Assembly (NCBI GenBank): GCA_946965045.2
Contig: OX337228.1
Coordinates: forward strand, 1,612,001 to 1,676,000
DNA from: Epithemia pelagica
Lineage: Eukaryota; Protista; Bacillariophyta
Length of the DNA: 64,000 nt
Direction of reading: 5' to 3'
Shown piece by piece: positions 1 through 64,000 of this stretch. The notes under the pieces were generated by a model. That model was given only the letters and a program-made list of their open reading frames with translations, was not told the DNA's origin and did not search any database. Each line of letters begins with the position of its first letter. Position 1 is the stretch's first letter. A program made the position numbers and the translations under genes.

Positions 1-1434
1 ATGGGGAGTTGATGTTTCTGCTTAAAGAAGAAGCTTCCATCGACCAACATCCATCATGGTGGTCCATTGGGATCCATTCGATTGTCTTGGTGGTTCCTTC
101 TCTGCGGTTGTTGCAATTGGTGGTTGGGTCAGAACATTCCAGTTGATTGCCGCATGTCATTGTCGTGGCTCCATGAATCGTAATGCCAGCAGTAACCATG
201 CCCTCTCTCTTCCACTTGATGGCCAGCATCTCGTCCTCATTGAACTCTCCTCTGCACTAGCATCTTGATGTAAGCGAAGGCTTTTCCAAAAGCACCTGTG
301 GGTCCTTGTCGTTGCGGTTTCTCGTCCTATGACAAGTACTCCCTCATGGGTATGTCCAGTGAAGCGTGATGCGAGGGTTTGTGAAATTCCCTTCTGCTAC
401 ATACAGCGCTGTCGTGACCCGGACAAGTGTCCAACAAACTGTTGAGTAAAACTGGTCACTTCTTGTGCTCGTAGGCTATGGTACAGCGATCCTGTGCTGT
501 GGCGCTAGGTTAGGTACTGATCATCAATATTTCTAGGACTTCTTTCTGTCCGGTAATTTTTTCCGATATCCTTAAGTTTGTCCTATAAATTAGGGATTAC
601 GTGGCTTTTCTTCTCTGACGTCTTTCTCGTTTTCGTGTTTCTGATTATGTTGTATACTGTTTATTTCATACTCGTACAGAGACGGACGGACAACCGAGAA
701 TGAATGACGGATGAAGAGCAGGCAACTCCAAGAAGCCAACCGAAGCGCGGAATCATTCTGATTGGTGCGATTGACTCCGACTAGGATTTTTTGTCTCGTC
801 TCTCCCTCCTCAATCGCACGCACGTGCCGCAATGCGCGCACGGTGATGGTGATCCCATACAAGACTGGATCATCCCCCATATTCTCTGAATTTCGCGCGC
901 GTAACCAGCTTCCAACGACCACAACTTTTTCGGGCATCACCCACACTTACGCATCCAAAATCCAAACAACGCCATGGACTAAACTAAAAAGATATCAGAG
1001 ATTTCTCTTGACAAGTGACGCATCAAGGAGAAACTTTTCTCCATACTGTTTGATGTACCATGTGGCAATGATGAGTGATGCGCCTTCCGAAGAGAAAAGA
1101 GAACGTAGGGTGCGCGGCCACATACGGATTGTGCGATAGATATGATAATGTCAGTATTCTCGATTTCCCTTCCCTCCGAAAACATGAGTAATGAACACAC
1201 ATAAATCCAAATAGAAATTTTCTCCAGACAATGCTTAGGCTATCAGGCAAAGATTGGATAAGGATAATGCAATCAAGGTGATCGTCTTAGTATAGGGCAA
1301 GCAGTTAAATAAGTGTCGCAATAGTTGGGCGGGATGCGGCAACGATTGGAAGAATATGGTGTGGTAGGTCTACAAGAAGAAGGAAGTTCCAGGTTGGACA
1401 CATCAATAAGAGTTCATCGACAAAAGGCTTCCTG

Positions 1435-2607
1435 CTATGTGGATGGTTCTTCGTGACATGTTCGGCTGCGTTTGCGCCTGGAACTGTATTCGTCATAAGA
1501 ACTTGTCTGGATAGACTCATCCACCACACATACTGGAGAAGCTTTTCCGGTAGACCGATCGTCTTGGATTACTTCGTCTTCATCGTCCTCCAAAATCTCG
1601 GCCACAGACTTATTTGAGAACTGGAATTCGGATGGAAGCTCTTGACCTTCAAACATGACAGGACACAGCTCTTTGAGCATGTTCCTGGCTTCTCGTACTT
1701 CAGGGGCTTCGGGGAAAAGTCCGGTAACTTCAGCAACACGCTTGAGGAATGTAACTCTAGCATCGTAAGGAAATGGAACCGAATGATGAAGGACCTCAAT
1801 TGCACACAAAATGGAAGCATAGGCAATCATTGATGGCGGGCAAGTGAAAGCAAACTTGGATACACAAACAGAGAGCTCAGCCAAGTATCGTGATACTTCG
1901 TACAGCATTCTCTTGGTTCTTGTGTGCGACTTCAAGTCTCCGGCGATGGACCACATGGGAAGAAGCGAAAAATAATAGGCAATAAATCTCACGTTTGTAG
2001 GAGGGTTTACTCTCCACTTGAGGTCTCCAAGAATTTGGCGTTCCGATGATTCAATAGTTTCCACGGAGAACACTCCTCTGCTGAGTTGAGTAAATGCTTC
2101 AATCTTGAGCTTTCTCCTTGGACTATCTGTGCTTTCTGTGAATCCATGAGTCTTGATTGCAATATAGAGCGAAGTCACTGCCAAAAGTTGGAACTCCTTC
2201 TTGACAACTGGACTTCTAGATTCATCAAACGCCCGTAGTGCAACAGATCGATCAAGGTAGTTCATTGCAATTGAAACAACTTCTCGGTCAAATCCAAAGT
2301 GGTCTACAACCTCGTAACACCACTCACAGAGCTTCCTCCTCCACGCTTCATTTATTCCACCGTCATGATGGCTGTTTGAGTTAGGAGAAGATGATTGCCG
2401 TGAAGATGAGGCCGACAAATAATCCTTACAACAAGGATACGCCTCACACTCTGCGGCGAGGAGGACTTGTATATGCTCCGTGCTTGATTCATGCTCCCTG
2501 ACCTTCCTCTTTCCGGTTTCACAGGGAGAACGGTCGTCTCGAACAGATTCCTCATCGTCCATCGACAACGGACTTGGGGTAACAGCGCATACTTCTTCTC
2601 CCATCAT
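1435..2607 (-). CDS. Cyclin (diatom-expanded cyclin family); start probably MMGEEV at 2607
   Basis: Cyclin-box motifs WRRKLCEWCYEVVDHF, REVVSIAMNYLDRS, FQLLAVTSLYIAIK, ERQILGDLKWRVNPPT; the upstream part of the 509-aa ORF looks non-coding. Confidence 0.9.
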   Translation of the reverse strand: MMGEEVCAVTPSPLSMDDEESVRDDRSPCETGKRKVREHESSTEHIQVLLAAECEAYPCCKDYLSASSSRQSSSPNSNSHHDGGINEAWRRKLCEWCYEVVDHFGFDREVVSIAMNYLDRSVALRAFDESRSPVVKKEFQLLAVTSLYIAIKTHGFTESTDSPRRKLKIEAFTQLSRGVFSVETIESSERQILGDLKWRVNPPTNVRFIAYYFSLLPMWSIAGDLKSHTRTKRMLYEVSRYLAELSVCVSKFAFTCPPSMIAYASILCAIEVLHHSVPFPYDARVTFLKRVAEVTGLFPEAPEVREARNMLKELCPVMFEGQELPSEFQFSNKSVAEILEDDEDEVIQDDRSTGKASPVCVVDESIQTSSYDEYSSRRKRSRTCHEEPST

Positions 2608-4430
2608 CCTCTCCACCAAGATTTTCGTTATGGATAGACAGAGCCCCAGCAACCAATTCCTCGCAGAGAGCACCTGAGTACGTGTAGCCGCCAGGTTTGA
2701 GGAACTCGCCGTAGTACAGGCACCGTAAATTTCTACGGCTGAAAGTTCCAAATTCCCAACCCCCCACAACAGCACGCTACACATTTTGTGTGGTTCGCTT
2801 TCTCCTTGCAGATGTTGACATTCACGCGGTGTCTGAGCGCTGAGGATTCTTCGTGGATATTTTGTTAAATAGAGCAAGGATGGGTGACACCAAACGGATA
2901 TGAATAACATCGGATTGGGGATTTGGTCATGCGTCTGCCGGATGCCGGAGCAACACAAAGACACTTATCATGTCGACATGGACACGTGTGACCTCTTATT
3001 ATTCCTTCTATTTGAAAGCCGCGGGGCAGTGATGGTAACGCATGGCGGCAAGCTCAAAAGCCGACGCTGGCCGGCTGCCACTTCCCATGGAGCTCAATGG
3101 GACCATATTATGCATGGATACAGGACGGATACCTTATCAAGACACAGATCTTTGGATCTTCCGGAATCTGTCAAATATCACAGATCACACAAGCTAAAAT
3201 TTGTAAAAGCCTTCGAGTTTTTTAATGATCACTCGACGTCGTCCGCCCGCTAGATGGTGCCGTGTCCGTAGAAAACAATGATAGAAAGCGTGATAGAGCG
3301 GATACAATAGAAGGAGAAAGGACTGTTCTACGATGTGATTTTGTTGTGCTCCCTTGACATTATTATTTCAAATCTGGCGACAATCCCCAGCAGCACTTCA
3401 CCTGTTTTCTCCCAAGAAAGTATGACGAGTGAGGTTTCGCGGTTCGAGTTTGAGATTGCCATTCAATAGAGGAACAGGAGGCTGTGAGGCTACCCACGCA
3501 GGCAACGTCATGCATGGATCCCTAGCAAATTTCTGAGCTACCTATAGTGTGTGGGGTGTGGGGGCAAAAGACAAGATGAGAAGTGAGAAGACTCCGGAGG
3601 CCAGAGATCCGACATCAAAGCAAAACGTCCGGTAGGTAGCCTTAGGAGTACGAGCATTCTGATGAAACGACCTTGGTCGCACATGCGTATACGTTTCCGC
3701 CATCCCATATCCGACACTCATAATACTCATCCCATTCATGTTGCTATTTTTCTCTATGGCTATTGCCTCTAGGAAGCTTGTATGGGCTATGGCGGTTTGG
3801 CACATGAGAGGATGCGCAGGGAATAGCGCAAATCTTTCTCCAGTACGGCAGAACAGGAAAGGTAAAATTCTACAGTGCCTCGGACCTCGGACCTCGGACG
3901 TTCGAAATCCAAAACGCCGTAGTCGGCTGTCAATGGTCATCAACCATCATCCATCATATGCACCCTCTCCTCTCTCCTCTCCTTTACATGGTTCTTTTTC
4001 TGACGACGACAGACGACACACCACACTTTTTCGTCGAAAGATCCACCTTAGTCCTTAGTGTCAGACTTCCTACTTCCGCCGGTACCAACTCCTATGTTCT
4101 ATTGTTGCAGTTTGTGTATTGTTTATCCTGTTTCTTGTATTCTTCCTTCACGTCTTGCTAATTTTCTTGGTCCGACTTCCAGAGAGGCAAAGTGTTCCAA
4201 GTGTTCATTATCGAATCCTTTGGTGCCAAGATTGAGCTGACTGTTATTTTGAGAGACAACATGAAAAATAATGAAACACACTTGAGCTCACTTGCAAAGT
4301 TAAAACACAAGTAGGCTCCGCCTGTTATTGTTCATGCTCCATTATGCGGATGCAAATGGATTGAATCAGTGAGATCTGGATCTCGTATTTGGCGGCATGC
4401 GAAAGCACATGGCAGAGTAGCTCTTGATGA

Positions 4431-4760
4431 GGGCTGGTCTTATCTTTCAGATTTATCGCATCGCATCGCAATTTTCTTGCGTGGTCTGACGTGGAGCCCC
4501 AAAATTGCGATAATCGCGATAGCGCAATTTTTTTTGAAAAAAAAAGTTGTCGCATTATCGCAATTTATCGCATCGAGAAATGCCTTGTGAAAGTATGGGG
4601 GGAAGCTGAGGGATGGTGGGGGGATGGTGGGGGGACGTGCGATTTGAATCGCATGACTATATTTTCGCATGGACCCTCGTTTTTCGCAATGAAAATTAGG
4701 CGTTATTCTTGGCGTTAAACTGCGATGCGATGCGAAAAATCCTGAAGATAAGACCAACCC
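4431..4760. mobile_element. PIF/Harbinger-type (Tourist-like) MITE, 330 bp
   Basis: About 44-bp imperfect TIRs (left GGGCTGGTCTTATCT.., right reverse complement GGGTTGGTCTTATCT..); 3-bp TSD TGA at 4428-4430 and 4761-4763; interior rich in ATCGCA/TGCGAT motifs; no ORF. Confidence 0.88.
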
Positions 4761-5106
4761 TGAAGTTAGGTAGCATGTAGTAGCATGCTTTGGATCCTAA
4801 CGCACGTGGCGAACACGTGCACCACCATGCCATTCTCTGAAAATAGATGCATCCAATGCGATAGCGCCAAGCTCCAAGCGACTGAATACTGGGAAAAGTC
4901 GCATATCTGCTGACGTACGCGTGCGGTCGTTTCTCGTGACTCGGACAAAAGAGACAGAAATAGGTGAGGGTGACCGAGATGGAGGAGGTTCTCGATTGGA
5001 GTAGGTGTAGTTCTTCATAGGAGTATTTGGCTTCATGGTCGAGACGCCATAAGACGAAAAACAAGAACAAATCGAGTTCATTGCCATACCAGATAGCGAA
5101 GAGTAG

Positions 5107-8100
5107 ATGACGGCGTCACCCCGTAACATTCAAACGCTTGCCTCTTCAGATTTGCCTCGCGATGTCGAGACATTACGAGTGATCTTTTGTGAGCTCCTAG
5201 AGGTTGAAGAATCATCGACCGATTCGGCGACCTTGCTGTTGAGTTCGTCTGGAAGCAATGGGGATGCCGATACGACTTCCAACGACATATCAGTAGTTCT
5301 TTTGGTTTCAATGGTTGAAGAAAATCCATTTCCCACCATGGCATCGCTTGTGGTAGAGGAAGCTGTCATTGCTCGTTCAATTAACAGCCCATTGACTTTG
5401 CGTGATACGGTCAGTGATCATACCATTGCTTTGGTCCAGCTTTCGATGGCGACCATTGTTGCTCTCCCTCCAAGGCTCCTCGATTCTTTGGCCGGAAGAA
5501 GATCACTGGGCGTAAAACTTTATCATTTAGGGAAAGAGAACAGAGTTGGTCATCGTTCCCGACCCACCTTAACTGTCCAAACATTGCAAAAAGGATTGAC
5601 GACTCCTCAAAAATTACCAGACAAATCTACCCTCCCTCGAAAGATACCCACGCTGGTGACAAAAATTATGACCCAGAACAATCAATATGAAACGTTTTAT
5701 CTCAATTCAACGGAAGCTCAAGAGTTCGAGACCGATCTCTTTAAAGGCAAAATATTGATTCTTATCAAGCCCCCGAAACCGGAGGATGACCCCTACTGGA
5801 CGGAAAAACTATTTTCAAAGAAACAACGACGAATCGTTGTCCAATGCCAGGGAAAATTCAAGAAAAAGCCTCAAGGTCAAGTCTATCTTGGAGGGGAGAC
5901 CTACCAACTCAAATTGGGTCTTTTGACGAGAGGCATTACAGGCATTTTGCTACGCTTTATCGAAAGCTTTACATCCACTGTTGTTTACTCCTATGGAGAC
6001 AAGAAGGAAAAAGGAGAAGATGTGCCTCGCATTGTTGTGCCAGCTCATGTGGGTTTTGATCGCATCCACATTACACCCGAAGGACAAGAACCACCACCAG
6101 TTACGCACGAGCCCTTTTTTGAATCGCAAGAAGATAGGGAGAAACGAAAAAAGATCAAAGAATGGGATTGGAACACATCGAGCACGTACTCATTCACTTT
6201 TTACACCATGTACTTTAATTTTGCTGAGTGGAAGCTGGCGAGTTTGCCCGTAGCGTCGGGTATGGATTTGTCCTCGTTTTGGGGCGACTCGCCCCTGCGA
6301 ATCGTTGTTTACGAAAATGAAAGCAACAAAAAGAAGCAGCACCTGATGAAGGACAATCGCTACCATTTTGTGTTTCAAATGAAATACAAGGGGCAGCCGG
6401 ACACCCTTGAAGACGGCTCAATTGCCTTCAAGCGGTCAACCAGCCAAGTCATTGCCCAGCCTCCTGACACTCCACTCAGAGCCGACGAAGACGAAGGAGA
6501 GGAAGCTTTCAGGCGTCGAAGCCAAGCGATGGAGCTTGTAACATCACAGTTGCAGGAAGAGCCTATATCGGATGACGACGATTATGAGTTTCATGACGCG
6601 GCGGAGAATGAAGAAGACGGCAATCTTGATTCAATCAGTCTGTCTTCATTATCAGTTGCTCCCGCATCCGAAATCAACCTGAAAGCCATCAACAATAAAA
6701 TACCTGCGTGGATCGAGATGGCCTCTCCTGGCCGCGGTAGTTACACAAAGTACTTCGCTATTAATGTGAGTTCAACCGAGAATGACGGAACCAAGACAAT
6801 TTTGCGCTCCAAGTCCGACTGCGACACGTTGCTTGATCAAAGTGGCTTGCGTACCAGAGCAACGGCCTTTGTTTCTCGATCTTTCTCTCCGCTCTTGTCG
6901 TCGACGGAGAAGCGACGTCGAATGCTTGCCTATGTGTTGTACAAGGAAGAAATGCGAGCTACCAAGTCTACGATGGACACATTTGTGAAAGCGGAGAATC
7001 TGTTTCTGAGACGACCCAGACCAGATGCACAGAGTGGCACATCCAATGTGCTTCTTTCTGGATATATCGCTCGGGCTGTTAGTGATCGTGACTGGGTGGA
7101 GGAGTGGGCCACTCTGGACAGCAGCGGAATACTCAACTTTCGCCGCACCGACAAGAAAACCAGAAGCTTCGGCATCCGTGCCTCTTCCATTCTCTCGGTA
7201 AATGCTTTGTACGATGAAAGCTGTCCGGTATTTTTTGGTTACTCATTTCTTTCTATCGAGTCGATCGGACGAACCGTATACCTAATGTTCCGCGATTCTG
7301 TGCAACGGGATGCATGGTATTCAGCATTATTCGAAAGGACGGAACTCAGAGCTCCAGGAAATGACTTCCAACTATATAGCGTGGACATGCCAGCACAAGA
7401 GTATACGCACAATAGCTCTGTTTGGGATTGCAAGAAGAGAAGGGTTTACAATCGTGCCATGTTTGCTTTTCACGTGGAAGGCGAACAGGGGCGCCTCTTT
7501 GGTGACCCATTGGCTCTGGTTGCCACGACGCTGCAACTGGCCGTGGATTGTATCAACGACGATGAGTCGGTCGTCAAGAGGCATCAGTTTTTGAAGTCCG
7601 CTTCCTTGCTCAAGTTGGTTGATCTGGATCCGCTTTCCGAGAATGAACGTGTGGTATTCTTTCTGAATTTGTATCACACCATGTTGATGCATGGCTTCTT
7701 AATTCTTGGACCACCATCTACCAGCCTGAATTTCATGGTCTTGTTCAAGGAGGTTGCGTACGAGGTGGGGGATGAATTGGTGTCGCTGGCCGAACTGGAA
7801 CATTGCATAATACGAGCCGAAATGGCGCATCCAGCTATTTTCTTGTCCTGGTTCGTCATCCCCAAAACCTCCTACCGACGCCTGGCCTTGCGCACACACG
7901 ACTTCCGCATCAATTTCGCCCTCAATAGCGGATCCATCAGCAGTCCTTCACAGGTCATCCTATATACACCCGAGAACCTGGAGGAGCAACTCGACGCCGC
8001 AACCAGGTTAGGTATGAAATCCATCTGGGTATCCAAGTTACCGGGAGCTCGTGACGTTGTGGTTACCTTGCCTCGCGTGTGCCAGTGGTTTGCACAAGAC

Positions 8101-8280
8101 TATGGTAAACCTGTCGATATGATCACCAAACTGGCTCCCTATTTCAAACCAGACGATCTTGAGAAACTGCGAAACACAGCCTGGTCACCGACCAAGAACG
8201 CCTATGATATGAGTTTCATCACGATCAAATACGAAGATTTCTTGTTCGAGTGCCGACCACTTTCACTGACAGAAAGATAA
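5107..8280 (+). CDS. Multidomain protein: DUF1769 (Duc1-like) + PH-like + DUF547-like
   Basis: 1057-aa ORF; FETDLFKGKILILIK..QCQGKFKK (DUF1769-like); WVEEWATL..FRDSVQRDAWYSAL (PH-like); FFLNLYHTMLMHG..LEHCIIR..FRINFALNSGSISSP (DUF547-like). Confidence 0.75.
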   Translation: MTASPRNIQTLASSDLPRDVETLRVIFCELLEVEESSTDSATLLLSSSGSNGDADTTSNDISVVLLVSMVEENPFPTMASLVVEEAVIARSINSPLTLRDTVSDHTIALVQLSMATIVALPPRLLDSLAGRRSLGVKLYHLGKENRVGHRSRPTLTVQTLQKGLTTPQKLPDKSTLPRKIPTLVTKIMTQNNQYETFYLNSTEAQEFETDLFKGKILILIKPPKPEDDPYWTEKLFSKKQRRIVVQCQGKFKKKPQGQVYLGGETYQLKLGLLTRGITGILLRFIESFTSTVVYSYGDKKEKGEDVPRIVVPAHVGFDRIHITPEGQEPPPVTHEPFFESQEDREKRKKIKEWDWNTSSTYSFTFYTMYFNFAEWKLASLPVASGMDLSSFWGDSPLRIVVYENESNKKKQHLMKDNRYHFVFQMKYKGQPDTLEDGSIAFKRSTSQVIAQPPDTPLRADEDEGEEAFRRRSQAMELVTSQLQEEPISDDDDYEFHDAAENEEDGNLDSISLSSLSVAPASEINLKAINNKIPAWIEMASPGRGSYTKYFAINVSSTENDGTKTILRSKSDCDTLLDQSGLRTRATAFVSRSFSPLLSSTEKRRRMLAYVLYKEEMRATKSTMDTFVKAENLFLRRPRPDAQSGTSNVLLSGYIARAVSDRDWVEEWATLDSSGILNFRRTDKKTRSFGIRASSILSVNALYDESCPVFFGYSFLSIESIGRTVYLMFRDSVQRDAWYSALFERTELRAPGNDFQLYSVDMPAQEYTHNSSVWDCKKRRVYNRAMFAFHVEGEQGRLFGDPLALVATTLQLAVDCINDDESVVKRHQFLKSASLLKLVDLDPLSENERVVFFLNLYHTMLMHGFLILGPPSTSLNFMVLFKEVAYEVGDELVSLAELEHCIIRAEMAHPAIFLSWFVIPKTSYRRLALRTHDFRINFALNSGSISSPSQVILYTPENLEEQLDAATRLGMKSIWVSKLPGARDVVVTLPRVCQWFAQDYGKPVDMITKLAPYFKPDDLEKLRNTAWSPTKNAYDMSFITIKYEDFLFECRPLSLTER

Positions 8281-8397
8281 CGAAGATGGGTCGATAGATA
8301 GAGATGTAACATATTGGATCATTTGTTCCATTCCAGGTGGCCTATATTTTCGTTCATTCCTGCAACAGGAGCAAATGAAACAGGAGCAAAAAATGCA

Positions 8398-9666
8398 CTA
8401 GGACGTCACGTGGATTCGTTGCCCTTGGCTTTTGGAGCGACGTCGACAGGCTTTGCAACTCAGCCCCCCGCCGACGGAACTGGGGTATAATGCAACGGTT
8501 CGTTTTCCACAGACACTGCACAGCGCTCCCACCGCTTGAGAGGGAGCTGGAGGTACCGTCGGCGCATCTAGATTGCGCGCCAAGGGCGGTTCAACCACTG
8601 GTGACTGCAATTGATCGGTTGATGCTCGAGTGGGATGCTGTTGTTCTTGTTGCAGTTGAATTGTTGCTACGACTGAAGTTTTTTGCATGTCCTGCGACAA
8701 GGCTCGCCGAAAGGCCTCTTCCCATGCGGCTGTCGCACATATCCCATTGTCGCAATTGGCATCCCAACATACAAATTTGTTGTTGTTCGTTTCGGTCATA
8801 AATGGTGCCTTTGGTCTTGGGGACGGTGAGTTTAGTCCATTCGTGGTTCCATCTCGTGGTGAAGATGTTAACGAGAGGGAAAAGGATGACGTTGCGTTGC
8901 ACGGAATGCATGCCGTGGCCCGAATTGACGCTTGCGCCGCTTGCAAGAGTCTGCAACAGGTTTCCCAATCGGGTTCCCCACCGGCGATAGCATTCCATCG
9001 TGCCACACGAGCGCGTTCCAATGCCCATGCATCCTTTGCTGTCTTACTTTGTCCAACGCATTGGTTCACGATTCGTTCTGCCTCCTGCAGCGGTGTCCTC
9101 CCGTGACGGTCCACGGCCAAGAGAGCTTGCGTCAAGGACTGTCGTTGTCCATGGGAATCCAACAACAGTTGGACCGCCAAGGGGCGGCCGCCCGATACGG
9201 CCTTGTGCAAAGGTGATTGTTCATCGCCGAAACTGGAATCACCGACCAGAATATTGCATTCCGGAAGTTGTAACAACAAGTGCATTGTCGCCACCGCTCC
9301 AGAGAAACTAGCTCGATGAAGTGGAGTCGCCGTTCGCATGTGTTTTGTGGTTTCATCACCATTCTTGTTAGGAGTGTATCCATTGGGATTGACTCCAGCG
9401 GCCAACAGGGCAGCCGTAGCTGGTACGTGACCATGTTGAGCTGCCAAATGCAATGGAGTGTTCCCAGCCGAATCTCGTTTCTCATGAATGGAAGTGGTGG
9501 TTGGTGTGCCATTGTTGTTGTTAATGCGACGCATCAACGAGTGAACATCGCCATATTCAGCCGCAGTAAACGAAGACAAGACCATGGGAAGCTTTTTGCA
9601 CGGACAAGACGGCTTACCACCGTCAAGGTGGTTGTTGCTGTTCTGGACGTTGTTCGTTGCTTTCAT
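8398..9666 (-). CDS. Ankyrin-repeat protein with C-terminal Cys motif
   Basis: GNTPLHLAAQHGH, ATPLHRASFSG, QSPLHKAVSGG, GRTPLQEA; C-terminal CSVC..CKAC. Confidence 0.85.
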   Translation of the reverse strand: MKATNNVQNSNNHLDGGKPSCPCKKLPMVLSSFTAAEYGDVHSLMRRINNNNGTPTTTSIHEKRDSAGNTPLHLAAQHGHVPATAALLAAGVNPNGYTPNKNGDETTKHMRTATPLHRASFSGAVATMHLLLQLPECNILVGDSSFGDEQSPLHKAVSGGRPLAVQLLLDSHGQRQSLTQALLAVDRHGRTPLQEAERIVNQCVGQSKTAKDAWALERARVARWNAIAGGEPDWETCCRLLQAAQASIRATACIPCNATSSFSLSLTSSPRDGTTNGLNSPSPRPKAPFMTETNNNKFVCWDANCDNGICATAAWEEAFRRALSQDMQKTSVVATIQLQQEQQHPTRASTDQLQSPVVEPPLARNLDAPTVPPAPSQAVGALCSVCGKRTVALYPSSVGGGLSCKACRRRSKSQGQRIHVTS

Positions 9667-9827
9667 CGTGGTGGGAATGGGGATGCACTGATTTTCTGAA
9701 ACGTTGATGAGACATACACTGACAAATAGGCTCGCTTCAATCAGTCATTTCGTATCTATCAAGTATCAAGGTAACATGGAGAATGGAGAAGCGACAACTA
9801 CCGTAGAAGGTATCGACGGTCTCCATA

Positions 9828-9914
9828 TTATATGCGACTGATGTGGACAGGAGCGATTATATGCGACTGATATGGACTGGAGCGATTATATGCGACTGAT
9901 GTGGACTGGAGCGA
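9828..9914. repeat. Tandem repeat, 3 x 29 bp
   Basis: Unit TTATATGCGACTGATRTGGACWGGAGCGA starting at 9828, 9857 and 9886. Confidence 0.95.
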
Positions 9915-10493
9915 CCGAAGTGCTGTAACCCGATGACGGATTGACCGAAAAATGAAAAATGGGACCAACATAAAACAATAACTCACTTGAAGAGAAAATG
10001 TTCCGAAAACTTCTACTCCCTACAAAACTCTAACGACTACTAGTCATAATCGTATAATCGTACTCCCCCATGATTTGTTGATGGATTAAGACGAAAGCAA
10101 CAGAACTAATGCAAGCGACAAGCAAGAAGACGAGGTAGTGATAGTAATGCTCACGAATTCAGTTTGTTCAGGTTGCCCTAATGTCGGAGTAACAAAGACA
10201 GTTTAGTGTTTGTAAATGTACAAAAGTTATAGGAGTAATAACAACAGGGTTCTGTTTGGGATAGCGTAGTTTTGCATGATGTTGCTAGCGATTTTCGTAT
10301 CTTGGGGACGGCCAAGTCGGTTTTCTTGAAGCAAGGAGTCTCTCTTGATCACTGTAAGTTTTAGCGTAGCGTTGTGATACTCCGTTTGACCTTTTTCTAC
10401 TGAAAAGGCCAGAGACTCTTGTACGTTGCTCGAGGGGGATGAACTTGGACGAATCACCCGCCATGATTGTACAAAACAATCAATCCATTGCCT

Positions 10494-11278
10494 TTATGCC
10501 GCCGTGGCTGGTCTTGGATTTGAAAGGATTAAGGATAGAACATTCGTCAAGAAATCGTTTAGGTAGAGACTGGCTTCATGGGTATGGTGTTCATTATCTT
10601 GACAGGGGCAGCCTCGGTCTTGCAACACAAACATGATAGTGCTCAAGAGGTTTTCAAAGCAGTGACGAGCTTGTTCATGGTTCCCGAGCTTGGCATGAAG
10701 ATAGCCAAGATTATTCACCATTGCCATTGTTTGGAGCAGGGTCGTATTGATGGATTCTTCATGCATTTGGACTGAGTATGCCATTTCGAGGAATCAGTGG
10801 CTTCTTCGTGGAGTGCATGCAGGTGGTATGTCATGGCCAAGTTGAACACCAATACAAACGCAAGGGATACCAAATCATCGTGACGTTGTCTTGGAGGTGG
10901 AGATGACGGTGAGGAAGGAGGTCTTGGGAGGGAAATAGCAATGGGCTTGTCAAAGACGTAGTGTTCGCTGCTTCGATCAGAGACACATTCCTTGGATCGG
11001 GCCTCAATACCATTCTTGAGGTCTCGAAAATGAAGGACAGGTGTTGATGGTTCATACTGCTGCTGGGGACATCCGCACATCTTGATGTCCTCATCGTCGG
11101 CCATACAGTTGCAACAGGTACATCCACCATTGGCATCTTCCGCATGTGTGAGCTCCCCCTTAATCAACCCCAGCGCCTTGGAAATGCGTTCAATCGCAAC
11201 GTCGTAACAACCCGCATCCAAGGAGTCCAATCCTTCATTATTCAATGCAACAGCACAATACGTCGGAGAAGAGTTCAT
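10494..11278 (-). pseudogene. TPR-like helical protein of a diatom-expanded family, split by a frameshift near 10785
   Basis: Two overlapping frames: VALNNEG..LVFNLAMTYHLHAL (187 aa) and MAYSVQ..MVNNLGYLHAKLGNHEQARHCFENLL (96 aa); no obvious GT-AG intron at the switch. Confidence 0.6.
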
Positions 11279-11539
11279 GTTGTTGATATCGCAAGTAATA
11301 TGAAAATTTTTTGCCCAGGGACACGAAGTGTCCCTTCAGGGACACATGTCCCTGCGCAGGGGAGGAGGAGATGGACGCCCGCCCTCTTCTGGCCTAACTA
11401 ATTTCTGCCTGTCGAGATCTCGCGCCCAAGTGGAGCCAAAACCGCCACATTTCCACAAATCTCCTCGCGGTTCAAATCTCTCCACCTGAACAATCAAACC
11501 GTTTAGAGTTTTGAGTGTGTACTGCTGCTGTCATCCAAC

Positions 11540-13084
11540 ATGGAGTCCATACCCTCTGAGGTGCTGCTGGATGACCCAGTCTTCAATACTGTTCCTCTTG
11601 AAGTGCTTGAAAAAGAAATGAGTGGTCGCATTCCCCCATTCCGGCAGAAGTCAACTTCACGGTCCTCTGAGAAAGCACGATGTGCCTCCCGGTTTGATGA
11701 TTTTGCCCAGATTCATGAATGCCCCAAATTATTTTCCTTCACCTTGTCTGAAGTCTCTGAAATGGATGAAGATGGCAACTATTGTCTTCTCCACACTTTC
11801 CGCTCATACGCCACCTACGTACTGGAGCTACGGCAAGTGGTTGATGGGAAATCAGTGCCATATTCTCCTGCCTCCTATTTGAAGTTTTTTGCAACACCAA
11901 AGACAATTCTTGCTGAGAGATTCCAAAATGCAGATTGGCTGCAGAAGGATCACCCGAAGAGCAGGTGGTGGACGGAGCTGTACTCGGATTTCAAGTTCCG
12001 ATCACGTGCGGAGTGCATCAAGTATGGGGGCAAGTTGGAAGAAACAACTGAAGGGATTCACTATAATGCCCTCCACTCTATTATGGATGGCATTATGAGG
12101 GGAATACATCAATCAACTATAAAAGCAAATTCGGATGACATGGAGATACGCGCGGCTATGACAATTCTACGACAAGCAGCCGGACGATCAAGTGAGGTGG
12201 CCCTTGTTTCCTTCCGTGGAATGTCATGGCAGGAAAGACTGTTTATTGACTGGGGAGAGATCAAGAATGCAAAATCCACACTACTGGATTTCTATCCAGA
12301 TGCCCGTGGATTCATGTTGGATCCCTACCATGCGATTGGGTGTATGGTCGTGACCAAACCAGGATGTCATGCAACACGACCTATAGAACAAGGAGAGAGG
12401 AGTTTTCTATTCCCCAAGCTCTCTCTCTATGTGGATGGAGGTGCAGCAGGGAAAATAACCAAGACCATTCATGACGTTTGTGAAAGTGCCCGAATCCCAG
12501 GTTTACATGGGAAGCTTACGGGCCACGGCATTCGAGCTGGAGCAGCTGACGACATGCTTCTAACTGTACACTCCTTGGACGTCATTGGTATAGTCCTTGG
12601 AGCTATTTTCCGTGGTGGTTGGGATTTTGTTTCGGAATGTACCATGCTCCGGTACCTATTTGAGAAAAAGTACATTGCGATGTCCGGCAAGATTCTTGCC
12701 GGGTACGAGCATTCGGAGCAAGCTGTGTCTCTGCCAACTCTTGCTGCCATTGAAACAACCTCATCTAACCTTATCTGGATTGACAATCTGGCCCTAAACA
12801 TCTTTTCATCTCCAGAATGGACCAGCTTGGCATTTCAGCCTCTCCGTGACACCATCCTTGCCAGTCTGTTCATGTATCACAAGCAGGTGGTGGAGACGTA
12901 CGGAAAAGACCATGTTGCGGCAGCTTTCTTTATTGCGCAATGCAATGATGTTGGTATTGAAGACCACAGTATTGAACAATGGGGAAGACAGATTCACATA
13001 AAATGCAAACAATCAACAGTCTGGCATACCATGCCATTATGGAGTCAAAAGCCAAGCAGTGTGACGGATTCGAAAAGGTTCTAG
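11540..13084 (+). CDS. Tyrosine recombinase (phage-integrase fold)
   Basis: Catalytic residues in the expected order: R (AAGRSSEV), K (EIKNAK), HxxR (TGHGIRAG), W (RGGW), Y (MLRY). Confidence 0.8.
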   Translation: MESIPSEVLLDDPVFNTVPLEVLEKEMSGRIPPFRQKSTSRSSEKARCASRFDDFAQIHECPKLFSFTLSEVSEMDEDGNYCLLHTFRSYATYVLELRQVVDGKSVPYSPASYLKFFATPKTILAERFQNADWLQKDHPKSRWWTELYSDFKFRSRAECIKYGGKLEETTEGIHYNALHSIMDGIMRGIHQSTIKANSDDMEIRAAMTILRQAAGRSSEVALVSFRGMSWQERLFIDWGEIKNAKSTLLDFYPDARGFMLDPYHAIGCMVVTKPGCHATRPIEQGERSFLFPKLSLYVDGGAAGKITKTIHDVCESARIPGLHGKLTGHGIRAGAADDMLLTVHSLDVIGIVLGAIFRGGWDFVSECTMLRYLFEKKYIAMSGKILAGYEHSEQAVSLPTLAAIETTSSNLIWIDNLALNIFSSPEWTSLAFQPLRDTILASLFMYHKQVVETYGKDHVAAAFFIAQCNDVGIEDHSIEQWGRQIHIKCKQSTVWHTMPLWSQKPSSVTDSKRF

Positions 13085-13833
13085 TCGAACAACAGAAAGC
13101 AACACATAAAGAGCTAGCCTTACTACGTGATGAGAATCGTCTCCTCCAGAAGGACCTGGCTGAAATGAAAACAATGATGGCACAGTTGGTACTGACACAG
13201 CAACAGCAAATCACTCCGGTCACAAGCATTGAGGAGGAGGCCCAACAAGAAAACAACAACGACACTGACAAAGAGCCACAAGTGTCATCGAACAATCCCA
13301 CCATGGATCCCACCCCAGAGCCACCAAGAGCTCCCTCCAGTGAGATGCCAAATTCATTCATGGAACTTATGAGACAACCAAGGTCCCGGTCACTTGGCCT
13401 GAGAATGAGTGATGGACAACTGCAGGAAATGACCGTTGCAGCACTCCTGACAAAGGTCCGTCTCCATTGCATCAATCTGATGCATTCTCACCCTTTTGGC
13501 CCTGACATTTCCAGGAAGGTCAAGGCTAAAGCAAAAAAGGTGGTCGAGGAGGCTATCTCCCGTGGAAAACACTCGGGTGTGCCTAGTCTTGTTGCAGCTG
13601 CCACAGAGCTATCATCCAAACAGTTCATTGACAAACAGGGCCCGGGGTATGCTTGTCAACTGAAAAAAATACAAAATATGGCCTCTGACATTACCACTAA
13701 CCTAATTTCAGCCTTGCTTGATGAATATCAAGCTTGTCCCTTTTTGGACTTCCAGGCCCAACAAGGTGGCTCCTCCCCGGACAAACAAATGGAAAGAAAA
13801 AAAACACTCATAAAAAGTTCAGGGCCAGACTGA
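12979..13833 (+). CDS. Coiled-coil protein; probable frameshifted C-terminal continuation of the YR ORF
   Basis: 284-aa ORF overlapping the YR ORF end by 106 nt in the -1 frame; heptad-like HKELALLRDENRLLQKDLAEMKTMMAQL. Confidence 0.55.
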   Translation: MGKTDSHKMQTINSLAYHAIMESKAKQCDGFEKVLVEQQKATHKELALLRDENRLLQKDLAEMKTMMAQLVLTQQQQITPVTSIEEEAQQENNNDTDKEPQVSSNNPTMDPTPEPPRAPSSEMPNSFMELMRQPRSRSLGLRMSDGQLQEMTVAALLTKVRLHCINLMHSHPFGPDISRKVKAKAKKVVEEAISRGKHSGVPSLVAAATELSSKQFIDKQGPGYACQLKKIQNMASDITTNLISALLDEYQACPFLDFQAQQGGSSPDKQMERKKTLIKSSGPD

Positions 13834-16601
13834 CCAAAGGACAAGTTGGTGCATCATGTAACATTCTTGAAGAAAGGTCTGCCAAATGGTACAAGCATAC
13901 CATTCATTAGCTTTGCCCTGTCATGATTTGTCCCCGTCTTGGCCTCGTGTTGTTACTATGGTAATAAAAACTACATTTTTTTATTTTTTGCACAAGGATA
14001 GTTTCTGCCTCTAGTTTCCCTCTAGCTAAAAGGATGTGAAATCCAATTTGTGAGCAAGAGTTCGTCGAATGACAGACGAAACACTCCCCAGAGAGAAGGT
14101 CAGGACTCAAGAAAAAATTCGCTCGATGGGGAGTTCTACGTCACAAAATGTCACCTTCTACATATGCCCCGTCCCTGAGAAGTTGGACGAATTGTCCCTG
14201 AGAAACTGGTCTAGCCTGAGCGACAGGTCAAGTTCGATGATGCAAGTGAACTTTGTTCGATTTTCTTCTAGAAAATTTTTATGGGTGGTTGGTGGTTGGG
14301 TCGTTGCGCCAACCGATTAGCGATTAGCGGGAGTACGGAGTACTGAGTACTGATTGGATACTCTGTACTCTCGATTCTGTACAACATGTTCTCTATGATT
14401 GATGCAGTGACTTGTTCTCCGTTCTATCTTCGTCTAAGCTCTAAGCTTCTAAGTTCTAAAGTGTAAAAACATACTTAGACACGAGTAACGAGTACTCGAT
14501 ACTCGTAGGGTACTTGGTCGGATCTATTGATTGTTTGCTAGTAGAGTAGGAAGTTAGTCGCTAGTCTAGCTATTTTTTTATGTCCGCTATATCCGGGTCC
14601 TATGTCTCTCGTACTCGTACTGTTGAGGAACGTAAATCGTAAATCGCAAATCGGTCAACTTCAAGATGGTAATCTTATTGTACTCGTACCTTCATTATTT
14701 AATATTCTGAGTTCGGAGCAAGCAGCGTGCCAGTCCTCAGACAAAAAGAAGGTCCAGTCATTTCAATTACTTCCCCAAGGAATGGCATGGAATAGGTAGA
14801 AGTGGTATGTGGCTGGCGTAAATGTCCAATGAAAAGACGTCTTTGATACGTCATTCATTCCTTCACTGATCACCAACGTCGGGTGGCGTGAAGAAGCGGC
14901 AAGAGGCAAGAAGTGCTACAACCCTCATTTCTCATAAATCACCCCCTCTCTTGTCAACACTGGTAGCTAGCTAGAGGCCATCTCCAGCATCATAAAGGAT
15001 GCATATCCATAGTTTTACTCAATACTCAATATCTGACGATAAGAATCATACCAGAACCCCAGGTTGTAAAAATATCCCCCAGATTTTGTTGGCATCTACA
15101 TCTATCTCCATCCCCTCGAGACCCGATGCCCCCCGGTATTTTGATACGGAGAAAAAGTTAACCCCTAAAATCTGGATGATGGAATATGACGATTATTATT
15201 TTCATCACTCTTTAAGGTGAAACAAAGAAGACTGGCGGGCATTCTTCAGCTTGAACTAGCATCTCCCTTATCCGTAGAAGAAGAGGTCAGGAGTTTCTGG
15301 CCGCCCTACCAGCTCCACAGACTCCCGATTATACACACCCAGTTTTTTAATCCCATCTGTTTTTGAAATTCCGGGTACCTTTCAATCACGCACGCCCCCC
15401 GGCCATTTCACACTAACCTATGTAATCCATGGAGCATTGGATATTTATACAAACAACACGCTTTTCTCACTATCATTTATCATAAAATTGGCCACCTCGC
15501 ACCTCGCGCAAGACCAGCTCGGAAGTCACAGACTGGGAGGCTGATCCCTTTTCTCATTTTCCAATTGTTCGTCAAAACACAAACCACCATTCGTGCGCAA
15601 TGATCTTGGATCGCCTGACCGGGGAAAGGGCAAGCAGAAATGAAAGAGTATGACTGTTGCGTAGGGCAGAGTATTCTTCCATCTTAGAGGTAGTCTGTTG
15701 TTGTTTATTTTTGCAATTCAATCGTCCATCTTCATCCTTCATCTATCTGTTTAGTAGGACTTGTCTCACCCATTGACGTCGTTGGATGGATTGAGGCCAT
15801 CAAGCACGTCCATTGCAGCTCCAATCATAGTTAACACCATTCGCTACTTTAGAATGTACTACTATGTAAGGATGCAATGGCCCTCTTGATTTTGAGCCAT
15901 TGCTCCTACAATCTGCATTGCCTTCAATTCAACATGCCGTATCTGGCCTGTTTCATTTCTCAGTGTCGAACAATAGAAGAGTAACTCTGCTATCTTTCTT
16001 CTCCCACAATGATGATGAAACTGAAATCAGCAGGAAGAAAAACAAAGTGGATGTCTAGAGGAAAGACCTACAATCACAGACAAAACTACAGTTGGTGAAG
16101 TGCAGAACGATGATCTTATTAGGAGTAGATAATTGGACTGACTATGAGCGAGGGAATTGACAGGGGAACTGGACAGGCTGAGAACAGAGGCAAATTGAAG
16201 TGGATCTGTTGTGGAACTCGCAGATGTACTCACATTATGTATTGGCTCCTAGGCCTTCCGTCGATCTGCCATTGCCGTCGTTGTGGTTTGTTGTTTGTTT
16301 TGGGGCATTTTGGTGTGTGGGCAAAATATGTGCGAAGGACAACCAACAAAACGTTTGTCTGTGACGGTTGACAGTTGGGAGCGGCAGTTGATACACGTGC
16401 CTTGACACGTGTCCTGAGCGGCAGCATGGGGTGCTGACAGGCGTGGGAATGCAGATGGGGTCAGTTCTTATGCGACTGAAAGCGACCAAAAAACTGGGTG
16501 TGGTTAATCGGGATTAGCGAGTTTGATAATAAACCACCTAATAACTGAAAGAACAGAGAGAGAATCTGCACCTTGTCTTTCTCTGGACTCTTGACAACTT
16601 T

Positions 16602-17124
16602 TGACAAAAGGTAAAGGACTCCGGTCGTTACGACACAACAATCAAAGATACAACAAAGCGTTAGACAATTCAAGGCACCAACCACGCAGCCAATTCCCCA
16701 CGGGTCAAGGAAAGGGCCAGCAACTACTAGAAGAGTAGGTAGGACACAAAGAGATGTGATGATGATGCTTTTTAGAATTGTGAGTGTTATCGTCTATGTT
16801 AGTGCTTGTTGTTGTTGTTCCCCCTTTTCCATCCATTTGTACTAGGTACGTAGAAATCTACACGCAGCATTGCTGGTTCGTGTGCATCTGACACCTAGAT
16901 CGCATTCAATTGTCCCAAGATATCGCACATGTTCATGGATGATGTCTAGCTCATGTCCAAGGCCATTGAAAGCGCCTCCTATCGTATTCCCTTTCTCTCC
17001 ATTGTCTAAACTACGATCTACATGTGCTAGGTGTTTGTATATTATGACGTCACAGCCAGATGAAACCACTAGGTATTGATCGTGACTCATCGTACGATCA
17101 GTCACGGTCATCTACCTTGTGCGA
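16602..17124 (-). repeat. 3' LTR of element A
   Basis: Direct repeat of 23797-24319 with four substitutions seen by eye. Confidence 0.97.
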
Positions 17125-20100
17125 CTCCCCTTTCGTCTGTCTGTCTTGTTTTGGTTCATTGATCTTATCGTTCAAAGCACTAACATCACCCCGCCAGAAT
17201 AGCAGAGGTTTAAGGAGTGGCCATCCCGTGACAAAATCCCAATTTTTAGTCAACACGTCAGCGGGATTGGTCTTGCCATCCTTCCAGTAAAACTTGATAG
17301 CATTCGATGCCATACACTCACGTACACGGTTGTAGCTCAGAAAGTGATGGCGTTTGCTAAGGATTGAATGTGGTACCGTACTATTGGTTACCACTGACTT
17401 GTTATCTCCGAATAGGTAACTAGAATCTCGTAGTGGCACTCCTAGGTAGCGAAGAAAAATGCGTAGTTCCATGATTTGATCACATGCAATCCGTGCAGAG
17501 ACAAATTCAGAGCCAAAGGTTGTAGTCTCAACCGTTGCCTGTCGCTTGGAGTACCAGTCCATGGGAGTTCCATTGACTAGGTGTAGAATCCCAGATGCTG
17601 ATCTCCCCGTAATCATGTTGTGCTTTAGGTTAGCATCGACATAGGTAGTTGTAACAACAGGTAGACCCTTAGGTTCCGGTGCATCTTTTGGAACTTCCTC
17701 TCGTGCTCCATCGTAAACGCGGAACCAATCATAGTTTTGATCTGGCAAATTGGAGTAGTCTGGTTCATGTAGTCTAAAACGGATTGCTCCATGATACATG
17801 CCAGCTAGGTATCCAACAACTCGTTTTGCACGTTCCAAATGGCCAATTCGTGGAGCGGCACGGAATCTAGCCAATGTCATGACGGAAGTGAAGATGTCAA
17901 AGCGACCTACAGTCACCAGCCATTGCAGTTGCCCTATAATGGATTGATAGATGGCAATGTCCTTTTCTTCACATAGCTCGCTATCATCTAGTTCAGGATG
18001 ATCTTACCGGTCTAATGGAGTCTTGTACTTTTTCGGTTTGTTCCCGAATAAGATTTCGTACCCTTCGAGTATCTTCTCAACGTATCTTCTGGGGTCCCCA
18101 ACCAATGTTCCATCTGGTTCTCTCTTGTATGTACACCCTAGGTGATATGCTATTGGGCCCACACCTTTGAGTTTGAATTTAAATTTTTCAGTGAAAGTAT
18201 CACAAATTTCTTTCGGGTTCTTTGCAGCAATTGCTAGGTCGTCTACATAAACTGCTACGTACTCGTAGACACCGTGCTCTTCGTTTAGCTTAAACCAGAT
18301 GTCAGGTTCAATCTTGCATGGTTTAAATCCCATTTCTTGTAAGACGTCGTAGAGTTTATCATGCCATCGTGCTCCACTGGTCACAAGTCCGTAAAGTGCC
18401 TTATCAAAAATCAAGATTTTTCCTTCCAAATCTCCAAATTCAGGACCAGCTATGATGAATAGCTTCTCCTTTGTTTGTGCTTCTAGGTAAGCATTTCCAA
18501 TGTCAGCTGCCCAGATCTCCAGCTTGTTCAGTTCACTGAGGAAGATAACTAGACGTAGGCCACGTATTGATACCACTCCTGAGTAGCTTGACATAGACGG
18601 GTCTCGTATAGTCAAATGCCCATCAGCTACAAGTCTAGCTTTTCGACGTCCATCATGTTTGACATCGAAAACTAGGTGAACTCTCAATCGTTGATATCCT
18701 TCAGGAGCATTCATAAGCTTCCCATTTTGGAAAATAGCCTTATCCCGGACTAGGAATGTCTTGTATTGATGAATGACTTGATCTAGCTCGAGTTCAGTTG
18801 CTTTTGACCATAAGTTATTCTTGTTGTGAACATCTAGCAGGATAGCTTCATCATAATCCCGTGGGACTTGCACGCCAAAACGGTACTTGATTTGCGCACG
18901 AGAGTTACGCCGGATCATCTTTTTCTTGGCTTGCTGCAAATGTCGACGGAGTGTCTTGATGAGTCGTTTTTCAGTCTTGACGTATTTAGCTAGGTGCTTC
19001 CAGCCATCTAAGTCGAGTAGTCTATTATTCTTGGCATAGATAGCGCATAGCAAAGGATCATCACTAGCTATAAAAGAAAGAGGCTCATAGCTAGTCTCCC
19101 CATTTTCCCATTCGACAAGAACGTTGTAGCTAGATCCCTTGTAATGAGCATCAGTAGGTTTGAGAGGACCTTGATGAGCAGTGATTTGCCGCATTCGATA
19201 CTCTTGGTCAGAGAAAACAACGTCGTCAGGATCATGATCTAGATGATTGAGAAGTTCATTGTAAGTGACAATCTCACGAAGGCGACCTTCATCATATTCC
19301 ACTTCAAAACTGAGGTCTTCAAAACGTTTGCGGTCACGATAAGCTTGATCTTGGACCATAGCAACAACTAACCCACGAAAACGCTCCCCAGTTTCCAGTT
19401 TAGGGCCAAGAAATTTAAGGCCAAGTAGATCATGTGGATCTATAGTAGGCATAGGAGGTGTAGATCCAGAAGACCTATCTTCATGACGACCTCTGACATG
19501 AACTATCTCCGCTTTTTCTGGATCTAGACGTCGGTTAGGTAAAGAAGAGGTAGCACTACGAATAGTAGACCGAAACAAAATCGTAGAGGTCTCATCAGTA
19601 AGGATCTTCCATGTTAATGGATCCCCAACTCCAGTACCAAAACCTACCCAACGACCTTTAGATTCATAACCAGTAGAAGGGTAAGAAGATCGATCAGGAT
19701 CATAAGAAAAATAAATTGGTTCCCAGAAATAATGAGCAAGTAAGAAATTGACATCAGGAGTGGAGCCCGTCAGGCGCTCAATGGGGGTGCGACCGTTAAG
19801 CGCCGGCGAAGCAAGGTGGTTAAGCACGGTCGACGCATAGTCTAGGGCAAGTAACCAGCAGCTAGGTGGACAACCAGAGGTATTGAGAATAAGATTAGTC
19901 CAGCGCTTAAGAGTAGAGTACCGATTTTCAGCAAAATTCTGATGCTGATGATGAGGTTCAGATGTGTACTGAGAAATAAACAGAGACCGTAGGATGTCTT
20001 GTACCTTCTTAGAAACTAAAGCCTGAGCACGATCACTGATTAAAACGTCCATAGCTCCCCGTAGTCGGATATTATCCTCAAGGGTATTGACGAATTGAGC

Positions 20101-22725
20101 ATCAGATTTGACTCCATACACATCGCAAACAAGGGTATCTCTTCCAACAAAAATTTGAGCAGCCTTAGAACCATTATCAATAGCAGGTGTATCGGCAAAG
20201 ACTGTATCAGTGGCAACCCCTTCACGACGACGACCGATATTGAGCACAGGGTTACGAGTGCAAAAGTGCTTCTTGAGATAATCATGAGGGGAAAATCCCA
20301 CATAGCGTGTAGAAACCTTAAAGGTATTAGCTATGCTATCAGCCGATGCCCAAGCAAAATAAGGACGTAGGGCTTCAAAATCTTCAGATTTCAGAGATTG
20401 TTGATGATAACGACTGTGTTGGAAGTCGACGGCACCAGCTAGGTTCGTCTGTTGATGAAGGGTAAGAATCTGGGAAACTAGGTTGACGCGATGAACATAG
20501 TTTCCAGTCGCAGAAAAATCACGATCAATAGGGTCTGGGTTGATAAGATCCATCCAATCAGAATGTGTATCAGGATTGGATGAATGAGAATGATCCATGA
20601 CGTCAGGATTCCATTCATCGGGTGACGTAAAGACGACATGAGGATAGGTAGCTAGGTCATTATCAGTTGGAATGCCTAGACTATCCAAATAGACAAGTCC
20701 ACCCTTAAAGATCAAAGGTACGGCATAACCGTCTAGAGTCTCAATACGCTGTCGACCACCGACAAGAACTGACTTGTCATCAACAAGAGTCTTGAAATAT
20801 TCCATTTGTGGTGGAGAGTGAATCAAACGACCTTTTCCAAGGTAAGCATACTCATGGAAAATACCAACGATTGTACCTAGCTGTGTAGAATAAAGACCTG
20901 CAGCGGTAACAATGTCCAAGCCAGTTACCTCATGATTATCAATGCCAACAATGTTAATCTTGCGACCAGTTTTGTGGATAATCTTCAAATCACTCCCAGC
21001 TAAACCACCATTGGCCCCTCTATCAATCAACTGAAAGGTAGGGTTAAGGTTAGCCTTTGAGAAGCGATAGGTAGCATTGATAGAGAAACTAACACCCTTA
21101 GATTTAGCCTTGTTGGCAGAAAGGACGCGCTGAATATCGGATTCAGGATAATCAGTTTGCTCATGTAACATCGTGAGAAGCTGATCAGGACTAGGATCAG
21201 ACTCAGTAGCATCAGCAGCTTCTTGGCAAGCTTCTTCAGTATTATCAGTAGCTGTTGGAATTTCATCAGCAGATGATTCACTAACCTCATGTAGATTCGT
21301 TTGACGAGGTTTAGAATTAGGTGAGTTAGCCAAGATACGTTTATTGTGTGCTTTTAGCATCTCTTTAACTTCATCTGAAGTAGCATCCCAAATATCCTTA
21401 GGGAGAAAAATACGCTGAGTACGAGTATCAATGCGATTACGAGTCCGATTAGCTTGAAAAATAGACACAAGATCCTCTTGAATGAAATCATCATGAGAAC
21501 TAGAATGATCAGAGTCAAAAATATCGTGATCACACTGTTGGGAAGCATAAGCTCGTCGTTTAGATCCATTCTTGCTAGCTAAGTGCTGATCAAATTGAAA
21601 AGCAGCATTAGTCAACACACGATAGTAGTCATCATAGGACATCTTTGCATGAGTCCCAGATTGAGATTTAAGAAAATCATCGAAAATCTTGACACGTCGA
21701 AGATCTTCATTACCATCCACAGCTTGCATGAGAAAAGTAGTACGTGAAAAATCAGGTAGCTTTTGGCTAGAATCACATAGACTATCTAAAAGACGTAGTT
21801 GTTCATTGAAATGAAGCAAGAACTGGGATGTAGTGCCTCTCCATGCTGAATCAAGACAAATGTTTGTAAGATAGGCAGTAAGACGCATGATTTCCTTGCG
21901 TGACAACTCGGAGTCCGTATGATGAGTGCGTAACTCATCTAGGACGGCTGCAGCATCCATGTCCATAGTATGGGCACGAATGATAGCACGACCTTTATCA
22001 GTTTGTAAACAACGAACTAAAACTGAATATAGAAAGATCTGTTGTTCTCGATAAAGAGCAGAGGCAGCAGGATCTGTGGAATCCACAACAAAAGAAGGAT
22101 CCAAAACATTGCCTAATCCTTGAGCAAGTGCAGTAGCACGAAAACTACGCATAAAGGGGTCATAGTTTTTATCTTCCTTGAGTACTTCATATGCCGTTGA
22201 GTCGCGTTTAATGCCTTTACGAAAGGTAGTCAAATCTTGCTGGGACTGAGACGAATTAGACGTAGTAGACTTCCCCCCCGGAGTGCCAAGAGATGGAGTA
22301 CCTGGAGTAGACGGCACGTTTAAGGCCGGAGACTGAAAAGGTGTAGGGAAATGAGTCCCGATGCAAAACAGACCATATTCCTCGCGAGTAAGTGCTAACC
22401 AGTCATCAGCACCAAAGAAACGCTGAGCGAGAGATTGAAGATGATTAGCCCAAAGAAGAAAAGCACGGATTTGCTTAGCGAAGCTAGGATGTAATTTCTG
22501 GGTCTTATTCTGTCGCTTAGTTTTAAAATCGAGGTCACCCGCAAGGGTTTCAGGATCGGTGACATACAACTCAAGAAACTCAGAGAAGTCTAAAAATTTG
22601 TGATGAGTAAACCAGTCTTGGAAATCAGTAAGGCGATCGGGGGGTTGTTTCAAGATCGTAGTAAAGATATGCTGAAAAACTGGATCCTGGGAAAGATCTA
22701 CTGCATTCTCAGTCGGTTCCGTCAT
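17098..22725 (-). pseudogene. gag-pol polyprotein of element A with one in-frame TAA at 18004-18006
   Basis: PR (LIDRGANGG), IN (ATDTVF, LISDRAQ, AENRY), RT (DIGNAYLEA, ALYGL, YVDDL); reading continues in frame past the stop (PLDR*DHPELD) into RNase H (YVDANL, GDNKSV, NPADVLTK). Confidence 0.93.
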
Positions 22726-23783
22726 GATATCAGTAAACTAGGTAGAACTAGGTGAAAAACTTGAATATCTTGAGCGGAGATAGGACGAAGTTACTACTGA
22801 AGAGCCCTCTGAATCAAATTCACCAGGTAGTAGCCTACTTGTATCCGTCTCCAAAAACTTGAAAAACTTGAAAATAAAACCAAATAAAATACTTGAAATC
22901 AAACCGATTGAAAATAAAACTCCAAGCAGAGGTACTATTCAGAACCGGGAGCAATGTCACGGGGCTCGCTGAGCGAAGCTAATTAGAATGTGACGCGCTT
23001 CCACTACAGTCTTTAGGCTAGGTTGCTACCCGAGGGTAACGAAGAACTAGCAAGATCTGACGGTGTCTGTTCTTGACTCCACACACCGGGATTGCCAATC
23101 CCTAGCCCAAACTCCACGTGTAGGAAGGAAAAGAAGCGATCAAAAGGCGGAAAAACCAAGAACAATTGCGCGCCAGGAAGGTAACGTCTGGCAGTTAAGC
23201 AATCTGTCCACAGCGCAAAGATAGAGAGCCTGATCGCTTGGCGGGCGACAGCAACAGATGCGTTGTTAGTAACGAACACGTGTGCCGGAGCACGCGAAGT
23301 AGTACCTGTTGAGTACCTTAACTTCGCCCCCTGACGGTATCCAGCCGGTCTGGCAAGGATCGCCCTCTTTTCGGCCTTGCGGCTTACTTGTACGTAAAGT
23401 ACGGGATGGGGATACGACAGTCTCGCGGGGACTGGGAGTTGGGTTGCCCGTGGGATTGGTTACCTCGGATAGTTCCCCCAACTCTGTTTTCGGACACAGA
23501 CAAGAAACGACGAAAAACAAAATTCGATGCCGACAATGAAGATTTTTTGACAACGATAAGACGACAACCAACCGACCCAACAACCAACCAAATGGATGAA
23601 TCGATCAAATATGACGAGACGGAGAGGACGGGATATGAGAATCAATCCCTCCAAACGAATTTTACCTTCGGAAGTAAGAACGAAACCCAACAAACACAAA
23701 CGACGCAAGAGATCGGTGAAAGACAACAATCAACCAAACGATTCGAAAAAGAGACGAGAACAACAATCAACAGGCGTGCTGTT

Positions 23784-23796
23784 GAGACTGTTAATC
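23784..23796 (-). other. Primer-binding site of element A, complementary to a tRNA-Asn(GUU)-like anticodon arm
   Basis: Directly abuts the 5' LTR; plus strand GAGA-CTGTTAA-TC gives a 7-nt loop with U33 and anticodon GTT, closed by A-T and G-C pairs. Confidence 0.75.
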
Positions 23797-24319
23797 TGAC
23801 AAAAGGTAAAGGACTCCGGTTGTTACGACACAACAATCAAAGATACAACAAAGCGTTAGACAATTCAAGGCACCAACCACGCAGCCAATTCCCCACGGGT
23901 CAAGGAAAGGGCCAGCAACTACTAGAAGAGTAGGTAGGACACAAAGAGATGTGATGATGATGCTTTTTAGAATTGTGAGTGTTATTGTCTATGTTAGTGC
24001 TTGTTGTTGTTCTTCCCCCTTTTCCATCCATTTGTACTAGGTACGTAGAAATCTACACGCAGCATTGCTGGTTTGTGTGCATCTGACACCTAGATCGCAT
24101 TCAATTGTCCCAAGATATCGCACATGTTCATGGATGATGTCTAGCTCATGTCCAAGGCCATTGAAAGCGCCTCCTATCGTATTCCCTTTCTCTCCATTGT
24201 CTAAACTACGATCTACATGTGCTAGGTGTTTGTATATTATGACGTCACAGCCAGATGAAACCACTAGGTATTGATCGTGACTCATCGTACGATCAGTCAC
24301 GGTCATCTACCTTGTGCGA
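23797..24319 (-). repeat. 5' LTR of element A
   Basis: Direct repeat of 16602-17124. Confidence 0.97.
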
Positions 24320-27300
24320 ACTTTCTCTTTTATACCTAACCTTATGCCTTTTATGCCTAAATGCATCAATGCATGATCCATCTTAAGCAGTACGTCAGCG
24401 AAAGAAACCTGACGTCTGGTGAATGGTGAATTAAGGTGATGACAAAAACTGACGTAATCGGCAATCAATATTAAATCAGATTGGATAAACAGCAAAGAGT
24501 GTGGATGTTAGTTTAGGTTCTTTTCTATCCTATGACTGGGAATGTTCTACTTCCCGCTCGCTAATGCGCAGGCTGGCGTGTCTTTCGGACGGACTAATCT
24601 GCTTCCACTCGCACTCGGTCGCCGATATTTTCTACATCGGGGATCAGGGCATCAATATTAAATGATCTAGTTCCGAGTTCGACGTAGAAACTAATTGTAA
24701 TATGTCCAATTTGATTGCTAACTGCTAACTCAATGAATGAGAAATTGAGGAAGGAGAGATGAGAACGGACGAATCAGATTGCGTCGAGTTCGAACATGTC
24801 CGCTTCAGAAATTTTGGCCTCTTACAAGTACGAGCTCCACCGCACGAAAGTTCTTCGCGCAGTAGCCCGTGCTTCACCAACTGATGAGACTTCCGCCCAA
24901 CGAGATTCACTACACCATACATTTTCCAAGAGTAAAATGAATTGCCCCTCATCCACGGTTGATTTTCTCGTAAGGTTACCTCGTACCGATGAAACCTCTC
25001 ACCATGATACGAGTATGCGATTACCCTTCCTGTACGACAGTAGTAAAACAACAATCATACTAGTGCAAAATGTACAAACCGCTTCCTAATGATAAGCCTA
25101 TTTTATGTTACCACCACTGCTGCTTGTGGTCGTTGTTATAGGAGATTGTTGCATTCAGCCGAGACGAGGAGTTCATTGTTGAGTTTGTCCCCGTTGTCGT
25201 GGCACCGGATTGTCTCTTTCGGCCAAACCAAGAAGTTGATTGTTGCGCTTGTTGTAGAACCGTAGAACTGAGAGAGACAGAGATGGAGAGCAGCTGGTGA
25301 TTGGTGTGTTTGTTGTCATTGTCATTATCGTGGCCCCGAAGTGTTTCACTCGGCCGAACCAACCAGTTGATTGTTATGATGGGGACATGCACTGCTACGC
25401 GAGGCCAAAACCAATTGGTTACATGTACTTGGTTGTGTCTGTGGTCATGGTTGAGGGTGTCGTATCATCATCACCATCCGATGGCTCGGTCGTTGTGGTT
25501 GTTGGTTTTGTCGTCGTGATTCTCCATCCTGTTCTGGTTGTGGCGACATCCTCGGCCGAGGAGGCTGCCAAAAAGTGAAGGGAAGTCTCCCTCCATTGTT
25601 GCACCATAACACTACCTTTCAGTTGTTTATTGTTGTGTCCTTAGGTCCAGTACAACCTCGGTGTTGTTGTTGTTGTTTCCATCTGTGGTCCTGTCTTGGT
25701 CGTTGTCGCCGCTCATCAACTTGTCGAACCAAACAGTTTGCCGCTCGCAAGGCTCTTCGACCAAGGCCACCGCAGCTCCACGGCGTCCACTCCTTCTTCT
25801 TCCTCTCGAACTCTGTTGTCGGAAGCAGCCGCACCACGGGCATCACCATCCTTGATGGCAGTAGAAGCTCCTTCAACCCAAGGTTGACACTTGTTTTGTT
25901 AGGACTAGTCAGGCTTTTGTTGCGTTAGAACCACCAACGGACGAGGCGCGCATTTGTTGTGTTCGGACCAATCGGTGACGACGAGTTGATTGATGCGAGA
26001 AGAGAGATGCTGGATTCATTATATCGATCGTCATTGTCTTCTTTCCACGGTCACTTCCTTCGCTCCGGTTGCCAAAAATGGAAGGTCTTCCAAACCTTCC
26101 TGTAGCTCCACAGATTTTCACAGATCATCCCTTCCCGTCCATTCCCTCGCGGTACACGTGAAGATCAAGCTTCCTGGATGGTCGGCAGAGTGCTAGCACC
26201 TTTCCTTGGAGGTGCACACCGGCTTGAGTGTGCCATGGTGGTGTTATGCAGTGCAAAATGACCGTAGTGCTCTTCCTACCAAGTTAGAATCACTATAGAA
26301 AAAACAGTGGAGGCCCTGAAAGCACGGGCTACCGCGTGAAGAACTTTCGTGCGGTGGAGCTCGTACCACAAAACACGAAACAGACCACTAATAATTACTA
26401 ATAAATCATACCTCTACTCTCACTACCTCTAGCTAGCTAGAGAGGATTACCTTAGTGAAGTCTAATGTCTAAGTCTAATCACAAGAACTTATCCATTACT
26501 CCTCATTACTCCTATTATAGATCTATGCCTACCCCTTTCTACCGGTAGTTAGCTGCTCCTACTAGCTAGCTAGTACTCCTCACTATGAGTAGAAACCCTA
26601 ACAACTACCTAGGTAGTAGACTCCCTACGCAATCGTTTTTCGGTGCGATCTCACTTATCAAATAAATCTCGAATCCCCTCTCACTCTCATGTTCACTGTT
26701 TTGCTGAAATTCCCTCATCTAAATCGGTAACAAGGAAATTATACGATTGTTATCAAGGTAACTGTGTAAATTCGCTGTTGATGGCACGCGCCAAAATCGT
26801 TCGAAACGGCGACGAATTCGGCTGCCAATTCGACACTTTTGTGCTTGGGGCATTTTAGGGGCCATATTTTATCACTCCCCTCAAGTTGGTTCCGCCACTG
26901 TGGAGGGATCAACTTGCCCAATCGTTGCTCAAAATGTGAGAATGTGCTCGCATGTGGTGGTTCATCCCATCAAATCCCAGCACTTTACGGACGGCTGCAT
27001 CCCATCCACTTATGCCCTGCTCATGAGGGTCCAGTGCCAAGTGCACATTCCATTCCTCGCATGAATTCACTCAGATACATGTCTGACTTTTGCCCCCACC
27101 TTGGAACAAAATAAACTCCTTGGTGGTTCACTGTCGTAGCTACATCCACCAAAATGATCCACCTCTTTCGATCACTCGTCAACTCGTGCTGTGTCGTTAT
27201 GACAATCACTCAACACCACGTCCCATTCCCCTCGAAGTGGTTCCACATGAATGTGTAGTCCACTCCGCACTTCCACCTGTGGTGGTTCACCGTCGTAGTT

Positions 27301-28641
27301 ACATCCACCATTCAACTTAAAATTTGTGTGCTCTGCTTTCATGCATAGCTCACATCGGTAAGGGAACACATTTCCCTTCAATTCGTCATTGCAAACATAG
27401 TGGTTCGCCTTCATGGCTACATCCACTACCAAAACATAAGTGGTTCACCATCATGGTTACATCCACTTGCACTTTACATGGGAGTCGCTCGGTGATCATC
27501 ACCTACTCCATCCCAGGACATGGGGACACTTGTCCCTGATCGCCCATGCATCTGGGCCAGAATATCGAGTGTTGGAGACAACACGAAGATGCACTGTCAT
27601 CTCTGTCCCAAAACCACTCTCTGGTCACATGACCATGGAAAGGCCCAAGGTTGCATACCTCATACAATTTTGCATTTGGGCATGTTTCCATATCAATACT
27701 TCATTGGGCCAAGACAGGATGCTCGGATATTTCCAAACGGTCATTTCCTCGTCTACAAAATCCAAATGTCATCATTTCATCATGAAATGAGCCAGTTTTG
27801 CACCTTCCAATCTCGAAGGACCATTTCGCAGAATGGATGAAATTGCAGAATCATCATGAAAATTGAGAAATTTGGTGATGGAGGTGTTCATTCCTCCCCT
27901 CACGCAGACAATGCTCAGGACAACAAAGTCTCATGCTTTTCTCGGTTTCCCGCCTTGGCTGCGTGTCTCCTGCACCAAAATCACCAAGGTCACAGCGGAA
28001 AATAGAGCGTAAAACATCACAAATCCTCGTCAGAACTTGATTTGTGGTGTGCCAAGTCGAAAACTCCCAAAATGTCATTATTTGGGTTTTTCATGGCTCA
28101 GACTCATCACCACTCAAAAACACACAAATGCTCGAATTCCATACTACGATCACATTTGGCGTCGCTGTGAACCTCACGGGGAATCCACCAAGGTGAAACC
28201 TGAGGTCACAACCTCCTCATCCTGACAACAATCCACCAGTGTGCTTGTTGCCAAGGTAGAAATGACATGGAGTCATTGGCATCAGTCGTTGAAACCAATT
28301 GACCACACTTGCCAATTGCGGATCGTTTTGGCCATTACCGTCATTTTACCGATGTTCATCATCAGTATCTCTCCTGACGTTCATCGTCCGAGTCAGTATT
28401 TCCACCAATTGTTTACCATCATGGTCATCTTTAGTTGAGACCTACAAACCTTCGTCGTAGCTAGTCTCGTTGTCATCATGACAGTGTTACATCAGCTTGT
28501 CAGCATTTTGAACTTGGATTTGCGTTCAGTTTGTTGGGATTCGGCTGGTCAAGACTATCCATTGGCATTCCCTTCTTGGTGCCTCACTTGCCAGCATCAA
28601 ATCAATGGCACAGTCATTGATGTCCTCGTGCCCACGTTTGT

Positions 28642-29401
28642 CATCGCAGTTATACCCACATCATGGAGCATCGTTTACTGCTGTCGTCGTATTGACTTTT
28701 ACTGCTGTCATCGCAGTTATACCCACATCATGGGGCATCGTTTACTGCTGTCGTCGCATTGACTTTTACTGCTGTCATCGCAGTTACCTTTACTGCTGTC
28801 GTTGCAGTCTTTGCATTCCTTGACTTTTACTGCTATCGTTGCAGAGCCTTGACTTTTACTGCTGTCGTCGCAGAGACTTTTACTGCTGTCGTCACATCCC
28901 ATGCTGTCTGGCTCTACTTCTCCCCTCAGACTTCACATTGCCTTGAGGATATGAGAAGTCTGATTTACTGCTGTCGTCGCAGTCTTTGCATTCCTTGACT
29001 TTTACTGCTGTCGTTGCAGAGCCTTGACTTTTACTGCTGTCGTCGCAGAGACTTTTACTGCTGTCGTCACATCCCATGCTGTCTGGCTCTACTTCTCCCC
29101 TCAGACTTCACATTGCCTTGAGGATATGAGAAGTCTGATTTACTGCTGTCGTCGCAGTCTTTGCATTCCTTGACTTTTACTGCTGTCGTTGCAGAGCCTT
29201 GACTTTTACTGCTGTCGTCGCAGAGACTTTTACTGCTGTCGTCACATCCCATGCTGTCTGGCTCTACTTCTCCCCTCAGACTTCACATTGCCTTGAGGAT
29301 ATGAGAAGTCTGATTTACTGCTGTCGTCGCATCCCATGCTGTCTGGCTCTACTTCTCCCCTCAGACTGCACATAGCCTTGAGGATATGAGAAGTCTGATT
29401 T
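28642..29401. repeat. Higher-order tandem array inside element B
   Basis: Two 67-bp units, then about three 175-bp units and a truncated one; all built from the core TTTTACTGCTGTCGTCGCA. Confidence 0.92.
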
Positions 29402-29724
29402 AGAGCCAGCAACGTGAAGACATTTTGTGCATTTGTGCATTGACGCTGCAGTGCAGTGGAGGTGCGAGTGTCATTCCGCCCACACACATTGTGGGAAGCA
29501 TTTGTCCGACGGTGTCCTCACATTGCAAACCGCATCATCCCGCCAGTGTTTGCATCGTACAAGCTGACTCAACCTCTCCCCTCAAACTGCCATCATTGCA
29601 TTGAGAAAAAGGGAGTGGTTTGGCATTGAGCCAGCACAGTGCGTCCATCCGCCATTTTTGTTTGCGTCCACTCGCCAGTACATTGGTTTGATTGTTGAAG
29701 GCAAGCCCCCAATATGATCAATCA

Positions 29725-29839
29725 GCGTCAACTCGCCAGTATCATATGCGTCAACTCGCCAGTATCATATGCGTCAACTCGCCAGTATGATTTGCGTCAA
29801 CTTGCCAGTATGATTTGCGTCAACTCGCCAGTATCATAA
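29725..29839. repeat. Tandem repeat, 5 x 23 bp, inside element B
   Basis: Unit GCGTCAACTCGCCAGTATCATAT and variants at 29725, 29748, 29771, 29794 and 29817. Confidence 0.95.
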
Positions 29840-30147
29840 ACAAGAAACAAAGGCCCAAAACAAGACAAACAATCACCCTCATGGGTCTTTAGGTTTGCTT
29901 GGTATTTGCCCAATCTTGCTCTGATCAATGTCCCAGCTGCACGCTCATGGTGTGGTTGGGCTCAGTAGCAGACTTGGATAATGTACATCCTTCGTCCATT
30001 CCTTGGTCATCGATGTTGTCGCATGGGTCATCCATCCTCATGATGGCAAGCATACCCAAACACACGACACCAATACACCAGAAAAGAACGACTTTGCCAA
30101 TTCCAATGATAATTCGGTGCTTCAGTAAGCCCCATCGTCAAGGCAAT

Positions 30148-30161
30148 TGGGTCTGATAAAC
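30148..30161 (-). other. Primer-binding site of element B (tRNA-Ile(GAU)-like anticodon arm)
   Basis: Plus strand TGGGT-CTGATAA-AC abutting the TG of the LTR at 30162; identical to 40659-40672. Confidence 0.75.
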
Positions 30162-30432
30162 TGCTGAAATTCCCTCATCTAAATCGGTAACAAGGAAATT
30201 ATACGATTGTTATCAAGGTAACTGTGTAAATTTGCTGTTGATGGCACGCGCCAAAATCGTTCGAAACGGCGACGAATTCGGCTGCCAATTTGACACTTTT
30301 GTGCTTGGGGCATTTTAGGGGCCATATTTTATCAGTTTTATAACGATTACTCTACTACCAGTATCCGTAGTGTGAACGGTGAACGGGGATCAGTCAAATT
30401 GCAGTGACCAGTGACCAGCCAGTGACCAGTGA

Positions 30433-31358
30433 GGGTTGGTCTTAACAAGCGTGAAATTTCACACATTTCACACTTTCTGCCTACGTAGCCTGACGTTGCA
30501 GTGAAATTTGATGAAATTCACAAATCTGCTCTCCAGGGCTCTTTTCACATCGAACAATATTTCACACAGAGGTTTATGGGTTCTAGGAGAGAGAAAAATT
30601 GAGATTTTTTAGCCTGCGCCAAGTTCCAACCAACAAAATCAAACAAACCCCCACCATGACAGACCCTCCTCCTGCACCTCAGGATGTTGGGCCTGAGAAG
30701 AAGCACACTTCATAAACAACAGCATAAGCTGTTGATTTCTTGACATCTACAGTTCTTCGGATGTCGTGCATTGCACCCCCTCGTAGATAACGAAGGGTCA
30801 TGTAAAGCCGTAGTTCAGTGGGTATGGCTCCACCCCGACGTGCTGCCATGTCCTCGTCCTTGTGAAGCTTCTCTTTGATCAAGATATGGAGTTTTGCGAA
30901 TGCATCCACAGGCATTCTGATGCACTTCTCGAAGTCTTTCGGATTGTTCGCCATCTGCGCAGCCACAAAAGTTTCCCGGTGGAGTAGCTTGAGGGGACAA
31001 CTTGGTGAACGACTTCTTGGTACTCTTGGTGTTTCTTGTTGTTTGATCTGCATCCATAGCTGAATCAAACCAAGAACATCAAATGCTGTCTCCTGTTCAG
31101 CAATTTCTTCTTCTTCCTCCATTGTCAAGAGATTCATCGTGCACAACAATCAATATGTGCACAACAATCAAAGTGTGGTTATTGGTTTTTGTTGTCGTAC
31201 GTGCGGATCAGATGGATGATGGTGTGGGGGAAGTGGTGGGAGGGGGTGAAAACATTTCACATCGTTTAGACCCTAGGATTTCACGTCTAAAAACTGTGAC
31301 AAACCGAAGGTGTTTTAGTGTGAAACATGTGAAATTTCACGCTTGTTAAGACCAACCC
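30433..31358 (-). mobile_element. PIF/Harbinger internal-deletion derivative, 926 bp
   Basis: 42-bp TIRs GGGTTGGTCTTAACAAGCGTGAAATTTCACA.. (two mismatches); TSD TGA (30430-30432, 31359-31361); transposase fragment inside. Confidence 0.92.
30679..31149 (-). pseudogene. N-terminal HTH fragment of a Harbinger/PIF transposase; no DDE core
   Basis: IRMPVDAFAKL..AIPTELRLYMTLRYLRGG..DI..VKKSTAYAVVYEV. Confidence 0.8.
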
Positions 31359-31952
31359 TGACCACCGAGAGCTAGGTACAGCTAGGAGCCGGGATCTGAA
31401 GTCTGAAGTCTGGATCTGGAATCTGGAGTCTGGCGTCGTGTTGTGTGCTGTGTTGTTGTGTTGGATCGGGGGAGCTTCAAGGTTCAAGATTCAAGACCGG
31501 AAAACCGGAAACAAAGAGCCAAGAGAGAAAAGAACAACTGCTGTCAACTACGTCTACGTCGCGAGTGACGGCGAACAACAACAGGGCCATTGGCCATTTC
31601 TCACTACAACTAATTTGTAGTAGCAGAAAGTGCAAGTTCATGGTTACGAGCACCATCATGACAACATATATCATATATCATGATTATATGATTATTGTGA
31701 CGATCGAAGATGTGAGGCATTTCTTGTCCTTTCTTGTACTTTCCGAAGCAAAACAGATCTCGAATCTCGACACTTGACTTTTTGAGATCGGGATGATGAG
31801 CAAAAAAATTCGCCCTTGGTTCTCCTACTCCTAGAGTGGATCGTCAAATAATGCACTTGGTCTTGACAAGATTTGGTTTATTCTCCATGTTTCTCTGTTG
31901 TTGCCAGCAGTTTCTTGACAGACAGCAACTTAAGCGCCACTGCTTGTCCCTA

Positions 31953-34124
31953 CTACCGTGATCGTGGGTCAGGGCTGGTTGTGGATTGCGTGGACGACGG
32001 AACCCCCAGGACTTTGTTAATCAAGTCGTTGGCTAACAAGTTCATGGGATCCAACCTGGCTCTTGCTTGGTTGAATTGGTGCAAGGGAAATCGTTGTTCC
32101 ATAAATAATCTCAGATTCGCCAATTGCCACACCGTTGCCGGAAGTTCCAACTTGGCCCAGTGAGATGTTGCATTGTATTTGACGCCAATGGATTTCATGA
32201 GGTTGCAGTATGGTCCCTTGAAAAGATTTGTAATCGCACGTCGTTGAACTTCGTCTTGTTCGGATACGGCCAAAGGTAGGTAGTTGATGATTCCCACCCA
32301 AGAATGAAGTCCATCGGGAGGACCATGTGCAGGAGACTGTTGGTGGTGGCATGTTGTCATCGGTGAGAAAAGAGGAGTGCAAGTATAATAAGCGTGTTGA
32401 GACCGACAACTTTCAAACATGTTCTAGAGAAACACAATGCGTCATCTTTCCAGTACTACACTTACCATGAGCGACGACGACGACGCCGTCCATCGCTGTT
32501 CAATAGGCGAATGCGCTGGAATACCGTGTTGTTCAATACCCTCCAACAATTCAGCCATGAACTTCATGTCGTTTCCATTGTTTGTTTGTTGCGTTCCAGT
32601 GGGGAAGCACATTTCGAGGACCCATTGTTGTCCTCCACAATCAAACTGCAACAATTGATCGCTTGGCTTGGTTTGATATCCCTCGCTGCGTTTCCAAAAT
32701 TCGGCTTCGGCCTGATTGCATCGCTTCACATGTTCCACATCCAACGGGTTGTAGGCCACAATGGCGTCGCGCAAATCACCAAAGCCCATTCCGGCAATGT
32801 CTTCATTGCTATTATTTGAGCTATTAGTGTCTTGTTCTCGTAGTTCCAACAGCAAGTCACGGAGTGGTTGAAAGCGGGCCTCTTCGGCGTCGGCCTTTGG
32901 TGTTTTGAGTGCCTTTTCCTTCTTCTTTTTCTTCTTGTTGGTTTTGGGCTGGCTTGTCGTTGTGTCATGGATTGATAGTTCTTGCGCTGCTGTTTGCTGT
33001 GCTGGTTTGGGATCATTGGTAACCACAACTACAGTATCGGTGTAGGGGATCCACATGTATCGGATATGCTTGTGTTGTTTCAGCAAGACGTCAATTTGAT
33101 CCATGGCTTGTTGTCGTGAGAGACAATAGGTATGTTCGACCAATTCATGAGCGGGCACACATTTCATGGTCACTTGTACCACGACCCCCAAACATCCCAA
33201 TCCCACCTTGGCCAATTCAAAGAGGGACCCGTCGGCCGGTGTCAGTGTCAGGGTTCCTTGTCCCGGTGTGACGAGGACCAGTTCCGTCACGTAATGGTCC
33301 ACGGGGGACAGGGACTGACCCGTTCCATGAGCACCGACTTGGACAAAGCCTCCCATTTGTTGTTCGGCAATACTGGCCAAATTGGGCAAGGTCAAGTGAT
33401 GTGGTCTCAAGGCCTCGACGACTTGAGCCACACGGGCACCGGCTTGGACCGTGACGGTTTGCTGTTGGGTATCCACATGGACGAGACGATCCAAATTGGC
33501 CAAACCAATAATGCCACCTGGCTCGTCCTTGTTGTCGCAAAAGGCAATTCCATTGGGACTGAGAGCCGATCCCATGGGACGAATCTTGTATCCCTGTTTG
33601 TGACAATGAGCGACAATTTCTTGGACTTGTGACACCGTTTCTGGTTCCCAATAGCGATCGTTGGAGACTTGGGTGGAATGCGTTCCACTCCAATTCAACA
33701 ACAAGGTAGTGGCAGCATCGTCGTCGTCGGTCTCGTCCGTTTGGTCCACGGAATCTGCTTGTGGTGGTGGTGGCTGTTCTTCCAATTGAGTCGTTGTCGT
33801 CGTGAGAATACTACTACTACTACTACTACTCGTAGTACTAGTAGAACCCTCCGACGGACACCACCCCGCCGATGCCGCCAGGACAACGGCAGAGGCGGCT
33901 GCCGTGGCAATGGATGCCGTTCCGCCATTCCAGAAGGACGAATGACCCTTGCGAAACTCTTGGTTCGTTGTTTCACCGCCAAGCACTTGTGCTGATCTTG
34001 CTTTGGTCAAGACAGAAGCCGTTCTGGTCATTGTTGTAATTGTCGATCGCACGATTGGCTGACGCAACCCTACATGCGGTCGTCGTCGTGAACGGGGACT
34101 CATCCAACGACAAGCGAACTGCAT
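31953..34124 (-). CDS. GLDH: L-galactono-1,4-lactone dehydrogenase; 2 exons, intron 32337-32465; start Met uncertain (34124, 34103 or 34031)
   Basis: NWSGTH, GSALSPNG, LASIAEQQMGGFVQVGAHGTG, FDCGGQQWV, APIEQRWT, SWVGIINYLP, HWAKLE; a GTAAG..CAG intron joins SSLM to SPAH in frame; Arg/Ser/Thr-rich N-terminus resembles a mitochondrial presequence. Confidence 0.93.
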
Positions 34125-34548
34125 GGTGCGTCCTCCAGTGTGCCAAGTCCTCATGCTTTTCCTTTTTCAAACAAGTACTCGAGCCAGAGAGAGAGAACGA
34201 ACCAGAGTACTCGAACTACGGAGAGAACGAACCAGAGAAGTGTATCTAGGTATTGCAAACGGCTGTGGTGCGTTTGGGCCATGGCATGACGCAAAAGATC
34301 CACAGAAAGATATACGCGATCGATTTTGATAAACGCGACCTTTCTGCGTCTTGTGAAAGTACGCACGAGTCGCACGCACCACGTATAGCCCTACAAATGT
34401 CCGAACCAACGTCCTCGAAACGAACGGAAATTTTTAAATTAGCTAACTAGGATCTTGCGATTGCCTGTGTACTCGTCTCGTAACGTTGCTTGCAAAGATG
34501 CTGAACCCGAGAAGAGTGAGCTCTTCTCACGCTCCGACGACTCTGCAT

Positions 34549-34737
34549 CGAAAGAAATCGCTCATAACATGGCGGTGTACTCACTAGCTTAGGGGTAACT
34601 CAGGATTTCATGCAAAAGAGTGACCATACCGGCCAAGGACTAAGGGATAAGCATTATCGCTAGATTCAAGGTATATCGCCAGTGCGCGTCGGCCTCGCTG
34701 GGCGGAACGCCTGCCATCTCGTGACAGGAATCTTTCG
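34549..34737 (-). repeat. 3' LTR of element C
   Basis: Direct repeat of 40673-40861; terminal inverted hexamer CGAAAG/CTTTCG. Confidence 0.95.
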
Positions 34738-34786
34738 GTCCCCTCGAAGATGTGATGCCTAGGCCTCATAGATTCGATGTCGTAAA

Positions 34787-37700
34787 TCAATAGCTGAACC
34801 GATTCAACAGATGATCACGTCGCTTCTCTGGCAGAGGTTTGGTGAAAAGATCAGATAGGTTGGTCAGCGTCCCCTCCTTGGCTACTCGCATGGTTTTAGC
34901 AGCCACGGCCTCTCGGGCCCTGTGGTAACAGATGGACGTGTGCTTTTTCTTCAACGTTGACTCAGGTATTGTCGTGTTTTTGAAGACAGACTCGTTGTCA
35001 CAAAACACGTTCGTTGGTCCTTCTATCGGGATTCCGAACATTCGGAGTTTATAGCGCAGTGCTTCAATATGTTCCACGGCCGTTCTCATCGCGATAAACT
35101 CGCTTCCGAAGGTACTCGTCTCGACGGTATTCTGCCGTTTGCTGTACCAGACGATTGGAGCCCGATTGACAAACAACAATAAACCTGTCTGCGACCGCCG
35201 AGTGACCTTGTTTGATGCGTGATCGGCATCTACAAAACAATGGGTAGATACTGGGTGGCCACGTGGTTCAGGCATGTCCCCAGGAATGGATTCCTTGGCA
35301 TCTCTGTAAAAGTCGTACCAATCATATTGGCTAAAGCACCGCTCATCGATATCTGGGTGCATCGGGTCAAACCACAAGCGTCTCTTTGGGAACGCTTTCA
35401 GATACCCAAACATTGCATATGCTTGCTGCAGATGGCCTTCTCGTGGCATCGCGAGATATGTTGACATCATTGACGTCTCCAATAGGACATCAACTCGTCC
35501 TAGTTCCACTGCCCACCGAAGGATCCCGATAAGTTCTTGGAACTTCTGAATCCCGTCTGCTTTAAGCTCCGGGCTGGTGTCGTTTTCAGGCCTATAGCCG
35601 TATGAGAGTGGTGTCCGGCAACCAGTAGGGAGACGCTGTCCCTATTCAGCAAGTTGCTTTTCAATGTTTTCAATAGCGGCACGAACGTACTTCTCAGATG
35701 AGATGTACCACGCCTCTCTGCCGTCCATCGACATCGTCCCGAGTTCTGCCCCGAGATACATCTCGGGCGGCTCAATCTTGTCGTCTTTTAGTTTGAAGAC
35801 CGCCTGAACGCCCTTTAAAACCTTCTTTGAATCGTGTGACAACGCCAATAGGTCGTCAACGTAACATAGGACGTATTCATAGTACTTGAAACCGTCTGGT
35901 TTCACAGCTGGTCTCATCCAAAAATCAGGGTCGGCCTTTGACGGTTTGAACCCAATGTCGTACAATGTTTCGGCCAAATGCGCACGGAACGCGGCCCCAC
36001 TGGACTTGAGCCCGTACAAGGCCTTCTTGATAATCATAATCGTCCCCTCTTCCGATCCCAGCTCTGGTCCAGCCCTGAACCAAATCTTCTCACGGCAATC
36101 TGCCGTTAGGTAGGCGTTCTGGATGTCACAAGCCGATATATTTAGGTCATTCAATGCGGCAATGAGGAGGGCAATCCTAACCGAATCACGGGAAACCACG
36201 GAAGAGTATGTCAGGGATGCCGGGGTCTCGGTGAGGTGTCCCCCGGCGACAAACCTTGCCTTGCGACGGAAATTCTCCCCCATCTTGACGTCGAAGACAA
36301 TATGACATCGTATTTGCTGGTAACCAATGGGGATTTCCGACTCAGACTTCTCCCACGCTTGGAAGCCAGGGCGCACATTACGCATTTCCTTGCAGATTGC
36401 ATCCCACCAGAGTGTGTTACCATTTTTTCTATCGAGTTCCTTTGCCTCCTCAACGGATTTGGGGATTTGTATGCCGAACTTGTGCGTTCGGAGCCAGTAT
36501 TTGGACTTGAGTTTGGAAATAATTCGGTTGCGTTTCTTCAACACCTTTGGAACCCACCAGGCAAATGCCGGTTCCATGGAGATGCGAGCGGCGACGGCAT
36601 ATTCGGAGACTTGTACTGGGTACGACTCCTTCAGGTCTTTGAGCGTGATCCAATTTGTGGATCCGTCCTTCCACTGGACTAGAAGCTCCCAACCGATGGT
36701 CGTTTCCCTGCGTCGCTTGTTTCCATTTCGCATCGTGACGAAAGCATCTTGTTGTGTCACGGCTTTACTGTTTTTCCTGTGGTCAATGATTTCGTCCAAG
36801 AGGACTTGTCGGTTCCCGTCGTCGTCGACCTGGGAGAAAAGGTTCTCTGCGATGTAATTTGCAGCGAGAGCGGTCTTGGTACCGTCTCTAAATTCAACCT
36901 CGTACATACGTGTGTCGAGGATGGGGTTGTCGTGTGCCGTTCCAATTGGGAGGCCGTCCTTGTCACGCAACCGTTTTGTTACTTTGGCTAACATCGGGAA
37001 GTCCTCATCCTGTTTAGGTAAGGCAACTTCCATGTTAACATAAGTGTCGTCAAAAACTTCCGGGGTAAATTCGTCGTCTGCCTCCTTGACCTCATCATTG
37101 CTGACCACATCGTAGAATTCAGCGTGAAAATCAGGGTCGTGTTCGAGGGGCGGGAGGTCCCAATCAGTAGGATGGGTTTTGCCTCCGTCGACGAGGAAGT
37201 GTGCAGAATCGTGAAGCTTGTCACGGATAAAGGTGTCGAATTCTGTGCAACGATGTTGAACACCGGTTTCTTGCAATTCCAGATTGGTCACCCTGGTGAC
37301 GGTTGTACGGGAGACAACGCGTCCAGTGTCAGTCAGAATCCAATAGGACATAAGGCTTCCCACTCGGTGAGAGACACCAAGCCATCGTCCGAGACGAGTG
37401 GCACCCAAACCGGCGTTGTCGTTATACCAACACCAATCGTAAAAAGTAAAATCCAAATATTCGGATATGTCTGGCGTTTCGCCTGTCACTCGTTCTAGAC
37501 TTGTGCGACCGTCGAGGTCGCCAGATTGCCGCGCAGTCCGCTGCATCGTTTCGCATACCCAGCGTATGCCATAGTCCCATAGGCGACGTGGAACACGTTG
37601 TTTGTGCATGACGCGGAACCACCGTTTGCGAATCTCGCGGATTACGCCTTCCACTTTGGACTGGTTGTGACGATAGGGTTCAGTCACTTGGAGATCAATC

Positions 37701-38953
37701 GCATGCTTTCGGACTTGCTCGCGGAAAGTCGTGCGTTTCCCAGTTTGTTCTTTTGAGCCGTCACACAAGAGTGTATCCGGGACTCCAAAATCAGAAATGA
37801 ACTGTTGGAGTCCTGCACCAGCATCACTTTTCTTTTCCATCGGGTATGCTGCGGCGAAAAAATCTTTGTTCGCAAATATTTGAGCGTGGCAGTTACCATC
37901 TAGAGATTTATACTGCCCGTCCATGGTATCGGTAAAAACGACGTCTTTCAGTCGGGGCCGTTCAAACATGCGGTCTGCCCGATAACGTCGTGACAAAGGC
38001 AAGATGGCAGAGCGGACCATTCGTTGGGTTGTCGCGGCCAACGTTTTCTTGGCCTGTTCCAAACCAATGAACCATCGTTCACTGAGAGACTGAGCGGTCA
38101 CTGTACCGCGTCGCTCGTTGGAAATAAAGGTGCGCTCAGATGGGATATCCAAGCGAGGGAGGAATTCGGGTTTAACTTCATGGTCTGCAATCTGCACACT
38201 GGCAATCAAACGAGAAGTCAGTTGGTTCGGTTCATAAATCGTCCCCTGAAAGATGGGCTCAGACGATACAACGGAAATACCGACCGTATCTGCAGGTTGG
38301 TTCCGCGGGAATATGTCCTGATGCGGTTCCCAGTCGTGGTGGGAAGATAGATGGATGTAAGGCAACTGCTCCAGCTCCGGCTGTGATGGCACCCGAGTAT
38401 CGAAATAAATGATGGTGCCCTGAGTGTGGAACGGGATGACCACGTCTTCGTGGTAAATACCCATTGGGTCTTTGGAATATGGGTTGTCCATGACATCGAT
38501 GCCATTTGCCCTCACTTGATTGGGGTTGACCAGGGAATGCTTCATCTGGTCCCCCATCCACAATGCTTCATTGAAAATGAGAATAAATTCTTGCCCGTCG
38601 GACTGTCGTGTCCATAAGGTGGCTCCGGTGACGACAGGTACGTGCTTAATGGCATCGTATGCTTCAGTGTATGGGGACACGTCGCATTCTTTTCCCGTAT
38701 ATGCCAAGACGGTACAATTTGCGCCAAGAACGATAGTATCGGCATGGGTGTCAAGCTCGACGCGCCCTGTCTCACCGACGACGTTGGTTCTCTTGATGCA
38801 CGATTTGGAAGAGGACACTGTGCTGCGTGCACTTGATATCAATCTGCATATTGATCGTTGTCTCCCTACTTGCATATAATTCCTCTTAAGCAATCGTTCA
38901 CAGAGTAAACTCACGATTTTAGAATAGAGGATAACAAATAGGGAGGGTAACCA
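34787..38953 (-). pseudogene. pol (PR-IN-RT-RH) of element C with one in-frame TAG at 35642-35644
   Basis: Frame is open from the gag stop to 35645, then continues in frame (QLAE*GQRLP..ELGRVD) to 34787. Confidence 0.9.
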
Positions 38954-40441
38954 TCAGCTGTTCTTAGCTCTGGCTCTCTCATTTCGCCCGCCGAATTTGT
39001 TTCCGGCATCATCAGGCACTGGATCTTCTTGATCCTTGTTCGTTGCATCACTGGCTACAGGGATCAAATTCGTAGTGATCTCTGCGACTTGCCGTTTGAC
39101 CTCAGAGAGGAGAGTATCAGCAATGGAGGATACCTCCGATGCTTTGCGTTTGTTTCCAGATTTCTGCTTTTTCTTGCGTTCATCGATGACCTTTTGTTTG
39201 TCGTCGTCGGGGAGATCCTTCCAATTCTTGTAGAATCCCGTGAAGATCGAGCCATCAGGCATGGTAACGCCGCTCTTTGGTGCCTTTGCACCACGTTGGG
39301 GAGTGTTGAACTTGTTGTTGTTGTTTCCTCCGCCACGAATACGTTGGGCCGCGGATACCTTGCGTGCCAGTTGATACTCCGGCATTTCGCTCACAGCTGC
39401 AGCAATATGATTGGCCGCCTGTGTGTATGTCAGTCCGTCCATGTCGAACCGGACTTTGAGTGCTTTGACGGTGTCTTGTAGCTGTGGGTGCTGGACCCTT
39501 TTAAACAGCTCTCGAATTTTCGCCGCGTCCGTATACGCTTCCCCCTCGTCTGCATAGATGTTGAACATCTTTTGCAGACGATCCAGGAACGTGGTGAAGG
39601 GAAGAGAGCGTTCCGATTTGTAATGAAGACTTTCGCGCATGCGATCGGCCGTTGCAATACGGCGACTGGCATTACCTTCTCCAGCGTAGTGATTGCGAAG
39701 AGCTTCCATGTCACGTCGACCATCGGCATAGCGAGTCAAATGCTTGATCCATTGTTCAGCAGTTTCTGAGACTAGGAAATTCTTGAGAAGTTGATGGACT
39801 TTTCGTGCGTCGGTGCGAAAATGCGTGCCTTGTAGAGGGGCACAAGCAACCATTGTTGCATTGAAGTCGTCTCCAAAAGTGCCGTTGTGGTCGGGCTGTT
39901 CATTCTCACGGACAACGTAAGACAGCGGAACGCCATTAACACCCGGTATGGTGCTTAGATAGTTGACAAACGCGGGCTCCCAATCGGGCCACTTCCGTTC
40001 GTCCTTGAATTTTCCCGGATCGGCAGCCTTGCTAACCGTATCCGCCTGGTCGGCTTCGACCTTGCGAGTCTCGGAGCGTTCGATTGATTTCGTTAGAACC
40101 TCCTTGAACTCATCTTCATCGTTGAGATTGGTAATGTCAGGTCGTGCGGAGCAACGAAAGAAGTCCTGAACCCAATGCATGATGCCAAGCATCCATTTGA
40201 TACGGCGCATGCCGAAAATGATGCGTCCATTAGCGTCGGTGCGCTTCTCAAAGCTTTCAGCCATATTGCGAATATCTGTTTCGGTAACCCCAGCGAAGTC
40301 GCTCAGGGATTGAAAACCACCTTCGTTCCGAATACGAGTCTGGTGTTGGGCATCTGTAAAACCAATCCAAGTGAGAGCCTGGTTCAGGTCTGCCAATTCT
40401 TGTGCCGCCGCTGGTGCGGCTGCCGCTGCTGCTGCTGCCAT
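38954..40441 (-). CDS. gag: gag of element C
   Basis: 495-aa ORF just downstream of the PBS; GVNGVPLSYVVRE motif; basic C-terminus. Confidence 0.85.
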   Translation of the reverse strand: MAAAAAAAAPAAAQELADLNQALTWIGFTDAQHQTRIRNEGGFQSLSDFAGVTETDIRNMAESFEKRTDANGRIIFGMRRIKWMLGIMHWVQDFFRCSARPDITNLNDEDEFKEVLTKSIERSETRKVEADQADTVSKAADPGKFKDERKWPDWEPAFVNYLSTIPGVNGVPLSYVVRENEQPDHNGTFGDDFNATMVACAPLQGTHFRTDARKVHQLLKNFLVSETAEQWIKHLTRYADGRRDMEALRNHYAGEGNASRRIATADRMRESLHYKSERSLPFTTFLDRLQKMFNIYADEGEAYTDAAKIRELFKRVQHPQLQDTVKALKVRFDMDGLTYTQAANHIAAAVSEMPEYQLARKVSAAQRIRGGGNNNNKFNTPQRGAKAPKSGVTMPDGSIFTGFYKNWKDLPDDDKQKVIDERKKKQKSGNKRKASEVSSIADTLLSEVKRQVAEITTNLIPVASDATNKDQEDPVPDDAGNKFGGRNERARAKNS

Positions 40442-40658
40442 GTTTCAGTATATATCTGTCTGACTGTTGGTAAGGTAAAAGCAATTGTATAACAATTAGT
40501 ATCAGTCGTCGCGAGACAACAACATGCAGAGGTGATCAATCTCCGCTGATGATGCCAGGGTGAGCAAACGCTCAAGTCCCTCCTTACACAATCTCGACAT
40601 GCGTCCCGCACGCACGTATGGTCCGAGATTGCGGCGCTCAGTTGCATCCTGTTCGCAG

Positions 40659-40672
40659 TGGGTCTGATAAAC
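40659..40672 (-). other. Primer-binding site of element C (tRNA-Ile(GAU)-like anticodon arm)
   Basis: TGGGTCTGATAAAC abutting the LTR; identical 14-mer in element B. Confidence 0.75.
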
Positions 40673-40861
40673 CGAAAGAAATCGCTCATAACATGGCGGT
40701 GTACTCACTAGCTTAGGGGTAACTCAGGATTTCATGCAAAAGAGTGACCATACCGGCCAAGGACTAAGGGATAAGCATTATCGCTAGATTCAAGGTATAT
40801 CGCCAGTGCGCGTCGGCCTCGCTGGGCGGAACGCCTGCCATCTCGTGACAGGAATCTTTCG
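40673..40861 (-). repeat. 5' LTR of element C
   Basis: Direct repeat of 34549-34737. Confidence 0.95.
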
Positions 40862-40996
40862 GCATCAAGAGTCATCCAAATCGTAGAACCGAGGGGAACG
40901 AAATAGGCGACGAGGAGGCGGATCAGTCGCACCTCTGATGTCGGTCGCAGGAGTCTGGCCAGCATCGGCCACGTCACTCCACATCAGTACAGACAA

Positions 40997-41346
40997 CGAA
41001 GAGACACTACGAACACATCCTGAGCACGTGTCGTTTCGAGTCTGTCCGAGAGATCGCAAGTCAGTCAAAACTTTGTCCGTTGAGGTTTCCTAAAAGATAT
41101 GAAACTACAATCAGACACACAGTTTTGCCGAAGGCCTCAGAACCGAGAATGGCTCCATACCATTGTCCATTAATCGGTTGACTGATATGTTATGGATCGG
41201 CTTCGATTAGAAGTCGAGGAATAATATGTTGGGGAACTGGTTGATGAGTTTAGGAAACCTCAACGGGCAAAGTTTTGACTGACTTGCGATCTCTCGGACA
41301 GACTCGAAACGACACGTGCTCAGGATGTGTTCGTAGTGTCTCTTCG
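40997..41346. repeat. 98-bp inverted repeat with 154-bp spacer (foldback)
   Basis: 40997-41094 is the reverse complement of 41249-41346 with one mismatch; no TSD found. Confidence 0.95.
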
Positions 41347-41599
41347 GTGAAACAAAGAACAACCTCCAAAGACACACGCACAACACACGAAATAGCTTCG
41401 CATCTCTCGAATGAACCATCACAATCATAACATCTTGTCACAACAAAGAATGGAAGCAGACCTCTCCATGATCCTCCTTCTTGGATAGAGATTCCATCCG
41501 TCAATCCTGCCACAAGACGTACTAGAACCGCAGCAGTATCCACATAACAAGAGTATCAGCAGCATGAGAGCATCGGGCCCCGGTTGCATTCTCACCTCC

Positions 41600-42454
41600 A
41601 TGGATTCGCTCCAACGTGTATTGCTCCTGGTCATTACCTTGTTGGTGGCCATGCCGATGGCCAGCAATACCAACACTACCACAAACACAATGTCACTTCC
41701 ACTCGTCCAAAACATGCGTCGCGATGCTTCTCATTCCTCGCTTCGACAACAACAACAACAACCACCCCCACCATTGTCCGACAAGATGCAGGAACAGGTC
41801 ATCACCCAGCAGCACCATCACAACAACGACGAGAAGGAGGATGAGTGTCATACCTTGACGATTCATTTGAATACGACCCATATCGAACGAGATTTTGTCT
41901 TGGTGCCATCCCATACTGCGACTACCTTGCAATCCTCTCCCATGGGACCCGGTACACAACAAGTGGGCATTCTCCCCTTTGTGGTTTCCTCGTCTCACCA
42001 AGAACGCAACCACAACAACAAAGAACTGCAACAACAACAACAACAAGGATATTATGAAGTCAGCATTACCTTTCTCAATCAACCGTCTTCCCCAAACGAC
42101 GATTCTACTACAACCACGACACAACCACCCATGGGATGCATTGGTGTCGGTGCCTACACCTTTTTGCCAGTGTCCCCAAACGTGAAACAGAACCACCATT
42201 CCAACACTCCTTCTTCTTCTTCTTCCGTGGATCAAATTACCTTTACAGCGTCCTGTCAAGGCTTGCCCTACTTGTCCATTACGGGTGGAATGGGAGCCTA
42301 CCAAGGCGCCTATGGGCAAGTTCATTACAATCTTCCAGGACGACTGCCCCATACCAAACGACATGAAATTCATGTGTGTCAACGACCCCTCGGAACGAGG
42401 AGTCGTGGTAGTACCGATTCACCCGTGTCGTCGTCGTCATCATCCTCGTCCTAA
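41600..42454 (+). CDS. Secreted protein with an allene-oxide-cyclase/dirigent-like beta-barrel motif
   Basis: Hydrophobic signal peptide (RVLLLVITLLVAMPMA); YLSITGGMGAYQGAYGQV resembles the AOC/dirigent TGG..GA.G.V signature. Confidence 0.5.
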   Translation: MDSLQRVLLLVITLLVAMPMASNTNTTTNTMSLPLVQNMRRDASHSSLRQQQQQPPPPLSDKMQEQVITQQHHHNNDEKEDECHTLTIHLNTTHIERDFVLVPSHTATTLQSSPMGPGTQQVGILPFVVSSSHQERNHNNKELQQQQQQGYYEVSITFLNQPSSPNDDSTTTTTQPPMGCIGVGAYTFLPVSPNVKQNHHSNTPSSSSSVDQITFTASCQGLPYLSITGGMGAYQGAYGQVHYNLPGRLPHTKRHEIHVCQRPLGTRSRGSTDSPVSSSSSSSS

Positions 42455-42736
42455 CCCGTTGTACAAATGCCATCACCAATGCCCAGTTTGCACAAACCGA
42501 CACTAATGTACAAAACGGGGACCACCCCCAAGAATTGCGCTCCTCTCCTTACAAATTGTACATACCTGGAACAAACGCGCAAGCATATAGCGAAAACATT
42601 GTTTATAATACTACTTCCTAGACAGCCTGTAAATACCCCTTCTACTACGAGTACTCTCATTGCATAGTTACTCTTGTTCCATCCACAGCCACTCACTCTT
42701 GTGGTCTAACAGGGGTCCACCCCCAAGAATTGCATT

Positions 42737-42960
42737 CATGTTCGCTCCTCTCATTACAAATTGTAGATACATGGAACAAAGTCGCAAGCATAGGGAAAAC
42801 ATTGTTTCTAAGGTACTGGCGGTCATGTTCGCTCCTCTCATTACAAATAGATACATGGAACAAAGTCGCAAGCATAGGGAAAACATTGTTTCTAAGGTAC
42901 TGGCGGTCATGTTCGCTCCTCTCATTACAAATTGTATGGAACAAACGCTCAAGCATAGCG
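42737..42960. repeat. 87/84-bp tandem repeat nested in an older ~200-bp duplication
   Basis: CATGTTCGCTCCTCTCATTACAAAT at 42737, 42824 and 42908; a diverged copy of the surrounding unit at about 42525-42715. Confidence 0.9.
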
Positions 42961-43056
42961 AAAACATTCTTTCTACTAGAAGACAGCCTGTGAATACCTT
43001 TCTACTCTCGTTGCATAGTCACTCTTGTTCCATCCGCAGCCACTCACGCTTGTTGT

Positions 43057-44445
43057 CTACAAGGGCTTTTGATCGTCCGGCAAACCGGAAATCATGGCTT
43101 GACGCACTTGTTCGGCCAATTCTTCTTCTGTTTTACCCTCTGATTCAATCGGTTCATGCACAATGATTTTCAAAATTCGATGCGAGGCCCGAATCGGGAA
43201 CATGGCCCAAATGGGATGGGCCTTTTGGGCTCCCGCAATCGACAAGGGCACGACGGGTGCACCAGCCTTGTGTGCCATTTTAAAGGCTCCATTTTTAAAG
43301 GACAACAATCGACCGTTGCGACTGCGTGTGCCTTCGGGGAAGGTACACAAGTGAACGCCATCCTTCAAATATTGAATGCCCGCGCGCAGGGTTTTGAGAC
43401 CCGACTTTTTGTCCGTTCGGTCCACCATCAAATTGCCCGCCACGGCAATCGCTGCAGACAGAATGGGGACCTTGGACAATTCCTTTTTGGCGACAAATTT
43501 GTAATTCCGCCAACCAATGGTCGAACCCACCACGGGAATGTCCATCCAGGAATTGTGATTCGCGACAAACATGCAAGTTCGGCCACTGAAATGAATTTGG
43601 CAAGATAAAGAGAGAAAAAGACAAGATTCAAAGTGATGAAGAAAAGGAGACACAAGCGGTGAGAATAAGTCAATACGGTAGACAAGCGATTATCTACTGT
43701 TGTGTTTGGATTCATTTCCAACCACAGCGACGACAAATTGTAGTATCCACTTCTCAACCAATCACAACTTTAATCCAACGTACTTGGCATAAAGGTCTTT
43801 TAAAATATCCAATCCTTCGGCTTGAGGGTACGATCGTGTCAAACGCATCAGCAGAGTGCCCCAGATTTGATTAAAGGTGGACGGAATCGATCGTTGCTTG
43901 TCAAATTTGCCTCGCGTCAAGATGGAAAAGGCTTGATACGTCATCAAGGCTGCAAACCATGGCAATCCAAGCAAAATGGCCACCATACCATACCAAACAC
44001 CATAGGGATTCAAGACTCCATACTTTAATCGAACCGTAAAGGGACCTGCTTGTGCTCGATACTCGCTCATGGTCGATGGGGTCGACACGGGTGAAGCCTT
44101 GTCCTCAGGGATTTGGAGACTTGCCGCGGCAGCTCCCGCTCCATTCGGCACAATACCCTTCAGGGTTGATTTCGAGGCAACAGAAACGACAGGGTCATTG
44201 TTGTTGTTATTTTCATTGTCGGATTCGGTTGTAGTCGAAGACGAGGACAACGACAACGACGATGAGTGGCTGGGGCAGGCACGGGGTCGTGATGGTTGGT
44301 GTTGGGAAAGCACTTGAGTGAGTGATCGGATTACTTGAGGAGACAGCCGTTGAATACTAAACGCTTGTGAACCATAATGACCCAAGTCTGATACTAGCAA
44401 AACCGCAAAAACGGTAAGAACCGAACAAGTTGCCGTCGTCTTCAT
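43057..44445 (-). CDS. plsC: Plastid-type 1-acyl-sn-glycerol-3-phosphate acyltransferase; 2 exons, intron 43586-43783
   Basis: NHNSWMD (NHx4D), FPEGTRS, VVPLSI; signal peptide followed by QAF (ASAFAP-like); GTACGT..TTCAG intron restores the frame. Confidence 0.92.
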
Positions 44446-44761
44446 GGTGGAAGCAATCTGTGGGAGAAATTCAACCAGCAGTGTGACGTTTATTCCACGG
44501 TCTGTGTATGGAGCGATTGAAACGAGACCAAAACGAAGATTCGTCCACTCAATCATTTTCGACCAATCAGATCTACCGAAGAGATGTCTCGTCAATATAT
44601 CGCGAGTGACGCCATCCGTATTCTTAAAGAGGGGGCAGCAACAACAAAGGTCGGGTCCAACACAACACGGGGCGGTGAGAACTATTCTCTCTACCCTAGT
44701 AGAAGTTCACTAGAGGAGTAGAGTACTCCTAGGTAGGAGTGATTATAAGACCAATTCAACA

Positions 44762-46468
44762 TTATGATGGCGATACTCGTAACAAGCCTTCCTCCTCTAC
44801 CATGTCCATTGCTGTGCGAAACATGCCTGCATACATGGCCACATCAATCATGGGTTCCTCCTCGTCGAATGGCTCTTCCATCCCATCGCCCCGTTCCGCA
44901 TACTCGTCACTGTCGCCGCCATCATCCTCGTCATCCGTTCCTGTAGATTCCTTACCTCCTGTCAGGGAGGACTCGGTACCAGACTCTTTTATCCTCGAGG
45001 CATATTCTTGTTCAATGGACGTCAGACGGTCCTCCCACGCCAAATCACTTGCAGTTAACTGTTTATGGTTCCCAGCCCGTGCCTGCAAGACCATAGTTCG
45101 GAGTGCCTCTTGCGGCGGACCCATCCAGCGGGCAGCTTGAGATCGACCGTCTCGTCCTGTGAGTTTCGCCGAACAATATTCAATGGCCTCTTCCAAAGAG
45201 CTTTGTGGTCCATCCGAATGTTCTTCAATTTCATCCGTGTATTCCATGACATGGTCAAAGACATTGAAAAATGCCAAATAGTACGCGCAAAACACATTGG
45301 ACTTGATGGCGCGCACCAAATGGACTTGCGCATCATCTTCCTGTATGATTGCTTCCTCCTTATTCTCGGAAGTCGGTGTGGAATGAAGGCTTTGGATGGC
45401 AACCCATGCCGTCGAATATCGGATCCAAACAGATGTATCCAGTGACAATCGTACAGATCCCAGACGCCACGCTGATTCCTGTTTTTGTAATTGTAAATAA
45501 AGACGCATCAGAGATTCACGCGCCGACGTAATGGTAATGGGACTTTGTGGTGTTGATTGGGGATTGGTTGATTCGGCATCCTTCTGTGCGAATGCGGAAT
45601 GGTCCTTGTCGTCTCCCTCCAACTCTAGACATTCCAACCATGCCTTTCGCGCCGACGCAAACTGCTTTGCTTCCACACTCAAATGACCTAATTGCATCAA
45701 GAGTGACAAATACTCTCGAGCACAGGACTCCAAAGAAGGAACAGCGCTATCGTCCCTGGCTTCCGAGTCTTCGTCAGGATTCTCCCTGGCACTCGCCAAC
45801 TGTCCAAACCTCCCCTTGTAGACGGCTAAAATATTTTGGGTGCGTTGAGCTTTGACTTTGGCATCGGCATGAGCTTGGATATGGGGATCAACGTAACGTG
45901 TATCGAAATCGTACACTTGCCAGGCGGGTCGAGCCGCCCCCTTTAATTTCCATGTTTCGGGACCTTTTCGACGATAGCCATGTTCTTTGCGTTCTGCTGC
46001 TTTTTCCGCTTCCTTTTTCTTCGCCAAGACCATTTCTTGTCGCTCGACTGTATCCCAGTTTTCCAATTGTTGTTTCAGCGTCGCCAATTGACGTTTGGTT
46101 TTCGACAGGTGTAGCTTTAGCCGCATATCCTCTTTGCGTTCAGCCGATTCGTGTGTCGAAACAACTTGACGTTCCAATTGCTTTCTCTGGAGGAGACTCT
46201 GTCGTTTCGCCATTATACTTTGGCGACTTCGTTTCCGACTAGTCGTTGTCGTCGTCGTTGTCGGCGTCTCGGCCACCACAGTTGGATCCGTGTTGGATGC
46301 CGCCGATGGCTCATCCTTCTGCTCTCGTTGGGCTTTCTTTTGCTGCTTTTTCAGTTTTTTCTTTTGGCGCTCTTCATTGTGAAACGCATGGTCAGCTCCC
46401 GTCCAAACTGGTCCACCACCACCACCACCCTTGGAACGCTTCGTGCCACCGCCTTTGCCTTTGACCAT
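44762..46468 (-). CDS. Hypothetical protein (Lys-rich N-terminus, coiled coil, TPR-like helices, acidic tail)
   Basis: Long open frame from MVKGKGGG; LMQLGHLSVEAKQFASARKAWLECLEL is TPR-like. Confidence 0.7.
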   Translation of the reverse strand: MVKGKGGGTKRSKGGGGGGPVWTGADHAFHNEERQKKKLKKQQKKAQREQKDEPSAASNTDPTVVAETPTTTTTTTSRKRSRQSIMAKRQSLLQRKQLERQVVSTHESAERKEDMRLKLHLSKTKRQLATLKQQLENWDTVERQEMVLAKKKEAEKAAERKEHGYRRKGPETWKLKGAARPAWQVYDFDTRYVDPHIQAHADAKVKAQRTQNILAVYKGRFGQLASARENPDEDSEARDDSAVPSLESCAREYLSLLMQLGHLSVEAKQFASARKAWLECLELEGDDKDHSAFAQKDAESTNPQSTPQSPITITSARESLMRLYLQLQKQESAWRLGSVRLSLDTSVWIRYSTAWVAIQSLHSTPTSENKEEAIIQEDDAQVHLVRAIKSNVFCAYYLAFFNVFDHVMEYTDEIEEHSDGPQSSLEEAIEYCSAKLTGRDGRSQAARWMGPPQEALRTMVLQARAGNHKQLTASDLAWEDRLTSIEQEYASRIKESGTESSLTGGKESTGTDDEDDGGDSDEYAERGDGMEEPFDEEEPMIDVAMYAGMFRTAMDMVEEEGLLRVSPS

Positions 46469-46896
46469 CTTGACTCTCGCACGCTCTGTCGTGCTTTCTT
46501 GTCGAGGCCCCTTGAAAATGTGTGGGCCAACCGGAAACCGGAAGCACGAGCGACGTACAGACAATTGTATAAAAGCGACCAACGCTAGCAGATCTACCCT
46601 CTACCCTCTACCCATCTCATCTAGGAGTAACTAGGAGTAGGAGTACTCCTATCATCTTGCCCAGAGCAGATCTCCAATGCGCCAGGGTCCCAGGAGTACT
46701 TGTAATCCGTATTCGTATGCTTTTTTGGCGAAGGTTTTCTTGCTTGATTTAAAAGAACTCGTAACCTTCTACGCAAGAGACAGGGAAGTCAAATGATGCA
46801 ATAAGGTAGGCATTTTTCCTTCGTGTTGCCTTGCGAATTGCGTTTGCGCAGTACATATCGTACGTCCAGTTTCCTTCATGCGATTGGATAACCATG

Positions 46897-47625
46897 TTAC
46901 CTGTCGTTCCCCTCCTTTTCAACCCCATCTTTCAGCAATGTGGTCAATGAATCTTGTTCCGGTTCGAGAGTTTGTTGGGCCTCAGCGTTCCTTCGCAACG
47001 AACGACGATCCTCTATGATCTTTTGTCGCTTGGATCGCACCATTTCATCGCGGAATTGACGGGCTTCGATAGTATCAATCCGCACCCGGCCATTGTCATC
47101 AATAAGATAGGAATATCCAAACAATTGTAGACCATATGCCGACAGTAAAAATAAAATTCCCACAAAGTAGGAGGCTCCATCCAAACGACTGGCCCAAGTT
47201 AAGCGATTCATCAATTGACGTCCCACTTCCTCTTCCGAATACACTTTTTGTGGTTCTTCTGGTTCTTGCAATGTCGAACCGGATAATGCCCCGTCCTCGT
47301 TGTCATCGTTCTTGCTCACAGTGTCCTCCAACATAATGTCGTCCATTTCCTCCCCTCTTTCTGGATTGTTGTCTCCATCATTTTGAACCGCTTCCAAACC
47401 GGGAAATCCCTGGCATCTGGATGCAAGAAATGACCGAGGTGGTTGTGGTCCACATTTCTTTACTGTAACAAGAGACGACACTCGTTGAGACAACCCCACA
47501 CCAAATGGAAAGGCTTGAACTTTGGTCCCTAAAAACAGCAAAGTGGTCCAGACCAACGTTCTGAATAAGGACTGAGGATTCGAGCCTACGCTCACTCCAC
47601 AGCTGTATTGGCGTAATACTTTCAT
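46897..47625 (-). CDS. Hypothetical, probably plastid-targeted, single-TM protein
   Basis: Hydrophobic signal ending VQA-FPF; TM segment ASYFVGILFLLSAYGLQLFGY. Confidence 0.65.
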   Translation of the reverse strand: MKVLRQYSCGVSVGSNPQSLFRTLVWTTLLFLGTKVQAFPFGVGLSQRVSSLVTVKKCGPQPPRSFLASRCQGFPGLEAVQNDGDNNPERGEEMDDIMLEDTVSKNDDNEDGALSGSTLQEPEEPQKVYSEEEVGRQLMNRLTWASRLDGASYFVGILFLLSAYGLQLFGYSYLIDDNGRVRIDTIEARQFRDEMVRSKRQKIIEDRRSLRRNAEAQQTLEPEQDSLTTLLKDGVEKEGNDR

Positions 47626-47896
47626 GGTCAATGGTCAAGGCAACACAAAAGTAAAAATGATTTCTTTGCAAATTCTTTTCGCGCCCACACATTTTCTGCG
47701 ACCAATCTCCCCCAAATCTTTGTGGGGGTGGAGTTCCTCATCCACATCCAGAGATGCAAGTACGTGTTCGTGATTCAATCCCAAGTCACACTTTCGTCAA
47801 GATCGACCCTTTACGTTGTTCGTCCCTCCATCACCACACCATCATCATCATCATCGCATTCAGATTTCAAAAGCGATCGAGAACCACAACACCACC

Positions 47897-50080
47897 ATGT
47901 ATTCCATAGTGAGACGAGAAAGACCCTATTCGTTGTTCTTGTTGGTACACCGTAGCATGTTACTCGCTCTCAGCCTGCTTCTTCTAACGGTACCACTCAG
48001 TACGGCCTTTCAACCGTTGGCATTCTCACTGGAGGATGGCCGATCCAAATCCACCGAAACAAGAACAAGACAATCACGATCTCGTCCAAGACATTACGTG
48101 TCCCAGCCGTTGATGAATAATGAACATGACCATTACCATCATCATCATTCAGAAACTCTTACGAATCAGAACCGTCCGGAATTGTTTGGATTCCGACGTT
48201 GGCTTGCCAATTCCTGGCAGCAACCACAACGAGCCAATCGAGGCACCCAATTGGGTGCGGAGGCAATCGCAACCACCGACAAAGATGACCGTATGGTCCT
48301 TCCAACGCGACCTCCGCCTCCTTCGGTTCTCAATGAGAGGGGAGAGGTTCGGTATGCCATTGCCGATTCGGACGAGTTGGATTCCTACTTTGCCGATGAA
48401 GCTCATTTGTTTCGTGATGAAAAGACGGGTGAGATTCGGTACGGAGATTTGTTGGATTCCCTCCATGTCAAGGGAGATACTCAAGTCATTGGATCACCAG
48501 ATCGACCAAACTATGTCCATCCGGTAGCCAAACTCATGCATGCCCGTAAACGACAATTGGATCGTCAACAACAACAACAACAGCGAGATGGGAACGATGG
48601 AGAAGAAGAACCACAATTCCAATCAATGCAATCTCTCGGAGACGCCAATTCTACTGCAACATCCGCAAGTTCTTTGCACAAAGATGGTTGTCGTTTGGCC
48701 TTGGCCATTGAAGGTGGCGGCATGCGGGGCTGTATATCAGCCGGTATGGTTTGTGCGGTGGCCTATTTGAACCTGACCGATACTATCGATGTTGTGTATG
48801 GATCCTCGGCGGGGACCATTGTTGGTGCATACTTGATTACCGGTCAAGTCAAGTGGCTGGGTCCGGAAGTCTATTACGATCAACTCACCACAGCCGGTCG
48901 AGCCTTTATCGACACGAGACGGTTAATGAGGGCCATTGGGTTTGGATTGCTCGATCCTCGTTTACTAAAGGATGTGGTGTGGCGAAGACGAGCAGGCAAA
49001 CCTGTCTTGAACTTGCCGTTTTTATTGAAACGCACCGTCCAAGTTACCAAGCCATTGAATTGGACCAAGTTTGTGGAGAAACAAGCCGTACAACCTCTCA
49101 AGGTTGTCGCGTCTGGATTGAAGAGTGAAAAGGCGGTGGTCATGGACATGGAACAAGGTCACTTTGAAACCTTGGAGGAGTTAACCGATTGCATGCACGC
49201 ATCTTGTCTCTTACCTGGCATTGCTGGTCCGCTTATGAATCTAGATACGACGGCGTTGAAGGACAAGACGGGAAAGAAAAAGAAGTTGGTAATGGAAAAT
49301 AACCTCCAAGGCGATCAATATGAGCCATTAGCCGATGCCTTGGTGTACGAACCCTTGCCATATCGATCCGCGTTGAATGAAGGTGCGACTCATGTCTTGG
49401 TCATTCGATCACGACCCGATGGCAAAGATTTGACTGGTAAATCCAGTTTCTTTGAAGGGTTGATTTACCGTCGTTTCTTTTTGCGGAAAAATCGGTTGCC
49501 TCGCATCTACCGGTACTTTCGACGGGAACTGCATAAACTCTTGTACGCCAAAGACGTTTTGCGATTGAATCAAGATGCGGAATCCGAACGAGATCCCTAC
49601 AATGTCAAGGACCCTCATTTGATGACCATTGCCGTTGCACCCGATTCACCGGAAGTTACGCGATTGGAAACGGGACGAGAAGCTATTTTTGAAGGTCTTC
49701 GGAGAGGATTTGCACGCGCCTATGATTGCTTGGTGGAAGATCCAGCCGAACGGGGACGAGGTGCACAAGTGGCCATGGAGTACTTTCCGGATGAAATTTT
49801 GGACTACGATCCCTTGTTGTTGGAACTTGAAGAAGAAGCACATCAGAAACACTCCCCGTCTCCCAGCTCTAGAGATACGACGCCTCTCAACGAGGACAGT
49901 GGTTTGAAGAGCGACGAGCAATCGGCTTTTCATGTGTACATGCGCAAGTACAGCGTTACGCCCAAAGCTTGGAAACGGGAAAACACCGGAACGGAGAAGC
50001 GTAACCGCCCCAGGACCAAGACGCAAGGCATAGAGGAAGATGCTTCCTTGTTGTCAGCATCGCATGACTCCTCCACTTGA
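47897..50080 (+). CDS. Patatin-like phospholipase with N-terminal bipartite-like signal
   Basis: EGGGMRG oxyanion motif, GSSAG nucleophile elbow, catalytic-Asp region LADAL; signal peptide ending STA-FQP. Confidence 0.88.
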   Translation: MYSIVRRERPYSLFLLVHRSMLLALSLLLLTVPLSTAFQPLAFSLEDGRSKSTETRTRQSRSRPRHYVSQPLMNNEHDHYHHHHSETLTNQNRPELFGFRRWLANSWQQPQRANRGTQLGAEAIATTDKDDRMVLPTRPPPPSVLNERGEVRYAIADSDELDSYFADEAHLFRDEKTGEIRYGDLLDSLHVKGDTQVIGSPDRPNYVHPVAKLMHARKRQLDRQQQQQQRDGNDGEEEPQFQSMQSLGDANSTATSASSLHKDGCRLALAIEGGGMRGCISAGMVCAVAYLNLTDTIDVVYGSSAGTIVGAYLITGQVKWLGPEVYYDQLTTAGRAFIDTRRLMRAIGFGLLDPRLLKDVVWRRRAGKPVLNLPFLLKRTVQVTKPLNWTKFVEKQAVQPLKVVASGLKSEKAVVMDMEQGHFETLEELTDCMHASCLLPGIAGPLMNLDTTALKDKTGKKKKLVMENNLQGDQYEPLADALVYEPLPYRSALNEGATHVLVIRSRPDGKDLTGKSSFFEGLIYRRFFLRKNRLPRIYRYFRRELHKLLYAKDVLRLNQDAESERDPYNVKDPHLMTIAVAPDSPEVTRLETGREAIFEGLRRGFARAYDCLVEDPAERGRGAQVAMEYFPDEILDYDPLLLELEEEAHQKHSPSPSSRDTTPLNEDSGLKSDEQSAFHVYMRKYSVTPKAWKRENTGTEKRNRPRTKTQGIEEDASLLSASHDSST

Positions 50081-50299
50081 ACAAACACTCCCACAAACCA
50101 AAATTAGAAGAGAGCACAAACGCTTTTCTTGGATCACATTACCACCATGAGACTGTCCTCCACCACGTACAAGTTCCACGGGAACCGATGCACTTCATGC
50201 TCCGCCATTCACTTTAATGGTATCATTCCGGAATACAAATGGCCATTATGCCTGCAAAGACTATAGAGAAGAACTTAGTTTATGGTTTCGTTGTTTTAT

Positions 50300-52350
50300 T
50301 TATTTTGTTTGTTGTTTGGAATAACGCAATACTGCATCGAGTGCTTGCGCAACATCATCCACAAGATCCTGACAGGATTCCACACCGACGGACAATCGAA
50401 TGAGTGAATCGTCAATACCCAGTTGCGCTCGTTGCTCGTCGGGAACAGAAGCATGTGTCATTAGGGATGGACTTTCGGCCAAGGATTCGACTGCTCCCAA
50501 GGATTCCGCCAAGCAAAAGACTCGCAGATTGGTCAGAAAGATGGAGGCTTGTTCACGTCCGCCCACACAGGAGAAGGATACCATGGCACCAAAGCCATGT
50601 TGTTGTCGTTTGGCCAATTCATGTTGTGGATGTGACACCAAACCGGGGTAAATCACCTTTCGTACCGCTGCATGACCACCTTGTTCCAGAAACAAGGCGA
50701 GAGCCATGGCGTTTCTGAATACCAGAAACCAATGGACAGGATTGGAGTGTGAGAGACGGCAGTCATGAGAAAACAACCAGCTACGATTGGCTTACCTTGC
50801 TGCTGCTTCCATACGTAAATGTAGGGTCTTGAGTCCACGGTGGACCAAGAAACAATCAAAGGGAGAAGGGACCGCTCCTGAACAAGTTGTTGTCAGTCTG
50901 TGTCAGTCTGTATCAAGGTGATCACTATGCGTCAAATGCAGTGGAACGTACCGACTCCATTTTGAATGAATCGCAAGGTTTGATACAAGGTGGCGTCATT
51001 GGTACACACCACACCCAAAACAACATCGGAATGACCACCCAAGTATTTGGTGGCAGAATGAACGACGGCATGGGCACCCAAGGACAAGGGACTTTGAAAG
51101 TAGGGAGAACAAAAAGTATTGTCCACCACCAAGTAAATGGAACTACTGCTGTCCTTCTTGTCTTGTTGTTGCTGTTGTTGCTGTTGTTGCTGTCGTCGCT
51201 GCTCATTTTCGGATTCAATGGAGAGGGCAATTTGAGCCATGTCGGTGATTTTCAAGGTTGGATTGGTAGGAGATTCCAGCCATACCAACTAGGTATATAG
51301 ACCCAGAATACAAGATGAACAGGAATGTGCGACAAGAGCGTCCACAAACACGCACCATTGAGAAATAATGTGCAACATCAGAATCCACATTCGTTGCTTT
51401 GGTACTTACTCGTGTCGTATCCCGAAAGGGCAGATTCTGGTTCCGTTCGTCCTTGGGTTTGTCGTAAAGACTCAAATCCACAAATTCCACATGGACATTG
51501 TGTGTCGGTGCCAAGATTCGACGCAAGTATCGTTGTGTCCCTCCATATACATCGTCCATACACAACATGTGATGCTGGTTGGACAATGTTTTGGACGACG
51601 ACGATGCCGAGGGGGAATGCAACAAGACAATGGCTTGTAAGATCGCCGACACGGCGGCACTGCCAGAACTAAAGGCTACGGCAAAGGATGCCTGCTCGGC
51701 TTGAGCCAAGGCTCGTTCCAAGGCACCTCGAGTAGGATTGCCCGTTCGAGCATATTCGTATCCGACTCCCCAACTATTGTCATCCAGTGGAGCAGTGGCT
51801 TGGCCCGGTACAGTTTGTCGAAAGGTGGTGGACAGAGCAATCGGCATCACCACGTGACCAATCCCATTGTCGTCGTTCGTACCATTCTTGTGGTTGTTGC
51901 TTTTGTTCCTGTTGTCGTTGTCATCATGATGGTCGAACGTGTGAATGAACCGGGTACCTTGTCCACGAAAGGGATCTAGAGGGACAGTGCGTGTCAGATT
52001 TTGAATTCCATCGAGTGAGGGGGGAATGGATAAATGGGTACATGACTGAAGGATGACAACAGACACAGTCACGTACCAGCCAAGGCAATCGCGTCGGACA
52101 ATGCGAGGGATGCAGATGAGTGCGAATCACCATCTTCTGTTGTAAGACGTGGCTTTTTGCCATTGCAATTTCGAACAGAAGAAGAAGAAAAGCAGCAGCA
52201 CTCATGTCGTGATACATGCACACTCTGACCAGCAACAGTAAAAGATTCCGGGGATCGACAGACGATGATGCGTAAATCTATGACGATAGAGAAATATATT
52301 AACCAATCGAGAAACCCGAACGGATGGGATGATACACTGTCATCAATCAT
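50300..52350 (-). CDS. CTH: Cystathionine gamma-lyase (PLP trans-sulfuration family); exons about 52077+, 51410-51975, 50952-51288, 50796-50877, 50300-50714; start uncertain
   Basis: YARTGNPT, FSSGSAA, DDVYGGT, WLESPTNP, VDNTF, HSATKYLGGHSDV, AESLGAVESL; GT-AG introns join the exons in frame. Confidence 0.88.
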
Positions 52351-52657
52351 CCTTTGATGAGAATCCCATTGTGTCATTGTCAACGATCTGCCCCGTTCTC
52401 ATTCATCATCCAGAAGAGGTGTCAAAAACTGATGGGTCGGATGCAAATTTCGGCAGGAAGATATCGGTCGTTTAAAGGTCGCGTTAACTTGTCACGCATA
52501 ATTTGCGCGACCCTGGATTCGGCCTTTGCACCCGGATCAACACAACAAAGGAGGAGGACGACGGGACGATGATCATGGGCAAATGATCCACTGCAGCAGT
52601 ATCGTCCTGTCCTAGGAGTCTCATTGTCAGTAGCAGAACCACTCCTGCGCAAAAACC

Positions 52658-54685
52658 ATGGTCCTAGCTACTCGAGCGGCGTATTTAAATCGGATTCGAC
52701 GGGCCTTTTTGTTGCGTGTCCATCCCGATCGATTTCGCACCCAATCGGCACAGATTCAACAAGGACAAGCGCAATTGGTTCAAGCCTTATCCAATCGATT
52801 GGATCAAGTCGATGTGCAACAATGGACGACAATGGCAGCGACGACGACGACGACGACAAGTCCCAACTGGATCCAACACCCGAGAGAATCATCGGCGGCG
52901 GCCAAGAATTCGTATCCCTATGTCATGGAACAACGAGATGGAAGTTTGTTTCAAGGACAATTGCTCTTGACCAATCAACGATCCGTCCCTGATATTTTGC
53001 AAGACATGATTCAAGCTCTACAACGGTGTGGTGCCACTCTTCCACCTCCACCAGCATCACCCACAGTTGGTTCCTCCATACCGACGGAACCAAACAACAA
53101 CAACAACAACAGTACTTCTTCTTCTTCTTCGAACCATCCTCACGAAAACAACAAACAGACGGCCACTCCCCATGACGGTTCGGCATTCATAGACCGGTAC
53201 AATATCGTGTCGAATCAAGGACGCGATTTAGGCCACTTTGTTCAACGATTGGTCATGCCAGTTGATGGAACGACACACAGCAGCAGCAGCAACAAGACCA
53301 TTCCGAACAATGGCTGCTTGTGGGACCAAGTACGCTCCCGTCGCATGGCCCGAACCCATGCTCAAGCGGCTGCCCTACAAGTTCGACGTTTGTATCAGTT
53401 TCAAGCGGTCGATGCCGTATCGCTACTGGGATGGTCCTCTTCGACCGTGACCATGCTCTTGAAACGATTGTTGGAATTGCATCATGAACATGGCGGTGGT
53501 GGTAGTACTGGTAGTAGCCACAGTTGTCACGACCACCAGGAACAAAAGCAACCAGAAGGACAGCCAGAGCCAAGGCCACGAAAATTATTGATGCCTTCGT
53601 TTTATCCACTTCGACTCGTCTTTTCACCCTCGTGCAATGTGGCGGTGGAAACAACGACAAACAGCATCTCCAGTACTCCGTCACATCCAGACAGTGGTAC
53701 TACAAGACACACGGCGACAAACACTGCCAGTGATTCGTCGAAACCCCGGCCCCAAACCGAGTCATCCTTCTCCTCCTCCTTGGATATCTTTGGTGGAATT
53801 TTGTATTTGCATCCCTCGTCCACCACGTTGCAATGGCTGGATATTCTGAACCATGCCGTAACACCGGAACGGTTGCAACAAGTTGTGGAACATAAACGTC
53901 AACTAGAGGGGTACCAACGGGACTTGTTGCAACACTGCAATTGGAAAGTTGTCAAGGGCTTTACCTGTACTAGTGCCGACTATTTCCATGTCGTCCAGCA
54001 CTTGTGGCGCGAGTCCATCCAACGTCCGCGTCCAGAACAAGAACACTCGCAAGTCGAAGATGGTTCCCCCAAAGACGCGTCGACTCCCACTTCAGCGACT
54101 GGGACGCCTGCGCCACAGTCCTCTTCTTCTTGTTCGTTTTCGTCGAGATCACTGTGGGTACCTCAAGATCCTTTGGAGATCAAGGTGGAAGCCTCCAACG
54201 CGCTGAGTCGAACCACACCACAACCGACCAGAGAAGCCTTTTCGCAAGCACAACGATTTGTCACAGTCACACGAGAAGGAACCTTGGTCGTTTCATCGCA
54301 CTCTCTGAAAACGACGCATCTGGTGGAATGGTTGGTTCGATTGGCTCCCACCGCACGGGAACGGCAGACGCGGTATCAGGCTCAAAAAGACAAGTATCGG
54401 ATCGTGGCACAAGACATTCAATCTCAATTGGGCTTGTCCCGACCCGTCCATGCCACGGGCGTAGTGACGTTGGATGATTATTGGGCCAGTTTGCAACGCT
54501 TGCAAACGCACTTGTCGTCGTCGTCGTCATCATCATCATCTCCCACAACTCCAACGACCGCATGGACCTGGCAACAAATCTTGCAGCAAGGATTGGCGGG
54601 CAATGCCTTGTCCATTACCGGGTCGGGCCATTTTTGTCATTTGGGCGATGATGGATCTGTCATTATACCACATGATTGGAAATAA
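52658..54685 (+). CDS. TCAIM-like protein (DUF4460/DUF4461-like)
   Basis: N-terminal RRAFLLRVHPDRF (J-like HPD) and C-terminal GSVIIPHDWK resemble the TCAIM termini. Confidence 0.6.
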   Translation: MVLATRAAYLNRIRRAFLLRVHPDRFRTQSAQIQQGQAQLVQALSNRLDQVDVQQWTTMAATTTTTTSPNWIQHPRESSAAAKNSYPYVMEQRDGSLFQGQLLLTNQRSVPDILQDMIQALQRCGATLPPPPASPTVGSSIPTEPNNNNNNSTSSSSSNHPHENNKQTATPHDGSAFIDRYNIVSNQGRDLGHFVQRLVMPVDGTTHSSSSNKTIPNNGCLWDQVRSRRMARTHAQAAALQVRRLYQFQAVDAVSLLGWSSSTVTMLLKRLLELHHEHGGGGSTGSSHSCHDHQEQKQPEGQPEPRPRKLLMPSFYPLRLVFSPSCNVAVETTTNSISSTPSHPDSGTTRHTATNTASDSSKPRPQTESSFSSSLDIFGGILYLHPSSTTLQWLDILNHAVTPERLQQVVEHKRQLEGYQRDLLQHCNWKVVKGFTCTSADYFHVVQHLWRESIQRPRPEQEHSQVEDGSPKDASTPTSATGTPAPQSSSSCSFSSRSLWVPQDPLEIKVEASNALSRTTPQPTREAFSQAQRFVTVTREGTLVVSSHSLKTTHLVEWLVRLAPTARERQTRYQAQKDKYRIVAQDIQSQLGLSRPVHATGVVTLDDYWASLQRLQTHLSSSSSSSSSPTTPTTAWTWQQILQQGLAGNALSITGSGHFCHLGDDGSVIIPHDWK

Positions 54686-54892
54686 AGTGGAAAACAGGAT
54701 AACAGGGGGATTAGGGATGATGTACGAATCCAAAGAATGGAGTGAAAACAGCATGACCGGGGAGATTTTGGATGGTGTACGAGAATGCAAAATAGAGTAT
54801 GAGAATAGTTCTGTGAAACTAGTGATAGATTGAGACACGTATGTGGACTAAAACCAGGGGTGATCGTATATATGCTAATGAGTTTGGTTCTT

Positions 54893-55708
54893 TTAATCCA
54901 ACTGCATTCGTTTCAAGCAGCCATACAATTTACTTTCATTGTCACGACGTTTGAACAATTTGGTCAATTTCGTTTCCTTCTTGGGTCCATCTGTGGCAAT
55001 TAATTGTCCCTTGTAATCAAAACCTTCCATAAGTGCCAGCGTCGACTTTTTGTCCACCCCTCGTTGCAAGACATCCGCCATGCAAGAATCGGTGGCACGT
55101 TTGGGAATGTCGCAAATACGGTAATAAAATGCCTTGGGTCGTTGTGGTTGTTTCGGTTCGGCTCGTGGACGACGACTAATTTCAATAAATTTCTCCATTC
55201 GCATACGATCGTCATCGGTCAAGCCCACCAAATGCTTCTTGACAAAACTTTCATCCACTTGTTCAAAGCCACCCAACAGGTTACTTTTCCAGGACAATTT
55301 GTCCGTGGAACTTGCACCACCACGCAACCTCAAGACCAAATGCAAGGTGGCGTCGTCTCCGACATTGTAATCGTCCAAGGTTTTGGAATCTTGCAATTGT
55401 TGTCCACCAAAAATCAATCGTTGTTGTTCCGGTGGAATCCCTTCTTTTTCGGAAATTTTGGCCTTGACATCTTCAATCGATTCGCCTTCTTCGACTTCGA
55501 TCGAGACAGTTTTTCCGGTCAAGGTTTTGACAAACAATTGCATACCACCTCGTGGCATGTTCAAGACCGACGACACGCCGGTAGTGGAGGATTCTATCGG
55601 AAGGACGCGTCCTCGATGCACCGACGAAAACGGGAGGCGAACACCATGGCACAAGGTCACTGCTGCTGCTACAATAACGAACGTGGCGTGGAAGTTTCTC
55701 AAGTTCAT
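54893..55708 (-). CDS. sUbi: Signal-peptide-bearing ubiquitin (SELMA/periplastid sUbi type) with C-terminal extension
   Basis: Signal peptide + linker ending PRGG + 76-aa ubiquitin domain (55316-55543) ending LRLRGG, with Q at position 48 and D at position 63. Confidence 0.85.
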
Positions 55709-56132
55709 TATATCTGGTTGTTGGTATGTTTCGTCCTGGTCGGTGTATACGTTCGATGGTGTTTTCCTTCGAGAGTTGCTCCTGTTCAAGATGATGTATC
55801 CCAGATTTCGATGATGATACGAGTGTGACATGTGTCCACGTGGAACATTTTTTGCCTGGCCCAATCGTGTGTCCGGTTGCGCGACCGATTGGCGGCAATT
55901 TCTCCACGTGTCCACAGCACAATTCATCGTCCATCCCATCATTTTGTTGTGTCATCATCATCATCACCATCAACCATCAACATCTCACCATTTTACGCCC
56001 TCCTCCTCACACACAAAATGAAACGAAGGACATGACTGTATAGTGCGGAACGACAACGACCACCGTGTGCCTTGAGTATTCCTAAAGAAGAAGAAGAAGA
56101 AAAAGCAAGGCAATCTGTTTGTGAACGACAAT

Positions 56133-57941
56133 ATGACCGACTCTCCTCTTCCACAAAGTCGACGACGACGACGATCCAAACGGATCAAACAAGACGATTG
56201 GACACCCGACACCCCGAAGGACAACTTTGGCGGCAAGACGACGCGGAATGGTACGCAGGTCCGTTCCAAGACGACAACAACGACTGCACGAAAAAAGCGG
56301 GCCAGTCTGGCCTTGCAAAAACATGGCGGCGATTCCTCCTCGTCGAGTGGAGGCCTCCAAGCCTTGTTGCCCTCCGTGATTGGTGTCTTGATTTTGGCCT
56401 ATGGCGTCATGGCCAAAATGGGATTTCGTGGACGAGCGACTGTGGCGGGGATTGATTTGGGTACCACCAACAGTGTGGTATGTGTACAAGCACCGGCCAA
56501 GGGTGTCGGTGTCATTGACTGCATTCCGGATGTGGCCACGGACAGACCCATTGTTCCTTCGGTAGTGTCCTTTTTGGAACCACCGCTACGACCGGTGGGA
56601 CCCAAATCCAAAACACCCAGTCGATTGCATCCGCATCCTTCCGCCGTTGTGGTAGGACACGCCGCCAAACATCGGATTGACACGCATCCCCATTCCACGG
56701 TGTACAATGCCAAACGTGTCTTGGGACGACCGACACAGGATGAAGCCATTGCTCAATTGCAACACGAGGTTGAATTTGCCATTGTCGCACAAGAACAAGA
56801 GGCCAGTGACAACGGTGTCGTATTTGAAATTCCCTACGATCATGGGGAAGCCCTGCGGGTGCCACCCGAACAAGTGGGCTCCTACGTGGTTCATCATTTG
56901 ATGCAAATGACGCGACAATTTTTGGGACACGACAATGTCCAACAGGCTGTCATTTGTGTACCGGCCAAATTCAATGCCTATCAACGACAACAAACAGCCC
57001 TGGCCTTTCAACAAGCGGGCATTACCGTCGTACGAACGTTGGAAGAACCCACGGCAGCGGCCTTGGCCTACGGCTTGCATCGCAAGGAGGGTGTCGATTT
57101 TATATTGGTGTACGATTTTGGTGGTGGAACCTTGGATGTCTCGTTGCTCCAAGTCTCGCAAGGGGGGTATGTTGATGTCATGGGCAGTGATGGCGACGAT
57201 CGGTTGGGTGGAGCTGATTTTGATGCTGCCGTGGCCCATTATTGGCTAGAAGAACAACCCAATGCACAACATGATGGAGTCGTTCAAGCTGTTGCCGATG
57301 CGCTCCATCACATTGTGCAAGTACAGGAAGAACATTCAGAAAACCAACGACGACAACAACAACAACGACGACGTACCGAGTCGTCCTCGTTGATGGAGTT
57401 GGAGCAACGATTGGCCGAAACGTGTCCGGCCGTGGAACAAATACCGCTATGTACTGCCTCCTCCTTTCATACCTTGGCCGAACAAGTGAAAATTCAATTG
57501 TCCAGTCAATATGCGCAACAATTGGAGGAGACCAGCAATCGGGGCGACGAACAAGATATGGTCGTACAAGCCACGTGTTTGGGACTAGGAAGGGATTCTA
57601 CCTGGGATCCTTCTTCGTCGTCATCCTCTTCCTCCTCATTTTCATCCGTTTTGTCTCACTTTTGTGACCATTTACAACCCGTGACCTTGAGTTTGTCCTT
57701 GTCGGAATACAATGTGGCCGTACAACCCTTGTTGGATCGATCCAGTCTACCGGTCCAACGGTTGTTGGAGGAATTGGATGTCCCCATTGACGAAATTGAC
57801 GAAGTCGTCTTGGTGGGTGGAACCAGTCGCATGCCTCACATTCGAGCCTTGGTCCGACAAGCCTTGCCCTCGGCCACCTTGAATACCCACATTGATCCCG
57901 ATTTGACCGTCGCCTACGGTGCGGCCTCAGTGATTGATTAA
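56133..57941 (+). CDS. Membrane-anchored Hsp70-family protein consisting of the nucleotide-binding domain only (HSPA13/STCH-like)
   Basis: TM VIGVLILAYGVMA; GIDLGTTNS, EEPTAAALAYG, YDFGGGTLDVS, LVGGTSRMP; ends at DPDLTVAYGAASVID. Confidence 0.85.
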   Translation: MTDSPLPQSRRRRRSKRIKQDDWTPDTPKDNFGGKTTRNGTQVRSKTTTTTARKKRASLALQKHGGDSSSSSGGLQALLPSVIGVLILAYGVMAKMGFRGRATVAGIDLGTTNSVVCVQAPAKGVGVIDCIPDVATDRPIVPSVVSFLEPPLRPVGPKSKTPSRLHPHPSAVVVGHAAKHRIDTHPHSTVYNAKRVLGRPTQDEAIAQLQHEVEFAIVAQEQEASDNGVVFEIPYDHGEALRVPPEQVGSYVVHHLMQMTRQFLGHDNVQQAVICVPAKFNAYQRQQTALAFQQAGITVVRTLEEPTAAALAYGLHRKEGVDFILVYDFGGGTLDVSLLQVSQGGYVDVMGSDGDDRLGGADFDAAVAHYWLEEQPNAQHDGVVQAVADALHHIVQVQEEHSENQRRQQQQRRRTESSSLMELEQRLAETCPAVEQIPLCTASSFHTLAEQVKIQLSSQYAQQLEETSNRGDEQDMVVQATCLGLGRDSTWDPSSSSSSSSSFSSVLSHFCDHLQPVTLSLSLSEYNVAVQPLLDRSSLPVQRLLEELDVPIDEIDEVVLVGGTSRMPHIRALVRQALPSATLNTHIDPDLTVAYGAASVID

Positions 57942-58329
57942 TCCACACAGCTAGAGGACGACGTTCCTCACCACAGTTTCGGGTAGTAAAGCAATCCGTT
58001 TCTTCAATTGGATCCGGTCCGTCAGTAGAATAACAGTTGGTATCTGTGGTAACCAATCTCTCTTCCTTTTCGAACCAATGCGTAGACGAATAGGAGTAGG
58101 AGTGAGTTACTTCATAGGAGTACGTCGTCTAGCTAGAGAGGCTAACCATAGTAGCAATTGGGACGATGCGATACATAATAGTGCGAAGTCTGTCCATCTA
58201 TCCTCTTCTGTTTTCGTTTGTGATATTGGCCATGGAATGAGGCATGCTGAGGAGAAAATGAGAGAAGAACGACGGTAGTGTCGAATTGAGGCACGTACTC
58301 GCGAGAGAGGAAAAGACGAGAAGAGGAGA

Positions 58330-60231
58330 ATGGAACGAAATGCTTTGCATCATCGATTGGGCAACAACCGGGACCATGCCAACAACGAAGACGACGAAGT
58401 ACCTGATCGGCTGGCTGACCACAACCACGATGAGGTGGATCATTTGAGATCCTTGGATCAGGTTCTGGAAGAGGCCTCCTCACGAACCTCCAACACCATT
58501 TCTTTAGATCCATCAGAGGAATCCTCCACGAGATGCTTCCCATATTCCCTAGAAGCCTGGAGGTACTGGCGAATCTTTGTTGCCTTGGGGATTTGCAATG
58601 CCTCGGATGCCTCCGAAATTTTGTGTCTCGCCTATGTTCTGGCTAATGGTCCTTTTCAAATGCAAATGTTGAATTCGACTGCCTGGAGAGCCAGCTTGTT
58701 GGCCTCTCTCGTCTTTGCTGGCATGTTGATGGGTGGCCTCCTCGTGGCCCTGGTGGGCGATTCCTCTCACGCAACGTGTTCCAAACGTGGAGGTCGACGG
58801 GGGGTCTTGTTGCAGGGGTTGACCTTGAATGCTATTTCTGGAATCTTGGCCGCGTTGGTGGCACCCAATGTGGGCTGGCTGTGCGTGTTTCGTTTCCTCG
58901 GTGGTGTGGGCATTGGATCTTCCATTCCTCCCATGTTTACACTCTGTGCCGAATTGGCTCCAGCTCGAGATCGAGGATTTTGGGGATCCTGGGTGGCTAG
59001 TTTTTGGTTGGTGGGAAGCTTGTTTGTCGCTCTTGTTGCCTGGCCGGTTCTCGGTACCTCAAAATTCTGGTGGTGGGAGCATCACGATCATTCCTATGCA
59101 TGGCGGGTGCTGATCTTGATTTGTACTTTCCCCAGTGTGTTGGGATTAACCTTGGTCCGTCTGTTTGTTCCGGAATCTCCACGATATCTAGCACTTCATG
59201 GTCAACCACAAGAGGCTGTGGAGGTGGTGCATCACATTACCACCCATTGCTTGCAGTCAAGCTGTCGACCCTGGACACTGGAGGAGGCGATGCACCACTA
59301 TGTCATTCCCTCTTCGTCGTCTTCATTGTTGGATTCAACCGCCTCTCTAGATGCTGGGAACGATCACATTCGAACAAGGACGGTGGGCATGGCGGGTGTG
59401 CTTGGCTCATTGGTAGTCTTGTACGACACTCCACGTCTCAAAGGAACGACATGGGCATTGCAAGGGATTTGGTTTTCTCTTTCCTTTGCCAGTTATGGTC
59501 TTTCGACGTGGATAAACACCTTGTTTGTGCAAGTTCAACTCCAAAATATCTATTGGAACGCTCTTTTGTTTGCGGCGTCGAGCTTTCCTGGCAATATCCT
59601 AAGTACAATTCTTTTGGATCGATGGGGAAGAAAGACTGTGTTGGTGACAAGTCTTTTGGCATCCACCTTGTCACTGTTGCTCTTTGCCTACATTGTTCAT
59701 GTGGTGGCACACCAACAAGATTCATCCAACGCCTCTGCAGAAGACTCCTCTTCGGCTACGTCGTCGTCCTCGTCATTTATTTTCTTGAAGCGATGGATTG
59801 TTGGGTCGGCCTGTGCCTTTCAGTGTTGTACAATAATTGCCTGGAATACGTTGGCTGTCGTGACGCCCGAACTCTATCCCACCATGGTACGGAATTCCGG
59901 TACGGCCCTGTGTGGTGCCAGCGGTCGTGTGGGTGCCATGGTGGCTCAAATTACCAATGGATTTACCGTCCACAAACCTGCACTGTTGTTGACGATTTCG
60001 GCAGCTACACTCTTGTTTGGAACGGTTGTACCATTTGGACTTCCTGATAAGACACGGCAAGGGGTGGAGGACCGCATTCAAATCGCCACACTCTCTACTA
60101 GCGAAGACGGTGGCCCGGATGAGGAACCAGACACTATGGTCACTGAGGAGGATCAAAACCACAACTCGGCGACTCTCGACCTCCACCATACACCCGACAG
60201 CTACCAGCAAAGCCGCCAGATTGTCTCATGA
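58330..60231 (+). CDS. MFS transporter (SV2/sugar-porter-like)
   Basis: About 12 hydrophobic segments; GGRRGVL and LDRWGRKTVL loop motifs, PESPRYL, ELYPTMVRNSG. Confidence 0.92.
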   Translation: MERNALHHRLGNNRDHANNEDDEVPDRLADHNHDEVDHLRSLDQVLEEASSRTSNTISLDPSEESSTRCFPYSLEAWRYWRIFVALGICNASDASEILCLAYVLANGPFQMQMLNSTAWRASLLASLVFAGMLMGGLLVALVGDSSHATCSKRGGRRGVLLQGLTLNAISGILAALVAPNVGWLCVFRFLGGVGIGSSIPPMFTLCAELAPARDRGFWGSWVASFWLVGSLFVALVAWPVLGTSKFWWWEHHDHSYAWRVLILICTFPSVLGLTLVRLFVPESPRYLALHGQPQEAVEVVHHITTHCLQSSCRPWTLEEAMHHYVIPSSSSSLLDSTASLDAGNDHIRTRTVGMAGVLGSLVVLYDTPRLKGTTWALQGIWFSLSFASYGLSTWINTLFVQVQLQNIYWNALLFAASSFPGNILSTILLDRWGRKTVLVTSLLASTLSLLLFAYIVHVVAHQQDSSNASAEDSSSATSSSSSFIFLKRWIVGSACAFQCCTIIAWNTLAVVTPELYPTMVRNSGTALCGASGRVGAMVAQITNGFTVHKPALLLTISAATLLFGTVVPFGLPDKTRQGVEDRIQIATLSTSEDGGPDEEPDTMVTEEDQNHNSATLDLHHTPDSYQQSRQIVS

Positions 60232-60524
60232 TGATCGTTACCTATGCGGACAACCCATTCAGAAGAACGTACATAACATGAACACAAACACAGGTCATTC
60301 ATAGCATATAAGCTATTGGAGTAGATAGGAGTAGTAGATACTCTTAGGAGCCGCTTTGGCAACAAATGCGCCCTCGGGGGTATACCTAGCTACCCCGATG
60401 TAGTCCGTCCATCGTCCGTACCCTTTGCAGTTGGGTTTTCGCTTCTTTTCTCATTTCAACAAACCATTGTTATTTGTGGAATCCCTCTGCCTCCAACAAA
60501 CGCAACAAGAAAACTGTTCTCAAC

Positions 60525-60959
60525 ATGAGTTACCACGACGATTATATGGACGACCGTGCTGAAGAGGAGGAGGAAGAAGATGCCCCGGCACAGCAGGTGG
60601 TAGAGTTAATGAATGCTTCGGTTCCGGAACGCATCAAGGACATTCGTGCCTGCAAGCGATGTGGTTTACTCAAGACCTTGGGTCAATTCATTGAACATGG
60701 ATGTGAAAATTGCCCCTTTTTGAACATGGCTGAAGAAGGTTCCCAGCAAGTGGCGAGATGTACCACAGCCTTTTTCGAAGGACAAATTGCTGTCATGGAT
60801 CCTCGCGATAGCTGGGCGGCCAAATGGATTCGCGTCGATGCCTATTTGCCGGGTGTCTATGCCATTGTTGTGACGGGTCAATTTGATCGAGAAATTGAAG
60901 AAGATTTGGAAAATCAGGGCATTCGATGGCGGTGTCGGCCGTCAACGGCATCCTCTTAA
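60525..60959 (+). CDS. SPT4: Transcription elongation factor Spt4
   Basis: RACKRCGLLKT..GCENC zinc ribbon; CTTAFFEG..DPRDSWAAKW..PGVYA. Confidence 0.96.
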   Translation: MSYHDDYMDDRAEEEEEEDAPAQQVVELMNASVPERIKDIRACKRCGLLKTLGQFIEHGCENCPFLNMAEEGSQQVARCTTAFFEGQIAVMDPRDSWAAKWIRVDAYLPGVYAIVVTGQFDREIEEDLENQGIRWRCRPSTASS

Positions 60960-61104
60960 TCATTGGGATCAGGATCAAGAGGGATTTTTCAGACGTGTTA
61001 GCATTGCTTTCAAAAAACATAGACGAAATGTATTCTAGAGACAATTGGTTATTCTTCAGTTGCACGGCTCTTCTCCGGACTGTATTTGGATACGACTCTG
61101 CTTG

Positions 61105-62001
61105 CTATCGTAAGGGCGAAAAGGATGTGGGTATGTGAATTGTGGTGGAAAACGAAAGGGCAAGTTCGGCCATTTCGGCAATGGCATTGCGCCATGGTGT
61201 GGCTTGTCGAGCACCTTGACGGGAGGCCTCCATGGCATTATAGCCTTCTCCATGACGCCAAATTTCCACCACCTGATTGAGAGGTCCCACTTCAGAATAG
61301 AGAACCGTCACCAAGGATGAGGAGGGATGCAATGTGGACAATTTGGAAGGCAATCCTTCTTGATAATGTTCAAAGAATTTGGGAACAGTATCATAGCCCA
61401 ATTTCAGTTGATACCGACGAAGCTCTAACAATGTTGTAGTTGGGGCCGTCCCCTGTGTATTGTCGTTATTACCGACCAGGCTGGCCATTCCAGATACGGT
61501 TGGAAACTTGGCAACAAATGGTGCTTCGACAAACAAGTTGGACTGTTGCGATTGAACAAAAGGCTTGCACTTGGATAAGTACGACTTCCATTCTTCTTGT
61601 TGGGCCAAAGACTTTCTTTTGGATTGTCGTTCGGGGTATCCACCAGCATAGTAGTATGCATGCGTCGCGACATTCAAAAAGCCACCGCCTGTTTCGGGTA
61701 ACGAAAAGAAACAGAGTGGTGTAAATGATTGGCGCAGAGGAGCAGATTCAGTGGTAGCCTTGATGTATGATTGGGTATATTGTGGATGCAGGGTATATTC
61801 GCGAAGTTCAACCAATGGCGACGACAGGGTGCTGGCTGTTGTGGTCGACATGGTTCTTGTTGTTGAGGGTGCGGCTTTACGGTGAATGGAAAACAAGCCT
61901 TCCAAGACCCAAGTGGGCGACCGATACCGCGGCAGAGAATCACAACGGGAAGTAGAGGAAAGGAAAGTCCGTCCAACAAGTAGCTTTGTCGAAATCGCCA
62001 T
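61105..62001 (-). CDS. NIPSNAP-family protein with mitochondrial-type presequence
   Basis: Two repeats, LVELREYTLHP and LLELRRYQLK; EVGPLNQVVEIWR. Confidence 0.85.
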   Translation of the reverse strand: MAISTKLLVGRTFLSSTSRCDSLPRYRSPTWVLEGLFSIHRKAAPSTTRTMSTTTASTLSSPLVELREYTLHPQYTQSYIKATTESAPLRQSFTPLCFFSLPETGGGFLNVATHAYYYAGGYPERQSKRKSLAQQEEWKSYLSKCKPFVQSQQSNLFVEAPFVAKFPTVSGMASLVGNNDNTQGTAPTTTLLELRRYQLKLGYDTVPKFFEHYQEGLPSKLSTLHPSSSLVTVLYSEVGPLNQVVEIWRHGEGYNAMEASRQGARQATPWRNAIAEMAELALSFSTTIHIPTSFSPLR

Positions 62002-62276
62002 TCTGATGCAGTCTACACTCGACGCCAAAAAATACGCCATGGTCCACGACACATACGTACGAAAAACAATGACCCAAAAGCGACAACTTTTCGTTCGGTC
62101 GCGATATTTTCATGGTCTGGCCTTCAGCTCCCACCTCCACCTCCCACCACGCAACTTTTTTTTCTTTCGCCCATCGCATTCGACCATGGGATCGAAATGA
62201 GCCCTTGTCCTCCACGGAACGCATCGTTTCAGTCTGATTGCACATGCTGACAAATTGAAAAGAATCGGGTGAAAGG

Positions 62277-62858
62277 ATGAGCGAGAAGAAAGGTACAAAG
62301 ATTCCGGAAAAGGGCAGCAAATCATCCAAACCGTCTGGTCGACCAGAAGTTCCTGTTGTTGTGGCACAAAGCGGATTTCCCATTTCCTCGTCACGCCGAC
62401 GTCGTCGGGATGACGTCCAGAATCACCGAATATCAGAAGAAAGACAACAGCAACAACAAGCTCCCAAACGCAAGGCATGGGTATTGGATCTGCATCAAGC
62501 CAAGCGTGATGTGCGCAATTTTGGTGCAACAGGGTTGGAAGGAGACCAAAAACGCTCCTTTGAAGAAGAACAATACAAAATGTTAACAGGGCGGGCGAAA
62601 AAGAAGCCCTTTTGTCCTCCCAACATTGCTCGGAACAGTCGGAAAAAGGCGGAACAACGACAGCAAAAAGAACTGCAACAAGCCAAAGAAGCGGGGTTGG
62701 TGTTGCCATCGGTTCAACACATTTCAACCCATCAAGAACGAAACAAGAAACGAAGGCAACAAGACTATCATCGGGATCGAATGTCGTATGGACCTGCTCC
62801 ATCAACTGGGGGTGTATTTAAGAATGGTGTTTTGAAGCTTACGAAAAAGCCATTCTGA
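62277..62858 (+). CDS. Small basic protein, Faf1/C1orf131-like SSU-processome factor
   Basis: DVRNFGATGLEG..KR..E..LTG..K..; C-terminal GVFKNGVLKL. Confidence 0.6.
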   Translation: MSEKKGTKIPEKGSKSSKPSGRPEVPVVVAQSGFPISSSRRRRRDDVQNHRISEERQQQQQAPKRKAWVLDLHQAKRDVRNFGATGLEGDQKRSFEEEQYKMLTGRAKKKPFCPPNIARNSRKKAEQRQQKELQQAKEAGLVLPSVQHISTHQERNKKRRQQDYHRDRMSYGPAPSTGGVFKNGVLKLTKKPF

Positions 62859-62978
62859 GATTCCATTCGATGTGCTCTTTTCTATGCTTTACCCTTGAAA
62901 GCTAGATTAAGAGATCAATGACTAGGAAGTTTGTGCCGCAAACTTTCTTTGACTTCAAAGTTTTACTTCTATTAGCGC

Positions 62979-64000
62979 TTATGAACTATCATTGCTCCCT
63001 CCCCTCACCGAGTCACCAGAAGCTTTGGTTCGTAATGGCGGTTGATCTTGTTGTGATGGATCACTCGTAGAGTCTTGATCGGCGTCTTCTTGTGATTGCT
63101 GCTGTTGTTGCCGCAAGCCTTGTCTTGTGTATTCATTGGGATTGGGCAAGATGCGAGCTCGGACAATGCCAATTTTCTGGGCAAACCAAATGCCATTGCG
63201 GGTTGGTGCAGCTTCCAATCGTTGAATGGTATCCAAGCCATCCACAATCCGTCCAAAACAGGGATCACCGATATGAATGTCGGTATTATCTTCGGTATTG
63301 ATATAAAAGCTAGGACTGCCGTCGGCAGCAAATCCCATTGTATACTTTTGATGTGGATAGGCGTCATTGTATTCTTTAAAGGCCACGCCTTCCAATCCAT
63401 GATCGGCAAAGGCCTTGGCCTTGGCAGCCGCCAGAGAGCCATCGTAGGGTAACGGAGCGGCCTTGAGAACGTGGAGAGCGTTTAGAATAAAGGAGCAACC
63501 ATCAATTAATCCGACCGATACCATTTCCAAAAAGGTAAAGACCGCATGGGGCATGTCCGATGTGGGTGCCATTTCAATGACAAACTTGGTGGGACCGGGA
63601 TCTTGCGTTGTCTTCAAGTTCTTGTTGTTGTTGCCCGCATTCTTGTTCGTACTGGCGGTAGGAAAGATCAATTCCATCTCCACATAGTGCCGTCCGGGAC
63701 CGTATTTGGCTTCCAACGACTCTCGACTAATGCTTTGAACACGGTTCTTGAGGGACTCTCCACTGTTGCTCAAATCTTGAATGCGATCCCGAACCATGGT
63801 CAATTCCGACAATGCTTGTTGCTGCTGTTGCCTTTGGTAGTTGGAAACTTGTTGTGATGAATGATTTTCTTGTTGATGTTGCGGATGCAACAAACCATTC
63901 ATGGCATTAATTTCACGTTTGAGCAATTGCAAATCGTGTTCCGTATCGTACAGTTGTTGCGACAATTGATCTCGCGAGGCTCGTAGTTCGGTTGCCTTTT
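62979..64000 (-). CDS. Cyclophilin-like (PPIase-fold) protein with N-terminal coiled coil; 5' end runs off the window
   Basis: YGPGRHYVEMEL, FVIEMAP..MPHAVFTFLEMV, FYINTEDN..H..GDPCFGRIVDGLD; frame is open to the window edge. Confidence 0.7.
   Translation of the reverse strand, partial: KATELRASRDQLSQQLYDTEHDLQLLKREINAMNGLLHPQHQQENHSSQQVSNYQRQQQQQALSELTMVRDRIQDLSNSGESLKNRVQSISRESLEAKYGPGRHYVEMELIFPTASTNKNAGNNNKNLKTTQDPGPTKFVIEMAPTSDMPHAVFTFLEMVSVGLIDGCSFILNALHVLKAAPLPYDGSLAAAKAKAFADHGLEGVAFKEYNDAYPHQKYTMGFAADGSPSFYINTEDNTDIHIGDPCFGRIVDGLDTIQRLEAAPTRNGIWFAQKIGIVRARILPNPNEYTRQGLRQQQQQSQEDADQDSTSDPSQQDQPPLRTKASGDSVRGGSNDSS

Follow-up and report, generated by a model that had tools for sequence, protein, structure and literature searches.

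Among the closest described systems is the plant Ty1/copia lineage Bianca, for which the reported primer is a half of tRNA-Ile with A34-to-I editing (Neumann et al., 2019; PMC6317226). For Drosophila copia and yeast Ty5, a 5′ fragment of tRNA-iMet whose end lies within the anticodon stem's 3′ strand is given as primer in PMC5371799, which cites Ke et al. (1999). Primer binding sites (PBSs) complementary to internal tRNA regions are also described for the Tca2-type elements of Candida albicans (tRNA-Arg(UCU); PMC4139406) and for fungal FunCo1 (tRNA-Lys; PMC5445492). Half-tRNA priming by a non-Met tRNA, which a preliminary description of the locus studied here had put forward as a novelty, therefore has precedents in Bianca, Candida and FunCo1. 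No new priming principle is revealed in this study, and edited half-tRNA-Ile priming is already known from plants. Our literature searches found no published description of a diatom primer site, and a paper on diatom transposons (PMC2806351) contains no primer-site or tRNA analysis.

The window (the whole stretch of 64,000 nt that was analysed) contains the exact 14-mer TGGGTCTGATAAAC twice on the + strand, at 30148-30161 in element B and at 40659-40672 in element C; no further copy with up to two mismatches was found within it. Each copy adjoins the right-hand LTR of its pair without a spacer. Since the long open reading frames of C all lie on the minus strand, the right-hand LTR is the 5′ LTR, and the PBSs of B and C are minus-strand features that abut it, with GTTTATCAGACCCA as their sense-strand sequence. 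The + strand letters are tRNA-sense and correspond to tRNA-Ile positions 27-40 with G at position 34, and TGG, the complement of the tRNA 3′ CCA end, is absent at both sites. Apart from the 14-mer, the only nucleotide similarity between B and C identified by blastn (word size 7) is the short polypurine core GAGGGGA beside the 3′ LTR. The preliminary description, according to which two unrelated elements carry an identical tRNA-sense 14-mer directly at their 5′ LTRs and lack TGG, is thus confirmed by the exact coordinates, the minus-strand orientation and the blastn comparison. Placement straight after the 5′ LTR, in a site not complementary to the tRNA 3′ CCA end, is the arrangement of half-tRNA-primed Ty1/copia elements, and it is also present in five relatives.

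Element C is bounded by a 189-bp 5′ LTR with CG...CG termini (40673-40861, minus strand) and a 100% identical 3′ LTR (34549-34737, minus strand), flanked by the 4-bp target-site duplication GCAT (40862-40865 and 34545-34548). The LTR boundary was fixed by setting C against the Fragilaria relative L162, whose own LTR is CG...CG and whose duplication is CTGG. A polypurine tract (34738-34749, minus strand; sense CTTCGAGGGGAC) lies directly before the 3′ LTR, and its GAGGGGA core is shared with B and the relatives L162, L163, and L166. The gag-pol gene (34787-40441, minus strand) is a single reading frame with two in-frame stops, TGA at 38954-38956 and TAG at 35642-35644, before the terminal TGA (34787-34789); these stops were read as X in local comparisons only, with the sequence left as it stands rather than repaired or replaced by a consensus. 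Reverse transcriptases of Ty1/copia type (Pfam RVT_2, PF07727) are encoded by C (E 1.2e-18) and by the pol of element A (E 2e-26), a trait of half-tRNA-primed elements of copia, Ty5, Osser, and Bianca type.

Element B has TG...CA LTRs of 172 bp (5′ LTR 30162-30333 and its pair, the 3′ LTR, 26702-26873; both minus strand) and the 4-bp target-site duplication GTTT (26698-26701 and 30334-30337). Its internal region (26874-30147, minus strand) gave no meaningful tblastn match to gag or pol; it includes a tandem repeat of 175 bp (28789-29402), further, shorter repeats around 29727-29838, and, at its 3′ end, the polypurine tract CTTGAGGGGAG (26874-26884, minus strand). Element B is, on its sequence content, non-coding and non-autonomous. 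Since it has a primer site and a polypurine tract but no genes, it would have to be copied in trans by the proteins of an autonomous element that shares its primer. Fragmentary sequencing contigs compared with element B (4301 letters) include other copies of the B family, one of which (run X4) has a flank that differs and a primer site that does not. No tRNA genes were identified in the window by ARAGORN.

The tRNA-Ile genes of the nuclear, plastid and mitochondrial genomes were searched, as the preliminary description had proposed, and the arm was found in the nucleus with the anticodon AAU. Two nuclear tRNA-Ile(AAU) genes carry the arm TGGGT-CTAATAA-ACCCA, which matches the 14-mer at 13 of 14 positions over 27-40; the sole difference is wobble position 34, and reading I34 as G makes the match 14/14. 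These two genes (ARAGORN; Rfam 65.7 bits) are the only host genes at least 13/14 identical to the site. The site is therefore complementary to a host tRNA anticodon stem-loop and ends within the 3′ strand of its stem, and the stem and loop assignment made in the preliminary description stands, together with its proposal of a copia/Ty5-like half-tRNA geometry using an isoleucine tRNA. Its choice of tRNA-Ile(GAU) does not. In a pattern search across the whole 60.5-Mb, 23-contig assembly, the G34 arm with CCCA after it had no match, the plastid tRNA-Ile(GAU) arm matches the 14-mer at only 7/14 positions, and the mitochondrial tRNA-Ile(GAU) arm (TCCGT-CTGATAA-ACGGA) at 12/14, so that no host tRNA-Ile(GAU) found has the 14-mer at positions 27-40. 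Scoring of host tRNAs sampled 63 of 1840 Rfam candidates, with the whole-genome pattern searches covering this specific arm. Apart from the mitochondrial gene itself and a single nuclear copy of it, there is no occurrence of the mitochondrial-type 14-mer, and no element uses a plastid or mitochondrial Ile(GAU) arm as primer site. These matches settle that the source of the putative primer is nuclear and not organellar.

Genome-wide, position 34 of the site is G in 251 cases, A in three, and C or T in none. Two of the three A34 occurrences are the tRNA genes themselves, and the third belongs to a decayed member of a family whose other copies have G. In eukaryotes, A34 of tRNA-Ile(AAU) is deaminated to inosine, which pairs with C and is read as G by reverse transcriptase; the G in the site can thus be understood as the footprint of inosine. 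Pairing with tRNA-Ile(AAU) would, at the sequence level, require A34 as inosine (251 G copies versus A in the genes), as in the Bianca type. As part of an explanation that we hold as a whole to be highly probable, G34 would be the footprint of an edited A34, the editing itself being predicted. The host encodes an ADAT2/Tad2-like deaminase, whose best solved-structure matches are ADAT2 and TAD2 (E 1.6e-19). Two other candidates were set aside, a TadA-like match on contig 4 that is nearer to bacterial TadA and probably organellar, and a match on contig 10 that is a dCMP deaminase. The modification t6A37, expected in tRNA-Ile(AAU), falls inside the primer duplex, a point that weighs against the favoured reading.

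The 14-mer TGGGTCTGATAAAC has 251 copies in the 60.5 Mb versus none for the reversed control, which excludes chance at the genome level. Seventy sampled sites (of the 251) fell into about 30 unrelated LTR-end clusters or families, and similarity among them ends exactly at both edges of the 14-mer. The Gag proteins of most coding Ile-type families are 22-28% identical to that of C. All five relatives of the C pol in other diatom assemblies have the site immediately behind the 5′ LTR; it is identical in four of them, and one, L163, shows a single change at position 39 (GCTTATCAGACCCA). The only organism named among the top 120 homologues is the diatom Fragilaria crotonensis.

Element A has a different site at the same place. 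Its PBS (23783-23796, minus strand; tRNA-sense TGAGACTGTTAATC) equals positions 27-40 of nuclear tRNA-Asn(GUU) at 14/14 and has 293 copies genome-wide. This site is an internal, independent control for the predicted 27-40 geometry, and half-tRNA priming by tRNA-Asn may not have been described before. The tRNA-Asn gene was located in L067 through an Rfam scan; four GAGACTGTTAATCTC matches considered as tRNA-Asn genes were rejected, since they proved to be other element copies.

Where the site lies, how often it occurs, how widely it is distributed over families and species, and how it matches the tRNA gene are established from the sequence itself. The 14-mer is, in all probability, the minus-strand PBS of a broad diatom Ty1/copia lineage and its dependent non-autonomous elements, predicted to pair with positions 27-40 of cytosolic nuclear tRNA-Ile(AAU). 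Because the site literally reads GAU and the tRNA survey was a sample, a nuclear tRNA-Ile(GAU) isodecoder that shares the arm, and that went unassembled or overlooked, might instead supply one of its halves as primer. We regard this as very unlikely, given that the full G34 arm is missing from the assembly, the sole GGGTCTGATAAACCC match is no tRNA, the same arm is present with A34 in two genes, and isoleucine decoding in the eukaryotic cytosol uses IAU and UAU. The 5′ half of mitochondrial tRNA-Ile(GAU) agrees with the site in G34 and A39-C40, but it has two adjacent stem mismatches, its own 14-mer is never beside an LTR, and 251 of 251 copies fit the nuclear stem; copia-type particles, moreover, assemble in the cytoplasm. 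A mitochondrial primer is on all these grounds extremely improbable.

Priming is deduced here from sequence, so the 14-mer could also be a conserved cis element for packaging, dimerisation, or self-priming with a coincidental likeness to a tRNA. However, two different 14-mers in the same place match positions 27-40 of two different host tRNAs, a search of the leaders revealed nothing complementary to the site or to the remaining tRNA sequence, and the placement is exactly that of a PBS; a cis element is accordingly given very little credence. An unedited tRNA-Ile(A34) or its precursor would agree with the A34 of the genes, the C opposite position 34 being a tolerated A:C mismatch. Such a mismatch would not stay fixed as C over 251 copies, about 30 families and five elements of other assemblies without U or A variants, and copying of the primer would reset the sense-strand position to T, so that an unedited primer can hardly be credited.

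With edited tRNA-Ile(AAU) as primer, the paired segment would run from the 5′ strand of the anticodon stem through the entire loop and two bases into the 3′ strand. ADAT2/3 would deaminate A34 to inosine, as in other eukaryotes, and a cut after position 40 would release a 41-nt 5′ fragment whose 3′ OH might prime reverse transcription into U5, as experiments have demonstrated for copia and Ty5 with tRNA-iMet. The element RNA would form an I:C pair through its C opposite position 34, and this C may be renewed cycle by cycle as plus-strand strong-stop synthesis runs over the primer and I is read as G. Copying would halt at G26, probably m2,2G, and such a stop would account for the end of complementarity at exactly position 27. 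No match of at least 7 nt was found between the B and C leaders and tRNA-Ile positions 1-26.

The diatom elements resemble Bianca in belonging to the copia superfamily, in a site that complements the anticodon-arm half of the cytosolic tRNA-Ile(AAU), with an edited wobble base invoked for the pairing, and in a primer type characteristic of a lineage. They differ in their host, a diatom versus land plants, and in target duplications of 4 bp versus the 5 bp reported for Bianca (PMC6317226), with LTRs ending in CG...CG in the C family. With copia and Ty5 they share a site that abuts the 5′ LTR, lacks TGG and pairs with an anticodon stem-loop, whereas the tRNA is Ile or Asn rather than iMet and the diatom duplex would contain a modified wobble base. 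The copia primer site likewise spans positions 27-40. Tca2-type elements and FunCo1 are also copia elements whose sites complement internal stretches of a non-Met tRNA, but other tRNAs and hosts are involved and no edited base.

A general rule for diatom copia elements can be suggested only tentatively, and we think it rather doubtful: any cytosolic tRNA might be usable once cleaved after position 40 to a 5′ fragment. The cut and an RT-blocking m2,2G26 would then delimit the 14-nt site, and lineages might have changed from one tRNA to another (Ile-IAU, Asn-GUU, perhaps more) with the geometry retained. If true, this rule would imply a structure-specific nuclease producing defined 1-40 tRNA fragments, and primer sites would record tRNA modification at the DNA level (I34 as G; T excess at the position-26 equivalent). 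Pipelines that test tRNA 3′ ends alone would, in our understanding, score such elements as PBS-less. One 60-Mb genome contains no fewer than 251 Ile-type and 293 Asn-type sites, and the sites described here offer a mechanistic annotation for very abundant diatom retrotransposons. The occurrence of the same trick in plant Bianca raises the question of shared ancestry versus convergence among copia lineages, and the fixed G34 would constitute DNA-level evidence of inosine-edited tRNA-Ile(AAU) in diatoms.

The 14-mer TGGGTCTGATAAAC, written in plus-strand letters, occurs as an exact match at 30148-30161 in element B and at 40659-40672 in element C, with no third copy in the window at up to two mismatches. 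A repeat search found three LTR pairs, those of element A (16602-16901 and 23797-24096), element B (26702-26874 and 30162-30334) and element C (34549-34738 and 40673-40862), and the right-hand LTR copy directly adjoins the 14-mer in both B and C. Because every long open reading frame of C and A lies on the minus strand, the right-hand LTR is the 5′ LTR; the element sense strand at the primer site of B and C reads GTTTATCAGACCCA, and the pairing RNA has the plus-strand letters. These results bear out the preliminary description, which had placed the 14-mer twice against the 5′ LTR, had taken the plus-strand letters as the pairing RNA, in agreement with the reading frame orientation, and had considered B and C unrelated. 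No nucleotide similarity between B and C is detectable; what they have in common is limited to the primer site and the polypurine core GAGGGGA.

The LTR of B is 172 bp long with TG...CA ends and a 4-bp target duplication (GTTT), and that of C is 189 bp long with CG...CG ends and the target duplication GCAT. The boundary in C is confirmed by a Fragilaria relative that likewise has CG...CG ends, flanked by a clean 4-bp duplication. The CG...CG termini, instead of TG...CA, and the 4-bp duplications (34545-40865 in C) are kept in relatives from other diatom assemblies (L162, from Fragilaria, and L163). The pol region of C contains a copia-type reverse transcriptase domain (RVT_2). C is a single minus-strand reading frame (34787-40441, terminal TGA at 34787-34789), and its LTRs are 100% identical despite two in-frame stops, a TGA between gag and pol (38954-38956) and a TAG inside pol just past the reverse transcriptase domain (35642-35644). 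No coding similarity was found for B, which contains internal tandem repeats. A 175-bp tandem repeat of approximately 3.5 copies (28789-29402) and a shorter tract of approximately 23-30 bp repeats (29727-29838) occupy much of this non-autonomous element, and a contig from sequencing run X4 carries another B-family copy with a repeat 464 bp shorter and a different flank.

The host genome searched here (60.5 Mb, 23 contigs) comprises a mitochondrial contig (22) as well as plastid sequence, found on contig 23 and in additional plastid-type segments of contigs 14 and 15. Its 17 silicon-transporter matches mark it as a diatom genome. The 14-mer is present 251 times in this genome and its reversed control is absent. 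A host tRNA-Ile(GAU) with this arm, as originally proposed, is not upheld: the predicted G34 arm TGGGTCTGATAAACCCA has no match in the 60.5-Mb genome, and the arms of the plastid (CACCC-CTGATAA-GGGTG) and mitochondrial (TCCGT-CTGATAA-ACGGA) tRNA-Ile(GAU) match the 14-mer at 7/14 and 12/14 positions, respectively. Apart from the mitochondrial gene and a single nuclear copy of that gene, the genome does not contain the 14-mer of the mitochondrial arm. The isoleucine identity of the arm holds. When position 34 was left free, the arm pattern identified three genomic sites: an element copy and two sites with GGGTCTAATAAACCC, both of which are tRNA-Ile(AAT) genes according to ARAGORN and have Rfam tRNA scores of 65.7 bits. 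Their anticodon arm is TGGGT / CTAATAA / ACCCA, so that the site agrees with canonical positions 27-40 in 13/14 nucleotides; the sole mismatch falls on wobble position 34, where the gene has A and the site has G. In a set of 51 distinct tRNAs from this genome, the next best match is 11/14.

On contig 21 (12.9 kb; L113, L117), 33 tRNA genes of cytosolic type are packed at a density of roughly one every 250-300 bp; this small contig may represent a tRNA array of the nucleus or else foreign DNA. The anticodon stems of its tRNA-Ile(AAU) and tRNA-Asn(GUU) differ from those of the chromosomal genes, and its Ile arm is not matched by any element site. At approximately 404-419 kb of contig 13, a nuclear contig, mitochondrial-type tRNA genes are identical to those of the 40-kb contig 22; either mitochondrial DNA was inserted into the nuclear genome here or the assembly joined the two.

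In the eukaryotic cytosol, A34 of tRNA-Ile(AAU) is deaminated by ADAT2/ADAT3 to inosine, which pairs best with C and is read as G by reverse transcriptases. Opposite position 34 the element RNA carries C, the base predicted for an I:C pair, and copying of the primer during plus-strand strong-stop synthesis would regenerate this C in every cycle. The genome census at position 34 (G 251, A 3, C or T 0) fits the inosine reading; two of the three A34 sites are the tRNA genes and the third is a lone copy in a family that otherwise has G. An ADAT2/Tad2-like gene was identified on host contig 3, with mouse and human ADAT2, a trypanosome deaminase chain and yeast TAD2 as best solved-structure matches (E ~1e-19).

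Flanks were inspected for 70 of the 251 genomic sites. The LTR ends beyond the 14-mer form approximately 30 unrelated clusters, and similarity ends exactly at both edges of the 14-mer. T follows the 14-mer in 49 sites and C in the other 21, and TG, the usual LTR terminus, follows in 42/70. For most of the coding families sampled here, Gag is only 22-28% identical to that of C, so the association with the site is old and broad. Five relatives of C pol (63-70% identity in the reverse transcriptase region) were taken from other assemblies, namely Fragilaria crotonensis GCA_022925895.1, two ENA assemblies and a JGI metagenome. In each of them the site immediately follows the 5′ LTR; it is identical in four and has a single change at position 39 in one.

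Element A, also copia but only 34% identical to C in the reverse transcriptase region, has its primer site TGAGACTGTTAATC (23783-23796) in the same place, against the LTR at 23797-24096. This site matches positions 27-40 of nuclear tRNA-Asn(GUU) (L067; contig 1, 1271783-1271855) at 14/14. Its 13-nt core GAGACTGTTAATC has 293 genomic copies and is preceded by T, giving the full 14-mer, in 43 of 44 sampled sites, which represent approximately 10 LTR clusters. The use of two different tRNAs over the same positions makes it very unlikely that the half-tRNA geometry, first proposed for B and C, is a coincidence.

Half-tRNA priming by a non-Met tRNA, including edited tRNA-Ile, is already known and is not the novelty it was initially taken for. 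Primer sites of plant Bianca copia elements are reported to be complementary to a half-tRNA-Ile edited post-transcriptionally from A34 to I, a feature of 92% of 260 elements (Neumann et al., 2019; PMC6317226), and that of FunCo1 corresponds to an internal region of tRNA-Lys (PMC5445492). We found no published report of half-tRNA-Asn priming, and literature searches recovered no description of such sites in diatoms; the main diatom retrotransposon paper (PMC2806351) contains no primer-site or tRNA analysis.

The sequences document where the site lies, how abundant and conserved it is, and which tRNA it matches. If priming proceeds as in copia and Ty5 (PMC5371799), the tRNA would be cut after position 40, the resulting 41-nt 5′ fragment would anneal via its last 14 nt, and reverse transcriptase would extend it into U5. 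Complementarity to the tRNA ends at position 27, and we speculate that primer copying stops at m2,2G26, much as m1A58 bounds retroviral sites. Both tRNA-Ile and tRNA-Asn have G at position 26, and the equivalent position is T in 37/70 Ile-type and 27/44 Asn-type sites (L001-L030, L071-L110 and L118-L157), or in about 55% per LTR cluster, the clusters not being independent, versus 26.5% T in the window. Speculatively, this excess might stem from the way m2,2G26 pairs or from bases misincorporated opposite it. Element B must be mobilised in trans.
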